From Bacillales bacterium UBA5455 (lineage in GTDB: Bacteria > Bacillota_I > Bacilli_A > RFN20 > CAG-826), in assembly GCA_002427365.1 (NCBI GenBank), contig DIQT01000015.1, forward strand, positions 77,222 through 141,221: a DNA stretch of 64,000 bases, given 5' to 3'. The position numbers and the translations under genes were made by a program. The notes below the pieces were generated by a model. It did not search any database, was not told the origin of the DNA, and was given only the letters and a program-made list of their open reading frames with translations. Positions 1-64,000 of this stretch are shown here, one piece after another. The stretch's first letter is position 1, and each line of letters starts with the position of its first letter.

Positions 1-817
1 TAACCTCGATCCGCGGTTTAATATTAAGCGGGGCCTAGGAAAAGTTAATGGTAGTGTCCTTTTTAGTGCAACACTATCACCGACTGATTACTTTGTTGAT
101 TTATTAGGCGGGAAAAAAGAATCGCCGTTATTACGCCTTCCTAATCCCTTTCCTGAAGAAAATCGGCTTGTCATGGTCGCCCAAAACATCGAAACAACAT
201 ATCGAAAACGCGATTCATCCTACGAAGAAATTGCAAAATATATCGAAGCATTTGTCAAAGTAAAAACCGGTAACTATTTAATCTTTTTCCCAAGTTATAA
301 ATACTTAGAATCCGTATTAATGTATTTAGAAGATAGCGCAAGCAAAGAACAATATACTTTACTTATTCAAGAAAAAGCGATGTCCACATTTGAAAGAAAT
401 GAATTTTTAGCGAATTTTGAAGCAAATCCTAAAAAAACGATTGTTGGTCTAGCGGTGTTAGGCGGAGTATTTGCGGAAGGAATTGATTTACCCGATGACC
501 GGCTTATCGGCGCAGTCATTGTCGGAGTGGGGTTACCCATGGTGAACTATGAACGCGATTTAATTAAAGAATATTATCAAAATCAAGAATTAAATGGCTT
601 TAATTATGCGTATACAAATCCTGGACTTAACCGCGTCGCCCAAGCGCTGGGCCGCGTTATTCGTTCGGAAACGGATAAAGGCGCAATTTTATTAATTGAT
701 ACGCGTTATGGTCGCCAGCCATATCGAAATTTTGTTCGTAGTTTACATTCAAATTATCAAGTCGTTAGTGATCCAACCGAAGTAAGTGCGCGTCTAAGTG
801 CCTTTTGGTATAGTTAA
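1..817 (+). CDS. DinG-family (Rad3-like) ATP-dependent DNA helicase, C-terminal part; 5' end lies outside the window
   Basis: The reading frame is open from nt 2 with no upstream stop; the ORF track starts only at an internal Met (173). The SATLSP motif and the C-terminal QALGRVIRSETDKGAILLIDTRY (helicase motif VI) are typical of the DinG/Rad3 helicase C-terminal domain. Confidence 0.7.
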   Translation, partial: NLDPRFNIKRGLGKVNGSVLFSATLSPTDYFVDLLGGKKESPLLRLPNPFPEENRLVMVAQNIETTYRKRDSSYEEIAKYIEAFVKVKTGNYLIFFPSYKYLESVLMYLEDSASKEQYTLLIQEKAMSTFERNEFLANFEANPKKTIVGLAVLGGVFAEGIDLPDDRLIGAVIVGVGLPMVNYERDLIKEYYQNQELNGFNYAYTNPGLNRVAQALGRVIRSETDKGAILLIDTRYGRQPYRNFVRSLHSNYQVVSDPTEVSARLSAFWYS

Positions 818-838
818 TAAGTAAAAAAAGTATTTTTT

Positions 839-847
839 TGGTATAAT
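839..847 (+). promoter_or_regulatory. extended -10 promoter element (TGgTATAAT) upstream of lepA
   Basis: TGgTATAAT lies 32 nt upstream of the lepA ATG, followed by the AAGGAGG RBS at 866-872. There is no clear -35 box. Confidence 0.4.
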
Positions 848-878
848 TATTGCGAATAATATTTAAAGGAGGTCCGCT

Positions 879-2693
879 ATGGAAATAAAACGGGAAAACA
901 TTCGGAACTTTTCAATTATTGCCCATATTGATCATGGGAAATCGACCCTCGCGGACCGCTTAATTGAGTTAACGGGTACCGTCGAAAAACGGGAAATGAA
1001 AAGTCAACTATTAGACAATATGGATTTAGAACGAGAACGAGGCATTACGATTAAACTAAATGCCGTTTCGTTACTTTATAAAGCCCAGGATGGTGAAGAA
1101 TATTTATTAAATATGATTGATACACCTGGTCACGTCGACTTTACATATGAAGTATCACGCTCACTTGCCGCTTGTGAAGGGGCAATTTTAGTTGTTGATG
1201 CCGCTCAAGGCGTCGAAGCACAAACACTTGCCAACGTTTATTTAGCGATTGATAACGATTTAACAATCTTACCGGTCATTAATAAAATTGACTTGCCAAG
1301 TGCGGATCCAGACCGCGTCATGCTGGAAATTGAAGAAAAAATTGGCATTTCGACTGATCATTCCGTCACAATTAGTGCGAAGACCGGTCTAAATGTTGAA
1401 GAAGTGCTAGAAATGATTGTTCGTGATATCCCTGCGCCCCTAGGAAGTAAAGAAGATCCTCTTAGGGCATTAGTGTTTGATAGCTATTATGACCCATACC
1501 GCGGCGTTGTAATTTTAGTACGAATTAAAGAAGGCCAAGTTAAAGTTGGTGATGAAATTCGCCTTATGGCAAGTGGCAAACAATATCTTGTGACGGAACT
1601 AGGCTATCGCTCGCCAAATGAAATTAAACAAGCAAAATTATCCGCAGGGGAAGTTGGCTATATTTGTGCGCAAATTAAGGATATTCATGATATTCATACA
1701 GGTGATACGGTCACCATTGCTTCGCGCCCCGCGGACATTCCATTACCTGGCTACCGTAAAATTGTTCCAATGGTTTATAGTGGCTTATATCCAGTTGAAT
1801 CAAAAGACTATGCGGAATTAAAAGATGCACTTGAAAAGTTATCGCTTAATGATGCATCGCTTGTTTATGAACCAGAAACATCAACCGCTCTTGGTTTTGG
1901 CTTTCGGTGCGGCTTTTTAGGCTTATTACATATGGATATTATTCAAGAACGGTTAGAACGTGAATATAATTTAAACTTAATTTTAACCGCTCCAACGGTC
2001 ACTTATAAAGTTAAAATGGCGAATGGAACGTTTATTAGTATTGATAACCCCTCGAAACTTCCAAAACCGCAAGAATACTTAGAAATTCATGAACCATATG
2101 TACTTGCGAGTATTATGACGCCACCTGAATATATTGGTCCAATTATGGAATTATGTGAAGATAAACGGGGGACGTATTTAGATTTAGAATATTTTGATGA
2201 TACGCGAAACATCATCGTTTATGAAATGCCCTTATCAGAAATTATTTATAACTTTTTTGATAAGTTAAAAAGTGTCTCGCGCGGTTATGCAACATTCGAT
2301 TATCATTTTACCGAATATAAAGCTTCAAATCTCGTAAAAATGGATATTATGCTTAACGGGGAAGTGGTCGATGCGTTATCGAGTATTGTTTATCGCCCGG
2401 CGGCGTATTATCGCGGCAATAATCTTGTCCGGCGACTTAAAGATATTATTCCTCGCCAATTATTCCAAATTCCGGTCCAAGCCGCGGTAAATACAAAAGT
2501 TATCGCACGCGCCGATGTTAAAGCGTTACGAAAAGACGTTACGGCCCGGTGTTATGGTGGCGACGTCTCGCGGAAGAAGAAACTCTTAGAAAAGCAAAAA
2601 GCTGGGAAAAAACGCATGAAATCGGTCGGAAGTGTGGAAATTCCTCAAGAAGCATTCATGTCGATTCTTTCAATTGATGACGATGAAAAATAA
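879..2693 (+). CDS. lepA: Elongation factor 4 (LepA), translational GTPase
   Basis: 604 aa. The N-terminus [19 protein letters not shown] and DTPGHVDF carry the G1/G3 motifs. The LepA-specific C-terminal domain is present and a strong RBS is found upstream. Confidence 0.95.
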
Positions 2694-2777
2694 AATAGGT
2701 AGTTAATTAGTATATTTTTAGTTTTTATATTTATTTAAACCGTTAACTTTGTTATGATAAAGACGAGGTATTTAACA

Positions 2778-4340
2778 ATGGCAAATTTTGAACATAGCGG
2801 CATTGAAGTCCACTTTACTGATAATCATTACGCAACAAAACAAGAAGTCCAAAAGAAACTTCAAATTAGTAATGCGGATTCTTTTTGGAATCGAATTTTA
2901 GAGTATCGGAGTAAATTTACGCAAGAACTTTCGCTTGTCATGTTAACCCGTGAAAAATTAAAAATTTGTATTACCCCAAAAATTGCTGACCGGATTAATC
3001 AAGTGAGTTTAGGTTTAACGAAAGCCGCAAAACGGTTTATGAAACTCGATAATAAAACGCGGACCGATGAAATGGTGCGCGACCGGCAAGCGGAAAAGAT
3101 TTTAAAAGTTGTTGCGGATCGTTATAACGTCAATGTTGAAGATGGTTTTATTAATAATGTTATTCGTGATAATGTTTCAACTATTTTTAGTGAAAAGCTT
3201 GTCTTAGTCAACTATTATAACGTAATAAAAGAACTTAAAAACGCTAGTGTACATGCGCTTGATGAAGATTATTTAGGTGAACTTTATAAAATAATTAATG
3301 GTTATGGTGAATTAACCGAATTTTATCGGCTTGAAGAAATTAGCGATCCACGCCAAAGCGCTCAAGTTGGGCATGTTTATATTCATGCCCCCGCTAATCG
3401 GATTGAAGATATGGTTTTAAGTTTATTTAATTTCATTGAAATAAGCGACCAAGCCTTATTTGTTAAATTAACCGCGATTTATTTCTTCTTTGGTTACATT
3501 AAACCGTTTATGTACTTTAGTGAAGAACTTGCGATTGCGGTTGTTAAAGCGTATTTAGCGCATGAAGATTTTGAAGATATCGCACCTTATTTAAATATTG
3601 AAGTATTATTAAGCCGCGATAATGAAGGGTTAGAATACGCAATTTATAATGTTAAGAAGACCAACGACTTAACATATTTGCTGGATTATTTACTCGGTGA
3701 ATTTGAAGAAATTCTTGCGGACTTCATGGATACGATGGTTAAAGCGGAAAAAGACATTTTAGTTGATGAATACTATCGTCTTGAACCCGTAACGGAACCG
3801 GTTTATCCTTCGATTGAACCCTCACTTCCACCAAAACTAACAGAAGAAGAAATTGTTCCTATGGAAGAAGCGCCAGTAGTGGTGACACCCGTTATAGAAG
3901 TCACGGAACCAGCTCCTACACCAACGCCAGTTGTAACACCGCTTCCGGAAGTTAAAGAAGAAGTTCCGCTTACTCCAAAAGAAACACCAGAACCGCTTCA
4001 AGTCAAAAAAGTTGATGAAGTATTAACGCCAGAAAGTGGTATAGTTACCTCATCGCACATTGCGATTATGAATGTTCCAGTTGGCTTAAGTGAAGAAGAT
4101 GCGGAACGCTTAAGTGACCATTTATTAGAATTAAACCCCACCTTAAAACCGGGTGAAGCTTATTTCTATGCGCGGCATTGTACACTTGGTAAGTATTATA
4201 CAATCCGCCAATATAAAGAAACGATGGGTGTGGCGTATGAAACCGCTCGGACCTCAATGGATCATTTAGCTGAAGAAGGCTATTACCGCAAGGAACAATA
4301 TAAAAATAAATTTATTTATACGCCCGTTGCGCGGCGCTAG
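2778..4340 (+). CDS. Fic-fold domain protein with a degenerate active-site motif, a Pro/Thr-rich linker and a C-terminal winged-helix-like domain
   Basis: Residues LFVKLTAIYFFFGYIKPFMYFSEELAIAVVKAYL align to the Fic core (A..H..F..IHPFxDGNGRxxRLL) but the catalytic HPFx[DE]GNGR is replaced by KPFMYFSEEL. Residues about 330-410 are a PT/PE-rich low-complexity linker. The C-terminus (YTIRQYKETMGVAYETARTSMDHLAEEGYY) looks like a wHTH. A start at 2778 (RBS GACGAGG) is preferred over the ORF-track start at 2754. Confidence 0.5.
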   Translation: MANFEHSGIEVHFTDNHYATKQEVQKKLQISNADSFWNRILEYRSKFTQELSLVMLTREKLKICITPKIADRINQVSLGLTKAAKRFMKLDNKTRTDEMVRDRQAEKILKVVADRYNVNVEDGFINNVIRDNVSTIFSEKLVLVNYYNVIKELKNASVHALDEDYLGELYKIINGYGELTEFYRLEEISDPRQSAQVGHVYIHAPANRIEDMVLSLFNFIEISDQALFVKLTAIYFFFGYIKPFMYFSEELAIAVVKAYLAHEDFEDIAPYLNIEVLLSRDNEGLEYAIYNVKKTNDLTYLLDYLLGEFEEILADFMDTMVKAEKDILVDEYYRLEPVTEPVYPSIEPSLPPKLTEEEIVPMEEAPVVVTPVIEVTEPAPTPTPVVTPLPEVKEEVPLTPKETPEPLQVKKVDEVLTPESGIVTSSHIAIMNVPVGLSEEDAERLSDHLLELNPTLKPGEAYFYARHCTLGKYYTIRQYKETMGVAYETARTSMDHLAEEGYYRKEQYKNKFIYTPVARR

Positions 4341-4352
4341 AAGGAAATGGAT

Positions 4353-4628
4353 ATGTTAAAAACGTTAATTGGTTGGGATTCTCCCTTTGTCATTCTAATA
4401 TTATTACTCGCCTTTTTTGGTGTTCTTGCCCTTATTGTCTGGGCAATTCGGAAATTTGTTCCAGGCGTTGATCCTGACCGTAAAGAAAAAATCGATCCGG
4501 ATGTTGCGCTTGAAGAAGAGCTTGACCGCGTGTTAGTCCCATTTGATGAAAACAAACATGGCGCTACAACACCTAGTGAACCACCTGTTGAAGAAAGCGA
4601 TGAACATAACGAACATACCGAACAATAA
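4353..4628 (+). CDS. small single-pass membrane protein (N-terminal TM helix, acidic C-terminal tail)
   Basis: AAGGAAA RBS lies 7 nt before the ATG at 4353. One hydrophobic helix (FVILILLLAFFGVLALIVWAI) is followed by a D/E-rich tail. It starts 13 nt after the stop of the Fic-like gene. Confidence 0.5.
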   Translation: MLKTLIGWDSPFVILILLLAFFGVLALIVWAIRKFVPGVDPDRKEKIDPDVALEEELDRVLVPFDENKHGATTPSEPPVEESDEHNEHTEQ

Positions 4629-5724
4629 ACGACCAGAAGCGTTATACATTCACACACCTTTTTGTGAACATATTTGCTATTATTGTGACTATACCCGCAT
4701 TCTTTTAAGTGGGCAAAATGTTGATTTATATTTAACCGCGTTAGAAAACGAACTAACGAGTTATCAAGTTGGTAATGTTTCGACAATTTATATTGGTGGA
4801 GGAACCCCCTCTGCGTTAGATGAAGTCGCTTTTAAGCGACTTTTTCAAATGGTGGACCCGTATCGGAAAGGTGTTAAAGAATTCACCGTTGAAGTAAATG
4901 TTGAAAATTTAACCGAAAATAAACTTTTAATTATGAAAAATCATGGGGTCAATCGGCTATCCATTGGTGTCCAATCACTTCATGATGAAACATTAAAAAA
5001 AGCGGGCCGTTATCATACAGCAGGTGAAGCGATTAAAATGATTAATCTTGCGAAATCGCTTGGCTTTAATAACATTTCGGTTGATTTAATTTATGGCTTA
5101 CCAAATCAAACGCTAGAAGAACTTAGTGAAGATATCGACTTATATTTAGCGCTTGATTTGCCCCATATTGCCACTTATGCCTTAAGTGTTGCGCCTCATA
5201 CGATGTTTAAAAATCTTTTAGTTGAAGAAGTAAGTGATGAAATGTCGCGGATGATGTTTGATTTAATTTTAAATAAATTACGCGCGCATGGGTATCGACG
5301 TTATGAGGTTTCAACGTTTGCGAAACAAGGCTATGAATGTCAACATAATTTAACGTATTGGAATGATGAAGAATATTATGGAATTGGACTTGGCGCGGGT
5401 GGGTATGTTAACGGGGTTCGGTATTTAAATACGAAAAATTTATCTTCATATAATAAAGGAAACTATCGTTTAGAAGTAGATGAAGTAAATCCAGCGTCAC
5501 GGATCGAATATTTTTTATTAACCAACTTACGAAAAGCCGATGGTTTTTCGCTTCTTAAATTTAAAGAAGTTACAAATTTAGACTTTAGTGAATTATTCGC
5601 TAAACCGTTAGTTAATTTAGTTAAATATGGCCTAATTGAAATTAGTAATGACCGCGTATTTTGCAGTGATGAAGGCTTAATGAAGCTTGATTATGTCCTT
5701 TTTTCCTTAATTAAAGATTTATAA
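4600..5724 (+). CDS. hemW: Radical SAM heme chaperone HemW (HemN-like, oxygen-independent coproporphyrinogen-III oxidase family)
   Basis: The radical SAM CxxxCxxC motif (CEHICYYCDY) follows LYIHTPFC, as in HemW/YqeR. The position after lepA matches the Bacillus lepA-hemN-hrcA arrangement. The start could instead be at 4543/4546. Confidence 0.85.
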   Translation: MNITNIPNNKRPEALYIHTPFCEHICYYCDYTRILLSGQNVDLYLTALENELTSYQVGNVSTIYIGGGTPSALDEVAFKRLFQMVDPYRKGVKEFTVEVNVENLTENKLLIMKNHGVNRLSIGVQSLHDETLKKAGRYHTAGEAIKMINLAKSLGFNNISVDLIYGLPNQTLEELSEDIDLYLALDLPHIATYALSVAPHTMFKNLLVEEVSDEMSRMMFDLILNKLRAHGYRRYEVSTFAKQGYECQHNLTYWNDEEYYGIGLGAGGYVNGVRYLNTKNLSSYNKGNYRLEVDEVNPASRIEYFLLTNLRKADGFSLLKFKEVTNLDFSELFAKPLVNLVKYGLIEISNDRVFCSDEGLMKLDYVLFSLIKDL

Positions 5725-5750
5725 ACAAAGAAAAAATGTAGTTATCATCG

Positions 5751-5777
5751 CACTTTTATTATAAAAGTGTTTTTTTT
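5751..5777 (+). terminator. rho-independent terminator after hemW
   Basis: CACTTTTA-tta-TAAAAGTG hairpin followed by a T7 run. Confidence 0.6.
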
Positions 5778-5787
5778 GTTAACTTTT

Positions 5788-5814
5788 TTAGCACTTAGGG
5801 CTTGACAGTGCCAA
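5788..5814 (+). promoter_or_regulatory. second, weaker CIRCE-like inverted repeat overlapping the hrcA -35 box
   Basis: TTAGCACTT-N9-CAGTGCCAA compared with the consensus TTAGCACTC-N9-GAGTGCTAA (2-3 mismatches). Confidence 0.4.
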
Positions 5815-5829
5815 AATAACTATTATAAT
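5802..5829 (+). promoter_or_regulatory. sigma-A-type promoter of the hrcA-grpE-dnaK-dnaJ operon
   Basis: TTGACA (5802-5807), a 16-nt spacer and TATAAT (5824-5829), immediately upstream of CIRCE. Confidence 0.6.
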
Positions 5830-5833
5830 AATA

Positions 5834-5860
5834 CTAGCACTCGAAGAAGAAGAGTGCCAA
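5834..5860 (+). promoter_or_regulatory. CIRCE operator (HrcA binding site)
   Basis: CTAGCACTC-gaagaagaa-GAGTGCCAA is a near-perfect match to TTAGCACTC-N9-GAGTGCTAA, placed between the -10 box and the hrcA RBS. Confidence 0.85.
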
Positions 5861-5872
5861 AGAGGTTAAGAA

Positions 5873-6892
5873 ATGAAGCTATCACGTCACGAACAAATCT
5901 TGAAATATGTTGTTGAACATTTCATTCAAACGGCGGAACCAGTTGGTTCACAAACGCTTATTGATGAATATCAACTTCCTTTTTCATCAGCGACAATTCG
6001 CGCGGAACTTAACGCCCTTGAACATGCGGGTTACTTAGAAAAAACGCATGCCTCAAGCGGAAGAATTCCTTCTTCAAAAGGATATCGTTATTACGTTGAT
6101 AACTTACGCGGTCATGATGTGAATGATTACGTTAAAAACGAACTCCAAGCGGTGTTCGCGGATAAAACCGCCTCAATCGAGGAAGTTGTAACGGCAGCTT
6201 GTGACATATTAGCGCATATGACAAACCTTGCAAGCATCGTCTTAGGCCCAAGTGCGGAGGAAGAACGATTAATTTCAATTCAAATTGTTCCATTATCCGC
6301 GACCGTCGCGACCGCGATCTTTATTACTGACCAAGGCTATGTCGAAAATAAAACATTCATTATGCCTAGTGGCGCGAATGTTGAAGAAGTTCAACGGGTT
6401 GTCCAATTAATGAATGAACGGTTAGCGGGCACACCAATCTCGCAAGTTGATGAAAAAATGGAAAGTATGCGGCCGTTATTTAATGATTATATTTATGAAC
6501 ACACCGTAATTTTCCAAGCACTCACCGAAGCATTTATACGGTTTGCGGAAGATCGGCTTGCCTTATATGGAAGAAGTTCACTATATGCGCACCGCCCAAC
6601 AAATCGACATGCGGAAAAGTTATCGCGCGTCTTAGATATCCTTGATGATCGAGCGCTACTTGAACAGCTATTAACTGAATCGGATGAAAGCGTACGCGCC
6701 TTTATCGGAACAGGCGAAGAAGATGAAGATGCCTCAATCGTCACAACGAAGTTAGAAATTCCTGGCCGAATTCCTGGAACGATTGCGATTATTGGCCCAA
6801 CGCGGATGGATTATTCCAACGTCATGTCAACACTTGAATATGTTGTTGATGAGTTAGAAAAACATTTCCGCCGGTTAGCGAATATTAAATAA
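5873..6892 (+). CDS. hrcA: Heat-inducible transcription repressor HrcA
   Basis: 339 aa. The N-terminal wHTH (ILKYVVEHFIQTAEPVGSQTL) and the position directly downstream of CIRCE and upstream of grpE support the call. Confidence 0.93.
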   Translation: MKLSRHEQILKYVVEHFIQTAEPVGSQTLIDEYQLPFSSATIRAELNALEHAGYLEKTHASSGRIPSSKGYRYYVDNLRGHDVNDYVKNELQAVFADKTASIEEVVTAACDILAHMTNLASIVLGPSAEEERLISIQIVPLSATVATAIFITDQGYVENKTFIMPSGANVEEVQRVVQLMNERLAGTPISQVDEKMESMRPLFNDYIYEHTVIFQALTEAFIRFAEDRLALYGRSSLYAHRPTNRHAEKLSRVLDILDDRALLEQLLTESDESVRAFIGTGEEDEDASIVTTKLEIPGRIPGTIAIIGPTRMDYSNVMSTLEYVVDELEKHFRRLANIK

Positions 6893-6909
6893 AGAAAGAA
6901 GGTAGAGTA

Positions 6910-9391
<2,482 letters not shown>

Positions 9392-9415
9392 TAAGGTAAA
9401 ATAGACGATATTAAC

Positions 9416-9437
9416 GGGCTGGGACTTTTCCTAGCCC
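9416..9437 (+). terminator. stable hairpin between dnaK and dnaJ (partial terminator or attenuator)
   Basis: GGGCTGGGA-CTTT-TCCTAGCCC forms a 9-bp stem with one G-U pair and is followed by TTAATTTAT. Confidence 0.5.
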
Positions 9438-9467
9438 TTAATTTATCAATAGAAGAAGGTGAAATAC

Positions 9468-10577
9468 ATGGCTGAAAAACGCGATTATTATGATGTTCTT
9501 GGTGTAAGCAAAACCGCGACTGACGATGAAATTAAAAAAGCTTATCGTCAATTAGCAAAAAAGTATCACCCGGATGTAAATAAAGATCATGATGCCGAAG
9601 AAAAATTTAAAGAAGTTCAAGAAGCATATGATGTTTTAAAAGACCCTCAAAAACGGGCAACATATGACCAATTTGGTCACGCTGCCTTTGACGCCCCTGG
9701 TGGCCAACAAAGTGGCTTTAGTGGATTTGGTGGCTTTGACTTCGATGATATTTTTGGTTCGTTTTTTGGTGGCGGCAGCCGACAACAAGCTCGTCCCGGC
9801 GGACCAATTCGCGGTCAAGATAGTTTAACAAGAATAAAAATCAATTTTATGGATGCGATTAACGGTCGTGAAGTTGATTTAAAAGTGACGTTTGATGAAC
9901 AATGTAGTCACTGTCATGGTAGTGGCGCGGAATCACCTAATGATGTCGTGACATGTCCAACATGTAATGGTGCTGGTAGTGTCCTTCAACAACAACAAAC
10001 GCTTTTTGGCACAATGCAATCGCAAGTTACATGTCCAGAATGTCGGGGAAGTGGGAAAATCGTTAAAGAAAATTGTCATGCTTGTAGTGGAAAAGGATAT
10101 AACCGGGTTAAATCCGATCTTAAAATTAAAGTTCCCGCGGGCATTAATAACGGCCAACAAATTCGTGTCGCAGGTAAAGGAAAACGCGGTGAAAATGGTG
10201 GTGAAAACGGTGATTTATACATCGAAATCCAAATCGCACCGCATGAATACTTTACGCGTGATGGTAATGATATTCATATCACAATTCCGCTTGATTTCGT
10301 TGATGTCGCCTTAGGCACGGATATCGAAGTCCCAACCGTTTATGATACAGTGACGATGAAAGTACCCGCAGGCACGCAACCAAATACGGTCCTTCGCTTA
10401 AAAGGTAAAGGGGTTAAGGCGATGCGGGGTAACACAGTCGGTGACCAATTTGTTAAAATTGAAGTTGAAACACCAACGAACTTAACAAAGAAACAAAAAG
10501 AAGTTCTTGAAACATTTAAAGAACAAACAAAAAAGCAATCAAGCTTTAAAAAGTTCCGCGAAAAATTCAAAAAATAA
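9468..10577 (+). CDS. dnaJ: Chaperone DnaJ
   Basis: The J-domain (DYYDVLGV...HPD), a G/F-rich region and four CxxCxGxG zinc-finger repeats are present. The start at 9468 follows the AAGGTGA RBS. Confidence 0.95.
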
Positions 10578-10582
10578 AGGAA

Positions 10583-10607
10583 GTGCGACATATGTCGCAT
10601 TTTTTTA
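10583..10607 (+). terminator. rho-independent terminator after dnaJ
   Basis: GTGCGACAtatGTCGCAT palindrome followed by a T7 run. Confidence 0.7.
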
Positions 10608-10626
10608 TAAATATAAGCAATACTTT

Positions 10627-10655
10627 ATGACAAACATAGTGGCACTTGCTATAAT
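10627..10655 (+). promoter_or_regulatory. sigma-A-type promoter
   Basis: ATGACA, a 17-nt spacer and TATAAT preceded by TGc (extended -10). Confidence 0.5.
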
Positions 10656-10685
10656 AATTTTGCATGAACAAAAGGTGGTAATAAA

Positions 10686-11126
10686 GTGGCAAAGTGTAGA
10701 AATTGTGGAACACAAGTTGAACCAAATGAAAAATATTGTCCGGTGTGCGGAATTGCTTCACCGGTGAGAATAAAAAAACAACAAACCGTCGATTTAACAA
10801 CGATGATTGATCCGGTCGCGGCCGATTATGAATTATATGACGCTAAATCACGAAAAGTTGCCTTTTTGTATTTTCTCACGCTAGGCTTTACCGGCGCAGG
10901 CTTTTTCTATTTACGGAAAGTTGGTCGTGGGGTTGTCTGGGTTATTGTTAATGTTCTTTCGATTACATTATTAACCGTTCTAGGGGCGAGTAAACAAATC
11001 GGCATTCCTTGGTGGGGATTATTTTTAATTGTTTTTGGCTTATTCTTTTTAATTAATTTAGGGTTAGGTTTATATTATTTATTCGCTCCAGATGTTAAAG
11101 ATGGCGTCGGCGAATTTTTAGAATAG
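10686..11126 (+). CDS. zinc-ribbon plus TM2-domain membrane protein (GTG start)
   Basis: The N-terminus CRNCG...CPVCG is a zinc ribbon. The C-terminal half has two TM helices with a TM2-domain-like pattern. AAGGTGG RBS lies 7 nt upstream of the GTG. Confidence 0.55.
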   Translation: MAKCRNCGTQVEPNEKYCPVCGIASPVRIKKQQTVDLTTMIDPVAADYELYDAKSRKVAFLYFLTLGFTGAGFFYLRKVGRGVVWVIVNVLSITLLTVLGASKQIGIPWWGLFLIVFGLFFLINLGLGLYYLFAPDVKDGVGEFLE

Positions 11127-11136
11127 GAAACTTATT

Positions 11137-12405
11137 ATGAAATTTGTCGTTGAAACATTAGGCTGTAAAGTTAATAGCTATGAAAGTGATGCATTAAGTG
11201 TCGCGCTACTTAATAGTGGTTTTTCACTAGCAAAAATTGACGAAGATGTTGATGTCGCTATTATTAATACGTGTTCCGTGACTTCAACAAGTGATAAAAA
11301 ATCACGCCAACAAATTCGTAAATTAATAAGAAGTTATCCAAACGCAATCGTTGTCGCAATGGGGTGCTATGTCCAAATCGCTCATAACGAACTTAAAACA
11401 ATTCCAGGTTTAGATATTTTAGTGGGTACATCTTTACGAAGTAGTATTCCAACCTTAATAGAACAATTTAAAAAAGATGGTAAGCAAATTGATGCGGTCG
11501 AAGAAGAACCGCGCTTATTTACGTATGAAGAAATTGTGGCAACTTCATATACTTCGCATACACGTGCCTATTTAAAAATCCAAGATGGGTGCGATAATTT
11601 TTGTAGTTATTGCATTATTCCATATTCGCGTGGGAAAAACCGATCCCGTTTAGAAAGTGAAGTCATCGCGGAAGCAGTTGCGCTCGTTGAAAAAGGGTAT
11701 CCCGAAATTGTTTTAACGGGCATTCATACGGGTGGTTATGGCTTTGACTTAGAAGCGACTAATTTAACTATTTTATGTAAGAAAATTTTAGCCGCGGCGC
11801 CTGGCCTTGTCCGACTTAGAATTTCTTCCTTAGAAGAAACAGAAATTACTAGTGAATTAATTCATTTAATTAAAACTGAACCACGGATGGCGAAGCATCT
11901 TCATATTCCGCTTCAAAGCGGGAGTTCGAAGGTTTTACGAAGAATGAATCGAAGATATGATACGGATGCATTTTTAGCAAAATTAGATGAAATTCGTCGG
12001 GAAATTCCTCTACTTGCAATAACCACTGATGTTATTGTTGGCTTTCCTGGTGAAGAGGAAGAAGAATTTAAGGAAACAGTCGCGTTTATTAAAAAAGCTA
12101 ACTTTAGTGAACTCCATGTTTTCCCATTTTCCTCACGAAGCGGCACACCCGCAAGTAAAATGCGCGGTCAAGTTGATCCCCAAGTTAAAAAAGACCGTGT
12201 GCAAGTTTTATTAGCGGTTAGTGAAGAATTAAATAAGAAGTATAAACAACAATTTGTTGGTCAAAGTCTAACGGTAATCTTTGAAAACTTTGATGAAAAT
12301 AAAAAAGTTTATCGCGGCCATACATCAAATTATTTATTAGTGGAACAAGCTAGTAACGAAAATTTATCCGGTAAAATAAAATCAGTAATTTATCAAATGC
12401 AATAA
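11137..12405 (+). CDS. mtaB: tRNA t6A37 methylthiotransferase MtaB (MiaB-like radical SAM enzyme, YqeV)
   Basis: MTTase N-terminal domain (ETLGCKVNSYES), radical SAM CxxxCxxC (CDNFCSYCIIP) and a TRAM domain. The position after dnaJ matches the Bacillus yqeV locus. Confidence 0.85.
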   Translation: MKFVVETLGCKVNSYESDALSVALLNSGFSLAKIDEDVDVAIINTCSVTSTSDKKSRQQIRKLIRSYPNAIVVAMGCYVQIAHNELKTIPGLDILVGTSLRSSIPTLIEQFKKDGKQIDAVEEEPRLFTYEEIVATSYTSHTRAYLKIQDGCDNFCSYCIIPYSRGKNRSRLESEVIAEAVALVEKGYPEIVLTGIHTGGYGFDLEATNLTILCKKILAAAPGLVRLRISSLEETEITSELIHLIKTEPRMAKHLHIPLQSGSSKVLRRMNRRYDTDAFLAKLDEIRREIPLLAITTDVIVGFPGEEEEEFKETVAFIKKANFSELHVFPFSSRSGTPASKMRGQVDPQVKKDRVQVLLAVSEELNKKYKQQFVGQSLTVIFENFDENKKVYRGHTSNYLLVEQASNENLSGKIKSVIYQMQ

Positions 12406-12473
12406 GTGTCGCATTTATATTAATAGACCCCAAGCCATAAAAACCGCTTTTCCTAAACAGTGTCGTAAAATTA

Positions 12474-12503
12474 TTGACATATTAATCCGCTTTTGTGTAT
12501 AAT
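12474..12503 (+). promoter_or_regulatory. sigma-A-type promoter for rpmF
   Basis: TTGACA, an 18-nt spacer and TATAAT. Confidence 0.5.
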
Positions 12504-12536
12504 GAGCATGCAAATAAAAAAGGAGGCGATATCGAT

Positions 12537-12854
12537 ATGGCAGTACCACAAAGAAGAGTCGGTAAAACAAGAAAAAGAAAACGGAGAGCTAATTTTAAAT
12601 TAACAGTTGAAGGACTTGCAACATGTTCCAATTGCGGAGCGTTAATTCCTTCTCACACTGTATGCCCAGAATGTGGCTATTACAAAGGCAATCCTGCTCG
12701 TAACGAAGACAAAGTCGAAGCTCAACAAGTTAATCCAAACAAACGGAAACGTGCGGGCCAAGGCAAAGGTCAAGAACCCGTTGCATCAGAAGTTAGTAAA
12801 TCTGGTGTTAAACGGACGAAAAAAGTTGTTGAATCCGAACCAAGTGAAGAGTAG
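12537..12854 (+). CDS. rpmF: 50S ribosomal protein L32 with a roughly 45-aa Lys/Glu-rich C-terminal extension
   Basis: [22 protein letters not shown] plus the CxxC...CxxCG zinc ribbon. AAGGAGG RBS precedes the start. The ORF-track start at 12495 lies inside the promoter. Confidence 0.85.
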
Positions 12855-12862
12855 TAATTAAA

Positions 12863-12890
12863 AGCTGAATTTTATTCGGCTTTTTTATTT
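12863..12890 (+). terminator. rho-independent terminator after rpmF
   Basis: GCTGAAT-ttt-ATTCGGC followed by a T6 run. Confidence 0.6.
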
Positions 12891-12909
12891 AAAAAAATTA
12901 GATAGATAA

Positions 12910-12918
12910 TGGTATAAT
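12910..12918 (+). promoter_or_regulatory. extended -10 element (TGgTATAAT) only 6 nt upstream of the ATG at 12925; possible leaderless mRNA
   Basis: The predicted TSS is at or next to the start codon. There is no SD sequence. Confidence 0.4.
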
Positions 12919-12924
12919 AAGCGT

Positions 12925-13251
12925 ATGAAATGTCCCAATTGCCATCACGAAATTGAATCAAGTTTAACGAGCAAATGCCCAAACTGTGGGTTTAAGTTTG
13001 ATGATGAATTTTATATTTCGCAAGCAAATGAAAGCGAAGATACGAGCAATTTAGATAAAAGTATCGATCCTGATGATTATCCAACGGGTGGATTACCCTT
13101 TATTGCTCTAATTTTGCCCATATTAGGACTGCTCGCGATTATATTTCGGACAAAAAATAAGCCGTATACCCGGAAAATCTACGCGATTGCGACGATTGCG
13201 GGCGCTGTTGCGTGGGGGGCTGTCTTATTTCTAATTTTTAAACAATGGTAG
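12925..13251 (+). CDS. zinc-ribbon membrane protein (2 TM helices)
   Basis: CPNCHHE...CPNCG zinc ribbon followed by two hydrophobic helices. Confidence 0.5.
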
Positions 13252-13274
13252 TTAACAAAATTCAAGGAGGAATT

Positions 13275-13958
13275 ATGAAATATTCAAAGTATATTGATCA
13301 CACCTTACTAAAGGCGGAAGCAACGCCCAAACAAATTATTGCTTTATGTAAAGAAGCGCACTTGTATGATTTTGCAAGTGTTTGTGTAAACTCAGGTTAT
13401 GTCAGTTTAGCTCGCCGCGAACGCGACCGCGACCGGGCCGATTATAAAATTTGTACCGTTGTTGGGTTCCCTCTTGGCGCGATGAGTACAAAAGCTAAAC
13501 TTGAAGAAACCAAAATTGCGTTAAAAGATGGTGCGGAAGAAGTTGATATGGTTATTAATGTCGGCTTATTAAAAGCGGGCAATTATGAAGCAGTTGAAAA
13601 TGAAATCGCCGTACTTAAAAAAGCGTGTAAGAAAAACGTCCTCAAAGTAATTATTGAAGCGTGTTTATTAACGCCGGAAGAAATCGTTAAAGTGTGCGAA
13701 CTTGCTAAAAGCGCCGGCGCTGATTACGTAAAAACTTCAACGGGTTTTTCAACTGGTGGAGCAAAAGTAGAAGATGTCGCTTTAATGCGGAAAACCGTTG
13801 GTCCAGAAATGGGTGTTAAAGCAAGTGGCGGCATTCATACACATGAACAAATGGTTGCCTTAATTAATGCAGGAGCGAGTCGGATTGGCGCAAGTAAAGG
13901 AAAAGCTTTATTAGAACCAAAAGGTGAAGAAAGCCCAAGTAACCCCGATAGTTACTAA
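13275..13958 (+). CDS. deoC: Deoxyribose-phosphate aldolase DeoC
   Basis: DHTLLK, ASVCVN, VVGFPLG and the Schiff-base lysine context DYVKTSTGF are present. AAGGAGG RBS; the ORF-track start at 13245 is upstream of the RBS. Confidence 0.9.
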
Positions 13959-14008
13959 AAAAATCACTTTTTAATAAATTTTATAGATAAGTTAAGAAAA
14001 TTTAACAA

Positions 14009-14032
14009 AATGCACACGAAAAGATGCATTTA
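14009..14032 (+). other. hairpin (AAATGCA-N10-TGCATTT) between deoC and the rpsU promoter
   Basis: 7-bp perfect inverted repeat; weak terminator or regulatory hairpin. Confidence 0.3.
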
Positions 14033-14035
14033 TAC

Positions 14036-14064
14036 TTGCTAAATAACGGTTACATCGTTATAAT
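14036..14064 (+). promoter_or_regulatory. sigma-A-type promoter for rpsU
   Basis: TTGCTA, a 17-nt spacer and TATAAT. Confidence 0.55.
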
Positions 14065-14109
14065 ATTAACCGTGCTTAAAAAAGTTACGCGTGAAGGGAG
14101 TTGAGAACT

Positions 14110-14295
14110 ATGCCAAAAACAACAGTACGTGATAATGAAACACTTGATGAAGCGTTGCGTCGTTTTAAACGCCAAGTGAACAAAGCCGGCACCTTAACAG
14201 AAGCCCGCAAACGCGAATACTATGTTAAACCAGGGGTTAAACGGAGATTAAAAGCCGAAGCCGCCCAACGCAAACGCCGGAAAAAACGCCGGTAA
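14110..14295 (+). CDS. rpsU: 30S ribosomal protein S21
   Basis: [21 protein letters not shown] with an R/K-rich C-terminus. GAAGGGAG RBS; the ORF-track start at 14101 is a TTG upstream. Confidence 0.9.
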
Positions 14296-14312
14296 TTCTT
14301 ATTAGAATATTT

Positions 14313-14336
14313 AAAGCATCGAAAGATGCTTTTTTT
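14313..14336 (+). terminator. rho-independent terminator after rpsU
   Basis: AAGCATC-gaaa-GATGCTT followed by a T7 run. Confidence 0.75.
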
Positions 14337-14384
14337 CTTCCAAATTTAAGAAACCTGCACTATTTAAGGAGTGGAGGATTAAAG

Positions 14385-15581
14385 ATGGAATATATTTTAC
14401 ATCAAGCAACACCGAATAGTTGTGGAAGTGCGAGTTTAAAAATGCTCTTAGCGAATTTGTTTAAAAAAGAAAAGTATTTATATATTAATTATCGGGCAAA
14501 TAATGCAAGTTTAGAAGATTTAATACGCGAGGCAAAAAAGTATGAAGTCGAAATGAGCGCGTATGATACAAGTGAAGATAAAGAAAAGATCAAAGAAATT
14601 AAAACGCCAATCATCGCGGTAATTAATACGGGTAATACGAACCATTATGTTTATATTAAAAAACCAAATCGAGCAATTCTAACAATTTATGATCCAGTCC
14701 ATGGGAAATATTATGTGCGGCGGAGTGTCTTTTTAAAATACTTTACGGGGTATTTTATTAAAGTTGAAAGCTATAACATAGATGCGGATTTTGAAATTGC
14801 CAAGATAAAACGGCCCGTTAAATCAATTATCTTTAATATAATTTTGCAACTTTTTACTGTTGTGGCCTTTCTTGGCGCTTTTTACACAATGGATGAAAAT
14901 TTTACGATTGGAACATCATTATCGTTTTTAGGAATTAGTGCATTGTTACTATATATTGAACGCCTTCAATTAAATTATGCGATGAAACGCTATGATTATG
15001 ATGTAATTATGATTAATCTCGGCTCAAATACAACGATTACTCCCCAAATACTCAAAACAAGTATGGAATATAAAAAGATTATGTTTGGTAATCCGCTCCT
15101 ATTTATTAATAATATCTTAATGCTTGCGGTTATCGCGACTTTTATTGCTATTAACGAATGGATTCATTTATTAGCGCTAGCAATCGCGGTGTCCATTATT
15201 TTAATATTAAAAGAAGTAAGCATCTTTTATAAAGGAAAAGCGACGTTAAAACTTACGGAAAATGAACAAGCGCTTTATAAACATGCGTATTTAGAAGATG
15301 AAGGACTTGATTATGCCCAAGCGGTCGCGGAAACATCGTATCGTTATGGGAATTTTGTAATTTCCCTTAATGTTATTAAAGAAGTAGTCACGATTGGGCT
15401 GGTCATGCTTGTCATGGGAGTTAGCGAAATCGCTGCGGCTAATTATTTTATTTTTTATTACTTTACATATCACCTTTGTTTAGATAAAATCGGTGAAATT
15501 CTTTCGAGCACGACAAAAGCAAAAACAGTGTATGATTATAAGGAAAAGTTCTATAATATAATGTATGAAACGAGCAACTAA
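14385..15581 (+). CDS. Peptidase C39-like (double-glycine bacteriocin-processing type) domain fused to a polytopic transmembrane domain; no ABC ATPase domain
   Basis: The N-terminus HQATPNSCGSASLKMLL matches the Q-x5-CG-xA-x-L-xM Cys motif, and NHYVYIKK...IYDPVHG matches the His box of C39. Residues about 150-398 carry 4-6 hydrophobic helices. There is no Walker A/B motif and the protein ends at aa 398. RBS GGAGTGGAGGA. Confidence 0.6.
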   Translation: MEYILHQATPNSCGSASLKMLLANLFKKEKYLYINYRANNASLEDLIREAKKYEVEMSAYDTSEDKEKIKEIKTPIIAVINTGNTNHYVYIKKPNRAILTIYDPVHGKYYVRRSVFLKYFTGYFIKVESYNIDADFEIAKIKRPVKSIIFNIILQLFTVVAFLGAFYTMDENFTIGTSLSFLGISALLLYIERLQLNYAMKRYDYDVIMINLGSNTTITPQILKTSMEYKKIMFGNPLLFINNILMLAVIATFIAINEWIHLLALAIAVSIILILKEVSIFYKGKATLKLTENEQALYKHAYLEDEGLDYAQAVAETSYRYGNFVISLNVIKEVVTIGLVMLVMGVSEIAAANYFIFYYFTYHLCLDKIGEILSSTTKAKTVYDYKEKFYNIMYETSN

Positions 15582-15609
15582 CATACGAGTTTTATGGTAA
15601 AATAATAAT

Positions 15610-16492
<883 letters not shown>

Positions 16493-17374
16493 ATGAAAAG
16501 TGGCTTTATAAACGTTATTGGTCGACCAAATGTCGGTAAATCAACAATTATTAACGGGATTATTGGTGAAAAGATAGCCATTACCACCTCAAAACCCCAA
16601 ACAACGAGAAATATCATTCGGGGTATTTTAAATTTGGATGACGCGCAATTAGTATTTATTGATACTCCAGGTATTCATAAACCGCACCGGGCGTTAGGAG
16701 AACGGATGAACGCTTTAGCGTATGGTTCACTTTCCGGCGCGGATGCGACCGTTTTAGTCGTTGATGGCTCGCTTCCATTTGGAACTGGCGATCAATATTT
16801 AGTTGATAATTTAACATATGAAGCCCCCTTGTTTATTGTTTTAAATAAAATTGATTTAACATCCTTTGAATTAATCGGAAAGTTAAAAGAAAAATATCAT
16901 AATATTTATCCCCATGCGACATTAATCGAAATGTCGGCAATTCGTTCGTTTGGCTTTGATGACCTTGTTAAAGCTTTATTAGCGGTTATGCCTGAAGGGC
17001 CATTATATTTTCCCCGTGATATCGTTAGTGACCGCGGTGATGAATTTGTAATTACGGAAATAATTCGTGAAAAAGCGATGACACTCCTAGAACAAGAACT
17101 ACCGCACTCTGTTGCCGTCGTTTTGGATAAATATGAAATGAAAGAAAATCGTGATGATATTTATGCGACGATCGTTTGTGAACGCGATTCCCATAAAGGA
17201 ATGATTATTGGTAAAGGTGGCCAAATGATAAGAAAAATTCGTCATTTAGCCACAACGGATATTGTTAAGTTTTTAAAACACCCGATTGCGTTAGAATTAT
17301 ATGTCCGTGTTCAACCAAATTGGCGCGATGATCCAAAATATTTTAATGCCCTTGGACTTGAGGATGTCGAATAA
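16493..17374 (+). CDS. era: GTPase Era
   Basis: G1 motif GRPNVGKST, DTPG, NKID and a C-terminal KH domain. Confidence 0.95.
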   Translation: MKSGFINVIGRPNVGKSTIINGIIGEKIAITTSKPQTTRNIIRGILNLDDAQLVFIDTPGIHKPHRALGERMNALAYGSLSGADATVLVVDGSLPFGTGDQYLVDNLTYEAPLFIVLNKIDLTSFELIGKLKEKYHNIYPHATLIEMSAIRSFGFDDLVKALLAVMPEGPLYFPRDIVSDRGDEFVITEIIREKAMTLLEQELPHSVAVVLDKYEMKENRDDIYATIVCERDSHKGMIIGKGGQMIRKIRHLATTDIVKFLKHPIALELYVRVQPNWRDDPKYFNALGLEDVE

Positions 17375-17376
17375 GC

Positions 17377-18114
17377 ATGGAAGCAACTGGCTATATTATT
17401 CGGGTAACACCTTATCAAGAAGCAAACGCGATTGTTAATTTATTAACGGCTAATGGCCTCGTGACGTTTAGTGCCCGGGGTATTTTAAAGATAAATGCTA
17501 AAAACGCCTCCGCAATTCAACCTTTTCACTATGTTAAAGTCGATTTAGCTGAAGGAAAAATGGCGACCGCGCGGTATAGTTTAAAAAACGCGGAACTACT
17601 TTGTGGTGTCGAAAAAATTATTAATAATCTAACGGCGATGAGCGCTTTATTTACAATTGGCGAAATTGTTAATAAACTTTTTGTTAACGATGAAGAAATT
17701 AGTGAAATCTATCCATATTTTGCTGCGGCGATCAAAACTATTTTAAATGGCTTTGACCCATTTACGGCAATTTTACTATTTCTTGCCGCAAGTTTAAAAG
17801 TTGCGGGCTATGGCTTAGAAGTAAACCAATGCGTCAATTGTGGGAGTAAGAAGAACATTAAAGGATTTAGTGTCGAAGAAGGCGGTTTGTTATGTGAAAC
17901 GTGTTTACTTGAACAAGGCGGTAAATCATTAAGTCCACGAATGATTAATATCGTTCGGTATATCTTCCTTTTCCCTGCGGAAAAGTTTGCGCATACTAGC
18001 TTCGCAGAAAGCGAAAATTCATTGCTTATCAGTCAACTTCTAATTTATTTAAACGATATGTTAAATGTAAAAATCAACTCCTACAATGACTTTTTAAAAG
18101 TAAGTAAGGTCTAA
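17377..18114 (+). CDS. recO: DNA repair protein RecO
   Basis: N-terminal OB-fold and the CxxC...CxxC zinc motif (CVNCGSK...CETC). The position after era supports the call. Confidence 0.85.
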   Translation: MEATGYIIRVTPYQEANAIVNLLTANGLVTFSARGILKINAKNASAIQPFHYVKVDLAEGKMATARYSLKNAELLCGVEKIINNLTAMSALFTIGEIVNKLFVNDEEISEIYPYFAAAIKTILNGFDPFTAILLFLAASLKVAGYGLEVNQCVNCGSKKNIKGFSVEEGGLLCETCLLEQGGKSLSPRMINIVRYIFLFPAEKFAHTSFAESENSLLISQLLIYLNDMLNVKINSYNDFLKVSKV

Positions 18115-18152
18115 AGTACTTAACTGGTAACCATTTGACAAAAACAGTAAAA

Positions 18153-18180
18153 ACACCGATAATAATAGGTGTGCTTTTTT
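18153..18180 (+). terminator. hairpin plus T-run after recO (overlaps a possible glyQS promoter TTGACA-17-GATAAT at 18135-18163)
   Basis: ACACC-N11-GGTGT followed by GCTTTTTT. Confidence 0.4.
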
Positions 18181-18200
18181 AGTAGAAATGAGGAAAAAAT

Positions 18201-19568
18201 ATGGCAGAATATCCATTCGACAAGACTGTTACGCACCTTGTCACGAGCGGCTTTGTTTTCCAAGGCTCAGAAATTTATGGCGGTTTATCAAATACGTGGG
18301 ACTATGGACCACTAGGTTGCGAAGTTAAAAATAACATTCGTAAATATTGGTGGAAACGGTTTGTTCAACAATCACCATTAAACGTTGGGTTAGATTCCGC
18401 GATTTTAATGAATCCAAAAGTTTGGGAAGCGACGGGGCACGTTTCAACGTTTAACGATCCGTTAGTGGATTGTAAATATTGTAAATCACGGTATCGGGCG
18501 GATACATTAGTTGAAAATCAATTTCCTGATGTGGAAGTTGAAGCCTTAGATACAGCTGGGTTAAATGAATTTATTAAAAACCATAATGTTACTTGTCCAA
18601 ATTGTGGCAAAAGTGAATTTACCGAAATTCGCCAGTTTAATATGATGTTTAAAACGCATATTGGCGTTACGGAAGGGTCACAAAACCAAGTATATTTACG
18701 GCCCGAAACCGCGCAAGGAATATTTGTTAACTTTAATAATATTCAACGGTCCCAACGGTTAAAAGTCCCCTTTGGCGTCGCTCAAGTTGGTAAATCGTTC
18801 CGTAATGAAATTACTCCCGGAAACTTTATTTTCCGGACACGGGAATTTGAACAAATGGAACTCGAATTTTTCTGTAAACCAGGTACGGACCTCGATTGGT
18901 TTAAATATTGGAAAGACTTTATGTGGCAATTCTTACTCGATATGGGGATTACGGGCGAAAAACTTCGTTACCGTGACCATACACCACAAGAATTAGCTTT
19001 CTATTCGAAAGCGACAACCGATATTGAATATAAATTCCCCTTTGGTTGGGGCGAAATTTGGGGTATTGCGGACCGGACCGACTATGATTTAAAGCAACAT
19101 GCCGATTATAGTGGTAAACGGCTCGATTACCTTGATGCTGAAACGAATGAACGGTACACACCTTATTGTATTGAGCCATCCGTTGGACTTGATCGACTCT
19201 TCTTAATGACATTAACTGATGCGTACGAAGAAGAACAATTAGAAAAAGACACGCGGATTGTTTTACACCTTCACCCCCGCTTAGCGGCATATAAGGTCGC
19301 TGTCCTTCCTTTAGCGAAGAAACTTGGCGATAAGGCAAGTGAAGTTACAACGCTGCTAAGTAATCACTTTATGGTTACATATGATGAAACGGGATCGATT
19401 GGCAAACGCTACCGGCGCCAAGATGCAATTGGTACTCCTTATTGCGTAACGATCGATTTTGATACGTTAGAAGATGAATCGGTTACAATTCGCGAGCGTG
19501 ATTCGATGGAACAAATTAGATTACCAATTAGCGAACTTGTTAAGTTTATTCGGTCTAAAGTCGAATAA
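18201..19568 (+). CDS. glyQS: Glycine--tRNA ligase (class II, single-chain GlyQS type)
   Basis: 455 aa. The N-terminus has [28 protein letters not shown] and the class II motifs are present. Confidence 0.9.
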
Positions 19569-19619
19569 AAGTAAAATTAAAGTATAAAATTAGCAGATAT
19601 TTAGTCGGAAGGAGGCGCG

Positions 19620-21437
19620 ATGAGTCAAATAGACCAAAAAACATTGTTTGATGATATTGTCCGTCAGGCAAATATTGTTGATGTAATTAGTAGTTATATC
19701 AACGTTGAACGTCAAGGCCGAAACCATCGTGCGCTTTGTCCTTTTCATGATGATAAAAATCCTTCCTTAATGATTTCCGATGATAAACAAATTTTTAAAT
19801 GCTTTGTTTGTGGTGAAGGTGGGAATGCTTTAACCTTTGTGCAAAAGTATGAAAAACTTAGTTATCGCCAAGCCGCCGTTAAACTGGCAAATTTAATTGG
19901 ATATCGCGATGAACGGCTCGAAAACTTACAGAAGAAGTCGCCACTCCAAATTGAATTAAGTCCTTATTTTGAAGCAATGAAGGATTTAGCGAGCTATTAC
20001 CAATATGGTTTATTAACTGATGAAGGTAAGCAAGCGTATGATTATTTAAAAAACCGTGGGCTTAGTGATGAAATGATGAATAAGTATGGACTTGGTTATG
20101 CATTAAACACACCAGGGGCATCGCATGAATATTTAGTGAAAAAAGGCCATCTCGTCCGGGTTTTAGAAGATTTAGATTTATTTGTTGGTAGTGATAAAAC
20201 GACTGATCGCCTCCATGGCCGCGTTATTTTTCCAATTACAGATATAAATGGCCAAACGATTGGTTTTAGTGGCCGGATTTTATCAGGTGATAAAACACAA
20301 GCCAAATATTTAAACTCGAGTGAATCAAAAATCTTCCATAAAGGAACAATTTTATTTAATTTAGCGAATGCCGCGAAAGTGGCTAAGCGTGATGGCTATG
20401 TATATTTAGTCGAAGGATTTATGGATGTTTTTGCCCTTGATCATATTGGGATTAATTCCGCAGTAGCGTTGATGGGAACAGCATTTAGTAAAGACCACAT
20501 CCGTATTTTACGTCAATTAAATGTCGAAATTCGTTTAGCCCTTGATGGTGATGCCGCGGGGCAATTAGCGATGATGAAGGTCGCTAGCTTGCTTGATGAA
20601 GCAGGTTTAAAGTTTAAAATGGTTGATGCGGCTGGCGAAAAGCGTGATAGTGATGAAATTTATTTAGAATCCGGTTCCGATGCGTTATTAGCTTATTTAA
20701 ATAACCTTATTACCTATCCTGAATTTGCGCTTAATTACTACGCAAATACGAATACTCTAACAAATTTAGCGGAACGCCGTGATTTTGTCGCGAAGATGAT
20801 GCCAATTATTCAAAAAATTACTTCACCGTTAATTCGTGAAGAAATCTTAGCTAAATTAGCGAGTTTATCAGGCTTTGCTTTAGCGTCAATTAAACGGTCA
20901 TATGAAAATTTTGCCGCGAAAAATGCGCAAGAAATAAGTGCCTATCCAAGTGATTACCATCCAGAACGCGAAACATTACGCCGGTTTACAATGGCGGAAC
21001 GGTATTTACTCCAAGCAATGATCGCTGATGAACGGGCGATTACATATTACGAACAACATATTAAATATTTTTATGATGATATTTATCGGATAATCGCCGA
21101 ATATTTACTCGATTATTACCATAAATATGAAAAACTTGAAATAGCGGGTGTTATTAACGATTTACAAAGTGCGGACAATTTGCCATTACAAGAAGAAGTT
21201 ATTCAAGAGTTTTCGACGCTTGCGCTTCAAAAAAATGTGCCAAATTATTCAATTGAAGCCATGGACGAATATAAAGCAGCGATCGATGAAGAACGGGAAG
21301 AAAAACTTGCAAAAATGCGCTTAGAAAATTTACAAAAAGGGAAAAGTGATGACGAAAAAGCCCAAATTTTTAATGATTATTTAAAAGCGCGCGCAAAAGC
21401 CCAAATGATGAAGAAAAATTCGGACGGGGAGAGTTAA
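19620..21437 (+). CDS. dnaG: DNA primase DnaG
   Basis: Zinc-binding CPFHDDKNPSLMIS...CFVCGEGGN, a Toprim domain (EGFMDVFAL, DGDAAG) and a C-terminal helicase-binding domain. Confidence 0.93.
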   Translation: MSQIDQKTLFDDIVRQANIVDVISSYINVERQGRNHRALCPFHDDKNPSLMISDDKQIFKCFVCGEGGNALTFVQKYEKLSYRQAAVKLANLIGYRDERLENLQKKSPLQIELSPYFEAMKDLASYYQYGLLTDEGKQAYDYLKNRGLSDEMMNKYGLGYALNTPGASHEYLVKKGHLVRVLEDLDLFVGSDKTTDRLHGRVIFPITDINGQTIGFSGRILSGDKTQAKYLNSSESKIFHKGTILFNLANAAKVAKRDGYVYLVEGFMDVFALDHIGINSAVALMGTAFSKDHIRILRQLNVEIRLALDGDAAGQLAMMKVASLLDEAGLKFKMVDAAGEKRDSDEIYLESGSDALLAYLNNLITYPEFALNYYANTNTLTNLAERRDFVAKMMPIIQKITSPLIREEILAKLASLSGFALASIKRSYENFAAKNAQEISAYPSDYHPERETLRRFTMAERYLLQAMIADERAITYYEQHIKYFYDDIYRIIAEYLLDYYHKYEKLEIAGVINDLQSADNLPLQEEVIQEFSTLALQKNVPNYSIEAMDEYKAAIDEEREEKLAKMRLENLQKGKSDDEKAQIFNDYLKARAKAQMMKKNSDGES

Positions 21438-21492
21438 TCAAATGATTAATTTTCCGACGATAAATTTAAAATTATGAAAGGAAAAGTCACTA

Positions 21493-22863
21493 ATGGCAAG
21501 AAAAAAAGACGGTCCTTCAACATCAAAAAACCAGATGTTGAATAGTAAGATTTTAGTTAACGATGAACAATTTGAGACATTAGAAGATATTGTTCACCAG
21601 CTTGAAGAAAAAGCCAAAAATATTGGGTATATATTACAAGAAGATATTTTTGATATGACAAGTCATCTTGAATTAAGTGATGATGACCTTATTGGTTTAA
21701 TTAATTATTTTAAAGAAAAAAATATCGAAGTTGATACGGATATCGATGAATTAGATATTGTAATACCCGATTTAGATGAACTAAAAGAAGAATTTCTCGG
21801 CGCAAATGAATCGGAGTTTAATTATGAATTTAATGAAGAAGACGAGCTTGAGGATGAAGCAACAAATTCATATCACTATGAAGATGAAGAGTTAGACGAC
21901 GAAAAGGATGAGGATGAAAGTAACGAAATTCCGATTAATTACCGTAAAGACACTTTCCGAATGGTTGATTCAGCGCAAAAATATTTCCATGATATTGGCA
22001 ATCACCGCATTTTAACAAAAGATGAGGAAATTGCGCTCGCAAAAGAAATTGAAGCGGGGCGCGAAGCGAAAGCGCGTCTTGATGCGGGTGTTGGCCAAAA
22101 AGGCGATGATTTCTTAGTTTTTCAAGGTGATGCGGCGCGCGAAACATTAACAACATCGAATTTAAAACTTGTTGTAAGTTTTGCGAAAAAGTATACAAAC
22201 CGCGGCTTACACTTATTAGATTTAATTCAAGAAGGTAACTTAGGTTTAATGCGGACAGTCGATAAGTTTGATTATCGGCTCGGCTATAAATTCTCAACAT
22301 ATGCATCATATTGGATTCGGCAATATATTACGCGGGCGATTCATGACCAAGCGCGGACAATCCGCATTCCGGTTCATATGGTCGAAACGATTAATAAAAT
22401 TAATAAAGTTGAAGGAATTTTATTTCAAGAATTAGGTCGAAATCCTAGCTACCAAGAAATAAGTGAAGCGATGGATGGCGAATATACGCCTGCACGAATT
22501 GAAGAAATTAAATTATTATCAATTACACCGCTAAGTTTAGATGTTCCCGTTGGTGAAGATGAAGAAAGTTTTATTGGTGACTTTGTCGAAGATAAAGACA
22601 CGCTATCGCCCGTTGAATATACAAGCAATATTATGCAAACGGAGCAACTATATGAAATTATGGCGGATTGCCTCACCGACCGCGAAGATATGGTCATTCG
22701 CTTACGGTACGGATTAGATAATAATTCCCCGATGACGCTTGAAGAAGTTGGTAAGGTATTTGGGGTAACGCGCGAAAGAATTCGCCAAATTGAAACAAAG
22801 GCGATTCGAAAAATGCGCGCGCCATCACGGTTAAAGCGAATGCAAGAATATCGTGGTGATTAA
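21493..22863 (+). CDS. Group-1-like sigma-70 paralog (full length, divergent regions 1.2 and 2.4)
   Basis: Regions 1.1 (acidic), 1.2, 2 ([55 protein letters not shown]), 3 and 4.2 (TLEEVGKVFGVTRERIRQIETKAIRKMR) are all present. It shares the lineage-specific GDDFLVF insertion with the downstream copy. Confidence 0.85.
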   Translation: MARKKDGPSTSKNQMLNSKILVNDEQFETLEDIVHQLEEKAKNIGYILQEDIFDMTSHLELSDDDLIGLINYFKEKNIEVDTDIDELDIVIPDLDELKEEFLGANESEFNYEFNEEDELEDEATNSYHYEDEELDDEKDEDESNEIPINYRKDTFRMVDSAQKYFHDIGNHRILTKDEEIALAKEIEAGREAKARLDAGVGQKGDDFLVFQGDAARETLTTSNLKLVVSFAKKYTNRGLHLLDLIQEGNLGLMRTVDKFDYRLGYKFSTYASYWIRQYITRAIHDQARTIRIPVHMVETINKINKVEGILFQELGRNPSYQEISEAMDGEYTPARIEEIKLLSITPLSLDVPVGEDEESFIGDFVEDKDTLSPVEYTSNIMQTEQLYEIMADCLTDREDMVIRLRYGLDNNSPMTLEEVGKVFGVTRERIRQIETKAIRKMRAPSRLKRMQEYRGD

Positions 22864-22926
22864 ATTAGAAAATAAGGTAATAACAACTACTTATTTGAAA
22901 ATATATAACAAGAGAGGGTTAAAAAT

Positions 22927-24333
22927 ATGGGAAAAAAGAAAAAGAACGAAGATATCGAATTTCTCGATGATGATGAGTTAGAAACAGAATCCTTTGAAGA
23001 TGAAGATGATATTGACACATTAGCATTTGATTTAGATGATGAATTAGAAGAACTCGCAAAAGGTAAAAGTAAAATTTCTAAAACGCTTACTAATTTACAA
23101 ACATTAGATGAAATTAAGGAAGATTTATTAAAGCTTGGCAACAAACGCGGTTTTTTACTCCAAGAAGAAATTTTGGATGCGGTTCGCCACGTTGAATTAA
23201 GTGATGAAGAATTCGACGAATTAATGGATTATTTCCGCGAAAATGATATCGATGTCGACACCGAAGAGGAAGAAAACGACGAATTTGCTTTCACCGAAGA
23301 TGATGAAGAAGATGATGACGATGAAGTTCACGATTCTTTCTATGATGATGAAGAGGAAGATGACGATGAATTCGAGTTTTCATCAATGGAAAAAGTTCAA
23401 GCGGCGGCGACCGATGATATTAAAACAACCGATCCAGTTAAACAATATTTCCAAGATATTGGCAAATACGTTTTATTAACCGCTGAGGAAGAAGTTTTAA
23501 TTGCCAAACGGATTGAAATTGGCCGTGAAGCTGAAATTCGAATTAGCATTGGCGAAGAAGAACCCGGCGATGATTTCCTTGTGTTTGACGCAAATGCCGC
23601 GCGCGATGAAATGATTGTTGCGAACTTACGGTTAGTCGTTAATATTGCTAAACGGTATTTAAACCGGGGTTTAAGCTTCTTAGATTTAATTGAAGAAGGC
23701 AACTTAGGACTTATGAAAGCGGTCGAAAAGTTCGACTACACTAAAGGTTTTAAATTTTCAACGTATGCAACATGGTGGATTCGTCAATCAATTACCAGAG
23801 CAATTGCGGACCAAGCGAGGACCATTCGAATTCCGGTCCATATGATTGAAACAATAAACAAAGTTTCGCGGGCCCAACGGCAACTTGTTCAAGTTTTAGG
23901 AAGAGATCCGACCGCGGAAGAAATTTCCGAAAAACTTGAAGGAACGATGTCTGCCGACCGGATTCGCCAAATTCAACGCATTGCCGTCGAACCAATTAGT
24001 TTAGAAACCCCAATTGGTGAAGAAGGCGATAGTAATATTGGTGATTTTGTCGAAGATGAAACAAGTGTTACGCCAATTGACCATATTAACGATGTTTCGT
24101 TAGTGGAAAAAGTTTATGAAATTATGGAAGATACGTTAACGGACCGCGAAGCTGATGTTATCCGCTTACGGTATGGCTTAGATGGTAACCGGCCGGAAAC
24201 CTTAGAAGAAGTTGGCAAACGCTTTGGGGTAACGCGTGAACGTGTCCGGCAAATTCAAGCAAAAGCAATTCGGAAAATGCGTTCACCATCACGGTTTAAA
24301 AAATTAAAAGAATATTACGATGGAAATGAATAG
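22927..24333 (+). CDS. sigA: Primary sigma factor RpoD/SigA (canonical copy)
   Basis: Region 2.4 ([33 protein letters not shown]) is near-identical to B. subtilis SigA. Region 1.2 is [11 protein letters not shown]. Region 4.2 is [28 protein letters not shown]. It follows dnaG as in Bacillus. Confidence 0.85.
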
Positions 24334-24982
24334 CAAGTTATCTTCTCGGCTCTTAGCAATTATTAAATATGTTGATCCTAGCGATATCGTTATCGATGTT
24401 GGTAGTGATCATGGTCAATTAGCAATCGAACTCGCTAGAAGTAATGCTGCACAACGCGTTTTAGCATCGGAAAATAAACGTGGCCCCTTTAAAACTTTAG
24501 CAGCGGCGGTTAAACATAGCCAACTAACTAATTTAAACGTCATGTTAACCGATGGATTAAATAACATCCCAGCGGACATAAATACGGTCATTATCGCCGG
24601 GATGGGTGGAGTAACGATTAATGAAATAATTACTCGAAAAACTGCACCAATTACACAAATAAAGAAACTTATTTTATTGCCGCATGGTGGTGCGCCGCTA
24701 TTACGAAAAACAGCAAGTGAATTAGGTTTTTGCTTAATTGCCGAAGAAGTAATTAAGGATGATAACCACTTTTATGAGTTATTAGTGTTTGTTCCTGGAA
24801 GTATTACTTATACAAGCGACGAACTCCTCTTTGGCCCGATAAATTTACTTAAGCAATCTCCAAATTTTCGCTTAATGTGGGAAAAAGTTTATGAAGAAAA
24901 TGAATATATCTTAGCAAAACCGCTTAACCCTAAGCGGCGAAAAGAAATCGAAGCACTCCAAGAAAGGATTAAAACATTATGA
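24320..24982 (+). CDS. trmK: tRNA (adenine22-N1)-methyltransferase TrmK (YqfN)
   Basis: [15 protein letters not shown] and IIAGMGG motifs align to B. subtilis YqfN. The position after sigA supports the call. It overlaps the sigA 3' end. Confidence 0.8.
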
Positions 24983-25755
24983 TTAGTTCACGTTCATTAT
25001 TAATTAAGCTTGGGAAACGGTTTCCTCGCCACCTTGCACTTAAAAATCGTGATCCATACGTTGGTCATCAAGTTGGGCAAATGCCGTTAACGATTAGCAA
25101 AATTTTACTTTGTTTAGATTTTGATTTAACCGTGCTTGAAGAAGTAAAAATTCATCGGCCAGATTTAGTTATTACGCATCACCCCTTTATTTATGGCTTA
25201 AAAGCAAAAGTCTTCGCTAATGACCCGGTTAAAGCGTTAATCGCGCAGCAAATGGAAGAAATGGGGATTCCAGTTTATTCTTACCATACGAATTTTGATG
25301 AAGCAGCTGGTGGAATGAATGATGCGTTAGCTTTAGCGCTAGGATTAGAAAATATTACTCCGTTAGCTAGTGCCCCAATGGCGCGCGGTGGTGAATTACC
25401 CACTCCCTTACCAATTGATAAATTTGCCAAGTTTGCGTTACGTGCATTAAACGTTGATTATGGGCTTTTAATTGATGAAGGAAGCGAAGTAATTCGGAAA
25501 GTGGCCATAATTGGTGGCGGTGGAAGTCGTTCATGGTATATCGCTAAAGACGAAGGGTATGATATTTATTTAAGCGGGGACGTTCCCCATCATGTCCGGC
25601 GTGATATCGTTGAAAGTCGCTATAATTATCTTGATTTACCGCATGAAGTCGAACGAATCTTTATGCCAACAATGAAAAAGATCCTCTTAGAAATCGATGA
25701 GGACCTCGAAATTGTTATCGTTAATCACGAACAACTACCAAAAGTTATTCGTTAA
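24979..25755 (+). CDS. Nif3-like dinuclear metal center protein (YqfO homolog)
   Basis: VITHHPFIYG and SYHTNFD motifs of the Nif3/GTP cyclohydrolase 1 type 2 family. Synteny with trmK supports the call. Confidence 0.8.
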   Translation: MISSRSLLIKLGKRFPRHLALKNRDPYVGHQVGQMPLTISKILLCLDFDLTVLEEVKIHRPDLVITHHPFIYGLKAKVFANDPVKALIAQQMEEMGIPVYSYHTNFDEAAGGMNDALALALGLENITPLASAPMARGGELPTPLPIDKFAKFALRALNVDYGLLIDEGSEVIRKVAIIGGGGSRSWYIAKDEGYDIYLSGDVPHHVRRDIVESRYNYLDLPHEVERIFMPTMKKILLEIDEDLEIVIVNHEQLPKVIR

Positions 25756-26623
25756 ATTGTTTTAAATAGTCAATTACCGCATTTGTTAATTCAAGCGGTG
25801 AAGATGCGCCGGCGGCAACTCCGGCGTATTTTTTATTTTTAAGTTGTGCGGGGTTAATATCATTAACCGTTTGTATTTGATAAACATCCGCATTTGGATG
25901 ACTAAGTTTGGCGACTTGGACGAGTTTTTTTGTGTTATTCGAATGAAATGAGCCAACAATATAAATAATATCAACATCGAGCGGAATATTTTTTACCGCA
26001 TTTTGCCGTAATCGTGTCGCTGAGCAAATTTCATTTTCAATAATTGCTCCAGGCAGATAAGTTAAGATTTCATCATGGATTTTCGCTAATTCATCAAGCG
26101 ATAAAGTCGTTTGATTAATAACAACGGGCGTTAAATCGCTAATTTGTGCATAGTTAAAGGGCAAATTGATATCAAAAAGAAAAATATTCTCGGCATTAAT
26201 TGATAATGCGGCTTTCGTTTCTGGGTGACCCGTTTGGCCAATATAAATAATTTGATGGTTATTATTTAATGCATTAATAATAACATCATGGGTAACTTCA
26301 ACTTTTGGACACGTCGCATCAACATAACTTAAACCGCGGTTACTAATCAGTTCTTCATAAACTTTTGGGTGACCATGCGCGGTAAAAATAATAATTGTAT
26401 CATCGCTTACATGCCGTAAAAAGTCTTCATCCGCACTATTTGGGCGTTCTAATGTCGAAATTCCATGTTTTGCGAGAAATTCAATAACAAATTCATTATG
26501 AACAAGCATCCCTAAAATTGCGACCGGATGGTTGGGATTATTTTTTTTCGTATCAAGGGCAATATTAATGGCCCGTAAGACACCTTCACAATAACCATGG
26601 GGATTACAAACGTGTACTTTCAT
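25745..26623 (-). CDS. ispH: 4-hydroxy-3-methylbut-2-enyl diphosphate reductase IspH (LytB)
   Basis: N-terminal HGYCEGVLRAI (GFCxGVxRA) and conserved His/Cys ligand positions. 292 aa. Confidence 0.85.
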   Translation of the reverse strand: MKVHVCNPHGYCEGVLRAINIALDTKKNNPNHPVAILGMLVHNEFVIEFLAKHGISTLERPNSADEDFLRHVSDDTIIIFTAHGHPKVYEELISNRGLSYVDATCPKVEVTHDVIINALNNNHQIIYIGQTGHPETKAALSINAENIFLFDINLPFNYAQISDLTPVVINQTTLSLDELAKIHDEILTYLPGAIIENEICSATRLRQNAVKNIPLDVDIIYIVGSFHSNNTKKLVQVAKLSHPNADVYQIQTVNDINPAQLKNKKYAGVAAGASSPLELTNAVIDYLKQFNE

Positions 26624-26696
26624 AATAAATTTTCCTCAATGTTTATAATACCATAAAAGATGATATTTACTGTATAATAGAACAGGTGAAAAAAAT

Positions 26697-28028
26697 ATGA
26701 GTAATTTTAGTCAATTTGCCTTAGGCAAACCATTAGTCGAACAATTAAGTAAATTGGGTTATGTCGATTTGACCCCTGTTCAAGAAAAAGTCATCCCACG
26801 TGCCTTACGCGGGGAATCACTTGTTGTCAAAAGTGCGACCGGAACTGGGAAAACTCATGCTTTTTTAGTGCCTTTAATTAATAAACTTGATTTAAATAAC
26901 AAAAACCCGCAAGCGATCATCTTATCGCCTACGCGGGAACTTGCAAATCAAACATATAAATTTGCTCGGGAGTTATTACCAATTTATCCAGAACTCCGAA
27001 TTGCTTTTTTAGCGGGTGGGGAAGAAAAAAGTCGCAATAAAGATAAACTCGCGCTTAATCCGCAGCTTATTATCGCGACACCAGGTCGCTTAAAAGATTT
27101 AGGCTTTGAAGATACGGTTACATCCTTAACAAGTGTGAAGACAATTGTTCTTGATGAAGCAGATATGCTCTTAGATAGTGGGTTTTTCACAATTATTGAT
27201 GAAATCCTTGGAGCGTTATTATCGCCGCAAATTATGGTGTTTTCAGCGACAATCTCGCAAAATTTAACAAACTTAATTGCTAAATACTTAAAAACAAAGG
27301 AGATTATTGATTTAAGTGGGGATAGTCCAACCGCAAACTTAGTAAAACACTACGCAATTGATACACGTCATCAAGCGAAGGAACAAGTATTACTTGATTT
27401 TATTAAATGGCGGAATCCGTACTTTTTATTAATTTTTGCCTCAACCCGGAAAGATGTCCAAAAAATATATGAGTTTTTATTAAATGCGGGGTATCAAGTT
27501 GGGACAATTCATGCGGATTTATCTTCGCGCGCGCGGAAAAACATGATGAAAAGAGTTCGAAACGATGAATTTCCAATCGTTGTTGCTTCCGATATGGCCG
27601 CTCGGGGTATTGATTTAGACCATGTAAGTGATGTATTAAATCTTGATCTACCAAATAACCTTGAATATTATTTTCATCGGGCGGGAAGAACTGGTCGCTA
27701 TGATGAACAAGGAAGCGCTTGGACGCTTTATAATAAGGATAGTGCAAAGGTTATTGCCAAATTAGTGAATCAGGGTGTGGATTTTTCCTATTATGTTTAT
27801 CAAAATGATGAATTTAAGGAAACAAGTAGCGCACCTGTTACGAAAAAAGAAAAGGTCGTAACAGCAGAACAAAAAGAACTACAAACCAAAGTAAAACGAA
27901 CAATTGGCTATACGCAAGGAAATAAAGTAAAGCCTGGTTATAAGAAAAAACGTCAACAAGCAGTTGCCAAAGTTGCTAAACAGCACGCTAAAGAGCAACG
28001 GCGGAAGCAAGTTAGACGTAAAAAGTAG
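26697..28028 (+). CDS. cshB: DEAD-box ATP-dependent RNA helicase with a Lys-rich C-terminal tail
   Basis: Q-motif, Walker A ATGTGKT, PTRELA, DEAD (LDEADMLL), SAT and HRAGRTGR. Its position next to nfo and ispH matches B. subtilis yqfR (cshB). Confidence 0.85.
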   Translation: MSNFSQFALGKPLVEQLSKLGYVDLTPVQEKVIPRALRGESLVVKSATGTGKTHAFLVPLINKLDLNNKNPQAIILSPTRELANQTYKFARELLPIYPELRIAFLAGGEEKSRNKDKLALNPQLIIATPGRLKDLGFEDTVTSLTSVKTIVLDEADMLLDSGFFTIIDEILGALLSPQIMVFSATISQNLTNLIAKYLKTKEIIDLSGDSPTANLVKHYAIDTRHQAKEQVLLDFIKWRNPYFLLIFASTRKDVQKIYEFLLNAGYQVGTIHADLSSRARKNMMKRVRNDEFPIVVASDMAARGIDLDHVSDVLNLDLPNNLEYYFHRAGRTGRYDEQGSAWTLYNKDSAKVIAKLVNQGVDFSYYVYQNDEFKETSSAPVTKKEKVVTAEQKELQTKVKRTIGYTQGNKVKPGYKKKRQQAVAKVAKQHAKEQRRKQVRRKK

Positions 28029-28043
28029 AAAAGGAGTAGTAAA

Positions 28044-28946
28044 ATGGGTGAATTAAAGTATATTGGCTGTCATGTTGGTTTATCAGCTCCGGATTTTTAT
28101 TTAGGAACGGTTAAAGAAGCGTTAACCTATGGTGCGGATACATTTATGTTTTATACGGGCGCACCACAAAATTCGCGGCGGCGGCCCTTAGAAGAAATGA
28201 ATATTGAACAAGGTCGGGCCTTAGTTAAGGAAATGGGTCTTAATGAAAAGAAACTCGTTGTCCATGCCCCGTATATTATGAATTTAGGTAATACAACTAA
28301 ACCTGGTTTATATGAGCTCTCAATTGAGTTTTTACAAAGTGAAATGGAACGAACGGCGGCTTTTGGGGCCGAACTATTAGTTTTACATCCAGGCGCGCAT
28401 GTTGGGGCAGGAGCTGAAAAAGCGATTGATCAAATTGCAAAAGGGTTAAATGAAGTTCTTGATAACGATAAAACTGGAACAATCATTTGTCTAGAAACAA
28501 TGGCTGGAAAAGGGACTGAAGTTGGTCGATCATTTGAAGAAGTCGCAGAAATCATTAGTAAAATTAATAATAAAGCCCAAATTGGCGTTTGCTTCGATAC
28601 ATGCCACACAAATGATGCCGGCTATGATGTTCGTGACGTTGATGGCGTATTAAAACATTTTGATGAAACAATCGGCCTAAATTACTTACGAATTCTTCAT
28701 TTAAACGATTCAAAAAACGAACGTGGAGCGAGTAAAGACCGCCATGAAAACATTGGCTATGGCACAATTGGCTTTGAAACACTGAATAAATGGATTCATC
28801 ATCCGTTATTAAAAGAAGTACCAAAGATTCTTGAAACCCCATATTTTAATGATAAACCACCATATAAATATGAGATTGAAATGTTAAGAAATGGTGAGTA
28901 TGTTGAATCTTGGCGCGATCAATTAGGTAGTGAAGAAAGCAAATAG
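28044..28946 (+). CDS. nfo: Endonuclease IV (Nfo)
   Basis: TIM-barrel AP endonuclease 2 signatures ([24 protein letters not shown]). Confidence 0.9.
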
Positions 28947-28972
28947 TTTCGTCTAAAACAAATAAGTATATA

Positions 28973-29028
28973 AAAAAGCCCTAATAATGTATTGAATATC
29001 TACTAGAATAATACTTTTAGGGCTTTTT
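28973..29028. terminator. bidirectional terminator between convergent nfo and ispG
   Basis: AAAAAGCCCTAA ... TTAGGGCTTTTT arms (about 11 bp) enclose a roughly 32-nt loop, with A and T runs on both sides. Confidence 0.55.
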
Positions 29029-29030
29029 GT

Positions 29031-30086
29031 TTAGATTTTGTCGATTTCTTCAATTAAAGCAGCGAGAGCGTCTTCCTCAAGGACCGTCCGAATTACTTCA
29101 CCTTTTGAAAAAATTACCCAGCGGTTTTTTCCACCGGCAATTCCGATATCCGCTTGTTTAGCTTCGCCTGGGCCATTAACAACACAGCCCATCACCGCGA
29201 CACTAATTGGTTTATTAATTGTTTCAAGATGGTTTAAGACTTCGCTAGCGAGTTTTTCAACATTTACTTCCGTCCTTCCACATGTTGGACAACTTATTAA
29301 GGTTGGATAATTTGGATATAACTCTAAATCATGGAGTAACCGTTTTGCCGCAATGATTTCCTCTTCGGGTTCAGCGGTTAGAGAAATTCTAATTGTATCA
29401 CCAATTCCTTCTAGAAGCATCGGCGCTAAGCCCGCAGCTGAGCGGATAATACCAATTTCTTTAGTTCCGGCTTCCGTTATTCCTAAATGAAGGGGATAAG
29501 GGAAAGTAGAACTAGCTAAGCGATTTGCTTCGATCGTTAATAAAACATCGGTTCCTTTTAATGAAAGAGCAATATCATAAAATTCATACTTTTCTAAGAT
29601 GTCGACATGCTTTTTCGCACTAGCGACTAAATCCTCTGCGCTAAGTGGATGAGTACCATCATTAATTGTTTTATCAACTGATCCTGAGTTAATCCCAATT
29701 CTAATGGGAACATGATGTTTTTTCGCTGCTTCCACGACTTTTTCCACATTTTCTTCTTTACCGATGTTGCCGGGGTTAATTCTTACCCCATCAACACCAG
29801 CTTCAATCGCCGCTAACGCAAGCCGATAATCAAAGTGAATATCCGCGATTAAGGGGATGGCGACTAGCTTTTTTATTTCTTTAATCGCTAAGGCGTCTTT
29901 TTCATCCATTACGGACAGCCGCATTGTTTCCGCACCTAAGCTCGCACACCGATTAATTTGGGCAGCGACTTCATTAATTCGTTCCGTTTTAATGTTACAC
30001 ATTGATTGAATTACAACTTTATTTTGTCCGCCAACTTGCAAATTTCCAAGTTTGACAGGCCGAGTTTTGCTTCTAAGATTCATCAT
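29031..30086 (-). CDS. ispG: 4-hydroxy-3-methylbut-2-en-1-yl diphosphate synthase IspG (GcpE)
   Basis: KVVIQSMCNIKT and the C-terminal CPTCGRT (CxxC..C) 4Fe-4S ligands. The start at 30086 (MMNLRSK) follows a GAGGAAAAA RBS; the ORF-track start at 30143 is upstream of the RBS. Confidence 0.9.
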   Translation of the reverse strand: MMNLRSKTRPVKLGNLQVGGQNKVVIQSMCNIKTERINEVAAQINRCASLGAETMRLSVMDEKDALAIKEIKKLVAIPLIADIHFDYRLALAAIEAGVDGVRINPGNIGKEENVEKVVEAAKKHHVPIRIGINSGSVDKTINDGTHPLSAEDLVASAKKHVDILEKYEFYDIALSLKGTDVLLTIEANRLASSTFPYPLHLGITEAGTKEIGIIRSAAGLAPMLLEGIGDTIRISLTAEPEEEIIAAKRLLHDLELYPNYPTLISCPTCGRTEVNVEKLASEVLNHLETINKPISVAVMGCVVNGPGEAKQADIGIAGGKNRWVIFSKGEVIRTVLEEDALAALIEEIDKI

Positions 30087-30206
30087 TTTTTCCTCATCTA
30101 TAATAATATAGCATTTTACTTTGTTTTTCAGTTGTAAATGCACATAAATTTGCTACAATATTAATCAAATCTATGATATTATTATCACGGTAGTAAGGAG
30201 ATTTAT

Positions 30207-30356
30207 ATGCGAATTAATATAACGCTTGAATGCAAAGAATGCGGTGAACAAAATTACCGGACCTCGAAAAACAAAAAAACGAAACCGGAAAAGCTTGAAA
30301 TTAAAAAATACTGTCCCCGTTGCGACAAACGGACAATTCATGTGGAAAAGAAATAG
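30207..30356 (+). CDS. rpmG: 50S ribosomal protein L33 (not in the ORF track, 49 aa)
   Basis: [49 protein letters not shown] carries the CxxC...CxxC zinc ribbon typical of L33. AAGGAGA RBS lies 7 nt upstream. Confidence 0.85.
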
Positions 30357-30383
30357 GGCTCTGCCTTATTTTTTTAAGTAGCG

Positions 30384-31019
30384 ATGTTAAAACTAAAAAC
30401 ATTTACGTATCCGGTCCAAGCATTTTCGGCTAATACTTATTTATTAATCGATGAATTAAACAATTGTATCGTCATCGATCCTGGCCAAAAAGGTCATGAG
30501 TTACGTGACCATCTTTTAGCTAGTGGCCTTAATGTTAAAGCGATTTTATTAACACATACGCATTTTGATCATATGCGCGGTGTTATGAGTTTAGTGGAAC
30601 AATTCGATTGTGATGTTTACGCGCATCATATCGATGTTTTATTATTCCAAAATCCTGAATTTAATCGGTATTGTCCAACGGATGAACCATTAGTGTTGCC
30701 GGATAACATCAAATTCGTAGAAGATAACGAAAATTTAAAGTTACTCGATGCAGAAATTAAAGTATTACATACCCCCTTTCATACAAAAGGAAGTGTCATT
30801 TATTTAATTCCCGCCTTAAATATCGTTTTCACTGGTGATACCTTGTTTAAAGGCTCCATTGGAAGAAGTGACTTATTTGGTTCTGATCCATTTGTTATCG
30901 CGGATAGTTTGCGAATTTTCAAATCGTTACCCAAATCGCTCATTGTCTTACCAGGACATGGCGAAATGACGACCTTAGAAGAAGAATTAGCAGAAAATTT
31001 ATATTTAGTTTATGCCTAA
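30384..31019 (+). CDS. MBL-fold metallo-hydrolase (glyoxalase II-like)
   Basis: THTHFDH (HxHxDH) and downstream His/Asp ligands. 211 aa. Confidence 0.75.
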   Translation: MLKLKTFTYPVQAFSANTYLLIDELNNCIVIDPGQKGHELRDHLLASGLNVKAILLTHTHFDHMRGVMSLVEQFDCDVYAHHIDVLLFQNPEFNRYCPTDEPLVLPDNIKFVEDNENLKLLDAEIKVLHTPFHTKGSVIYLIPALNIVFTGDTLFKGSIGRSDLFGSDPFVIADSLRIFKSLPKSLIVLPGHGEMTTLEEELAENLYLVYA

Positions 31020-31078
31020 ATTGTATTACATAGTAAAAATAGGTATAATAAATTCGAAAAAAAAAGGAGAAATAAATT

Positions 31079-31636
31079 ATGGCAAACGTTACAGAAATGC
31101 GTCCAGGCAATTATTTTCTTGATAATGGCGAAATTTATAATGTTTTAGATATTCATTTAAACAAAACCGCGATGAGAAAAATGGTCGTTCGCTTAAAAGT
31201 AAAAAACGTCCGTTCAGGTGCGATTACTGAACAAACACACAACTCAGGTTATCAACTAGATCGGATCTCGCTTGATAAACGGAAAATGAGCTATTTGTAT
31301 GATGATGGAAGTTTCTTAGTGTTCATGGATAATGAAAACTATGAACAAGTTTCCCTTCCCCGTGCAACACTCGACTGGGAATTAAAATTCCTTGTTCCTA
31401 ACTCAGAAGTTGACATTGCGATGTATGAAGGCGAAATTCTAGGCCTTTCTTTACCCGCAAAAGTAAATTTACTCGTTACTGAATGTCCCCCAGGTGTTAA
31501 AGGAAATACCGCAACTGGTGCGACAAAAGACGCAACATTAGAAACCGGCATTACGATTCGCGTTCCCTTATTCATCGAAGAAGGCGAACGGATCAGTGTA
31601 AAAACTGATACGTGCGAATATGATGGTCGGGCATAG
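31079..31636 (+). CDS. efp: Elongation factor P
   Basis: 185 aa with the three-domain EF-P pattern (KOW-like N-terminus, YEQVSL, GVKGNTATG..K.A..ETG). The beta3-beta4 loop is non-canonical (HLNKTAMRKM instead of KPGKG). Confidence 0.85.
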   Translation: MANVTEMRPGNYFLDNGEIYNVLDIHLNKTAMRKMVVRLKVKNVRSGAITEQTHNSGYQLDRISLDKRKMSYLYDDGSFLVFMDNENYEQVSLPRATLDWELKFLVPNSEVDIAMYEGEILGLSLPAKVNLLVTECPPGVKGNTATGATKDATLETGITIRVPLFIEEGERISVKTDTCEYDGRA

Positions 31637-31647
31637 GAGCGTATAAT

Positions 31648-31887
31648 ATGGTTTGGTGGCAAAGTTTATTATGGGTTTTACTCGGCGTTGTCGCTGGCGC
31701 AATTATCGGATTTTTTGTTGCAAGATGGTACTTTAAAAAACAAATTGAAGAAAACCCGCCAATTAATGAAGATATGATTCGGGCGATGTATACATCGATG
31801 GGGCGTAAACCAAGCGAATCACAAATTCGTCAAGTGATGAATAGCGTAAATAAAAATAAACCCAAAGATCAAAAAAAGAAAAAATAA
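31648..31887 (+). CDS. UPF0154-family small membrane protein (YneF-like)
   Basis: MVWWQSLLWVLLGVVAGAIIGFFVARWYFKKQIEENPPINEDMIRAMYTSMGRKPSESQIRQVMNSVNK aligns along its length to B. subtilis YneF. Confidence 0.75.
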   Translation: MVWWQSLLWVLLGVVAGAIIGFFVARWYFKKQIEENPPINEDMIRAMYTSMGRKPSESQIRQVMNSVNKNKPKDQKKKK

Positions 31888-31896
31888 GTAACATTT

Positions 31897-31972
31897 AAAA
31901 CTCACAAGCTAAATGTATAGCGACGGTTGTGAGTTTTTTATTTGCGTAAAAAAAACGCCGAAGGGGCGTTTT
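31897..31972. terminator. tandem terminators: a long-loop hairpin (31897-31937) plus a bidirectional AACGCC-gaagg-GGCGTT hairpin (31954-31970), serving yneF-like (+) and plsY (-)
   Basis: Both hairpins have an A-run upstream and a T-run downstream. Confidence 0.65.
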
Positions 31973-32147
31973 AACACATTAAATATTTCTAAATAAGAAG
32001 AACAAGTAGTAATGAAGGAAAAGACTAAGTTAATTGTGGCTTAAATTACGCGTGTCAATGAAAAACATAGTCCTAGACTTAGAAATCATTTACTTGGATG
32101 TTAATCCACAATTGGTATGTGTTAACTAAATAACTACTAATTAATAA

Positions 32148-32852
32148 CTAATCAGCGTTAGATTGGCCAATTTTATTTTCAGTTCCATTTAGTAAACGAG
32201 CGATATTGCCGTGATGTTGATAAACGATAAAACCCGCTAAAAGGAATAACGCAAGCGCGAAAACTAATGGATTTGTATACGAATAGTAGTAACCAAAATT
32301 TTGAAGTTCAGGAACTAAATATATTAACGATATTAAGGCAAGTATGAAAGATGTTACCATTGATGAAAGGGAAACATATTTTTTAATACCAACAATTAAA
32401 ACAAAGATGATTAAACCAACAACGGTGAAAATCCAGTTGCTTGCGACAATGATGCCAGCATAGAAGGCAACACCTTTTCCGCCTTTAAATTTAAAGAAGA
32501 GCGGGAAATTATGGCCAAGCGTTAAAGTGAATAAGGTAACTAAGCTAATAACTTGCGCCCAAATAGCTTCGGGGCCACTAGTTAAATTAAAACCAAGCAT
32601 TACGCCATTTAGTGCCCAGTACATACCAGCGCTTTTGATAATATCAAGAATAATAACGAGAAGGCCAATTTTTGGACCAAGCACCCGCGCGGTATTTGTG
32701 CCTCCCGCATTATGGGAACCATGGTCACGAACATCCTTCCGATAATAGTATTTACTAATTAAAATTGAATTCGAAAGCGATCCTAATAGATAGCCACTAG
32801 GAATTGCGATTATTCCGAAGACAACTAATATTTTGATTAATTCACTACTCAT
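32148..32852 (-). CDS. plsY: Glycerol-3-phosphate acyltransferase PlsY
   Basis: GSHNAGGTN (GSGNxGATN motif), FKGGKGVA and a polytopic membrane topology. It is adjacent to parE as in B. subtilis yneS. Confidence 0.9.
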   Translation of the reverse strand: MSSELIKILVVFGIIAIPSGYLLGSLSNSILISKYYYRKDVRDHGSHNAGGTNTARVLGPKIGLLVIILDIIKSAGMYWALNGVMLGFNLTSGPEAIWAQVISLVTLFTLTLGHNFPLFFKFKGGKGVAFYAGIIVASNWIFTVVGLIIFVLIVGIKKYVSLSSMVTSFILALISLIYLVPELQNFGYYYSYTNPLVFALALFLLAGFIVYQHHGNIARLLNGTENKIGQSNAD

Positions 32853-32966
32853 AAAATTACCTCAGAAAAGTAAAAAGATAAACTAAATTATCTGTTTTAA
32901 TTATACTGATTTTATTGGTATAATAAAGGGAAATGAAAATTAAAGGTAGACAACTTGGAGGTGTGA

Positions 32967-34940
32967 ATGGACGAATTAAATAAAAAAACTTCCTCCTATA
33001 CAGAAGATAGTATTGAGTTACTTGAAGGGCTTGAAGGTGTCCGGAAACGGCCGGCAATGTATATTGGTTCTTCAAACCAAACCGGCTTACATCATTTGGT
33101 ATGGGAAGTAGTCGATAACGCTGTCGATGAAGCGATGAGCGGATATGGCGATAAAATTACGGTAACGATCCATAAAGATGGTTCTTTAAGTGTGCTTGAT
33201 GAGGGGCGGGGAATTCCTGTTGGTATTCATCGGCAAAGTAAAATTCCAGCCGTTCAACTCATTTTTCAAACATTACATAGTGGCGGAAAGTTTTCCGACT
33301 CCGTTTATAAATCAGCAGCGGGTCTCCATGGCGTTGGGGCGGCGGTCACGAATGCGTTAAGTGAATGGCTTGAAGTTAATGTGTATCGTGATGGGACAAT
33401 TTATTATTTACGGTTTGAAAACGGGGGAAAACTCGTTGTGCCGCTTGAAGAACAAGGTCGAACTAGTAAACATGGAACGCTTGTTACGTTTAAACCCGAC
33501 CCATTAATTTTTGGTAATCATGAATTTAAATGGGACACAATTATTAATCACTTACAAGAAAGTGCCTTCTTATTAAAGAAAGTTCGCTTTGTCATTATTG
33601 ATGAACGGGCGAATTTAAAAGAAGAATTTTATTATGAAGATGGGTTACGGGAATATATTAGGATTGTTAATCAATCGAAAACCCCCTTACATGATGTGTT
33701 TGGGTTTGAAGATATCGTAGAAGTTACATCAAATGGGAAAAAACACGAACTAAAAATTGAAATTGCGATGCAATATTGTAACGATGATTATGGCGAAACG
33801 ATTTTAAGTTATGTTAATAACGTTCGGACGCATGATGGGGGAACGCATGAAACAGGCTTTAAAACAGGCTTAACGCGCGTTATTAATGATTTTGCCCAAG
33901 ATTATAACTTATTAAAAAATAAAGCTAAATTAGATGGTAGCGATATTCGCGAAGGCTTAACCGCGATTATTTCGTTACGAATTCCCGAAGATATTCTTGA
34001 GTTCGAAGGTCAAACAAAAGGAAAACTGGGGACACCTGATGCAATGCAAGCAGTTAATAACTTCTTATATACGAAGATGAATTATTATCTACATGAAAAT
34101 CTTCCGTTAGCGACCGCGATTGTTAACAAAGCACTTGATTCGCAATCCGCGCGACTAGCGGCGAGAAAAGCCAAAGACGATGCAAGAAAAATTCGTAAAC
34201 CCAAACGTGAACTTATTATTTCTGGTAAGCTCACGCCGGCGCAATCGAAAGAATATGCGAAAAATGAATTATTCATTGTCGAAGGCGATTCCGCGGGTGG
34301 TACCGCAAAAAGTGGGAGAAACCGTATTCATCAAGCGATTTTACCATTACGGGGCAAACCGTTAAACACCGATACAAACTCGATGGAACGGATGCTTAAA
34401 AACGAAGAATATGCGACCTTAATTAACACCATCGGAGCTGGCATTGGCAAAGACTTTGATCTTGAAGATGCCCATTATGGCAAAATCATTATTATGACGG
34501 ACGCCGATACTGATGGAGCGCACATTCAAACGTTACTGTTAACATTCTTTTATCATTACATGAAACCCGCCCTAAAAGCGGGAATGATTTATATTGCCGT
34601 TCCACCGTTATACCGCGTTTATAAAGAAGTAAACAAGAAAATTGTTTATCGCTATGCGTGGGATGATGAAAGCTTAGAAGAAGCGAAAAAAGAAATGGGT
34701 CGTAATTATAAGATTAATCGCTATAAAGGGTTAGGGGAAATGAACGCCGACCAATTATGGGAAACAACGATGAACCCAGAAACAAGAACGCTTTTACGTG
34801 TTTCCGTTAATGATCCACTTCTTGTTGAAAAACGTGTTTCAACCTTAATGGGAAAAGATGCATCCTTGCGGCGGAAATGGATTGAAGAAAACGTTGATTT
34901 TGATGAAGAAGATGAATTTTTGAAGGAGCCCTTGAAGTAG
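32967..34940 (+). CDS. parE: DNA topoisomerase IV subunit B (ParE)
   Basis: GyrB-family ATPase (HHLVWEVVDNAVDE, GLHGVGA), Toprim (EGDSAGG) and PLxGK. 657 aa with no GyrB-specific insert. A ParC/GyrA-type gene follows immediately and plsY sits upstream. Confidence 0.8.
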   Translation: MDELNKKTSSYTEDSIELLEGLEGVRKRPAMYIGSSNQTGLHHLVWEVVDNAVDEAMSGYGDKITVTIHKDGSLSVLDEGRGIPVGIHRQSKIPAVQLIFQTLHSGGKFSDSVYKSAAGLHGVGAAVTNALSEWLEVNVYRDGTIYYLRFENGGKLVVPLEEQGRTSKHGTLVTFKPDPLIFGNHEFKWDTIINHLQESAFLLKKVRFVIIDERANLKEEFYYEDGLREYIRIVNQSKTPLHDVFGFEDIVEVTSNGKKHELKIEIAMQYCNDDYGETILSYVNNVRTHDGGTHETGFKTGLTRVINDFAQDYNLLKNKAKLDGSDIREGLTAIISLRIPEDILEFEGQTKGKLGTPDAMQAVNNFLYTKMNYYLHENLPLATAIVNKALDSQSARLAARKAKDDARKIRKPKRELIISGKLTPAQSKEYAKNELFIVEGDSAGGTAKSGRNRIHQAILPLRGKPLNTDTNSMERMLKNEEYATLINTIGAGIGKDFDLEDAHYGKIIIMTDADTDGAHIQTLLLTFFYHYMKPALKAGMIYIAVPPLYRVYKEVNKKIVYRYAWDDESLEEAKKEMGRNYKINRYKGLGEMNADQLWETTMNPETRTLLRVSVNDPLLVEKRVSTLMGKDASLRRKWIEENVDFDEEDEFLKEPLK

Positions 34941-37562
34941 ATGGCAAAAAAGAAAAAAACAAAGGCACCGGAAATTACATACGTCGAACATATTGTTGAT
35001 GCGGCAATGGACGACATCATGGGCGAACGTTTTGGTGTTTACGCAAAAGAAGTCATCCAAAATCGGGCAATTCCTGATGTACGAGATGGATTAAAGCCTG
35101 TCCAACGCCGGATTATTTTTGCAATGAACGAAGATGGAAATACGTTTAATAAACCAACAAAAAAATGCGCGCATACAGTCGGGTCGGTCATGGGGAAATA
35201 TCACCCCCATGGTGACTCCTCAATTTATGAAGCGTTAGCGCGAATGTCGCAACCGTGGGTCATGCGCTTACCCTTAATTGACTTCCAAGGTAATAATGGT
35301 TCAATTGATGGCGACTCACCAGCGGCCTATCGGTATACTGAAGCGCGGCTTGGCGAAGTTAGTGAAGAACTTGTCCGTGACTTAAAAAAAGACACAGTTG
35401 ATATGATGTTAACGTTTGATGATACCGACTTAGAACCAACGGTTTTACCGGCTCGTTATCCTAACTTATATGTTAATGGTGCACAAGGCATTGCGGTTGG
35501 AGTTGCAACGGAAATTCCACCCCACAATTTAGGGGAAATAATTGACGCGGTCATTCATCGGTTAAGTTATAAACGGGTGAGCGTCGACGATTTACGCGCG
35601 CACGTCCTCGGGCCTGATTTCCCAACTGGCGGAATTATTTATAATACCGAAGGGCTCGATGCGATTTATGAAACGGGGCGTGGCCGGATTGAAATTGAAG
35701 CCAGAACCCATATTGAAGAGCAAAAGAACTTAAATTTAATTGTCGTAACGGAAATTCCTTACGCGGTTAATAAAAACAATATTATTAAAGAACTTGATGC
35801 GATTACACGAAATAAACAAATTGATGGAATTATCGAAGCGCGTGATGAAAGTGACCGTGAAGGGTTACGGATCGTTATCGAAGTGCGAAAAGACGTCGAT
35901 GTGGAAATTATTCGTGATTTTATCTTAAATAAAACGTCCTTACGCTCGGGGTATTCAGCGAATATCGTCGCGATTGTTGATGGAAGACCAAAAACCTTAA
36001 GTTTATTAGATTATGTTGATGCATATGTTGCGCACCAACGTGATGTTTTAACGCGCCGGAGTAACTTTGATTTAGTGAAGTTTACTGACCGACTTCACAT
36101 TGTTGATGGATTAATTCAAGCGATTAGTGTTGTTGATGAAGTTGTTAAAATCATTCGCGCGAGTAAAGATAAGCAAGATGCAAAAGCGAATTTAATGGCC
36201 CGCTATAAGTTTAGTGAACTCCAAGCGGAAGCAATTGTTACGTTACAACTATACAAACTAACAAATACGGATATTAGTGTTTTAGAAGCAGAAGCAAGTG
36301 AATTACGGAAAAATATTGCTAACCTTAAAGAAATTCTAGCCGATGAAAATAAGCTTGATAAAATCATCATTCAAGATTTAAAAGCGATTAAAGCAAAATA
36401 CGCGACCCCACGCTTAAGTGAAATCGGTGGTGAACGCGAAGTCGTCACAATCGATAAACGCGATTTAATTGCGGAAGAAAAAGTGATGATCGCCGTGACG
36501 AAAGATGGTTACATTAAACGTTCATCGTTAAAAAGCTATACGATGAGTGGTGAAAATGCGCTTCCTGGCATTAAACCTGGTGATTTATTAATTTCAATGG
36601 GTGAAGCTCTGACGACGGATTTCTTAATTGCGTTTACAAATTTAGGCAATTATTTCTATTTGCCAATTTATGAACTCCAAGATATTCGCTGGAAAGATGA
36701 AGGCAACCATATTAACTATTTAGTTAGTTTAGGGCGCGAAGAAAAAATTATTAAAACATTCTTAATTAATGATTTCCGCGGTGACCTTTACTTTATTTCC
36801 TTATCGAAGAAAGGCCAAATTAAGCGCTCAACGATTAAAGAATACGAAGTTACGCGGTATAAGCGGACAATTCGAAGTATGCGCTTATTAAAGAGTGATG
36901 AAATTATCGATGTCGCGGTTAGTAGTGGAAATTCCAATGTCTTAGTTGTCGCTAATGATGGGAAAGCAACGTTCTTTAATGAAAACGAACTAACAATTCT
37001 ATCAACAACTGCGGGTGGTGTAAAAGCACTTAATAATCTTAAAAAAGCGACCGCTCTAGCGGTTATAACATATTTGCCAAATGAAAAAGGTAAACTTGTT
37101 GCATTGACCGATAAAGGTCACTTACGGATTTTTGATATTAATTATTTAGAATTGACCCCGCGGTTAGGAAAAATGCAGTCAATCTTTAAATTATTCAAGT
37201 CGGATACGCATAATCTTATCTACTTAGCAAAATTAGAACACGCGCAAACACCGTTTAGCCTTAATGCACTGACCTCATCAAGTAATGTATTAACACTTAA
37301 TGTAAGCGACCTACGCCCAACCCAACTTGATAAATATGCGAAGAAGAACATCGATGAACTAGCGGAAAAAGATAGTTTCGTTGGTGTCTATAATGAAAAG
37401 ATCGATTTAATTAGTAAAGACTTAGAATCTTATGAACCCGAAATTATCGAAACACCCGTTGAAGAAAAAGTAGTTAAGACGAGTGAAAAACCTCTTGTTG
37501 ATGAAGAAACCGACAAAGAAGCCTATGAACAAATTAGTATCTTTGATGTTATGGGTGATTAA
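34941..37562 (+). CDS. parC: DNA topoisomerase IV subunit A (ParC)
   Basis: GyrA/ParC N-terminus with the active-site Tyr context ([10 protein letters not shown]) and the HPHGD QRDR-region. It is coupled to parE (the stop of one and the start of the other are adjacent). Confidence 0.8.
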
Positions 37563-37597
37563 TTAAGTCGACTTAGTTAAAAAAAGTACAAAAAGAA

Positions 37598-37628
37598 AGC
37601 ACCATTTATGAATAATGGTGCTATTTTT
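37598..37628. terminator. rho-independent terminator after parC (A-run/T-run allow use from both strands)
   Basis: AGCACCATT-tatgaat-AATGGTGCT followed by ATTTTT. Confidence 0.7.
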
Positions 37629-37708
37629 AACTTATAAACTACTAACTACTTACTAGAAATATACAAAGTAAGGTTTTAGACGGTATTTATTTGTTTTATT
37701 AGTGAGTT

Positions 37709-37975
37709 TTATAAAATTATTTTAAAAACCATCAAAAAGGTGTATAAGCCCGCAGCGATTAAGCTAAATAAGGCAAATTGATAATCCACCTTGCGATATG
37801 TTGGTGCGGATTGCCGTTTGTCAGTATAGACTTGATAATAGCCAAAAATAATCGGTATTAAACCAAAAAACGGATTTAAAAGCGAAATCCCTAACCCAAC
37901 AACGGTTAAAATTCGCGATTGATTTAATTTTCCAAAACTTGGTTTACTTAGATCAGTGTAAGCATTTTTCTTCAT
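37709..37975 (-). CDS. small 2-TM membrane protein
   Basis: The start at 37975 (MKKNAYTD) follows an AGGAGC RBS and a TATAAT. Two hydrophobic helices are present. The ORF-track start at 38014 is upstream of the RBS. Confidence 0.5.
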   Translation of the reverse strand: MKKNAYTDLSKPSFGKLNQSRILTVVGLGISLLNPFFGLIPIIFGYYQVYTDKRQSAPTYRKVDYQFALFSLIAAGLYTFLMVFKIIL

Positions 37976-38100
37976 ATTTTTGCTCCTACCTGTGATTATA
38001 ACGAAACAAACCATATAAATAAATAAAATTAATCGGAAAGATGAGTTTATTATCTTTTATTTATCGGTGTTTTTCATTATAATAGCAGTAGAGGAAAGTT

Positions 38101-38628
38101 ATGTTTAAAAAGTATATCCCCACCTACTATGCCCAAAATATCTATGAAGTCCCGCGGGACTTTTATCGAAAGCAAGGAATTAAAACGCTATTTATCGACC
38201 TTGATAATACATTAGCGAGTTATAAAGCGGATTTACCTGATGAAAAAGCTCGGGCGCTTATTGAAGAATTACGAAGTTACGGATACAATATAATTATCAT
38301 TTCGAATAACCATTCGGGGCGAGTTGAAAAATACGCGGCAGGCTTAAATTTACCATTATTAGCGAATGCCCGAAAACCCTTTGCCTTTAAAATCAAACGG
38401 GTAATTGCGGAACATGAAATTGACCCAAATTCAACAATCTTAATCGGGGATCAATTAATTACCGATGTGCGCGCTGCAAAAAGGGCGAAAATTCATGTGA
38501 TGTTAACCGAAAAGCTTGTAAAAGAAGATCAATGGACAACACACTTTAATCGCTTATTCGATCGACCAATCCGCAAATATTTACGGAAGAAAGGTCGTTT
38601 AGCAAACTGGAGGGAATTTTATGAGTGA
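38101..38628 (+). CDS. HAD superfamily (IIIA, YqeG-type) phosphatase
   Basis: FIDLDNTL (DxD motif), SNN and GDQLITD motifs. Its position before yqeH matches the B. subtilis yqeG locus. Confidence 0.75.
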   Translation: MFKKYIPTYYAQNIYEVPRDFYRKQGIKTLFIDLDNTLASYKADLPDEKARALIEELRSYGYNIIIISNNHSGRVEKYAAGLNLPLLANARKPFAFKIKRVIAEHEIDPNSTILIGDQLITDVRAAKRAKIHVMLTEKLVKEDQWTTHFNRLFDRPIRKYLRKKGRLANWREFYE

Positions 38629-39760
38629 TATTAAAAAAATCCGGCGTTGTATTAGTTGTGGTGAGGTTTTACAAGTTGAAAACCCCCAAGAACCAGGCTT
38701 TACAACAACCCAAGCATTACAAAAACACGTAATCGTTTTATGTGAACAATGTTTTGCAAAACAAAATCAAGGACATGACGTTTTAAATGAACCAATTTTT
38801 AATGAAGACTTCCGCGTTATTTTAGAAAAAGCGCGCGTAACGAAATCATTAATTGTTTATCTTGTTGACCTTTTTAGTTATGAAACATCATTTATGAGTG
38901 AAGTTGCGGAAGCAATTCGGAACAACCCATTAATTGTTGTCGCAAATAAGTTTGATATATTACCTGAAAAGGCAAATGAAGAAAAAATCTTAGAAGCGGT
39001 TAAACGCCGAGCGGAAGACGCTGATTTACATCCGCTTGAATATATCGTTGCTTCCTCAACAAAAAACTATAAGACGGAAGAAGTTTTAAAAGCGATTACC
39101 AAATACCGCGGTGGCCGCAATGTTTATATTATCGGTGCGGTTGGTTCAGGAAAATCAGCGCTTGTAAACTCATTATTAAAGATTTATAAAAACCCAACGA
39201 ATTTTTATATTTCAACATCGATTTATCCAAATACAACACTCGAAGTTATTGAAATTCCGCTTGATTCAAGGACAGCGATGTATGATACACCCGGTTTATC
39301 AATTTCTAACAGTATGATTGGCTATTTTTCGGATGAAAAGGAAGTTATTCGAACATTAGTCCCACGTGAACGGATTGTTCCGCGCCAAATCATTATCGGC
39401 ACAAAAGAAGTGTTAGTTTTTGGTGGTGTCGCCTTATTAGAAGTCGTTAATGGAATTCGTTCAAGTTATTATTGCTACTTTAGTAATGAAGTTAAAATTC
39501 ATCGGACAACGAGTGATCGCGCTGAAGGATTTATGAAGAGTCTTATTAGAAAGCAACAAACTAAACCAATTTCCAAGAAAATAACATCAAGTAAAGACTT
39601 TGATTTGTATGAAATTAACGTAGATTATGGCGGAAACCGTGAATTTATCGATATTTCCATCGCTGGTTTAGGGTGGATTTCCTTTAAAGACCGGCAACAA
39701 ACAATCCGCATTTACGTTCCTAAAGGCGTAAGTATTTATCATGGACTGGCGAAATTATAA
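38621..39760 (+). CDS. yqeH: Ribosome biogenesis GTPase YqeH (circularly permuted GTPase with N-terminal zinc finger)
   Basis: N-terminal CISCG...CEQCF. The G4-G1-G3 order is permuted (NKFD ... GAVGSGKS ... DTPG). Confidence 0.85.
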   Translation: MSDIKKIRRCISCGEVLQVENPQEPGFTTTQALQKHVIVLCEQCFAKQNQGHDVLNEPIFNEDFRVILEKARVTKSLIVYLVDLFSYETSFMSEVAEAIRNNPLIVVANKFDILPEKANEEKILEAVKRRAEDADLHPLEYIVASSTKNYKTEEVLKAITKYRGGRNVYIIGAVGSGKSALVNSLLKIYKNPTNFYISTSIYPNTTLEVIEIPLDSRTAMYDTPGLSISNSMIGYFSDEKEVIRTLVPRERIVPRQIIIGTKEVLVFGGVALLEVVNGIRSSYYCYFSNEVKIHRTTSDRAEGFMKSLIRKQQTKPISKKITSSKDFDLYEINVDYGGNREFIDISIAGLGWISFKDRQQTIRIYVPKGVSIYHGLAKL

Positions 39761-39761
39761 T

Positions 39762-40055
39762 ATGTTAACGAATCCACAAAAGAAATATTTAAAAGCGGAA
39801 GCTAATCACTTAAAACCGCTTTATCAAATTGGCAAAAATGAAATTAGTGATAATACTTTAGTTTTATTAGAAAATGGTTTACGGACCCAAGAATTAATTA
39901 AAGTATCTGTTTTAAAAACCGTTAGCATGGAACCAAAAGGTGTTGGCGAAGTGCTTGCAAGCCATTTAGAAGCCGAACTAGTCCAAGTCGTTGGCCGTAT
40001 TATTACGTTATACAAAGAAAATCCGAAGCAAAGGAAATATAAGTTGCCAAAATAA
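39762..40055 (+). CDS. yhbY: YhbY/CRS1-type RNA-binding ribosome assembly protein (YqeI)
   Basis: KAEANHLKPLYQIGKNEISDN...LIKVSVL matches the CRM domain. The start could be at 39741. Confidence 0.75.
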   Translation: MLTNPQKKYLKAEANHLKPLYQIGKNEISDNTLVLLENGLRTQELIKVSVLKTVSMEPKGVGEVLASHLEAELVQVVGRIITLYKENPKQRKYKLPK

Positions 40056-41167
40056 TGGAAAAAACAAAAACATTACTTTTCGGTGGTTCATTCGACCCGA
40101 TTCATGATGGTCATGTGCTAATGGCCAAAACGGCCGCAAAAGCACTTGACGCTAACCAAGTTGTCTTTATTCTTGCGCGACATCCTCGCTGGAAAACAAC
40201 AAGCGCAACGCCAGTTGATCGGGCAAAAATGCTTGAAGGTGTTATTATTTCGGATTTAAATTTTCAGATTTCGGATATTGAACTAAAAAGTGAAGATGAA
40301 ATAAATTATACATATGTGACCGTTGGTCGCTACTTAGCGCTTCATCCGAATGAAGAAGTTGCTTTTTTAATTGGCTCCGACCAAGCAAATCAATTTGATC
40401 AATGGTATGCGGCCGAAGCACTCGCAAAAATTTGTCAAATCGTTGTTTATGAACGACCAGATGATGAGCTTAATCTCGATCTTGTTAAACAATATAATAT
40501 GAAAGCCGTCCATGGCCCAAAAACAAGCGCTAGTTCGACGAATATTCGCCGATTACGTGATTGCCAAACACCATTAACGGTGCTTAGTTATATCGCCCGG
40601 GAAAATTTATATTATATGCCGGAACTTCATAAATATTTATCGCCAAAGCGCCTTGCTCATTCATTACGTGTTGCCCGTTTAGCGTATGAAATTGCTAAAG
40701 CCAATAACGTTGATTATGGACGTGTTTATGCGGCAGCTTTACTTCATGATATTGGTAAAGAAATGAATGAAGAAGAAGCGTTAGCGATCATGAAAGAACA
40801 TTTTCCAACCGAATTAGCGAATTTAAATGGAAATAGTGAACTTTATCATCAATTTGTCGGTGCGTATTTAGCAAAAACCCGCTTCAAAATTAATGATGAA
40901 GAGATTTTAGACGCAATTGCCTATCATAGTAGTGGTAAAGAAGAGATGAACTTAATTGGAAAAATCTTATATTCTGCGGATAAAATTGAACCAGGCCGGA
41001 AATTTGATAGTTCTGAACTCATCAAAGCGTGTATGACCAACTGGGAAGATGGATTTATCGAAGTTCTTAAAGCAAACCAAGAGTTTCTTGAAGAAATCGG
41101 TGTAAAAACAGAAAATAAATATAGCCAAGCGTGCTTTACATATTACTTAGGAAAGGAGGAGCGTTAA
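40055..41167 (+). CDS. nadD: Fusion of nicotinate-nucleotide adenylyltransferase NadD (N-terminal) and HD-domain phosphohydrolase YqeK (C-terminal)
   Basis: The N-terminus LFGGSFDPIHDGH (the (H/T)xGH nucleotidyltransferase motif) and SSTNIRR belong to NadD. The C-terminus LRVARLAYEIA...LLHDIGK (HD motif) belongs to YqeK. It is a single uninterrupted 370-aa ORF. Confidence 0.85.
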   Translation: MEKTKTLLFGGSFDPIHDGHVLMAKTAAKALDANQVVFILARHPRWKTTSATPVDRAKMLEGVIISDLNFQISDIELKSEDEINYTYVTVGRYLALHPNEEVAFLIGSDQANQFDQWYAAEALAKICQIVVYERPDDELNLDLVKQYNMKAVHGPKTSASSTNIRRLRDCQTPLTVLSYIARENLYYMPELHKYLSPKRLAHSLRVARLAYEIAKANNVDYGRVYAAALLHDIGKEMNEEEALAIMKEHFPTELANLNGNSELYHQFVGAYLAKTRFKINDEEILDAIAYHSSGKEEMNLIGKILYSADKIEPGRKFDSSELIKACMTNWEDGFIEVLKANQEFLEEIGVKTENKYSQACFTYYLGKEER

Positions 41168-41170
41168 TCA

Positions 41171-41503
41171 ATGGGAAGACGACCAAATTTAGTTAATAAA
41201 ATCGAACAAGCATTAGAAGACAAAAAAGCGACCGATGTATCAGTTGTCTATATGCGGAATAACACAAAAAAAGCGATTACTGACTATTACATCATCGCGA
41301 CCGCGAATAATGAGCGGTTACTAAATGCCCTTGCCGATGTCGCAGTTGAAACGATTATAAAAAATGGCGGCAACATTCATCATATCGAAGGGAAGAAAGC
41401 AAATAGCGAATGGGTCTTAGTCGATGCTTATAATATAATTGTTCATTTGTTTACACCACAAGCTCGAATCGATTATGATCTTGATGGCTTAGAAAAAAGA
41501 TAG
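41171..41503 (+). CDS. rsfS: Ribosomal silencing factor RsfS (Iojap, YqeL)
   Basis: 110 aa. DYYIIATANNERLLNALAD and the VHLF context are typical of RsfS. Synteny after nadD/yqeK supports the call. Confidence 0.85.
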   Translation: MGRRPNLVNKIEQALEDKKATDVSVVYMRNNTKKAITDYYIIATANNERLLNALADVAVETIIKNGGNIHHIEGKKANSEWVLVDAYNIIVHLFTPQARIDYDLDGLEKR

Positions 41504-41517
41504 TTTAGAAATTTTAA

Positions 41518-41548
41518 AACATCCAGTTAGTGAATTGGATGTTTTTTT
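41518..41548 (+). terminator. rho-independent terminator after rsfS
   Basis: AACATCCA-N9-TGGATGTT followed by a T7 run. Confidence 0.7.
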
Positions 41549-41684
41549 ATTACATACACATAAATTTAAGAGAACAATCGGAAACCGTTATAATTTTAAA
41601 TTTGTATTAACTTCGTATAATCTATATTATGTAAACTAAACTATATAAAAGGCGCATTAATAAAGGGTTTTAAACGATTGATTA

Positions 41685-41730
41685 TAAAAAAGTGGATAAG
41701 CAACCTAATTTAAGGTACGGACTTATCCAC
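41685..41730 (-). terminator. long-loop hairpin plus U-run, likely terminator of the MazF-like gene
   Basis: GTGGATAAG and CTTATCCAC form a perfect 9-bp inverted repeat separated by 21 nt, followed on the minus strand by TTTTTT. Confidence 0.45.
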
Positions 41731-41795
41731 AATTTCACTAACTTATTAACAACTAAATATATACTAATTAACCACTTTAACAGCTTAAACTACTA

Positions 41796-42458
41796 CTATT
41801 CGGAATAAATAAGCTTGCCATCAATTGTTGTTTGTTTAATCGCATTAAGGATTTTATCCATTTGTTCTTTCGTTAAAACAGCGACTGGTTCATGATCCGC
41901 AAACTCTCTTTTTTCCTTATCTTTTCTAATTAAGCCCCGGCGAAAAATCCGCAACTTATCAATTCCACGTTTTTGATTAAAGACCGCGATTGTTTTCACA
42001 TTCCCCATTAAGCCAGGGATTGGTCCAATTTCAACGTCGCTTGTTGGGTTGCTATTTGCCTTATGCATCGTTTTTAATGGAACGACTTCAACAATCTGAT
42101 TCGTTTCTAAGGATGGACGGACAACGACCGCGTAATGACGACCACGTAATTCACTACCGACGCCAATACCAAAATCGACTTCATAAACTTCACCCGGTAG
42201 TAAATCATACATTAATTGTCTCGTCATGTTACTTTTTACATAGGTGAGTAATTGCCGTAAGTCTTGGAAATATCTGTTAGCGGTTTCTAGTTCCGCAACA
42301 TAAATTTCCATTTTTTCATCATTTGTATAACCGTAGGGACGGTTTCCTTTGTCCGACATTCGGCGTTGTTGGCGTAATTTTTCTTCATCGCGATCGTCGT
42401 CATCATCATCATCAGCTGGTGGGGCTATTAAGCCTTCTTTGTTTAAAATACTTTTCAT
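41796..42458 (-). CDS. MazF/PemK-fold (CcdB/MazF superfamily) domain protein with an 85-aa acidic N-terminal extension
   Basis: Residues about 90-215 align to B. subtilis EndoA/MazF: PGEVYEVDFGIGVGSELRGRHYAVVVRPS matches [29 protein letters not shown], and LTKEQMDKILNAIK matches LDDEMMDKVDEALQ. The N-terminal 85 aa include a D7 run and KLRQQRR. The start at 42458 follows a GAGAAAGGAAA RBS. Confidence 0.55.
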   Translation of the reverse strand: MKSILNKEGLIAPPADDDDDDDRDEEKLRQQRRMSDKGNRPYGYTNDEKMEIYVAELETANRYFQDLRQLLTYVKSNMTRQLMYDLLPGEVYEVDFGIGVGSELRGRHYAVVVRPSLETNQIVEVVPLKTMHKANSNPTSDVEIGPIPGLMGNVKTIAVFNQKRGIDKLRIFRRGLIRKDKEKREFADHEPVAVLTKEQMDKILNAIKQTTIDGKLIYSE

Positions 42459-42832
42459 AATTATTTTCCTTTCTCCCATTTACGAAAATTTTGGTATGAC
42501 AAAAAAGTATAAACACTGATGATCTTTTTGATTAAGTTTATTTTGAATGGCTATTAGTTGTTGTAGCTAAAGTTAGATTTAATTCAAATTTGTTTTTTTG
42601 TTTAACGTAGATCAATACTCGGTTTAAATGTTTCTAATTTGTCCTCCTTGTTTTCCTAAACAGGTAGTATTTTATATATAAAACTTAACATGAAATGAAA
42701 CAAAAAGGTAGATGAAAAGTGATAAAAACGCAATTTTATCAACTTATTTTTAAAAAACACGATTTTTCGGAAATTGGTCTAATTTTTGGTGTACCTTAAT
42801 AGTTTAGGCTCTTTTAAAAAGGGTGAAAAAAG

Positions 42833-42859
42833 ACAAAAAAAAGAGCCAAATCATGGCTC
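42833..42859 (-). terminator. rho-independent terminator after deoB
   Basis: GAGCCA-aatca-TGGCTC followed on the minus strand by a T8 run. Confidence 0.7.
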
Positions 42860-42885
42860 TTCACTTAGCAATAAATTTTTAAAAA

Positions 42886-44091
42886 TTAGTCTTCAAGCAG
42901 TGGTTCAATAACTAAACCAATCATATTTTCCGCTTTTTCAAGGCCGAAATTTTCTAAGACAGTCGCGCCTAAGTCGGCGAAGGAAAACCGATCAGCGAGT
43001 TTGCGGCCATTTTTATAACTTGATGAATAGGCAACGAGTGGAACCATTTCTCTAGTATGGTCGGTTCCTTTAAATGTTGGATCATTACCATGGTCCGCAG
43101 TTACGATTACTAAATCATCTTCATTGAGTTCTTCGATTAATTGACCAAGCCGTAGGTCAAAGGCTTCAAGCGCTTGACCATAACCAATTGGATTCCGGCG
43201 ATGACCGTATTCCGAGTCAAATTCGACTAAGTTAGTAAAAACAAGTCCTTCAAAGTCACGATTTTTCGCAATTTCAATAACCTTATCCATGCCATCTTCA
43301 TTAGAAACGATTTTTTGGCTTTCAACAATCCCAACACCATTATAAATATCTTTGATTTTACCAATGGCGGAAACCATGTAGCCATTGTCTTTTAGGATAT
43401 CTAAGGCCGTTGTGCCACTAGGTGATAAGGCCCAGTCATGCCGATTTGGTGTCCGTTTAAAGTTTGCGGGTGTATCACCAACAAAGGGCCGAGCAATAAC
43501 ACGACCAACTCGCCATTCAGGTTTCATACAAATATCGCGGGCGGTTTCACAAACTTTATATAAGTTTTCTAAGCCAATGACATTTTCATTCGCACATACT
43601 TGTAAAACGCTATCCGCTGATGTATACACGATAATCGAGTTATCGCGCATTGATTCTTCGCCTAATTTGGCCATAATTTCGGTTCCACTTGCGGCGATGT
43701 TACCAATTACTTTATAACCTGTTCTTTTTTCGAGTTCTTCAAGTAATTCTTTTGGAAAGCCGGTATCCGTAAATGTTTGGAATGGTTCGGTTGTTAATAA
43801 ACCCATAATTTCCCAGTGGCCGGTCATCGTATCTTTGCCAAAGCTTGCTTCATGCATTCTTGCAACGTAACTATTAGGGTGCACCTTTACCGCTGGTGTC
43901 CCAACGATATTTGTTAATTGGCCGATTCCTAACGAACCTAAAACGGGTAATTTTAGACCTTCGGGCATCGATAATGAAATATGCTCAACGGTTGAGGCTC
44001 CTTCATCACCAAATTCCGCGGCATCGGGCATCGCGCCGATTCCAACGGAGTCAATTACAATTACAAAGACGCGTTTAAATTGTTTTTTCAT
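42886..44091 (-). CDS. deoB: Phosphopentomutase DeoB
   Basis: VFVIVIDSVGIG and the alkaline-phosphatase-like metal-binding core (DHGND, TADHG). 401 aa. Confidence 0.9.
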   Translation of the reverse strand: MKKQFKRVFVIVIDSVGIGAMPDAAEFGDEGASTVEHISLSMPEGLKLPVLGSLGIGQLTNIVGTPAVKVHPNSYVARMHEASFGKDTMTGHWEIMGLLTTEPFQTFTDTGFPKELLEELEKRTGYKVIGNIAASGTEIMAKLGEESMRDNSIIVYTSADSVLQVCANENVIGLENLYKVCETARDICMKPEWRVGRVIARPFVGDTPANFKRTPNRHDWALSPSGTTALDILKDNGYMVSAIGKIKDIYNGVGIVESQKIVSNEDGMDKVIEIAKNRDFEGLVFTNLVEFDSEYGHRRNPIGYGQALEAFDLRLGQLIEELNEDDLVIVTADHGNDPTFKGTDHTREMVPLVAYSSSYKNGRKLADRFSFADLGATVLENFGLEKAENMIGLVIEPLLED

Positions 44092-44141
44092 ATTTTACAC
44101 TTCCTTTTTTGCTTTTTAATTTTATGCGAACATATTTTAGT

Positions 44142-45023
44142 TTATTTTCCTTTTGTATACAAATCATAAACACTTAAAATTCGTTTTGAAGAAACATGCG
44201 TGTAAATTTGCGTTGTTGCGATGCTTGCGTGGCCTAATAAAGCTTGGACAACTCGTAACTGCGCGCCATGTTCTAAGAGGTGGGTAGCGAATGAGTGCCG
44301 GAGTGTATGCGGGGTAACTTGCTTATCAATGCCCGCTCGAAGCGCATATTGCTTAACAATTCGATGAAAGTATTGCCGTGACATCGGTTTTCCGTGTTTT
44401 GTTAAGAAAATATATGGTGATTTCGCTCCAATATTTTTAATACGGACATCGCTTACATAGTCATTTAAATAGCCAAGCGCAAATTCCCCAATCGGAATGA
44501 TCCGGTCTTTATTGCCTTTACCACGAATTTTGACGATTTCTTGGTTTAAATTAACTTGGCTTTTTTCTAAATTAACGAGTTCACTAACCCGTAACCCACA
44601 CGCATACATAACTTCAAGCATTGCCTTATCGCGTTTTTCATCGTCTTTACTTAAATCAGGCGCTTCTAGTAACGCTTCAACTTCCTCTTCAGTAAGAACA
44701 CTTGGAAGTGTACGAGCGGGTTTAGGAATTTCAATATTTGGTAATTCATCAAAAAAGAGCCCTTCATTAATTAAAAACATGTAGTAGCGGCGTAATGACG
44801 AGTAGCGCCGGACGATTGTGGCCGCCGAATAGCCTTCTTGGGCTTGTAAAAGAACGAAATCGCTTAATTGCACAACAACATACTCATCCGTTGTTTCTAG
44901 CGGAAAATACGTGTGAAATAAGCCAAGATCTTCAAAGTAACTTTCGATTGTCGAAGATGCTAACCCTTTTTCACTAAAAAGATACCGGCGGTATTTACTT
45001 AAGACATCACTTACTAACATCAT
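44142..45023 (-). CDS. xerD: Tyrosine site-specific recombinase XerD/XerC family
   Basis: The R..HxxR..Y catalytic signature (ACGLRVSEL, LRHSFATHLL, GHASIATTQIYTHV) is present. It is adjacent to deoB, as for B. subtilis ripX. Confidence 0.8.
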   Translation of the reverse strand: MMLVSDVLSKYRRYLFSEKGLASSTIESYFEDLGLFHTYFPLETTDEYVVVQLSDFVLLQAQEGYSAATIVRRYSSLRRYYMFLINEGLFFDELPNIEIPKPARTLPSVLTEEEVEALLEAPDLSKDDEKRDKAMLEVMYACGLRVSELVNLEKSQVNLNQEIVKIRGKGNKDRIIPIGEFALGYLNDYVSDVRIKNIGAKSPYIFLTKHGKPMSRQYFHRIVKQYALRAGIDKQVTPHTLRHSFATHLLEHGAQLRVVQALLGHASIATTQIYTHVSSKRILSVYDLYTKGK

Positions 45024-45025
45024 TT

Positions 45026-46207
45026 TTAATGTTCCTTTTTCTTTTTCTTTAATTCGCTCGCGCGCATAAGCTTTGGTTCTTTCAGCTTGCGATTTAGTTC
45101 ATTAATTAATAACCGTGTAACATTTTCTTCTTCATGCGCTGCAAAATCAAATAACGACATTTGCACGGTTGTTTGATGGATACTACTTAAATTTTGTAAT
45201 GTCACTCCAACTAAGCGAATAAATTGACCGTTATAGTTATCAATAAATAACTTTTCGGCGTTTTGATAAATTGCATCAACTTCGTTTGTTGGTTCAACAA
45301 GTGTAATTGAACGATTAATTGTCGAAAAATCCGCGTTTTTAATAATAATTTGAATCGTTAGTCCAACTTGCTCTTCCTTTTTAGCGTGTGCACTAACTTC
45401 TTTTGTTAATTCTAAAACCATCGCTAAAATTTCATCAAGGTTATTTGTATCATTTAAAAAGGTTGTCGAGTTTCCAATACTTTTTGGAGGCGCTGCGACT
45501 GCGATGACTTCATCACTCCCACGTCCATTTGCCCATTCGACGAGTGAATAATAATATTTACCTAAAACGGCTTTGATCGCGGGATTTTCGTTTTTTGCGA
45601 GGTCACCAATTGTCTTAACACCAATTTCTTGTAGTCTAGGGGCGGTTTTTTTACCAATCCCATACATTTCTTCAATTGGTAAGGGCCAAAGCATCTTTGC
45701 TAAATCCCGCCGGCGTAAAATCGTAATTCCCATCGGTTTTTTCATATTCGACGCCATCTTCGCTAAAAACTTTGTCGGACCAACCCCAATCGAACATTGA
45801 AGTTTTGTTTCGTTATAAATCGTTTGTTGAATTAGCGTTAAATATTGAATAGGATCTTCAACATCCTTCATTGGCTTTGTTAAGTCCATAAAACATTCAT
45901 CAATACTCATAATTTCTTGGATAGGCGAAAAGCGGCGTAAAATAGTAAAAAACTCGTCGGAGAGCTTACTATAATACGCAAAATCTGGCGACTTAATGAT
46001 AAGCCGCGGATATAAGCGTTCTGCCATATATGTTGGCATAGCGCTATGGATGCCATATTTTCTTGCGGCGTAGTTCGCCGTTGAAACAATGCCCCGCCGT
46101 CCACTTCCGCCAACGACAAGCGGTTTATTCGCTAACGAAGGGTCACGAATTTCTTCAGCGGTGGCAAAGAACGCATTTAAATCAATGTGCATAATAATTT
46201 TGGCCAC
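45026..46207 (-). CDS. dinB: DNA polymerase IV (DinB, Y-family)
   Basis: MHIDLNAFFATAE, SIDECFMDLT and the little-finger domain. GTG start 7 nt after a GGAGGA RBS. Confidence 0.9.
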   Translation of the reverse strand: MAKIIMHIDLNAFFATAEEIRDPSLANKPLVVGGSGRRGIVSTANYAARKYGIHSAMPTYMAERLYPRLIIKSPDFAYYSKLSDEFFTILRRFSPIQEIMSIDECFMDLTKPMKDVEDPIQYLTLIQQTIYNETKLQCSIGVGPTKFLAKMASNMKKPMGITILRRRDLAKMLWPLPIEEMYGIGKKTAPRLQEIGVKTIGDLAKNENPAIKAVLGKYYYSLVEWANGRGSDEVIAVAAPPKSIGNSTTFLNDTNNLDEILAMVLELTKEVSAHAKKEEQVGLTIQIIIKNADFSTINRSITLVEPTNEVDAIYQNAEKLFIDNYNGQFIRLVGVTLQNLSSIHQTTVQMSLFDFAAHEEENVTRLLINELNRKLKEPKLMRASELKKKKKEH

Positions 46208-46260
46208 TTTGTGATCCTCCTCATACGAATAATTATAATATATCTACATTTAGTTTACAT

Positions 46261-46282
46261 AAAAAAAGGTCCTGTGGGACCT
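46261..46282 (-). terminator. rho-independent terminator after recN
   Basis: AGGTCC-cac a-GGACCT hairpin followed on the minus strand by a T7 run. Confidence 0.7.
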
Positions 46283-46306
46283 TTCATGTTAATTTTTTTA
46301 CAAATA

Positions 46307-47953
46307 TTAAATTGCGTTTGCTTTTAACTCTTTAGCGAGGGCGAGCGTCGTTTCACTTACTTCATCGCCACTAAGAAGTTTCGCTAGAGCAACAATTGTT
46401 TCATCTACATCAAGAAGATTAATTGACGCTTTCGTTGTTTCGTTAATAATATTTTTTTCAACATAATAGTGATTAGAGGCATACGCGGCGACTTGGGCTA
46501 AATGGGTAATTGCAATAACTTGGACACTTTCACTAACGGATAACATCTTTTTTCCAACGATACTTGCAATCCGACCACTAACACCGGAATCAACTTCATC
46601 AAAAATAAGCGTTTCCGCGCTTCCTAGCGTCTTAAAGACAATTTTGAGCGCTAACATGAGGCGACTAGCTTCTCCACCGCTAATGGCGTTCTTTAGCGGC
46701 AAATATGATGAACCAACGTTGGCGGCTAAATAAAAGGCAACTTGATCAATCCCTGTCTTTGCTAAATCTTTACTTCCAAAGTTTACTTTAAATGTGGCGT
46801 TATTAAGCGCTAAATCCGCTAATTCAGCATTTACTTCGCGTTCAAGTGTTTTAGCGGCTTCTTGACGGGCAATAGAAAGTTCTTCCGCGACGTTTTGGGC
46901 GTCAGCGTGTAATTTTTTAACTTGTGCTTCCGCTTCATTAAGCCAAATTTGATGATTTGCGGCAGCAGAAACTTGGCTTTCCATCGTTTTAAGCGCTGCT
47001 AACGTTTCTATTTCCGAATTATGGTATTTCCGAATAATTTTGCGAATTAAATAAATTCTCGTCATTACTTGATCGATACTTTGTGTTTCGCTAAATAATT
47101 CTTCGATTTTGCTAAACGCAGCATTTACTTTTTCATCAAGTTCATAGTAGGCATCATTAAGCGCGGTGGCGATTACTTCATAATCTTCACCTAAGGCGGA
47201 AAATTCTTTACCCGCTAAATATAAATTATTAAGCGCACCATGGTCACTAGTTAATAAACTTGTAAGTTTATCTTTACTATGGGCAATTTTATCTAAGTTT
47301 TTTAATTGATTAGCGATATTTTCTAATTCCGCAAGTTCACCAACTTTAATATCAGCATCTTTAATTTCTTTAATTTGAAATTCAATAAATTCACGTTCAC
47401 TTTCAGTAATTAACGTGGCTTGAAGCGCTGAAAAATCTTCGACCGCCGTAAGATACGCTAAATAGGATGTTTGAAAACGTTGATAAAGCTCGGGATCAAC
47501 AAAGGCATCTAAATAATGAAGATGATTTTTTTCATCAAGTAAAGCGATATTTTCATGTTGCGAATGAATATCGATTAAGGTGCCCATAATTTGTTTAGAA
47601 ATTGTTAACGTTGTTGTCCGCCCATTCATACTTAAGCGTGAGCGACCGGCTTCATCAAGAACGCGTGTGACAATTAAAAAGCGGTCTTCTTCGATTAATC
47701 CAGGCACTAATTCATTAATCGTTTCGATATTTTCATCTTGAACAATATAAAAAGTTCCTTCAATGAATGCTTGTTTTGCCCCATGGCGGATTTTATTAAA
47801 AGCGGACCGTTCACCAAGTAAAAGTGAGAGGGCATCAATGATAATTGATTTTCCCGCCCCCGTTTCGCCGGTAATAACGCTTAAGCCATGTTCAAAACTA
47901 ACTTCAATATCTTCAATAATGGCAAAATTTCGGACAATGAGATTACTTAACAT
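46307..47953 (-). CDS. recN: DNA repair protein RecN
   Basis: SMC-like N-terminus NFAIIEDIEVSFEHGLSVITGETGAGKSIIIDAL, a coiled coil, and the C-terminal signature/Walker B (LIFDEVD). AAGGAGA RBS. Confidence 0.9.
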   Translation of the reverse strand: MLSNLIVRNFAIIEDIEVSFEHGLSVITGETGAGKSIIIDALSLLLGERSAFNKIRHGAKQAFIEGTFYIVQDENIETINELVPGLIEEDRFLIVTRVLDEAGRSRLSMNGRTTTLTISKQIMGTLIDIHSQHENIALLDEKNHLHYLDAFVDPELYQRFQTSYLAYLTAVEDFSALQATLITESEREFIEFQIKEIKDADIKVGELAELENIANQLKNLDKIAHSKDKLTSLLTSDHGALNNLYLAGKEFSALGEDYEVIATALNDAYYELDEKVNAAFSKIEELFSETQSIDQVMTRIYLIRKIIRKYHNSEIETLAALKTMESQVSAAANHQIWLNEAEAQVKKLHADAQNVAEELSIARQEAAKTLEREVNAELADLALNNATFKVNFGSKDLAKTGIDQVAFYLAANVGSSYLPLKNAISGGEASRLMLALKIVFKTLGSAETLIFDEVDSGVSGRIASIVGKKMLSVSESVQVIAITHLAQVAAYASNHYYVEKNIINETTKASINLLDVDETIVALAKLLSGDEVSETTLALAKELKANAI

Positions 47954-49841
47954 CAGTGATTGTCTCCTTAACTAACGCGAGAATACTTTTTTCATCAACT
48001 TCTTGGCTTTTAGCTTGCTCAGCAATTGTCGCTTGTTCAATAAATTCAGTTTTAATGCCGCGAATAATGATTTGACCTTGATAGCCAAGGCGGCGAAGTT
48101 CGTGTTCAATAAATAATGGAAAGCCAATTTCTGTTCCATAGGCATCAACAATAATGATCCGTTGATAATTAAGTAGCGAAGATAAGACGTTTTTATCATA
48201 TGGTTTTTGATAAATTGCATTAACAAGCGTTATATTGTTTGGTAAGTTTGGTTTAAGTTCTTCCACTAACGGGCCAAATGTAATAAGTGCGACTTTTTCG
48301 TTTGGATCACGATGTTCAATTAGCCATTCACCTCGACTTAAGGTAATAACTTCATTATTTGCTTGAGAAATTTCAACATATAACCGTGGATACCGTAAAA
48401 AGACGGGTTGCTTAGTCGATAAACTTTCTAAATAAATTGCTTTTGCAATGCTAGGGGAAGACGCCATCGCGACCGTAACATTAGGAACATTTAATAAAAA
48501 TGCTTCATCAAAAATTCCTTGATGGGTTTCTCCATCCGCGCCGACTAATCCCGCGCGATCAACTAAAATAATTGAACCTAAATTCATCCGTGCTAAATCA
48601 TGAATAATTTGATCAAACGCCCGTTGCATAAAGGTCGAATAAATACTAATAATCGGGAGTTTCCCGTTTAATGCTAACCCGGTGGCAAGGCCAAACGCAT
48701 GCATTTCGGCAATTCCAACATCGAAAGTTCGGGCACTAAATTTAGCGAAAAGATGTTGTAACCCTGAACCAAGTAAAGTCGCGGGTGTAACTAAAACAGT
48801 GTCAAGATGTTCTTCCATAATGTCATATGTTAAATTTGCGTATATTTCCGACCAGGACAATAAATTGGGGTCTATGGACTTTAGAGGCAAATTCGATTTA
48901 ACGTCAAAGGGACTAACGCCATGCCAATTGCCTGTTTTATCATTTTCACTCGCTTCATATCCACGACCTTTTGTTGTTTTTAAGTGAATGACCGATGATT
49001 GTTTTAGTTCTTGGGCTTTTTTAAACGCTTTTTCTAAATCTTTAAATGAATGCCCTTCAACTGGACCAATATAAGCAAAGCCCATTTCTTCAAACATATT
49101 ATTCGAAATTAAGTGACGAGTTATTTTATGTTTTAAATTCCATGTAATCCGATAAATAAAATAGCCAAACCGTGTTCGAAACATTAAGCGTTTATACGAT
49201 TCTTTTGCTTTAATGTAACGCGGTGATAATTTCATCTTCCGAAATATTTTCGAGATGGAGCCAACAGGTTTCGTAATCGACATTTCGTTATCGTTAAGAA
49301 CAAAAATGACTTTGTTTCGCAATAAACCAGCATGATTTAGCGCTTCAAGTGATTCGCCATTCATCATTGAGGCATCGCCAACAAAGGCGACAACATCATA
49401 ATCTTCCTTATTTAGGTCGCGCGCAATCGCCATTCCGATAGCGCCGGACATCGCGGTCGAGGAATGACCCGCTTCAAAATGATCATAGCTAGATTCGGAG
49501 CGTTTTTGAAATCCGCTCGTTCCATCTTTTTGTCGTAAGTTATCTAAAGGGCGGCCGGTTAAAATTTTATGCGTATAACATTGATGGCCAACATCAAAAA
49601 GAAGCTTATCATGGGTAAAATCAAAAACTTTATGAAGGGCGATTGTTGCTTCAACAACGCCGAGGTTACTAGATAAATGTCCACCATAAATTGAACAGGC
49701 ATTAATGATTTTTGTCCGGATTTCATTGGCGAGTATGTCTAATTCATCGTTATCGAGGTAGCTTAAAAAAGTTGGATCCGTAATATGATCAACATCGAAC
49801 GATTCTATTTTTGGATGTTTTTCCTTCTTTTTCTTACACAT
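47943..49841 (-). CDS. dxs: 1-deoxy-D-xylulose-5-phosphate synthase Dxs
   Basis: Thiamine-diphosphate motifs (GHSSTAMSGAIGMA, GDASMMNGESLEALN), the transketolase-like Pyr domain and a C-terminal domain. It overlaps the recN start by 11 nt. Confidence 0.9.
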   Translation of the reverse strand: MCKKKKEKHPKIESFDVDHITDPTFLSYLDNDELDILANEIRTKIINACSIYGGHLSSNLGVVEATIALHKVFDFTHDKLLFDVGHQCYTHKILTGRPLDNLRQKDGTSGFQKRSESSYDHFEAGHSSTAMSGAIGMAIARDLNKEDYDVVAFVGDASMMNGESLEALNHAGLLRNKVIFVLNDNEMSITKPVGSISKIFRKMKLSPRYIKAKESYKRLMFRTRFGYFIYRITWNLKHKITRHLISNNMFEEMGFAYIGPVEGHSFKDLEKAFKKAQELKQSSVIHLKTTKGRGYEASENDKTGNWHGVSPFDVKSNLPLKSIDPNLLSWSEIYANLTYDIMEEHLDTVLVTPATLLGSGLQHLFAKFSARTFDVGIAEMHAFGLATGLALNGKLPIISIYSTFMQRAFDQIIHDLARMNLGSIILVDRAGLVGADGETHQGIFDEAFLLNVPNVTVAMASSPSIAKAIYLESLSTKQPVFLRYPRLYVEISQANNEVITLSRGEWLIEHRDPNEKVALITFGPLVEELKPNLPNNITLVNAIYQKPYDKNVLSSLLNYQRIIIVDAYGTEIGFPLFIEHELRRLGYQGQIIIRGIKTEFIEQATIAEQAKSQEVDEKSILALVKETITDVK

Positions 49842-49874
49842 ATTCTAATTCTCTACTAAATAATTACTAAAAAA

Positions 49875-50093
49875 TTACTCTTCTTCTACTTTTCGTGCAT
49901 CAAGAACAAATTCAACCCGTGTTTTAGCAGTTGCGAGTTCTGTTTCAAGATTATTCAATAATGTAATCCCTTCTTCAAAAAGCAAAAGCGATTGTTCAAG
50001 TTCGAGTTCTCCTTTTTCAAGCGTTGCAACGATTGATTCAAGCCGTTTCATCTTTTGTTCAAACGTCATTTTTTCATTTACTTGGTTACTCAT
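49875..50093 (-). CDS. xseB: Exodeoxyribonuclease VII small subunit
   Basis: 72-aa helical protein (FEQKMKRLESIVATLEKGELELEQSL) translationally coupled to xseA. Confidence 0.85.
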   Translation of the reverse strand: MSNQVNEKMTFEQKMKRLESIVATLEKGELELEQSLLLFEEGITLLNNLETELATAKTRVEFVLDARKVEEE

Positions 50094-51366
50094 TTTGTTG
50101 TTCCTTTCCGATGATGCTTACAGTTATTTTACCATCTCTTAATGTTGTTTGCACAACTTCTCCGACGCGTACTTCATTAATTGAACTTATAATATGGCCT
50201 TCTTCATTTGTCACATAAGCATATCCGCGATCTAAGACCGCGGTTGGTGAAAGTGAAATAAGGCTACTATGAAGCAATTTTAAATCGTGATCAGTATTTT
50301 TGAGTTTATTACGCGCTTTTTCGATTAGTTTAAGTTGAAGTAGTTCATACTTTTGCGTTTGTTTCGCTAATTCTAAGTTAATAAAACCTATTAACTTCGT
50401 TTTTGATTTTTCCATTCGTTCAACATATTTTTCATATGTTAATAAGGGATTCTTTAGTTCTGGTCGCTGTTTTAAGTTTTCTAATCCTTGCATTGATTTA
50501 GAAATTTGTCGATTAATAGCGTTTACCATCCGTTCGCTTTGGCTAATAAAGTCAAGACGGAAATCTTTAACATCACGGACCGCATGTTCGGCGGCAGCGG
50601 TTGGTGTGGAAACACGTAAATCACTAACATAGTCGGTTAAGGTCGTATCCGTTTCATGGCCGATCGCGGCAATTACGGGATGCGGGTATGTACTAATCGC
50701 TCTGACAAGTGCTTCATCATTAAAAGCCCATAAATCTTCATTTGAGCCGCCACCACGGGCAATAATCATTAAATCAAGCGGATAGCTTAAACTTGTCTTT
50801 AACGCTTTAATTAGCTCTTTTGGGGCGTTTTCACCTTGAACAAGCGAATTAAAAACATAAATGTTTACTAAGGGGTTTCTTCGGGCAATATTTTCTAATA
50901 AATCTTTTTCTGCAGCGCTTTTTGAACCCGTAATAATGCCAATGTTTTGGGGATAGTAAGGAAGAGGCTTCTTCTTGCTTACATCAAAAAGGCCTTCATT
51001 CGCTAATTTTTTCTTTAATGCTTCGAGTTCAATTAACTTTTGGCCAAGCCCATATTGTTCCGCTTTCGTAATAACAATTTGATAATTTCCACTTGCACTA
51101 TATAGCGTAATACCCCCAACAACTAAAATTTCTTGACCATTACTTAAATTAAAGTTTAATTTTTCCGCAGCACTACGAAACATGACCGCACTGATCCGGC
51201 TATATTCATCTTTTAATGTAAAGTAATAATGGCCGGTAAAGTGTTTCGTTAAGTTGGATACTTCACCTTTTAAAGTAATGTTTTGGAGGCTTACTTCGTT
51301 TGTTAGTAAACTTTCAACATATTTATTTAGGCTGGTAACCGTGAAGTAACGCCCACTTTGGTTCAT
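50086..51366 (-). CDS. xseA: Exodeoxyribonuclease VII large subunit
   Basis: N-terminal OB-fold (ITLKGEVSNL...HYYFTLKD) and a C-terminal catalytic domain. 426 aa. Confidence 0.9.
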   Translation of the reverse strand: MNQSGRYFTVTSLNKYVESLLTNEVSLQNITLKGEVSNLTKHFTGHYYFTLKDEYSRISAVMFRSAAEKLNFNLSNGQEILVVGGITLYSASGNYQIVITKAEQYGLGQKLIELEALKKKLANEGLFDVSKKKPLPYYPQNIGIITGSKSAAEKDLLENIARRNPLVNIYVFNSLVQGENAPKELIKALKTSLSYPLDLMIIARGGGSNEDLWAFNDEALVRAISTYPHPVIAAIGHETDTTLTDYVSDLRVSTPTAAAEHAVRDVKDFRLDFISQSERMVNAINRQISKSMQGLENLKQRPELKNPLLTYEKYVERMEKSKTKLIGFINLELAKQTQKYELLQLKLIEKARNKLKNTDHDLKLLHSSLISLSPTAVLDRGYAYVTNEEGHIISSINEVRVGEVVQTTLRDGKITVSIIGKEQQNE

Positions 51367-51776
51367 TATAAAACCTCGTTCAGGACAGCGTTTATATATT
51401 TATAGTCGTTATCATCTAAATAGGCTTTTGCTTGTTTAACAGCGATATCAATAATTACCGCATTATCAACTTCCGGGTCAATATATTTTTTATGAACGAT
51501 TGCTAAAATAAAAATGGCTTGGGCAACGCGATTAATCCGATCCCATGACCAGTCTTTTAGTGCTGGTTCAACGCGGTCTTTTATTTCTTGGTAATATTTA
51601 ATTGTGCCCACCGCGCACGCCTTAACAAAGTAATCCGCATCTTCAATCGGAGTGGATAACGTAGAAGAAATAATTTTTCCGACATCAACGACTAAATTAG
51701 CCTTTTGATATGTAAGAATAATATAAATTACTTCGAGAGCTTTTGTTTGGGCTTGATTTCTTGTTAACTGTTCCAT
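51366..51776 (-). CDS. nusB: Transcription antitermination factor NusB
   Basis: 136-aa all-helical protein in the position upstream of xseA, as in Bacillus. Confidence 0.8.
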   Translation of the reverse strand: MEQLTRNQAQTKALEVIYIILTYQKANLVVDVGKIISSTLSTPIEDADYFVKACAVGTIKYYQEIKDRVEPALKDWSWDRINRVAQAIFILAIVHKKYIDPEVDNAVIIDIAVKQAKAYLDDNDYKYINAVLNEVL

Positions 51777-51789
51777 GTGCTACTACTTT

Positions 51790-52317
51790 CTATTTGTCTA
51801 CGCCTTCGTGAGGCCCATTTAAGGGATGGTCGTTATGATCAATTTTTTGATGTTTTAAAATTAGAAAATAAAAGACAAAACTAATAACACCAATAATTGT
51901 AAATAAACTATGAATAATAATTAAACTAAGTAAAACGCCCGAGTCAATTGTTACGTAGGCGGCATAAACGCTAATTAAAATAAAATCAAGTAAATATAAA
52001 ATCGCGCCAACGAGTAAAGCGGTAAAATATCCTTTGCGGGCAAAAAGGTAACAGGTTAAGAAAATTGCCGCGATGCCGATAATTACTAAGATGGCGAAAA
52101 ACGTTTTTAAGCCACTTGCTAGCTGACTAGCATAAATTACATGAAGTAACCAGCTTGTTATAGTATAGCCAAGTCCACTTAAGTCACTGCCTGAGCGGTT
52201 AATTACTAAAAACAAGTTCATAATTACAGAAAAAATCGCGGAGTAGCTAAGAAACCCCGCGGTTACTCCATAAATCCTAAGCCACAGTTGTGATTTATAT
52301 GATTTTACGTTATTCAT
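51790..52317 (-). CDS. polytopic membrane protein of unknown function (downstream of asp23)
   Basis: 4 predicted TM helices. No recognizable motif and a weak RBS. Confidence 0.45.
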   Translation of the reverse strand: MNNVKSYKSQLWLRIYGVTAGFLSYSAIFSVIMNLFLVINRSGSDLSGLGYTITSWLLHVIYASQLASGLKTFFAILVIIGIAAIFLTCYLFARKGYFTALLVGAILYLLDFILISVYAAYVTIDSGVLLSLIIIHSLFTIIGVISFVFYFLILKHQKIDHNDHPLNGPHEGVDK

Positions 52318-52352
52318 TTTTGGCTAATAAGGGGAAAAATAAGCAATTACGC

Positions 52353-52688
52353 TTATTTTTCAATACCACTTACCTCAACAGTAATTTTAAATGGAATTAA
52401 TTCAGTCATACTTCGTAAGGCATCAGCAACTTTTTCTTGAATTGAAAGGGCAACATCTTTCACATTCACGCCTTTTTTAATATTAACGCGAATGGAAACA
52501 GTAACTAACCCGTTGCGGATACTACAATTAATCGGTTCTTCCAAAGAAAAAAGACGTTTCTTTGGGCTCGAAACTTCGGCGCCTTTAACACTATTTGTCG
52601 CAATTTCCGCAATTTGGTCAAAGACAACATGTGAAATTCCCATATTGCCATTACGAGTATAGTTTTGGATATTTACATAGCGTGCCAT
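52353..52688 (-). CDS. Asp23/Gls24-family alkaline shock protein
   Basis: MARYVNIQN...MGISHVVFDQIAEIA is typical of Asp23. The start at 52688 follows a GGAGGA RBS. Confidence 0.8.
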   Translation of the reverse strand: MARYVNIQNYTRNGNMGISHVVFDQIAEIATNSVKGAEVSSPKKRLFSLEEPINCSIRNGLVTVSIRVNIKKGVNVKDVALSIQEKVADALRSMTELIPFKITVEVSGIEK

Positions 52689-52710
52689 AGTTGTTCCTCC
52701 GATTGCATTA

Positions 52711-52739
52711 ATTATATGAGAAAAACGCGCTTCTTTCAA
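52711..52739 (-). promoter_or_regulatory. sigma-A-type promoter for asp23 (TTGAAA-17-TATAAT on the minus strand)
   Basis: Consensus -35 and -10 boxes about 22 nt upstream of the start codon. Confidence 0.55.
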
Positions 52740-52807
52740 CACTAGCGAATAGAAAAATTCATTATTTCGTCTAAATGACAATGCGAAATTTATTTTAGCA
52801 AAGAAAA

Positions 52808-52830
52808 GGAGTTAGTTTAGTAACTAACTC
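52808..52830 (-). terminator. rho-independent terminator after tkt
   Basis: GGAGTTAGTT-act-AACTAACTCC perfect 10-bp stem followed on the minus strand by TTTTCTTT. Confidence 0.75.
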
Positions 52831-52855
52831 CCCAAATTTCGTAATTATTTAGAAT

Positions 52856-55042
52856 TTATTCTTCTTCGTGAGCTTCATCAGCTTCTTCAATTACTTCGTC
52901 AACTTCATCAGTTACTTCATCAGTAACAATTTCTTCCTCGCTAACTTCTTCGACTTGTTCGCTAGCGACAAGCGGTTCTTCTTTAACAACTTCTTCGCTA
53001 CGAGTTTTTTCATCTTCGCTTGTAAGAACAAGATCATGACCATCAAGGCCCCAAACGATATTCGCTAGCGCTAATGGAGTGAAATTAAAGTGTTTAATAA
53101 TATCTTTATACGGAGCTGATTCACCAAATGTATCAATCCCCATAACGGTTTTTGCGTATTTATACCATCCAACACGGGAGCCCATTTCCACGGCAATCCG
53201 CTTTTCATAAGGAAGATCGGCAAATATTTCATCACGGTATTCCGCCCCTTGTGCATCAAATAATTCAACGGAAGGCATTGAGACAACCCGAACGTCAATT
53301 CCGTTTTCAAGTAAAATGGCTTGCGCTTCAATGGCGAGACTTACTTCACTACCAGTGGCAATAAGGACATAAGCCGGTTTATTTCCTTTTTCTTTGGAAA
53401 TAACATAACCACCTTTAGCTACTTCATCCGCACTACTATTTGTTAAGGTTGGTAACCCTTGGCGGGATAAAATAAGACATGTTGGATTTTTAACGCTTTC
53501 AAGCGCATTTTTCCATGCTCCGACAGTTTCCCGCGCATCAGCAGGCCGAATGACGTTGACGTATGGAATCGACCGGAGTGCCCAAAGATGTTCGATTGGT
53601 TGATGGGTCCGACCATCTTCGCCTAGGGCGACCGAGTCGTGAGAGAATAAATAAATAGCAGGGAGCCGTTCAATTGCCGACATCCGGATAGCATTTTTCA
53701 TATAGTCACTAAAGACGAGGAAAGTTCCAACATACGTTCTTAAGCCCGAATGTAAAAGCATTCCGTTTGCAATTGAGGCCATACCAAATTCGCGAATACC
53801 AAAGTTAATACTCCGGCCATCACGGTTTTTCGGTGAAAAGTCTTTTTCACTGGCATATTTTGTATTCAGACTACTAGCAACGTCTGCGCTACCGCCAACG
53901 AGCATTGGAACGTGGCGCGCATAAATACCAAGCATCGAACCACTTGTTTTTCTTGTTGCTTCAACTAAGCCATCAGCAAAGTGCGGATCAGATCTTGGGA
54001 TTAAATAACGAATATCATTATCGCGGGTTGCTTTTAGTTGATTGTAATGATCAGGGAAGTTTTTCGAATATGTTTTCATATTACTTTCCCATTTCCGGTA
54101 AAGCTTTTCACCCCGTTCTCTAAAGGATTTTCTAAATGTTTCATAAACATCATTAGGAATTTCCCATTCTGGGTACGACCATTGATAATAACCTTTGGTG
54201 TAGGAACCATCATCAATACCTAATGGTGAGCCATGAACTTTAGAAGTTCCGGCATTCCGACTTCCTTCCCCAATGATGGAGTGAAAAATAATTAATGTTG
54301 GTTTGACTTTTGACCGTTTTGCCCGTTTAATCGCGCGGTCGATGGCTTTAATGTTATTTCCATCAAGAACGTGAAGAACATTCCACCCACATGCTTTAAA
54401 GCGTTTTGGCACATCTTCACTAAATGAATTCGATAATGGTCCATCAAGTGTTACATCATTTGAGTCATAAAACATAATTAATTTATTTAATTGTTGATGA
54501 CCGGCGAAAGAAATTGCTTCTTGGGCAACACCTTCTTGTAAGGAGCCATCCGAAGCTAAAACATACGTGTGGTGGTCAATAATCCTGTTAGAATCAGGAT
54601 AAACGTTCCGTAACATGACTTCACCAAGCGCAAGTCCAACGGCTTGTGCAACACCTTGGCCAAGTGGTCCACTTGTCGCATCAACACCAGGAGTTAAATG
54701 AACTTCGGGGTGACCAGGTGTAATCGAATCTAGTTGTCTAAATTGCTTTAAATCATCAAGCGTTAAATCATAACCCGCAAAATGAAGAACGGAATAAAGT
54801 AATGGACTTGCATGGCCTGATTCTAAAACAAATCGATCGCGGTTAAGCCAATTTGGATGTGAAGGATCAGCTACTAAGTGCCTAGTAAATAGTGTATAAA
54901 GGACAGGAGCCGCTCCAATCGCCATTCCTGGGTGGCCACTATTAGCCGTATTGGTTATATCAATAACCGTTGCCCGGATTGCACTAATCGCTTGTTGGTC
55001 GTAATTAATTTTTACCGGCTTTTCTTTCTTGTTTTCACTCAT
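52856..55042 (-). CDS. tkt: Transketolase with a roughly 60-aa acidic C-terminal extension
   Basis: TPP-binding GHPG and GDG...N motifs (SGHPGMAIGAAP, GDGSLQEG), Pyr domain and C-terminal domain. The C-terminal tail is EEVVKEEPLVASEQVEEVSEEEIVTDEVTDEVDEVIEEADEAHEEE. Confidence 0.93.
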   Translation of the reverse strand: MSENKKEKPVKINYDQQAISAIRATVIDITNTANSGHPGMAIGAAPVLYTLFTRHLVADPSHPNWLNRDRFVLESGHASPLLYSVLHFAGYDLTLDDLKQFRQLDSITPGHPEVHLTPGVDATSGPLGQGVAQAVGLALGEVMLRNVYPDSNRIIDHHTYVLASDGSLQEGVAQEAISFAGHQQLNKLIMFYDSNDVTLDGPLSNSFSEDVPKRFKACGWNVLHVLDGNNIKAIDRAIKRAKRSKVKPTLIIFHSIIGEGSRNAGTSKVHGSPLGIDDGSYTKGYYQWSYPEWEIPNDVYETFRKSFRERGEKLYRKWESNMKTYSKNFPDHYNQLKATRDNDIRYLIPRSDPHFADGLVEATRKTSGSMLGIYARHVPMLVGGSADVASSLNTKYASEKDFSPKNRDGRSINFGIREFGMASIANGMLLHSGLRTYVGTFLVFSDYMKNAIRMSAIERLPAIYLFSHDSVALGEDGRTHQPIEHLWALRSIPYVNVIRPADARETVGAWKNALESVKNPTCLILSRQGLPTLTNSSADEVAKGGYVISKEKGNKPAYVLIATGSEVSLAIEAQAILLENGIDVRVVSMPSVELFDAQGAEYRDEIFADLPYEKRIAVEMGSRVGWYKYAKTVMGIDTFGESAPYKDIIKHFNFTPLALANIVWGLDGHDLVLTSEDEKTRSEEVVKEEPLVASEQVEEVSEEEIVTDEVTDEVDEVIEEADEAHEEE

Positions 55043-55047
55043 AGTAT

Positions 55048-56793
55048 TTACTCCTTTTCGTTTGTAGTGTTACTAATTTTAAGCTCTTCTAACTGAATCG
55101 CATCGACTTTTGTTGGTTCACCGCTCATTGGGGACATACCAGCAAGATTTTTCGGAAAAGCGATGACATCACGAATATTATCGGTATCAGTTAAAATCAT
55201 CGTTAAGCGGTCTAATCCATAGGCGATACCACCATGGGGCGGGGTGCCATATTTAAAGGCATCAATAAAGAAGCCAAACTTTGCCCGAATATCTTCCTCT
55301 TCCATGCCCAACACTTCAAAAATTGCTTGTTGGACATTTTGGTCGTAGATTCTCACTGATCCACCGCCGACTTCTTGACCATTAATAACTAAGTCATAAG
55401 CTTGAGCAATAACTGCATCAGGATTACTTCTTAATAATGGTAAGTCTTCGTCACGTGGTCTTGTAAAAGGGTGATGGGTGCTTGTTAAATTACCTTTTTC
55501 ATCTCTTTCAAAAAGCGGAAAATCTTTAACCCATAAAAAGTCGAAAGTACCAGGTTTCCGTAAACCAAGTGCGTCAGCGTAATATAAACGAAGTGCGCCA
55601 AGCACACTGGTAACTTTATTATACCGATTATCGGCAGCAATTACGACAATATCATTGTTTTTTAATGATAATTTTTCAATTAAGTGCTTAATTTCTTCTT
55701 CACTCATCGATTTAACTAGGGAACCACTAAGTTCGTTATCAAGATATTTAAGTACCGCCACACCACCTAAACCATGTTGTTTGGCGATTAAGGAGGCTTC
55801 ATCCATTTTTTTCCGCGAGGTTGCTTCAGCGATATTATTTACGACAATTGCTTGGATATAAGCATTATTGTTATAATAATCACCTAAATTACTACTAAAT
55901 ATCGACTTAATGTCCGTAATTAACATTTCAAAGCGGGTATCAGGCTTATCACTACCATATTTTGCGATGGCATCATTAAAGCTTAAGCGTTTTAGCGGTA
56001 GTTCTACTTCGTAGCCGATCGTATCTTTAAAAATTTTCGCAATGAGCCCTTCATTAATTTTCATAATTTCATCTTGACTTAAAAAAGACATTTCAATATC
56101 AATTTGCGTAAAGTCGGGTTGGCGGTCCGCGCGTAAGTCTTCATCACGGAAGCAGCGGGCAATTTGATAATACCGTTCGAAGCCACCAATCATTAATAAT
56201 TGTTTATAAATTTGGGGCGATTGAGGTAATGCGTAGTAGCTACCCGGATGATTACGGCTTGGAACAAGGAAGTCCCGCGCACCACCGGGGGTTGATTTAG
56301 TTAAAATTGGTGTTTCAACTTCGATAAATTCATGTTCATCTAAGTATTCATGCGCACTTTTAACAATTTGCGCCCGTGCTATAAAGCGTTTTTGCATAAT
56401 CGGCCGGCGTAAGTCTAAGTAGCGATATTTTAACCGAACTTCTTCTAAAGCATCGGTTTCATCGGCAATAATTAATGGTGTTGTTGCCGATTTATTAATT
56501 AAAATAATTTCACTTGCTTCAACTTCAACTTCACCGGTTAATAAATTAGGATTTGGTTGATCTTTAATGCGGACAACCCCTTTTACGTGAATTACATATT
56601 CATTTCTAATTTCCGGGATACTAATTTCATCCGTTTTAACCATTACTTGGACAATACCGCTCCGATCACGAAGATCGATAAAGATAAAGGAGCCGAGATT
56701 TCTTTTTTTCGCGACCCAACCAACTAATTCAACATTTTGTCCGGCATGTTCTTTTCTTAATTTGCCATTTTCGATTGTTCTATACATATTCAT
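55048..56793 (-). CDS. aspS: Aspartate--tRNA ligase
   Basis: Class IIb N-terminal OB anticodon-binding domain, motifs 1-3 (FRDEDLRADRQPDFTQID, GGGSVR) and a GAD insertion domain. Confidence 0.93.
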   Translation of the reverse strand: MNMYRTIENGKLRKEHAGQNVELVGWVAKKRNLGSFIFIDLRDRSGIVQVMVKTDEISIPEIRNEYVIHVKGVVRIKDQPNPNLLTGEVEVEASEIILINKSATTPLIIADETDALEEVRLKYRYLDLRRPIMQKRFIARAQIVKSAHEYLDEHEFIEVETPILTKSTPGGARDFLVPSRNHPGSYYALPQSPQIYKQLLMIGGFERYYQIARCFRDEDLRADRQPDFTQIDIEMSFLSQDEIMKINEGLIAKIFKDTIGYEVELPLKRLSFNDAIAKYGSDKPDTRFEMLITDIKSIFSSNLGDYYNNNAYIQAIVVNNIAEATSRKKMDEASLIAKQHGLGGVAVLKYLDNELSGSLVKSMSEEEIKHLIEKLSLKNNDIVVIAADNRYNKVTSVLGALRLYYADALGLRKPGTFDFLWVKDFPLFERDEKGNLTSTHHPFTRPRDEDLPLLRSNPDAVIAQAYDLVINGQEVGGGSVRIYDQNVQQAIFEVLGMEEEDIRAKFGFFIDAFKYGTPPHGGIAYGLDRLTMILTDTDNIRDVIAFPKNLAGMSPMSGEPTKVDAIQLEELKISNTTNEKE

Positions 56794-56799
56794 TTCCTT

Positions 56800-58104
56800 T
56801 TATTCATGATCATGATGACCGTGTTCTTCACTATTATATAATCCATCAATATAATCAATAACGTCACCATAGGCGACACTTACTTGTTCTTGGCTTATGA
56901 GGTCTTTAATATTAACGACTTGGTTAGCGACTTCATCATCACCAATAATAATTGCGTACCGTGCGTTAGCCCGTTCCGCTCGTTTAAATAGTTGTTTGAA
57001 ACTATGTTTAGCGAAGTTAATATCGCCTTGATAGCCATAACCGCGTAACGCGGTTAGTAATGAGAAAGCATCGTCGAATGAGTTTTCCCCCACGCTCATG
57101 ACGTAAAAATCAAGGCTAGAAGCGATGTTTTCTAAGATTTCATCATCGTTTAAGACACTATAAAGCCGTTCAATTCCAACCGCGAAGCCAACACCTGGAA
57201 GGCTTGGGCCACCGACTTCTTCTAGTAAGTGTTCGTAATGCCCACCTGCACCGATTGCACCATAATCTTTTCCTTTACTAGAAACATAATGGAATTCAAA
57301 GACGGTGTGTGAGTAATAATCTAAGCCGCGAACGAGTTTATCATCGATTTCGTAGCTTACACCATACCCTTCTAAAATATTAAGTAGTTGGTCAAATTCG
57401 CTTTTGGCGGATGGTGATAAGAATTCACTTAAACTTGGTGCTTCTTTAATAATTTCTTGGTCAGAAGGAACTTTACAATCAAGAATCCGTAAGGGGTTCT
57501 TCTCATAGCGATTTTGGCAATCACTACACATTTCGTGAAAATGCGGTTTAAAGTATTCTTTTAACGCTTTTGTATATTCAAGGCGCGAAGTTTCATCGCC
57601 AAGTGTATTAATTTTTAAGGAAACATTTTGAAGTCCTAAGACGTTTAAAGCGGTAATTCCTAGTAAAATAACTTCAACATCATTGAAAATTGAGGAAACA
57701 CCAACGCTTTCAACACCAAATTGGTGAAATTCGCGATATCTTCCAAGTTGAGGCCGTTCGTAGCGGAAACATTTCCCTGAATAATAATATTTAAGCGGTA
57801 AATCTTCGGTTGCATATAGCTTTTCGCTTACGATGGCGCGCATAACACCAGCGGTACCTTCGGGCCGTAAAGTCATCGAACGATTACCTTTATCGATAAA
57901 TGTGTACATTTCTTTTGTAACGATATCGCTTGTTTCGCCCACACCACGTTCAAAGAGTTCAGTTGCCTCAAATGTTGGTGTTCGCATCGGAACAAAGCCA
58001 TAAATTTGCGCAATCGCGGCGAATGTTTGTTCGATATGATCAAAACTTAACGCTTTTGCGCCATAAATATCTTGCGTTCCTTTTGGGGTTGTAAATTTTG
58101 CCAT
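56800..58104 (-). CDS. hisS: Histidine--tRNA ligase (His-rich C-terminal tail EEHGHHDHE)
   Basis: Class IIa motifs (KCFRYERPQLGRYREFHQFGVE, GGRYD-like GAGGHYEHLL) and a C-terminal anticodon-binding domain. Confidence 0.93.
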   Translation of the reverse strand: MAKFTTPKGTQDIYGAKALSFDHIEQTFAAIAQIYGFVPMRTPTFEATELFERGVGETSDIVTKEMYTFIDKGNRSMTLRPEGTAGVMRAIVSEKLYATEDLPLKYYYSGKCFRYERPQLGRYREFHQFGVESVGVSSIFNDVEVILLGITALNVLGLQNVSLKINTLGDETSRLEYTKALKEYFKPHFHEMCSDCQNRYEKNPLRILDCKVPSDQEIIKEAPSLSEFLSPSAKSEFDQLLNILEGYGVSYEIDDKLVRGLDYYSHTVFEFHYVSSKGKDYGAIGAGGHYEHLLEEVGGPSLPGVGFAVGIERLYSVLNDDEILENIASSLDFYVMSVGENSFDDAFSLLTALRGYGYQGDINFAKHSFKQLFKRAERANARYAIIIGDDEVANQVVNIKDLISQEQVSVAYGDVIDYIDGLYNSEEHGHHDHE

Positions 58105-58335
58105 ATTTCCTCCTTTTAAAGTAAAAAAAGTGATACAAAGGACGACATTAGCCGCGGTACCACCTTAATTCGTAATTGTTTATTACGCACTTATGAACCT
58201 TAACGCGGTTAACGGAATTCTTATGAATTAAATTCTCGTCTCCATAGTGTCCGAGCGTCACTTCATCTTATTTCGTTCCACCAGCCCGAAATTCTCTAGA
58301 TAGATTCAGTGATATCGTCTATATCATCGACTCGA
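58105..58335 (-). ncRNA. T-box riboswitch leader of the hisS-aspS-tkt operon
   Basis: On the minus strand, AAUUAAGGUGGUACCGCGG matches the T-box consensus (AAnnnGGGUGGnACCGCG). Terminator helix GUGGUAC...GUAUCAC is followed by a U7 run (plus coordinates 58123-58164). A UAGAGA element and a GGACACUA segment carrying overlapping GAC (Asp) and CAC (His) triplets lie upstream. Promoter TTGATT-17-TACAAT (plus coordinates 58339-58367). Confidence 0.6.
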
Positions 58336-58451
58336 TATATTGTAGTCTTTATTGACATTAAAATCAATTAAGAGGCCTATTTCCATCGGAATAAATTTAG
58401 TAAAACTAGCAATACAACTAAATATATAATAAATAACTACTATAAAACTAC

Positions 58452-60728
58452 TTAATGGATTAAACGCGTTATTTTTTCGACCGCGGGGACATTATTAATG
58501 ATATTAAAAATGGTTGTGAGGTGTTGCTTGTCTTTCACAAGAATTGTCGCTTTAATCGTTGTCTTCCCTTCTATTGGCATTAAGTGCGCACTAATTTTAT
58601 TAATTCCAACTTTATTTGAAGTTAGTAAGGTCATAACATCCACTAATAAATTATTCCGGTCATCCGCTAAAATTGCGATATCAACAGGATAATCTTGAAC
58701 GGGTAAGTCGCTATTCCACGCGACTTCAATACAGCGCATTGGTTGATCTAAAAGGTTTGGACATTCTTTCCGGTGAACGGTAACACCTTTTCCTTTTGTG
58801 ACATAACCGATGATTTCATCGCCAGGAACTGGTGTACAGCATCTTCCAAGCGTAATCGCAACTTGGCCGGCCCCTTTAACCATAACGGGGTTGGAGCTAA
58901 TTTTGCTCTTTTTGAGCATTTTCGAGATATCAACTGGTTTTTCAATATTTAAAAAGTCAATAACTGCGCTTGGCGCGGGATTTCGATTAAAAACAGCGAT
59001 ATAAAAGTCTTCTAAAGATGTAACATTATACTTTTCAAACACTTTTTTGTTATCAACTAATTGCACCATCTTCTCTTCAGTAATATTTCGGTCTTTAAAC
59101 GCATCGGCGAGTGATTGTTTACCTTTAGCAATCCGGTCTTCCCGCATTAATTCGCTATTAACTTTAAACCAGTATTTCCGAATATGATTTTTTGCGGACC
59201 GGGTAAAGGCAATATTAACCCAGTCTTCATTAGGACCTTTTGATTTATTTGATGTTCGAATTTCGACAATATCACCTGTTTTTAAAACCGTTCCTAACGG
59301 CACAAGAATGTTATTAACACTCGCACCGACCATCGAATCACCAACACCAGTGTGGATTTTATATGCAAAGTCAATCGGAGTTGAACCATTTGGAAGTTCA
59401 ACAACCTTTCCTTTTGGGGTAAAAACATAAACGTTCGCATCAAAAATTTCTTCTTGAAGCGTATCCATGTATTCTTTCGCGTCTGATGACATATCTTTGG
59501 AAACACCAATAAAATCACGGAACCAATGGAGCTTTTCTTCAATTTCCTTTTGTTCGCGGCGCGGATCGTAGTTTGTTCCTTCTTCATACCGCCAGTGAGC
59601 AGCAACCCCACCTTCAGCGATTTTATCCATTTCTTCCGTTCTTATTTGAATTTCATATGTTTGGCCATCACCAGCGATAATTGTCGTATGTAAGCTTTGA
59701 TACATATTGGGCTTCGGCATCGCAATATAGTCTTTAAATCGGCCTGGCATCGGTTTATATGTCGCATGAATTAAACCAAGGACTTCATAACAATTAAGTT
59801 CACTTTTCGTAATTACCCGTAACGCCATAATATCGTAGATTTCATCGAATGTATGGCCACTATCCGTCATCTTCTTATAAATTGAATAAATTGATTTAAC
59901 ACGACTTTCAAGCACAAACGGAATTTTATTAGCGTAAAGAATATCGGCAATCCGTTTCTTTAATTCTAATAAAGAACGTTGGCGATTTCTCGTCCGTGCT
60001 TCAACTTTTTCAACAATTTCAGTATAAATTTTTGGTTCGGTATATTTTAAACAAATATCTTCCATTTCGGCTTTAACTGTATTCATCCCAAGGCGATGGG
60101 CGATGGGAACATAAACTTGTAAGGTTTCTTTTGCCATTCGTTGTTGGCGGTGGGGTTCGAGATACCCAAGTGTCCGCAAATTATGGAGGCGATCAGAAAG
60201 TTTAATAATAATAACGCGAATATCCTTCGCCATGCCTAAAAAGATTTTCCGATAATCTTCATATAAAAACTCGCCGCTACCTTCCGTCCGTTTGGATAGT
60301 TTCATCGCTTGAATCTTTGTTAATGCTTCCACTAACATTGCAACATCGTGGCCAAATATTTTTTTTATTTCGTTAATACCAATTTCCGTATCTTCAACAA
60401 CATCATGGAGTAATCCGGCGATAATTGTCGATGGACCAGCTTGAAGTTGGGAAAGAATATAAGAAACTTCAATTAAGTGATGGATATATGGTTCGCCAGA
60501 TTTTCGAAATTGCCCGTCGTGAGCTTTATTAGCAAATTCATATGCTTCACGAATTTTTTTCCGATCTTTTTCATCCTTAATATAGCCATAAAAAAGTTGC
60601 TCCACTTCTTCAAAGGTGTGGAGGATGATTTTATCTGGCTGAGGAGTATATTCAGCAAGAATTTCATTACTTGAAATGTCGGTTTCAAGAGCCGCTGCAC
60701 TTTTTGGCAGTTTTGGATCCATACTCAT
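58452..60728 (-). CDS. relA: Bifunctional (p)ppGpp synthetase/hydrolase Rel/RelA
   Basis: HD hydrolase domain (HDVVEDT), synthetase domain (GRFKDYIAMPKPNMYQSLHTT) and TGS plus ACT C-terminal domains. 758 aa. Confidence 0.93.
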   Translation of the reverse strand: MSMDPKLPKSAAALETDISSNEILAEYTPQPDKIILHTFEEVEQLFYGYIKDEKDRKKIREAYEFANKAHDGQFRKSGEPYIHHLIEVSYILSQLQAGPSTIIAGLLHDVVEDTEIGINEIKKIFGHDVAMLVEALTKIQAMKLSKRTEGSGEFLYEDYRKIFLGMAKDIRVIIIKLSDRLHNLRTLGYLEPHRQQRMAKETLQVYVPIAHRLGMNTVKAEMEDICLKYTEPKIYTEIVEKVEARTRNRQRSLLELKKRIADILYANKIPFVLESRVKSIYSIYKKMTDSGHTFDEIYDIMALRVITKSELNCYEVLGLIHATYKPMPGRFKDYIAMPKPNMYQSLHTTIIAGDGQTYEIQIRTEEMDKIAEGGVAAHWRYEEGTNYDPRREQKEIEEKLHWFRDFIGVSKDMSSDAKEYMDTLQEEIFDANVYVFTPKGKVVELPNGSTPIDFAYKIHTGVGDSMVGASVNNILVPLGTVLKTGDIVEIRTSNKSKGPNEDWVNIAFTRSAKNHIRKYWFKVNSELMREDRIAKGKQSLADAFKDRNITEEKMVQLVDNKKVFEKYNVTSLEDFYIAVFNRNPAPSAVIDFLNIEKPVDISKMLKKSKISSNPVMVKGAGQVAITLGRCCTPVPGDEIIGYVTKGKGVTVHRKECPNLLDQPMRCIEVAWNSDLPVQDYPVDIAILADDRNNLLVDVMTLLTSNKVGINKISAHLMPIEGKTTIKATILVKDKQHLTTIFNIINNVPAVEKITRLIH

Positions 60729-60845
60729 AAATACACTAAAATTATAGCATTATAAAATGTTAAATTGTAATAAATCGGCTTTGGAGCACTTCGTTTTAAG
60801 AAAAAGAATCTCCTAGTGTGCAAGAATATATTTAGTCGTTTAAAA

Positions 60846-60873
60846 AAAGACCTAGGAATTTCTTCCTAAGTCT
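60846..60873 (-). terminator. strong rho-independent terminator after the lipoprotein gene
   Basis: AAGACTTAGGAA-gaaa-TTCCTAGGTCTT (12-bp stem, GNRA-type loop) followed on the minus strand by a T7 run. Confidence 0.8.
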
Positions 60874-60917
60874 TGAATCTCTATTTAATAGAGTAAGGAT
60901 TACTTGATTAGTAAAAC

Positions 60918-62519
60918 TTATTGGAACATAACGTGGCTAACAATAATTGCTGTGTTTTTGTCTGTTGTATGTTCGTTAGCGAAAATAATGCGGAAATAGT
61001 GATCAACTAATGGGGCATCTAATTCAAATACTAAATCAGAAATGCTTGTTGCTTGATAACCGACTTCGATTGGAGCTGTGAATGCAGCATCAACAGAAGC
61101 TTGCACATAGACACCATGAGTTGTTACTCCAGATGTCCAAATATCGATAACGCCAACAGTAATCTTGGAAACGGAACCAACGACTGGAGCTTTTGAAATA
61201 AAGTATTCAGCTTGAACTTTAGCCGCTAATTCGGCATCAAATGGTAAACCACTTGTGATAACAGTGTCAATTGTAGCATTGGTTGATTTCCCACCAACTC
61301 TAATACCAGGTTTCGCCCAATTATTTGGGTTAATTCCGCGCATTTTCCAATCTAAGGATGTACCAGCAGCGTTACCAACTTTAACATTATATTCTGTCGC
61401 GTAACTGTAGTTAGAGCCAGTTTGGTCAGATTCTAAGAAATATTTAGCATCTGATAAGTCAGCGTTGTAAACAAAGCTTGCAGCTTCTTCAACTGTCACA
61501 GTTAATTCACCTTTGATTTCGCCAACAGCGGCAGTAATCTTAGCAGTACCAGCAGCAACAGCGGTAACTTTACCAGCTGCATCAACAGTTGCGACTTCTG
61601 GATCGCTAGAAGCATAAACTAAACCTTCAATCGGTGCACCGTTAGGTGTAACGACTAATGTAGCAGCGGCATCATATTCATCTTCAACTGTGATTTCTTT
61701 GGCGGCTGGGTTAAAGCCTAAAGCTGATAATGTAACAGCTTCACCTTTAGTAATTTCAACAGTTTCAGCCCGTAATGGATTTAATTGATAATTTTTATAC
61801 ATGCCAACTGCACCAGTAAATTTAATGGTGTCATTAATTGTAACTGAATCAAATTTTGCTTTTAAAGCTTCTTGGATTTCTGTATCAATATAGCCGGACA
61901 TGTAGATTTGGAATTGTTTTTCACCTAATTTAACATCAATTGGGCTATTTGTGCCAACAGTAATTTTACCACTGACGAATTTTAAACCATCGACAACGAC
62001 TTGAGCGCCATCTTTGCCTTCTAAAGCTTCATTACTCCATTCGGTAATTACCATAGGAGTAATAACAGGTGCATCACCTTCTAATTTTGTGATTGTGCTA
62101 TTGCTTAATTGATATAAACCATTAAAAATTTGGGTTTTACCAGTAGCGGAAACGTAATCACCAATTGCTAGGTCAGTGACATCTTCAACAAATGATAGAG
62201 TAAGTGCGTAATTTCCTTCTTGGACAATTACGCCAAACTTGCCGGAAGCCATGCCGTAAATTTCAGTAACGGTACCTTTAATAGTAACATTAGTATCGGC
62301 TTCTTTAGCAGCGATCCGAGCTTCTTCGATTGTAACGTAATCAGTGTCTGGAATGCTTTCTTTTTCCGAAGATGGATCTGATAACGGTTCTTCTGAACTT
62401 GGAAGTTCGATTCCGCCTTCTGACGACGATGGTGGGGCGCTCGTATCTTCGCTAGGTTTGTTTACGCATCCAGCTAATAGAAGCGCGAAAATTGGTAATA
62501 GAATTAATTTCTTTTTCAT
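60918..62519 (-). CDS. surface lipoprotein with tandem OB-fold-like modules and a bacterial Ig-like (Big_2) domain
   Basis: The start at 62519 (MKKKLILLPIFALLLAGC) gives a signal peptide with lipobox LLAGC, after an AAGGAGGA RBS. A Ser/Pro/Glu-rich linker follows. OB-like segments (VTIKGTVTEIYG...FGVIVQ...GDYVSATGKTQIFNGLYQL). Big_2 signature ATVDAAGKVTAVAAGTAKITAAVGEIKGELTVTV. Confidence 0.65.
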   Translation of the reverse strand: MKKKLILLPIFALLLAGCVNKPSEDTSAPPSSSEGGIELPSSEEPLSDPSSEKESIPDTDYVTIEEARIAAKEADTNVTIKGTVTEIYGMASGKFGVIVQEGNYALTLSFVEDVTDLAIGDYVSATGKTQIFNGLYQLSNSTITKLEGDAPVITPMVITEWSNEALEGKDGAQVVVDGLKFVSGKITVGTNSPIDVKLGEKQFQIYMSGYIDTEIQEALKAKFDSVTINDTIKFTGAVGMYKNYQLNPLRAETVEITKGEAVTLSALGFNPAAKEITVEDEYDAAATLVVTPNGAPIEGLVYASSDPEVATVDAAGKVTAVAAGTAKITAAVGEIKGELTVTVEEAASFVYNADLSDAKYFLESDQTGSNYSYATEYNVKVGNAAGTSLDWKMRGINPNNWAKPGIRVGGKSTNATIDTVITSGLPFDAELAAKVQAEYFISKAPVVGSVSKITVGVIDIWTSGVTTHGVYVQASVDAAFTAPIEVGYQATSISDLVFELDAPLVDHYFRIIFANEHTTDKNTAIIVSHVMFQ

Positions 62520-62668
62520 ATTATTGAATTCCTCCTTTTTCTTTACCAAAATAATTATAGCATAATGCATTTTGCTCTGCTTACCTTATTTACTTAATAA
62601 GCTTACTTAATTTAATTAGTAATCAAAGCAATTACATTTAAAACTCAAAATAAAATAGACAACAACTA

Positions 62669-64000
62669 CTAATCACGATTTAAATAACTTTTTATTGAAT
62701 ATTGGAGTGTTGCCACCTCCTTAAATATATTTACTTCTAATTCACCAATTAAATCGACATACGGTGAAGAGAGAAATAGTTCGTAATCAAGATTCCAGCC
62801 AATAATTTTAAAATCCTTCGTAATGGATGTAATAATATGTGTTTTTGCTTTACCCCAACTAAAGATACTTGTTGGTAGACGTTCCAATTTAAACTGGGGG
62901 GCAGGGAAACCAACACCGAATGGTTTTAGCTTCGCAAGAAAGTTATAATTTTCAAAATTAAATTCATTTATATCTTTAATTATTATAGCATTTTCTTCTT
63001 CAATGTCAAAAAGATACATAAGCGCTAGCGCATTAAATTTTTCTTTAAATAGGGGGAAATTTTCTTTTAAAAGGGAACAGCCACCCGCAGCCCCATGACC
63101 ACCATAAGAAATAAATAATTCACTCATTGATTGAAATGCTTTGGCGATTGAAAAACCACTTCGGGAACGAGCACTTCCCTTTAAAACATCAGGGTTTTTC
63201 GTATCTTCTTTAAAAACAACGGTTGGTTTATCATATGTATTTAAATAGCGTGCCGCCAGTAACCCAATCAAACCTTCTTTTTCATTCGTAAAAACAATTA
63301 ATGCTGGGTCATTTAGATTTACTTCTTCTTTGTTTTCAAACGCGGCATTCATACTTGATTTACGGTCTTCATTTATCTTATTAATCCAGTGGGCCGTTCG
63401 CTTAATCGTTGGTAAATCATCAGTTGTAAAGTAGGTAACTAATTGATTTATTTCAATTTTTTCTAACATTCGGCCAATCGCATTAATTTTTGGGGCAATT
63501 GAAAAGCTAATTGTTTTTTCATCATATAACGAGGTATTCGCTAATAAGTTAAATTGTGGGTAGTTATGTTTATTAAGTGCTTCAAGTCCTAACCTGGTAA
63601 TTGTGCGGTTATACGAGCTTAATTCCATCATATCGCTAATCGTTGCGGTCATGGCTAGCGTTGCGTAATATTCGTCATAATATCCTAATAAGGCACTTGC
63701 AAGCATAAAAGCTACATACGTCCCACAACTAATTACATCGCCATATCCACTAACGGAAGGGTGTAAAATCGCGTAAGCATGAGGTAGGACATCTAAAACT
63801 TGGTGATGATCAGTAACAACGACATCAATCCCCAGTTCATTTGCTTTATCAATTGCCTCGTTTTGGGCAATTCCGTTATCGACAGTTATAATTAACGAAT
63901 AATCTTTGGCTTTAAATTCTTCAACTTTTGTGGGATTTAAGCCATAGCCATCTAAATAACGCGAAGGTAAATAATAACCAACTTGGGCGTTAAGTTTACG
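62669..64000 (-). CDS. recJ: Single-stranded-DNA-specific exonuclease RecJ (C-terminal two thirds; 5' end beyond the window edge)
   Basis: DHHA1 motif YGGHGAAGG. The frame stays open upstream of the ORF-track Met through DVVVTDHHQVLDV (DHH motif) to nt 64000 without a stop. Confidence 0.8.
   Translation of the reverse strand, partial: RKLNAQVGYYLPSRYLDGYGLNPTKVEEFKAKDYSLIITVDNGIAQNEAIDKANELGIDVVVTDHHQVLDVLPHAYAILHPSVSGYGDVISCGTYVAFMLASALLGYYDEYYATLAMTATISDMMELSSYNRTITRLGLEALNKHNYPQFNLLANTSLYDEKTISFSIAPKINAIGRMLEKIEINQLVTYFTTDDLPTIKRTAHWINKINEDRKSSMNAAFENKEEVNLNDPALIVFTNEKEGLIGLLAARYLNTYDKPTVVFKEDTKNPDVLKGSARSRSGFSIAKAFQSMSELFISYGGHGAAGGCSLLKENFPLFKEKFNALALMYLFDIEEENAIIIKDINEFNFENYNFLAKLKPFGVGFPAPQFKLERLPTSIFSWGKAKTHIITSITKDFKIIGWNLDYELFLSSPYVDLIGELEVNIFKEVATLQYSIKSYLNRD

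Follow-up and report, generated by a model that had tools for sequence, protein, structure and literature searches.

The window, a stretch of 64,000 nucleotides from the Bacillales bacterium UBA5455, an uncultured Erysipelotrichaceae-like organism of gut or fermenter origin, carries two sigma-70 genes head to tail behind dnaG, which raises the questions of how the pair arose, which copy encodes the housekeeping factor and what the other might do. The original prediction of two full-length primary-type sigma genes in this place stands, as both are intact open reading frames on the forward strand: sigU (21493..22863, 456 aa; ORF, Pfam, NCBIfam) encodes a divergent full-length primary-like sigma-70 paralogue and sigD (22927..24333, 468 aa; ORF, Pfam, TIGR02393 above cut-off) the canonical housekeeping RpoD/SigA. 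The two proteins are 47% identical over 446 residues (BLASTP, E = 9e-137), and the Pfam models for regions 1.2, 2, 3 and 4 are found above cut-off in both. Since the pair is intact in at least ten independent assemblies, the tandem is not an assembly artefact.

Gene Order and Transcription Signals

Directly 5' of the pair lies the primase gene dnaG (19620..21437, + strand, ORF of 605 aa), for which Pfam, run on the identical gene in another assembly (L001), matches Zn_ribbon_DnaG, DNAG_N, Toprim and DnaB_bind. On the other side, the ORF of a trmK-like methyltransferase (24320..24982, + strand) shares its first 14 nt with the end of sigD; the trmK-like gene is a conserved downstream boundary of the sigma locus. 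A Shine-Dalgarno-like AAAGGAAAA is located 8-9 nt 5' of the sigU ATG, and the 63-nt spacer between the sigma genes (22864..22926, + strand) holds the sigD ribosome-binding site GAGAGGG, with no terminator-like hairpin recognised in it by a sequence scan.

From glyQS to trmK no terminator-like site falls inside any intergenic gap of the forward strand, and the two sites of this kind on that strand (19282-19302 and 19644-19671) both lie within coding sequence. Because sigU is thus placed within the dnaG-rpoD gene string without a terminator, sigU and sigD are probably co-transcribed. The best-scoring sigma-A-type promoter-like site of the scanned region, TTGACA-17-GATAAT upstream of glyQS (18135..18163, + strand), is a match to the consensus and possibly the promoter of a glyQS-dnaG-sigU-sigD-trmK transcript. 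The promoter scan recognised no separate promoter upstream of sigU; promoter-like sites were no commoner in the region than in shuffled sequence (they were in fact fewer), so that no internal promoter of sigU or sigD can be claimed. Rfam returned zero matches across the whole window.

Domain Architecture of SigU and SigD

SigD is the housekeeping RpoD of this genome and belongs to group 1, since it passes the curated RpoD C-terminal model TIGR02393 (RpoD_Cterm, NCBI; score 374.2 at a cut-off of 354), keeps all invariant -10 contact residues in the alignment and evolves slowly. Besides Pfam matches to r1_2, r2, r3 and r4, it has a region 1.1 (residues 57-111; 30.7 bits) followed by an acidic linker, a 24-residue insert (23524-23595), the canonical -10 recognition and melting segment (23755-23862) with the YATWWIRQ motif that had been read as canonical, and region 4 (24136-24294), all on the forward strand. 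Its best solved relatives are the B. subtilis SigA structures (7ckq). Measured on the 171 alignment columns that are at least 95% conserved across 221 relatives, SigD departs from the consensus at 19, more than other relatives do.

The best matches of SigU are all RpoD/SigA proteins (52% identity to the RpoD of relatives; PDB SigA 7ckq, E = 7e-90) and its best NCBIfam matches are RpoD models, with every RpoD equivalog below cut-off, TIGR02393 among them (341.8, cut-off 354). An acidic region 1.1 had been predicted for both copies. Pfam finds a region 1.1 in SigD; in SigU the Pfam region 1.1 model PF03979 finds no match, yet residues 27-81 (21571..21735, + strand; net charge -11) form a region-1.1-like domain that aligns without gaps to region 1.1 of relatives at 40-53% identity, and a profile including the SigU N-terminus matches region 1.1 of the SigA structures 8x6f and 5mww (E ~5e-7). 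An acidic linker follows (residues 82-158, net charge -27; 21736..21966, + strand), then region 1.2 (DSAQKYFHDIGNHRIL..., Pfam and alignment; 21967..22059, + strand), which includes the codon for Q162 (21976-21978). The description of region 1.2 as divergent is apt for its start, where V->A and K->Q fall on positions conserved 100% and 98% in relatives, but the H..IG.H pattern is not derived, as P0002, P0005 and P0006, the nearest relatives, have it in their single RpoD too.

Between regions 1.2 and 2.1 lies the 24-residue insert seen in the alignment (REAKARLDAGVGQKGDDFLVFQGD; 22060..22131, + strand). The GDDFLVF motif noted earlier as lineage-specific is part of this insert in both copies, and the insert is absent from the closest single-copy relatives; its length and motif are common to sigU, sigD and both copies of a sister species. 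The core-binding motif of region 2.2 (DLIQEGNLGLM) and the extended -10 residues H455 and E458 (E. coli numbering, as throughout) are retained in SigU. Region 4 (22672..22830, + strand; Pfam and alignment) agrees with the motifs first quoted for region 4.2, the SigU version of the -35 recognition helix being VTRERIRQIETKAIRKMR, in which R584, E585, R586, R588 and Q589 are kept.

Origin and Age of the Duplication

In one sister species (L010-L013) the order dnaG-sigU-sigD-trmK is the same as in the window, with a SigU of 390 aa and a SigD of 429 aa. Amino-acid identity between the two species is 77% for SigD, 48% for SigU, 61% for DnaG and 44% for TrmK, and synonymous sites are saturated (dS >= 1.3). 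The nearest single-copy relatives show identical synteny with one sigma gene, so that the conservation asked about in related genomes extends to both copies in the sister species and to one sigma in the closest single-copy relatives. Neighbour joining, the one tree method used and applied here to paralogues that both sit on long branches, gives bootstrap values of 100% for the SigU pair, 100% for the SigD pair and 92% for SigU plus SigD. Together with the common insert and the derived states YF, AK[RK]Y and RGL, which are limited to SigU and SigD, this supports the predicted duplication within the lineage. Compared at the sequence level, the data show that sigU is an rpoD duplicate dating from the common ancestor of the window species and one sister species.

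The duplication had also been called recent, which does not hold: the copies are 47% identical without conversion tracts, and the orthologous pair is already present in the sister species at dS >= 1.3. Recent gene conversion was considered and rejected, as the longest identical nucleotide runs between sigU and sigD are 16-27 nt and no part of the alignment has raised synonymous identity; no conversion tracts between the two genes were found at the DNA level. Recent horizontal acquisition was likewise rejected, since GC and GC3 of sigU equal those of its neighbours and sigU carries clade-specific indels.

Among 5.8 billion proteins only two species-level lineages with sigU were found, and a search with the sister SigU returned no additional orthologues. 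P0250, the apparent best match to the sister SigU, and P0252 were discarded as a chimeric assembly in which one segment is repeated internally. The sister SigU scores 314.1 against TIGR02393 and bears merely the name 'sigma-70 family' at NCBI; it has lost the acidity of region 1.1 and of the linker (net charges -3 and -1) as well as the C-terminal tail.

Changes in the -10 Recognition and Melting Residues of SigU

In regions 2.3-2.4 and the start of region 3.0 (22291..22398, + strand; alignment, with numbering checked against E. coli), the predicted substitutions at positions of -10 recognition and melting are present: the motifs YASYWIRQY and AIHDQ correspond to T432S, W433Y, A438Y and A444H, to which K423L is added. 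These positions are 99-100% conserved in the 221 relatives, and position 433, tyrosine in SigU (its residue Y273), is tryptophan in 221/221. Retained in the same segment are Y430, W434, R436, Q437, T440, R441, R451, H455 and E458. Over the 171 conserved columns SigU deviates at 36 and the sister SigU at 54, compared with at most 13 (median 0) in other relatives.

The region 2.4 substitutions are not common to the two orthologues. The sister SigU keeps W433 and has R436S, I439M, T440I, D445N and R448Q in place of W433Y, A438Y and A444H; its T440I is the same substitution as in a classic E. coli specificity mutant. The alignment shows that both conserve the determinants of core binding, of the -35 element and of the extended -10.

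W433 is the wedge that takes the place of the flipped-out -11A (PMC4496690), and open complexes are reported to form more slowly in E. coli when W433 is substituted (PMC1919498; PMC4496690). Furthermore, Q437H and T440I alter specificity at -12, and R436 affects binding of duplex -12 (PMC2613000). Judged from these published mutant data, altered melting or -10 specificity of SigU is plausible, and from its residues we infer that promoter opening or the preference at -12 may be changed.

Selection and Probable Dispensability

Between the two species, dN is 0.46 for sigU, 0.166 for sigD, 0.34 for dnaG, 0.41 for recO and 0.57 for trmK, all ORFs being intact; the value of sigD equals that of glyQS. 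On these rates, sigU evolves about as fast as ordinary genes do, and sigD is highly constrained. The core of SigU changes ~3.7 times faster than the SigD core. Within the species, sigU has a dN/dS of 0.17-0.25 (~17 substitutions), and nearly all amino-acid variation among strains is found in the N-terminal acidic part, sparing regions 2-4. These substitution patterns show that purifying selection has kept the sigU reading frame open.

A nonsense allele, Q162* (C->T at 21976), occurs in identical form in two independent public samples, SRR8925770 and SRR33579947, on different haplotypes and with sigD intact beside it, and 3 of the 19 protein variants in the sigU cluster are truncated calls. The presence of Q162* in two public samples suggests that sigU is probably dispensable. 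The idea of a second primary sigma needs qualifying. SigU is full-length and primary-like, but with a TIGR02393 score of 341.8 against 354, the faster core and a natural nonsense allele it behaves as a probably dispensable accessory sigma factor and not as the equal of the housekeeping one. As to the objections that might have been raised to the original prediction, sigU is disrupted only in a minority of samples rather than being a pseudogene, and with its two species-level lineages it does not count among the common, characterised group-2 sigmas.

A Proposed Accessory Sigma Factor and Rival Explanations

With somewhat better than even confidence, the locus can be explained as a housekeeping sigD preceded by an old tandem paralogue, sigU, which has been maintained as an accessory sigma factor of primary-like type that the cell can do without. 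SigU would bind core RNA polymerase and, like SigD, locate promoters by the -35 and TG elements; it would differ in how it nucleates melting and in how it reads the -10 element at its upstream edge (-12/-13). Such differences would leave its holoenzyme with a promoter set that overlaps that of SigD but is shifted, or with the same promoters opened with other kinetics. Some observations speak against this explanation: tyrosine is a conservative replacement of W433 whose effect may be small, the unshared region 2.4 changes in the orthologues could stem from a loosening of constraint and need not mark a new specificity common to both, the sister SigU is without the acidity of region 1.1 and linker and without the C-terminal tail, and the nonsense alleles show that sigU can be lost.

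An unlikely alternative is that sigU is a redundant duplicate without a distinct role, drifting to loss with a relaxed region 2.4 and persisting by its embedding in an essential operon. The ~3.7 times faster core, the 36 deviations at conserved positions (54 in the orthologue), region 2.4 substitutions that differ between the orthologues, the sister SigU without region 1.1 acidity and C-terminal tail, and the truncated calls (3/19) with the same Q162* on different haplotypes in two samples are all in keeping with drift. However, the reading frame is intact in both species despite saturation, when an unconstrained frame of 400 codons would be expected to gain many stops; its dN of 0.46 is within the range of functional neighbours (recO 0.41, trmK 0.57); within-species dN/dS is ~0.2 with regions 2-4 spared by strain variation; and the core-binding, -35 and extended -10 determinants are kept in both orthologues. 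Those same retained determinants for core binding and duplex recognition, combined with changes in the melting wedge W433 and in K423, a neighbour of the -11A pocket, would also suit a SigU that is mainly a modulator, competing with SigD for core and for -35/TG promoters, opening DNA poorly and so damping or timing housekeeping transcription. One gene string with sigD would fix the SigU:SigD ratio, and the slower opening described for E. coli W433 substitutions (PMC1919498; PMC4496690) is in line with it. Such a role is nevertheless quite improbable, considering that Y430 and W434 are intact, that the replacement of W433 is aromatic, that the sister orthologue retains W433, and that literature searches found no direct precedent.

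It is similarly doubtful, and hardly probable, that sigU belongs to an ancient second-sigma family spread across Erysipelotrichales-like Bacilli, its likeness to sigD being due to gene conversion between neighbours. A scan of genome contigs with SigD provided a background of 80 other Bacillota loci, among which neither the window's species nor its sister is found, and in 6 of these, among the matches listed, a second sigma gene adjoins rpoD. Five are Bacilli loci with the extra sigma between dnaG and trmK (L025 and L027-L030, among the matches listed); the sixth, from a Clostridia MAG (L048), is a sigma pair without a trmK-like gene beside it. Several extra copies combine T432S with a replaced W433 (YASYWI in L025, YASFWI in L030), others are changed at R436, and all divergent copies group together in a neighbour-joining tree. 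The tree was rejected as proof of one ancient family, though, as the cluster also took in a Clostridia pseudo-sigma, which points to long-branch attraction; in its place, the comparison relied on distances to canonical sequences and on indel characters. By these, the divergent copies are 36-51% identical to one another, no closer than to canonical sigmas; SigU is nearest to the P0002 clade (67%) and the extra copy of L027 to its own partner (67%); and a one-residue indel in EIMxDCLTDRE groups SigU with its own clade. In addition, the divergent copy of the other lineages sits downstream of rpoD, whereas sigU sits upstream, and conversion tracts are lacking at the DNA level. At least one of the six second-sigma loci is an independent duplication. 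A degenerate second region-2-like segment suspected in the N-terminus of the extra sigmas of L025 and L028 received no support from Pfam and was dropped.

A more speculative proposal, rather unlikely on present evidence, is that rpoD has been duplicated repeatedly in tandem within the dnaG-rpoD-trmK string of uncultured Erysipelotrichales-like Bacilli and that the extra copy was each time reshaped at the same few residues involved in promoter opening (T432S, W433 to Y or F, R436 to S, T or K). If true, convergent evolution would have opened a natural route towards a further housekeeping-like holoenzyme, one that reads the -35 element unchanged but differs in melting and in its behaviour at -12.

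Comparison With Known Systems

Returning to the accessory paralogue as the preferred explanation, primary-derived extra sigma factors are a well-known bacterial means of retuning global transcription, and most of those studied are ancient and without region 1.1. The neighbourhood itself, era-recO-glyQS-dnaG-sigma-trmK-NIF3, is that of the macromolecular synthesis operon dnaG-sigA of Bacillus subtilis, but Bacillus has a single sigma gene at the locus, without the insert between regions 1.2 and 2.1 in the alignment. No account of tandem sigA genes in Erysipelotrichaceae turned up in the literature searches. In Actinobacteria, group 2 sigma factors retain the W433/W434 pair, whereas SigU has tyrosine at 433. 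These factors (SigB of M. tuberculosis; HrdA/C/D beside HrdB in Streptomyces) resemble SigU as rpoD-derived primary-like paralogues with regions 1.2-4, and they are non-essential, with a promoter recognition close to that of the primary sigma (PMC4598750; PMC5742136). Group 2 factors by definition have no region 1.1 (PMC4598750), unlike SigU, which keeps a region-1.1-like domain.

Two full-length SigA-type sigma factors in one member of the Bacillota are also known from C. difficile, where SigA1 (CD1455, after dnaG) and SigA2 (CD1498), comparable to SigD and SigU, are both classed as group 1, the dnaG-adjacent one serving as growth-phase housekeeping factor and the other as accessory factor (PMC7438776; bioRxiv 10.1101/2021.06.06.447298). 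SigA2, however, is encoded ~40 genes away and has its own SigH-dependent promoter and comes into use in stationary phase (PMC7438776), whereas sigU stands in tandem, upstream of the housekeeping gene and with no terminator between. Since the sigU duplication is confined to two species, orthology with SigA2 is unlikely. The cyanobacterial group 2 factors (RpoD2-6 / SigB-E) and E. coli RpoS were likewise born by duplication of a primary sigma and diverged into factors for particular conditions, with overlap in the promoters recognised (PMC7527412, PMC2758279, PMC4598750). They are old, widespread, well characterised and distant from rpoD, in contrast to sigU, which is limited to two species-level lineages and lies inside the dnaG-rpoD gene string.

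Taken together, sigU and sigD are a new example of a known route to extra sigma factors, the rpoD-derived primary-like paralogue, and not a new type of system. For annotation this means that either gene could be mistaken for the housekeeping rpoD in these genomes, when the downstream gene alone qualifies. What sets the pair apart from its better-known counterparts is that it is lineage-restricted, keeps the full primary architecture and carries natural changes at the W433 wedge and in the -12-reading helix, so that a biochemical comparison of SigU with SigD would offer a natural test of how these residues govern the opening of promoters and the preference at -12 in a Gram-positive enzyme.

The sigma factor gene pair and its surroundings

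As originally predicted, two sigma-70 genes lie in tandem downstream of dnaG, within a Bacillus-type gene string on the + strand of the window (era-recO-glyQS-dnaG-sigU-sigD-trmK-NIF3). The upstream gene, sigU (21493–22863, + strand), encodes 456 aa and the downstream gene, sigD (22927–24333, + strand), 468 aa. The proteins share 47% identity over 446 residues (E = 9e-137), Pfam regions 1.2, 2, 3 and 4 are found in both alike, and all motifs quoted in the prediction are present. The window stems from a 312-kb contig of a fermentation metagenome, and since at least 10 independent assemblies contain the pair intact, it is not an assembly artefact. Each gene is preceded by a ribosome-binding site, no terminator-like hairpins were found between dnaG, sigU and sigD, and the sole strong promoter-like site in the vicinity precedes glyQS, so that co-transcription of sigU with dnaG and sigD appears likely from the sequence.

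Searches against Rfam over window positions 1–64000 returned nothing at the gathering score; tRNAs, rRNAs and riboswitches are among the families without a match, as is the T-box in the 86-nt gap 5' of glyQS. Up to about 41.2 kb the long ORFs run on the + strand, with three exceptions (25745–26623, 29031–30143 and 32148–32852), and from about 41.8 kb onwards every one of them runs on the − strand. The GC skew changes sign and its cumulative curve peaks at about 41200–41800, and this switch fits a replication terminus or the boundary of a large inversion. In one strain-level assembly (L018:6830-7925) ispH is uncalled and, downstream, the gene for the DEAD-box helicase is displaced by 155 nt relative to the others, which suggests an insertion or disruption at or near ispH.

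SigD is the housekeeping copy; it scores 374.2 against the NCBI RpoD C-terminal domain model (cut-off 354), has a Pfam match to region 1.1 and keeps a canonical 24-residue sequence. SigU falls slightly under the same cut-off (341.8), and in the sister species, which has the same gene pair, the NCBI pipeline names the sigU orthologue only "sigma-70 family" and the adjoining gene RpoD. At 171 columns conserved to at least 95% in 221 relatives, SigU departs 36 times and its sister orthologue 54 times, compared with 19 for SigD and 21 for sister SigD; for the other relatives the median is 0 and the maximum 13, and SigA of Bacillus, Listeria and Enterococcus, at 12–13, stays below SigD. Both paralogues have thus diverged from the ancestral protein since the duplication, and SigU has gone considerably further. 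One strain has a SigD of 456 rather than 468 aa (P0232), shortened in frame by 12 residues in the acidic linker (window about 23290–23420), a length polymorphism within a low-complexity region.

Age and origin of the duplication

The duplication had been taken to be recent, a view that did not hold. The closest database relatives of SigD, P0122 and P0123 (74–75% identical; 77–78% by alignment), belong to that single sister species (database annotation: MAG of an Erysipelotrichaceae bacterium), in which both copies recur in matching order, dnaG-sigU (390 aa)-sigD (429 aa)-trmK. The next relatives, P0002, P0005 and P0006, have identical synteny with a single sigma gene. Amino-acid identity between the two species is 77% for SigD, 48% for SigU, 61% for dnaG, 53% for recO and 44% for trmK, and synonymous sites are saturated (dS ≥ 1.3). 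Neighbour joining on the conserved core gives 100% bootstrap support to the SigU pair and to the SigD pair, 92% to the two pairs together, and 93% to these with the P0002/6/8 clade. Rare characters agree with the tree: a 24-residue insert with GD[DE]FLVF and the derived states YF (region 1.2), AK[RK]Y and RGL are exclusive to the four SigU and SigD proteins, and a one-residue insertion (EIMxD[CT]LTDRE) is common to these and the P0002/6/8 clade. No gene-conversion tracts between sigU and sigD were found. Taken together, tree, rare characters, saturation and lack of tracts place an old duplication in the ancestor of the two species. GC3 of the sigma genes equals that of neighbouring genes. In a search with sister SigU, two "RpoD" proteins, P0250 and P0252, owed raised match scores to internal repeats (regions 2–3 and region 4, respectively) and were set aside as apparent assembly chimeras.

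Residues kept and changed in SigU

SigU has no Pfam match to region 1.1; its residues 27–81 align without gaps to region 1.1 of relatives at 40–53% identity, and a profile built with these residues picks up region 1.1 in SigA proteins of solved structure (E about 5e-7). The region-1.1-like domain and the linker are strongly acidic in the window (net charge −11 and −27) and near neutral in sister SigU (−3 and −1), which is also without the C-terminal tail. The region 1.2 described as divergent is largely ancestral; the nearest relatives have its H..IG.H pattern in their single RpoD.

The predicted alteration at −10 recognition and melting positions with −35 contacts retained was borne out (E. 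coli numbering, verified at Y430, H455 and R584). SigU keeps core-binding region 2.2, residues Y430, W434, R436, Q437, T440, R441 and R451, the extended −10 residues H455/E458 and the −35 residues R584–Q589 of region 4.2, and carries K423L, T432S, W433Y, A438Y and A444H at positions 99–100% conserved in the 221 relatives, W433 being W in 221/221. W433 is the wedge that substitutes for the flipped-out −11A (PMC4496690). Sister SigU shares K423L and T432S, keeps W433 and has its own R436S, A438S, I439M, T440I, D445N and R448Q; −12 specificity is altered by Q437H and T440I, and R436 influences duplex DNA binding at −12 (PMC2613000). By helical periodicity, 433, 436/437, 440/441, 444 and 448 would share one side of the region 2.4 helix. 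In region 3, both orthologues have INKVE instead of ITRVQ in the first helix, and they have changes in common in the region 3.2 loop. From these residues we infer that SigU would bind the core enzyme and rely on the −35 and TG elements that SigD also uses, and that how it nucleates DNA opening and how it reads the −10 element at its upstream edge may differ.

Selection, second sigma genes elsewhere and alternative readings

The interspecies dN amounts to 0.46 for sigU, 0.166 for sigD, 0.34 for dnaG, 0.41 for recO and 0.57 for trmK, the pace of an ordinary functional gene for sigU and of a highly constrained one for sigD; the conserved-core distance is about 3.7 times larger for SigU (0.586 vs 0.158). 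Within the species, about 8.5 differences of each kind, synonymous and non-synonymous, were counted in sigU (dN/dS 0.17–0.25), compared with dN/dS of about 0.05 for dnaG and 0.21 for trmK; the sigD value is zero by construction, because loci were picked for identical SigD protein. Nearly all amino-acid variants of SigU between strains fall in its N-terminal acidic part. The public samples SRR8925770 and SRR33579947, independent of each other, have one nonsense allele in common, Q162* (CAA to TAA, C to T at window 21976; SigU numbering); their haplotypes (L104:4245-5615 and L105:2245-3615) are distinguished by four further sites. In the SigU cluster, 204-aa truncated calls make up 3 of the 19 protein variants (the third being P0224). 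These dN/dS values and the recurrent allele indicate that sigU is maintained by selection yet losable. The best reading of SigU is a probably dispensable, primary-like accessory sigma factor. Less likely alternatives are a redundant, drifting copy and a competitor poor at DNA opening.

A third alternative, likewise less likely, is membership of an older family of second sigma factors hidden by gene conversion; it bears on the 80 loci sampled from species-representative Bacillota genomes. Among the matches listed, 6/80 have a second sigma gene adjoining rpoD. In five loci, all from uncultured Bacilli, that gene is placed between dnaG and trmK, with the divergent copy downstream of rpoD (L025:6396-7655, L027:6106-7515, L028:6392-7675, L029:3599-5008 and L030:6293-7378). 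The sixth, L048, comes from a Clostridia MAG and lacks a trmK-like gene next to the sigma genes; there, three consecutive sigma-type genes follow dnaG (L048:3523-6798), the outer two being canonical sigA copies (361 and 368 aa) and the middle one a degenerate sigma-like gene (340 aa) with the barest match to regions 2–4. SigU is nearest to the P0002 clade (67%), the L027 copy is nearest to its own partner (67%), which indicates an independent duplication, and those of L025, L028 and L030 share about 40% identity with every other sequence. None of the extra copies passed curated NCBIfam cut-offs. Several carry T432S with W433 replaced (Y, F or P), or are altered at R436, and some in Bacilli read YASYWI or YASFWI instead of YATWWI; this recurrence could be convergence.

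Comparison with known primary sigma factor duplicates

A literature search turned up no description of tandem sigA genes for Erysipelotrichaceae. SigU does not fit the formal definition of group 2, because a region-1.1-like domain is kept, and it stands outside group 1, because it fails the RpoD model, is without an invariant residue and appears dispensable. In predicted function it resembles the known duplicates of primary sigma factors, namely SigA1/SigA2 of C. difficile (PMC7438776), actinobacterial SigB and HrdA/C/D and the cyanobacterial group 2 factors (PMC4598750), and RpoS (PMC7527412).

Follow-up and report, generated by a model that had tools for sequence, protein, structure and literature searches.

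A solitary, N-terminally extended PemK/MazF-like gene beside dif at the replication terminus of an uncultured Bacilli lineage

The locus and its position at the terminus

The interval between rsfS (41171-41503, plus strand) and deoB (42886-44091, minus strand) was analysed within a window of 64 kb, i.e. the whole stretch of DNA under study. It holds only one open reading frame, a minus-strand gene for a MazF-like protein, flanked by a downstream spacer of 292 nt (41504-41795) and an upstream spacer of 427 nt (42459-42885). The likely start codon is the ATG at 42458, with GAAAGGA 8-9 nt upstream; an alternative start would give a longer frame of 227 residues and has no ribosome-binding site. 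The following features were assigned.

41516 to 41545, plus strand: intrinsic terminator of the yqeG-rsfS operon (terminator scan)
41610 to 41637, plus strand: dif site, ACTTCGTATAA-TCTATA-TTATGTAAACT, in the downstream spacer
41684 to 41731, minus strand: DnaA-box-like inverted pair, TTATCCACA at 41723-41731 (plus strand) and TTATCCACT at 41691-41699 (minus strand), forming a hairpin followed by a T-run
41750 to 41798, minus strand: TAG-TAG-TAG at the stop codon, followed by TTAGTATATAT/TTAGTTGTTAA repeats of 11-nt period; one copy of a motif that occurs at gene ends throughout the genome
41796 to 42458, minus strand: coding sequence of the extended PemK/MazF-like protein, 220 residues, stop codon TAG at 41796-41798 (open reading frame list, PF02452, orthologues, dN/dS)
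42467 to 42473, minus strand: ribosome-binding site with an AAAGGA core, 8-9 nt 5' of the ATG (read from the sequence; the equivalent start in relatives also has a strong site)
42459 to 42839, minus strand: lineage-specific upstream spacer, with a hairpin at 42644-42662 and an orphan AAGGAGGA
42840 to 42862, minus strand: intrinsic terminator of deoB (terminator scan; equivalent hairpins follow deoB in relatives)

The dif 28-mer consists of two 11-bp arms with partial dyad symmetry around a 6-bp centre and is identical to B. subtilis dif (PMC3025954) at 25 of 28 positions. Its XerC-type arm points toward rsfS and its XerD-type arm toward the PemK-like gene. The site is unique within the window, where none is expected by chance, and in 52 related loci the arms are conserved and the centre is variable. 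Because dif sits exactly where the GC skew turns from positive to negative (40-44 kb bin) and where the gene strands flip (at 41.6 kb; plus to the left with 3 exceptions in 32, all minus to the right), this region is the replication terminus. The gene for XerD lies two genes upstream of the MazF-like gene: the product of 44142-45023 scores 325.3 bits with TIGR02225 (cut-off 329.6) and 309.7 bits with the tyrosine recombinase subfamily NF001399 (cut-off 279).

More than 50 loci, 20 of them from genomes and approximately 30 from metagenomes, share the order dinB-xerD-deoB-[MazF-like gene]-dif-(rsfS)-nadD/yqeK. The first-pass annotation had taken the site for a synteny breakpoint, and this has to be abandoned, as has a presence/absence island: the supposed long non-coding AT-rich DNA at a break is the conserved terminus with its dif. 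The lengths given there for the two non-coding flanks are correct, but the downstream one is occupied by dif, the DnaA-box-like pair or terminator, and the rsfS terminator.

The DnaA-box-like pair, a perfect box (41723-41731) with an inverted copy matching at 8 of 9 positions, is together with the T-run likely to be the terminator of the MazF-like gene; in the relative L001 the stem sequence is kept and the loop differs. The number of DnaA boxes in the window alone (3, with 1.6 expected) is not significant. Across loci, the motif occurs at 5.1 per kb at 150 bp or less from dif versus 0.04 per kb elsewhere, an approximately 120-fold enrichment, and the dif-flanking sites (TGTGGA[AT]AA) share one orientation (54:4). 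A polar motif of the KOPS or AIMS type was considered for this 9-mer and rejected, as it is rare away from dif and has the same orientation on both sides of it. The TAGTAG repeats were rejected as a gene-specific Ter-like or type III antitoxin-like element, as the same motif follows the stop codons of other genes in gene orientation.

The upstream spacer (42459-42839) must hold the promoter of the MazF-like gene. Counted with the stop and start codons, the equivalent spacer measures 84-164 nt in 14 relatives, 255 nt in L001 and 1925 nt in L005, and the short ones include the deoB terminator. Alignment with L001, the relative with 62% protein identity, was not possible, and no conserved element was found in the spacer. 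The hairpin and the AAGGAGGA motif without a start codon, to which the first-pass annotation had drawn attention, are present in the sequence, but they are not conserved; the predicted RNA fold of the upstream 380 nt was no better than that of shuffled sequences (z = +0.77), and Rfam gave nothing relevant in 41000-43400 at E up to 1 or in the whole window at gathering score. The spacer is a species-specific expansion without a conserved element. The long AT-rich spacers are thus explained by the terminus, with dif, terminators and DnaA-box-like sites downstream and the species-specific expansion upstream.

Fold, active site and N-terminal helix

The protein was divided into the following parts.

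42327 to 42458, minus strand: residues 1-44, N-terminal tail, not conserved, predicted to be disordered or of low confidence (pLDDT 51-65; alignments A1 and A2)
42393 to 42413, minus strand: D7 run within the tail (sequence)
42222 to 42323, minus strand: residues 46-79, conserved N-terminal alpha-helix directly before the barrel (pLDDT 77-94 in 10-residue blocks)
41832 to 42197, minus strand: residues 88-209, PemK/MazF barrel domain; C-terminal helix at residues 197-212
42135 to 42137, minus strand: codon of His108, which takes the place of the catalytic Arg, i.e. R25 in B. subtilis MazF and R29 in that of E. coli (hhalign residue mapping)

Residues 88-209 match Pfam PF02452 with 36.2 bits (GA 23.1), and hhalign against B. 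subtilis MazF gave a probability of 97.7%. The hhalign comparisons used the MazF and MazE sequences of B. subtilis and E. coli. An AlphaFold2 (AF2) model calculated from a 60-sequence alignment reached a pLDDT of 83.7, compared with 49.6 from a 4-sequence alignment, and predicts an SH3-like barrel with a C-terminal helix as in the MazF/Kid/CcdB fold; the stretch ahead of the last helix (residues 172-196) shows little conservation and has low confidence values in the model. The MazF/PemK fold proposed in the first-pass annotation was thereby confirmed. A sequence search of the PDB with the protein and a 4-sequence profile gave chance matches only, and nothing in NCBIfam exceeded the cut-off.

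The protein shares with MazF/EndoA (B. subtilis YdcE, S. aureus MazF) and Kid/PemK the G-[DE]-[IV]-[YF] strand 1, the G-S-E loop with its invariant Glu, P-L-x-[TS] and [NE]-Q-x-R-x-I-D-K-x-R. It differs from them by approximately 85 additional N-terminal residues (tail and conserved helix), by the low-confidence stretch 172-196 and by His in place of Arg. Its gene has no adjacent MazE, PemI or Kis gene and is passed on vertically at one fixed place in the terminus, whereas MazF, Kid and PemK are patchy and mobile.

In the loop between strands 1 and 2, the position of the catalytic Arg is occupied by His108, which does not vary among 51 sequences and is conserved to at least 90% in a set of 60 (invariant columns of alignments A2 and A4, nearly so in A3). 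Arg107, just before it, lacks conservation across the wider family. E103 in the G-S-E loop, the equivalent of E. coli MazF E24, is invariant, and N161-Q162, D167-K168 and R170 in the EQIRTIDK substrate-binding strand show little or no variation. The catalytic Thr (T48 in B. subtilis, T52 in E. coli) aligns with K129, a position with Lys, Thr or His in relatives; it is followed by T130, where almost every sequence has Ser or Thr. The second catalytic residue thus appears ambiguous from the alignments, Lys/Thr/His at the Thr48/Thr52 position or the conserved Ser/Thr after it. With the catalytic Arg missing, the protein could be catalytically dead.

Residues 1-87 gave no matches in Pfam, NCBIfam or the PDB, or to MazE, and the N-terminal extension without a counterpart in MazF is real as claimed. 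Conservation within it is limited to helix 46-79, which can be aligned across chromosomal, plasmid and phage relatives and is kept in a set of 60 sequences. The D7 run and the basic patch KLRQQRR, both within residues 1-44, had suggested a fused antitoxin. They are species-specific, and neither is kept even in the orthologue with 62% identity (alignments A1 and A2).

Distribution, antitoxin search and mobile relatives

The carrier lineage consists of uncultured low-GC Bacilli, which NCBI labels as Erysipelotrichaceae, Bacilli or 'Tenericutes' metagenome-assembled genomes. In this lineage the MazF-like gene is a single-copy, vertically inherited gene and the last gene of one replichore. Its orthologues show 99, 62 and 42% identity, with divergence down to 16-30%, and their open frames comprise 173-230 residues with a strong ribosome-binding site at the first start codon. 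Pairwise identity follows that of deoB (Spearman 0.40) at a median of 29% compared with 67% for deoB, and dN/dS values of 0.05-0.14 in relatives indicate purifying selection. From the stop codon to dif the distance is 121-164 nt in 52 loci. Insertions are seen beyond dif and 5' of the gene, and almost never between gene and dif; in the loci L038 and L039 the gene is kept, a methyltransferase gene is inserted, and dif lies 1.46 kb away and is inverted. The first-pass annotation had named orthologues at conserved positions with the same architecture and a defined non-toxin function as evidence against its proposal. Orthologues with such a position and architecture are universally present, but none of them is annotated with a non-toxin function; their NCBI name is 'PemK/MazF family toxin'.

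No antitoxin partner was found. Neither spacer of the window contains an open reading frame of at least 30 residues with any support, in agreement with the earlier claim that no MazE-like frame lies upstream; none of antitoxin size lies downstream either. Alignment of the family profile to the MazE sequences of B. subtilis and E. coli by hhalign gave a probability below 1%, and the PADLOC defence models gave no match for the gene. In the relatives, no antitoxin gene adjoins the MazF-like gene, and the flanks hold no conserved small open reading frame and no structured RNA. The locus therefore lacks the adjacent co-transcribed antitoxin gene of a type II toxin-antitoxin system, and in place of a patchy, mobile distribution the gene has the same position in more than 50 loci.

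Solitary relatives occur on small plasmids of Bacillaceae, namely B. subtilis pSX01705-2 (beside rep) and plasmids of Sutcliffiella and Anoxybacillus, and in a phage, within a replication module of the order primase-PolA-PemK-like-unknown-YqaJ. Extended 'PemK-like' phage proteins are present in BFVD. The wider PemK subfamily shares the N-terminal helix, the invariant Glu (E24 of E. coli MazF) and His for the catalytic Arg. The phage relatives were reached only via the Clostridia-type copy L022; tblastn against 50,697 phage genomes gave no match to the MazF-like protein, and a scan of IMG/VR with the family alignment gave no confirmed relative. No dif, DnaA-box or TAGTAG motifs were found near the plasmid and phage relatives.

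Possible roles of the solitary gene

The reading that we favour, tentatively and with slightly less than half of our confidence, is that of a vertically inherited, single-gene RNase of the MazF type which would be regulated in cis and whose link to dif would be historical. It corresponds to the domesticated RNase, the best fit of the three readings offered by the first-pass annotation in view of vertical inheritance, one fixed position and purifying selection; an auto-inhibited or fused toxin is a possible reading of the sequence. The protein would be a sequence-specific endoribonuclease with His108 doing the job of the MazF Arg. Such an activity is suggested because the substrate-binding and catalytic loops of MazF, G-S-E and N-Q-x-R-x-I-D-K-x-R, are its best-conserved parts. 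The activity would be restrained within the polypeptide by helix 46-79, with or without the tail, and not by a MazE-type antitoxin, as the lack of a partner beside the gene on chromosome, plasmid or phage suggests. Rather than touching the RNA groove, the helix could equally well enlarge the dimer interface or be a binding site for another molecule.

The gene may have belonged to an ancestral plasmid or Xer-integrating element, been acquired at dif and subsequently retained by selection, and its position beside dif is most simply explained as historical. Insertions adjoin dif in L018, L019 and L021, and dif is thus an integration site within the lineage. In a search for a second dif or pseudo-dif, each locus gave only one site with at most 8 mismatches, and a half-site search of the upstream spacer gave weak matches only (2-3 mismatches). 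With one dif-like site per locus, the loci show no direct sign that an element integrated there. An IMEX or dif module, which requires two bounding dif/pdif sites, was rejected on the same count.

Among the alternatives, a conventional MazF-type toxin, with its antitoxin encoded elsewhere in the genome or present as an unrecognised RNA, is considered unlikely. Pfam and NCBI assign the protein to the PemK/MazF toxin family, no partner is adjacent, and Myxococcus xanthus provides a precedent for a solitary mazF whose antitoxin acts in trans: MazF-mx, a MazF homologue that is encoded on the chromosome with no cognate mazE and was recruited to host physiology, is neutralised by MrpC. MazF-mx is of standard length with canonical catalytic residues and has MrpC in trans, whereas the solitary architecture described here also occurs on plasmids and phages, with which a trans partner would not travel. 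The deep conservation at one site by vertical inheritance and the low dN/dS are unlike typical chromosomal toxin-antitoxin loci, and the flanks offer neither a conserved small open reading frame nor a structured RNA.

The tight conserved spacing to dif and the DnaA-box-like sites might instead reflect a terminus-specific role and not a historical accident. It is unlikely that the protein is a terminus-specific nucleic-acid-binding factor derived from a toxin fold, with the toxin role lost and dif, XerD and the TGTGGA[AT]AA sites as partners; it might then form a replication-fork barrier, assist Xer recombination or protect dif from read-through, and it would be encoded beside its own site, like rtp (TerI) and tus (TerB). 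The constant 121-164 nt between stop codon and dif despite protein identities of 16-30%, the rarity of insertions in between, xerD two genes upstream, and the enriched, co-oriented DnaA-box-like sites would fit such a factor, as would the loss of the catalytic Arg and the location of relatives next to rep on a plasmid and within the replication module of a phage. However, the whole neighbourhood is syntenic, and the adjacency to dif is thus no stronger than for deoB or xerD; L038 and L039 keep the gene with a distant, inverted dif and the inserted methyltransferase gene; dif, DnaA-box and TAGTAG motifs are missing near the plasmid and phage relatives; and the conserved residues are the RNA-binding loops of MazF. 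Moreover, binding of double-stranded DNA is not known for any MazF-family protein.

That the PemK-like protein, dif and the DnaA-box-like sites form one functional terminus module, which might block forks, assist or regulate XerD/dif recombination or couple termination to DnaA, is quite improbable. If the link of the protein to dif and the DnaA-box cluster were functional, it would point to an unknown terminus mechanism in bacteria without Tus and RTP, and a true module would be a new kind of terminus system in such bacteria as well as the first non-toxin, chromosome-maintenance role of the MazF/CcdB fold. The proteins encoded by rtp and tus act on the adjacent terminus sites TerI and TerB. 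In streptococci, xerS-difSL is a gene-plus-site module at the terminus, whose protein acts on the adjacent site (PMC5357621). The present locus resembles these systems in that a small lineage-specific gene is kept beside a terminus cis-element, but its protein has an RNase fold.

Very improbable, and largely refuted, is that the extension is an annotation artefact or dispensable leader before a real MazF of approximately 130 residues, or that the gene is a decaying mobile-element remnant: residues 1-44 show little conservation and low model confidence, and internal Met codons exist (M34, M50, M78 and M83), but helix 46-79 is conserved in 60 sequences with pLDDT 77-94, the orthologues of 173-230 residues have a strong ribosome-binding site at the first start codon, which also argues against the mis-called start raised in the first-pass annotation, and the dN/dS of 0.05-0.14 excludes decay.

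MazF-family proteins are almost automatically taken as toxins of mobile two-gene modules, and this subfamily breaks those expectations; for the present clade, automatic annotation as 'type II toxin-antitoxin system toxin' probably misleads. If the favoured reading of a self-regulated RNase holds, the gene would exemplify the domestication of a toxin and offer a compact alternative, in one gene, to toxin-antitoxin pairs. E. coli EzeT and CapRel are single-chain toxin-antitoxin fusions of the zeta kinase and RelA/SpoT-like families. They are similar in that one polypeptide combines a toxin domain with a proposed cis-restraining region and no separate antitoxin gene exists. They belong to other toxin families, and in the present protein the cis-inhibition is putative and the extension resembles no antitoxin in fold or sequence.

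A literature search on dif with toxin-antitoxin systems, DnaA boxes with dif and solitary MazF found no description of the present arrangement. Toxin-family genes physically tied to Xer recombination sites also occur in the dif modules and IMEX of Acinetobacter, which have two pdif/dif sites, are mobile and patchy, and carry toxin and antitoxin genes (PMC6449649, PMC12907356). In contrast, the present locus has one dif, no antitoxin and deep vertical conservation. A close likeness is seen in the extended PemK-like proteins of Firmicute phages and plasmids (PHROG 1412, Gp171 of Brochothrix phage A9 and WP_157694098.1 of pSX01705-2), which are also solitary, comprise 150-266 residues and have an N-terminal helix with a conserved aromatic residue and His for the catalytic Arg. 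These phage and plasmid proteins are encoded on mobile elements with no dif nearby, whereas the present clade is chromosomal, syntenic and dif-linked. The extended PemK-like relatives are uncharacterised, and PHROG 1412 carries the label 'antitoxin mazE-like'.

The gene and its conserved neighbourhood

The ORF list of the window holds a single frame between rsfS and deoB, on the minus strand (41796-42479, 227 aa), and the long spacers described around it in the first-pass annotation measure 292 nt (41504-41795) and 427 nt (42459-42885). As read from the sequence, GAAAGGA stands at a suitable distance before the second ATG (42458), whereas the first ATG lacks a ribosome-binding site; the product was therefore taken to be the 220-aa protein MKSILNK..., a length that agrees with the earlier numbering and with that of a database protein, also 220 aa, at 99% identity.

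Features of the locus (neighbouring proteins assigned by NCBIfam)
40055-41167: NadD-YqeK fusion, one 370-aa protein
41171-41503 (+): RsfS
41610-41637: dif site ACTTCGTATAATCTATATTATGTAAACT
41691-41699: inverted DnaA-box-like copy, 8/9 matches, downstream spacer
41723-41731: perfect DnaA-box-like 9-mer TTATCCACA, downstream spacer
41796-42458 (-): extended PemK/MazF-like gene
42886-44091 (-): phosphopentomutase (deoB)

NCBIfam also assigned two further neighbours, DNA polymerase IV and a XerD-type tyrosine recombinase (325 bits, which narrowly misses the XerD cut-off but passes that of the subfamily). The NadD-YqeK fusion is shared by the window and every related locus.

A word-indexed search found only three homologues of the PemK-like protein. 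Exhaustive searching with HMMER gave 294 cluster representatives, of which 67 lay below 1e-10; most of the 294 are 150-230 aa long and have an N-terminal extension. The metagenome-assembled genomes carrying relatives are labelled Erysipelotrichaceae, Bacilli, 'Tenericutes' or 'Staphylococcaceae'. A synteny breakpoint had been proposed here; instead, the neighbour order is kept across related loci, and the locus is the replication terminus. The 62%-identical orthologue has deoB on one side and rsfS on the other, as in the window, and tblastn of the window neighbours against 20 species-level genome loci gave the order dinB-xerD-deoB-gene-(rsfS)-nadD/yqeK-yhbY-yqeH in all except two distant matches. 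Gene order is unchanged around family members at just 22-30% identity. The reported lack of an upstream antitoxin was confirmed: the deoB-to-gene spacer of 14 relatives spans 84-164 nt and holds the deoB terminator, leaving no room for an antitoxin gene; the gene is solitary.

Unsaturated pairs yielded dN/dS values of 0.05-0.14. Across 31 loci, median pairwise identity was 29% for the PemK-like protein versus 67% for DeoB, and the two sets of identities correlated (Spearman 0.40, the pairs not being independent). Judged from these comparisons, the gene is fast-evolving, under purifying selection and vertically inherited, and not an island. Between dif and nadD/yqeK, rsfS is limited to close relatives of the window (L001-L005); L006-L021 and L024-L028 mostly read gene-dif-nadD/yqeK, with no space for rsfS.

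Fold, active site and N-terminal extension

The C-terminal part was correctly recognized as MazF/PemK-like: residues 88-209 match Pfam PemK_toxin with 36.2 bits against a gathering score of 23.1. Searches of NCBIfam, PADLOC and PDB sequences gave no further match. An AlphaFold model from four sequences (pLDDT 49.6) was not usable, whereas a 60-sequence alignment gave pLDDT 83.7 and pTM 0.74. In the latter model, residues 1-44 are of low confidence, residues 46-79 form a confident long helix, and confidence is very high for the barrel, whose strands lie between 90 and 167, and for a C-terminal helix (197-212). Fold, family and conserved helix are established.

Profile alignments to B. subtilis MazF (probability 97.7%) and E. 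coli MazF placed E103 on E. coli E24 and H108 on the catalytic arginine (R25/R29), and K129/T130 fell on T48/A49 of MazF. In a 51-sequence alignment E103, H108, S116, P127 and K168 are invariant, and G89, G145, A158, Q162, D167, R170 and L195 nearly so; two further alignments of the family show a similar pattern. By these columns, the MazF substrate loops are the most conserved part of the protein, and the alignments have histidine replacing the catalytic arginine family-wide. Of the N-terminal extension, only helix 46-79 can be aligned throughout the family; the D7 run and KLRQQRR patch stressed earlier are missing even in the 62%-identical orthologue. Profile comparison with MazE showed no similarity.

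The replication terminus and its dif site

The downstream spacer, aligned with that of the 62% relative, contains perfectly conserved blocks. One of them, ACTTCGTATAATCTATATTATGTAAACT, differs from the B. subtilis dif sequence (Kono et al. 2011) at 3 of 28 positions and is unique in the window, none being expected by chance. GC skew takes values of +0.05 to +0.16 in the first 40 kb and of -0.03 to -0.08 past 42 kb, and genes switch strand at 41.6 kb, nearly all on its left being plus-strand and all on its right minus-strand. The dif match, the skew switch and the strand flip together identify the locus as the replication terminus.

In 52 loci of the genome and metagenome scans, about 38 of them non-redundant once near-duplicate contigs are discounted, an identically oriented dif-like site follows the stop codon at 121-164 nt; the arms are conserved and the 6-bp centre is variable. 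Exceptions were L038/L039, which carry an inserted methyltransferase gene (rsmB/NOL1-like in L039) and have dif inverted and 1.46 kb off, contigs too short to tell, and non-syntenic distant matches; dif was not found in L053. Insertions upstream of the gene comprise ABC-transporter substrate-binding lipoprotein and permease genes between deoB and it (L005 4029-5803, L039 1719-3417) and, in the window, roughly 300 additional nt. Beyond dif, rsfS is present or absent, and small ORFs occur in three loci (L018 6627-8400, L019 1938-2560, L021 6642-8400). There the extra DNA abuts the XerC-type arm of dif and opens with a common 'ttgcttgacaa...aaaggggg', the small ORFs of L021 having no Pfam match; it is a candidate for a Xer-dependent integrated element (IMEX).

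The window's upstream spacer is far longer than at every other locus but L005, where a gene is inserted. The hairpin and orphan Shine-Dalgarno motif noted there are present in the sequence but lack support: the spacer has no Rfam match, folds no better than shuffles (z = +0.77) and does not align with its counterpart in the 62% relative.

The DnaA-box-like pair downstream forms a hairpin followed by a T-run, probably the terminator of the PemK-like gene. In the window alone the motif count is unremarkable (3 observed, 1.6 expected). Counted over the 38 non-redundant loci, TT[AT]TCCACA has 58 copies no farther than 150 bp from dif (5.1 per kb) against 12 in the other 287 kb (0.04 per kb), an approximately 120-fold enrichment with a strand bias of 54:4. 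Typically, a single copy precedes dif by about 95 nt, or two to three tandem copies beginning about 21 nt past it come with an inverted copy, or both arrangements are present. On the gene strand, the DnaA-box-like 9-mer TGTGGA[AT]AA stands beside dif in nearly every locus from L001 to L059, almost always in one orientation. The literature searched gave no description of such a cluster at dif.

Mobile relatives, proposed function and gene-end repeats

By tblastn against plasmids, extended His-variant members were found in cultured Bacillaceae.

Plasmid copies
B. subtilis pSX01705-2: 199 aa, 89 nt after rep
Sutcliffiella horikoshii pBH-BAT-15: 180 aa
Anoxybacillus plasmid: 213 aa, after a small HTH gene

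No annotated antitoxin is directly paired with them in the PLSDB gene tables, which are incomplete. A 152-aa relative lies inside a phage replication module, primase-PolA-PemK-like-unknown-YqaJ (L022, 1042-8071; YqaJ is an exonuclease). This phage copy has relatives in IMG/VR. Among BFVD entries are several extended 'PemK-like' proteins of phages, and PHROG 1412 matched at 5.5e-12. L022, L063-L065 and L066-L068 belong to the same His-variant extended subfamily, in a phage module or on small Bacillaceae plasmids, and all are apparently solitary. Neither dif, DnaA-box nor TAGTAG motifs occur near the mobile copies.

The RNA-binding loops and the E24-equivalent glutamate being its most conserved features, the protein may remain an RNase. 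Its N-terminal region would control it in cis, as no partner is ever encoded alongside, plasmids and phages included. The route by which it reached dif would be capture of a mobile-element gene, given that relatives occur on plasmids and phages and that further insertions abut dif in the lineage. Taken whole, this reading is tentative, its chances falling a little short of even. NCBI names the relatives 'type II toxin-antitoxin system PemK/MazF family toxin', and a conventional toxin with a trans-acting antitoxin, again with no partner alongside, is improbable. Slightly less probable still is a terminus-specific factor acting with dif, XerD and the DnaA-box cluster; the tight, conserved spacing to dif speaks for it, but conserved synteny across the entire region confounds this argument. 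A mis-called start or decaying gene, set beside the family-wide helix and low dN/dS, is largely refuted and scarcely credible. Fold and family were already known, and terminus and dif are ordinary; new are a solitary, extended, His-variant MazF-like core gene, deeply conserved and fixed beside dif, and the DnaA-box-like cluster flanking dif.

The PemK-like stop codon is followed by TAG-TAG-TAG and TTAGT repeats with an 11-nt period. An element specific to this gene was ruled out, the repeats also following the stops of other genes, within the window as well as in relatives; the tandem repeat is a genome-wide gene-end motif.

Tandem TTAGTAG(TT), 11-nt period
~2694-2730 (+)
~32120-32147 (-)
37640-37655 (-)
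41750-41798 (-), after the PemK-like gene
49854-49869 (-)
~58420-58451 (-)

Its orientation tracks the gene, not the replichore, and an RNA-level 3'-end signal or a direct-repeat site of a regulator are candidate functions. The motif is lineage-wide, at many sites in L001-L059, at or just past stop codons, usually ahead of a terminator and once directly before the dxs start codon. It also ends, before a terminator, a small ORF (88-116 aa, no recorded Pfam match) on the opposite strand upstream of yqeG, whose position is kept in relatives (window 37656-38000 (-), L001 12562-12912, L003 12483-12749).
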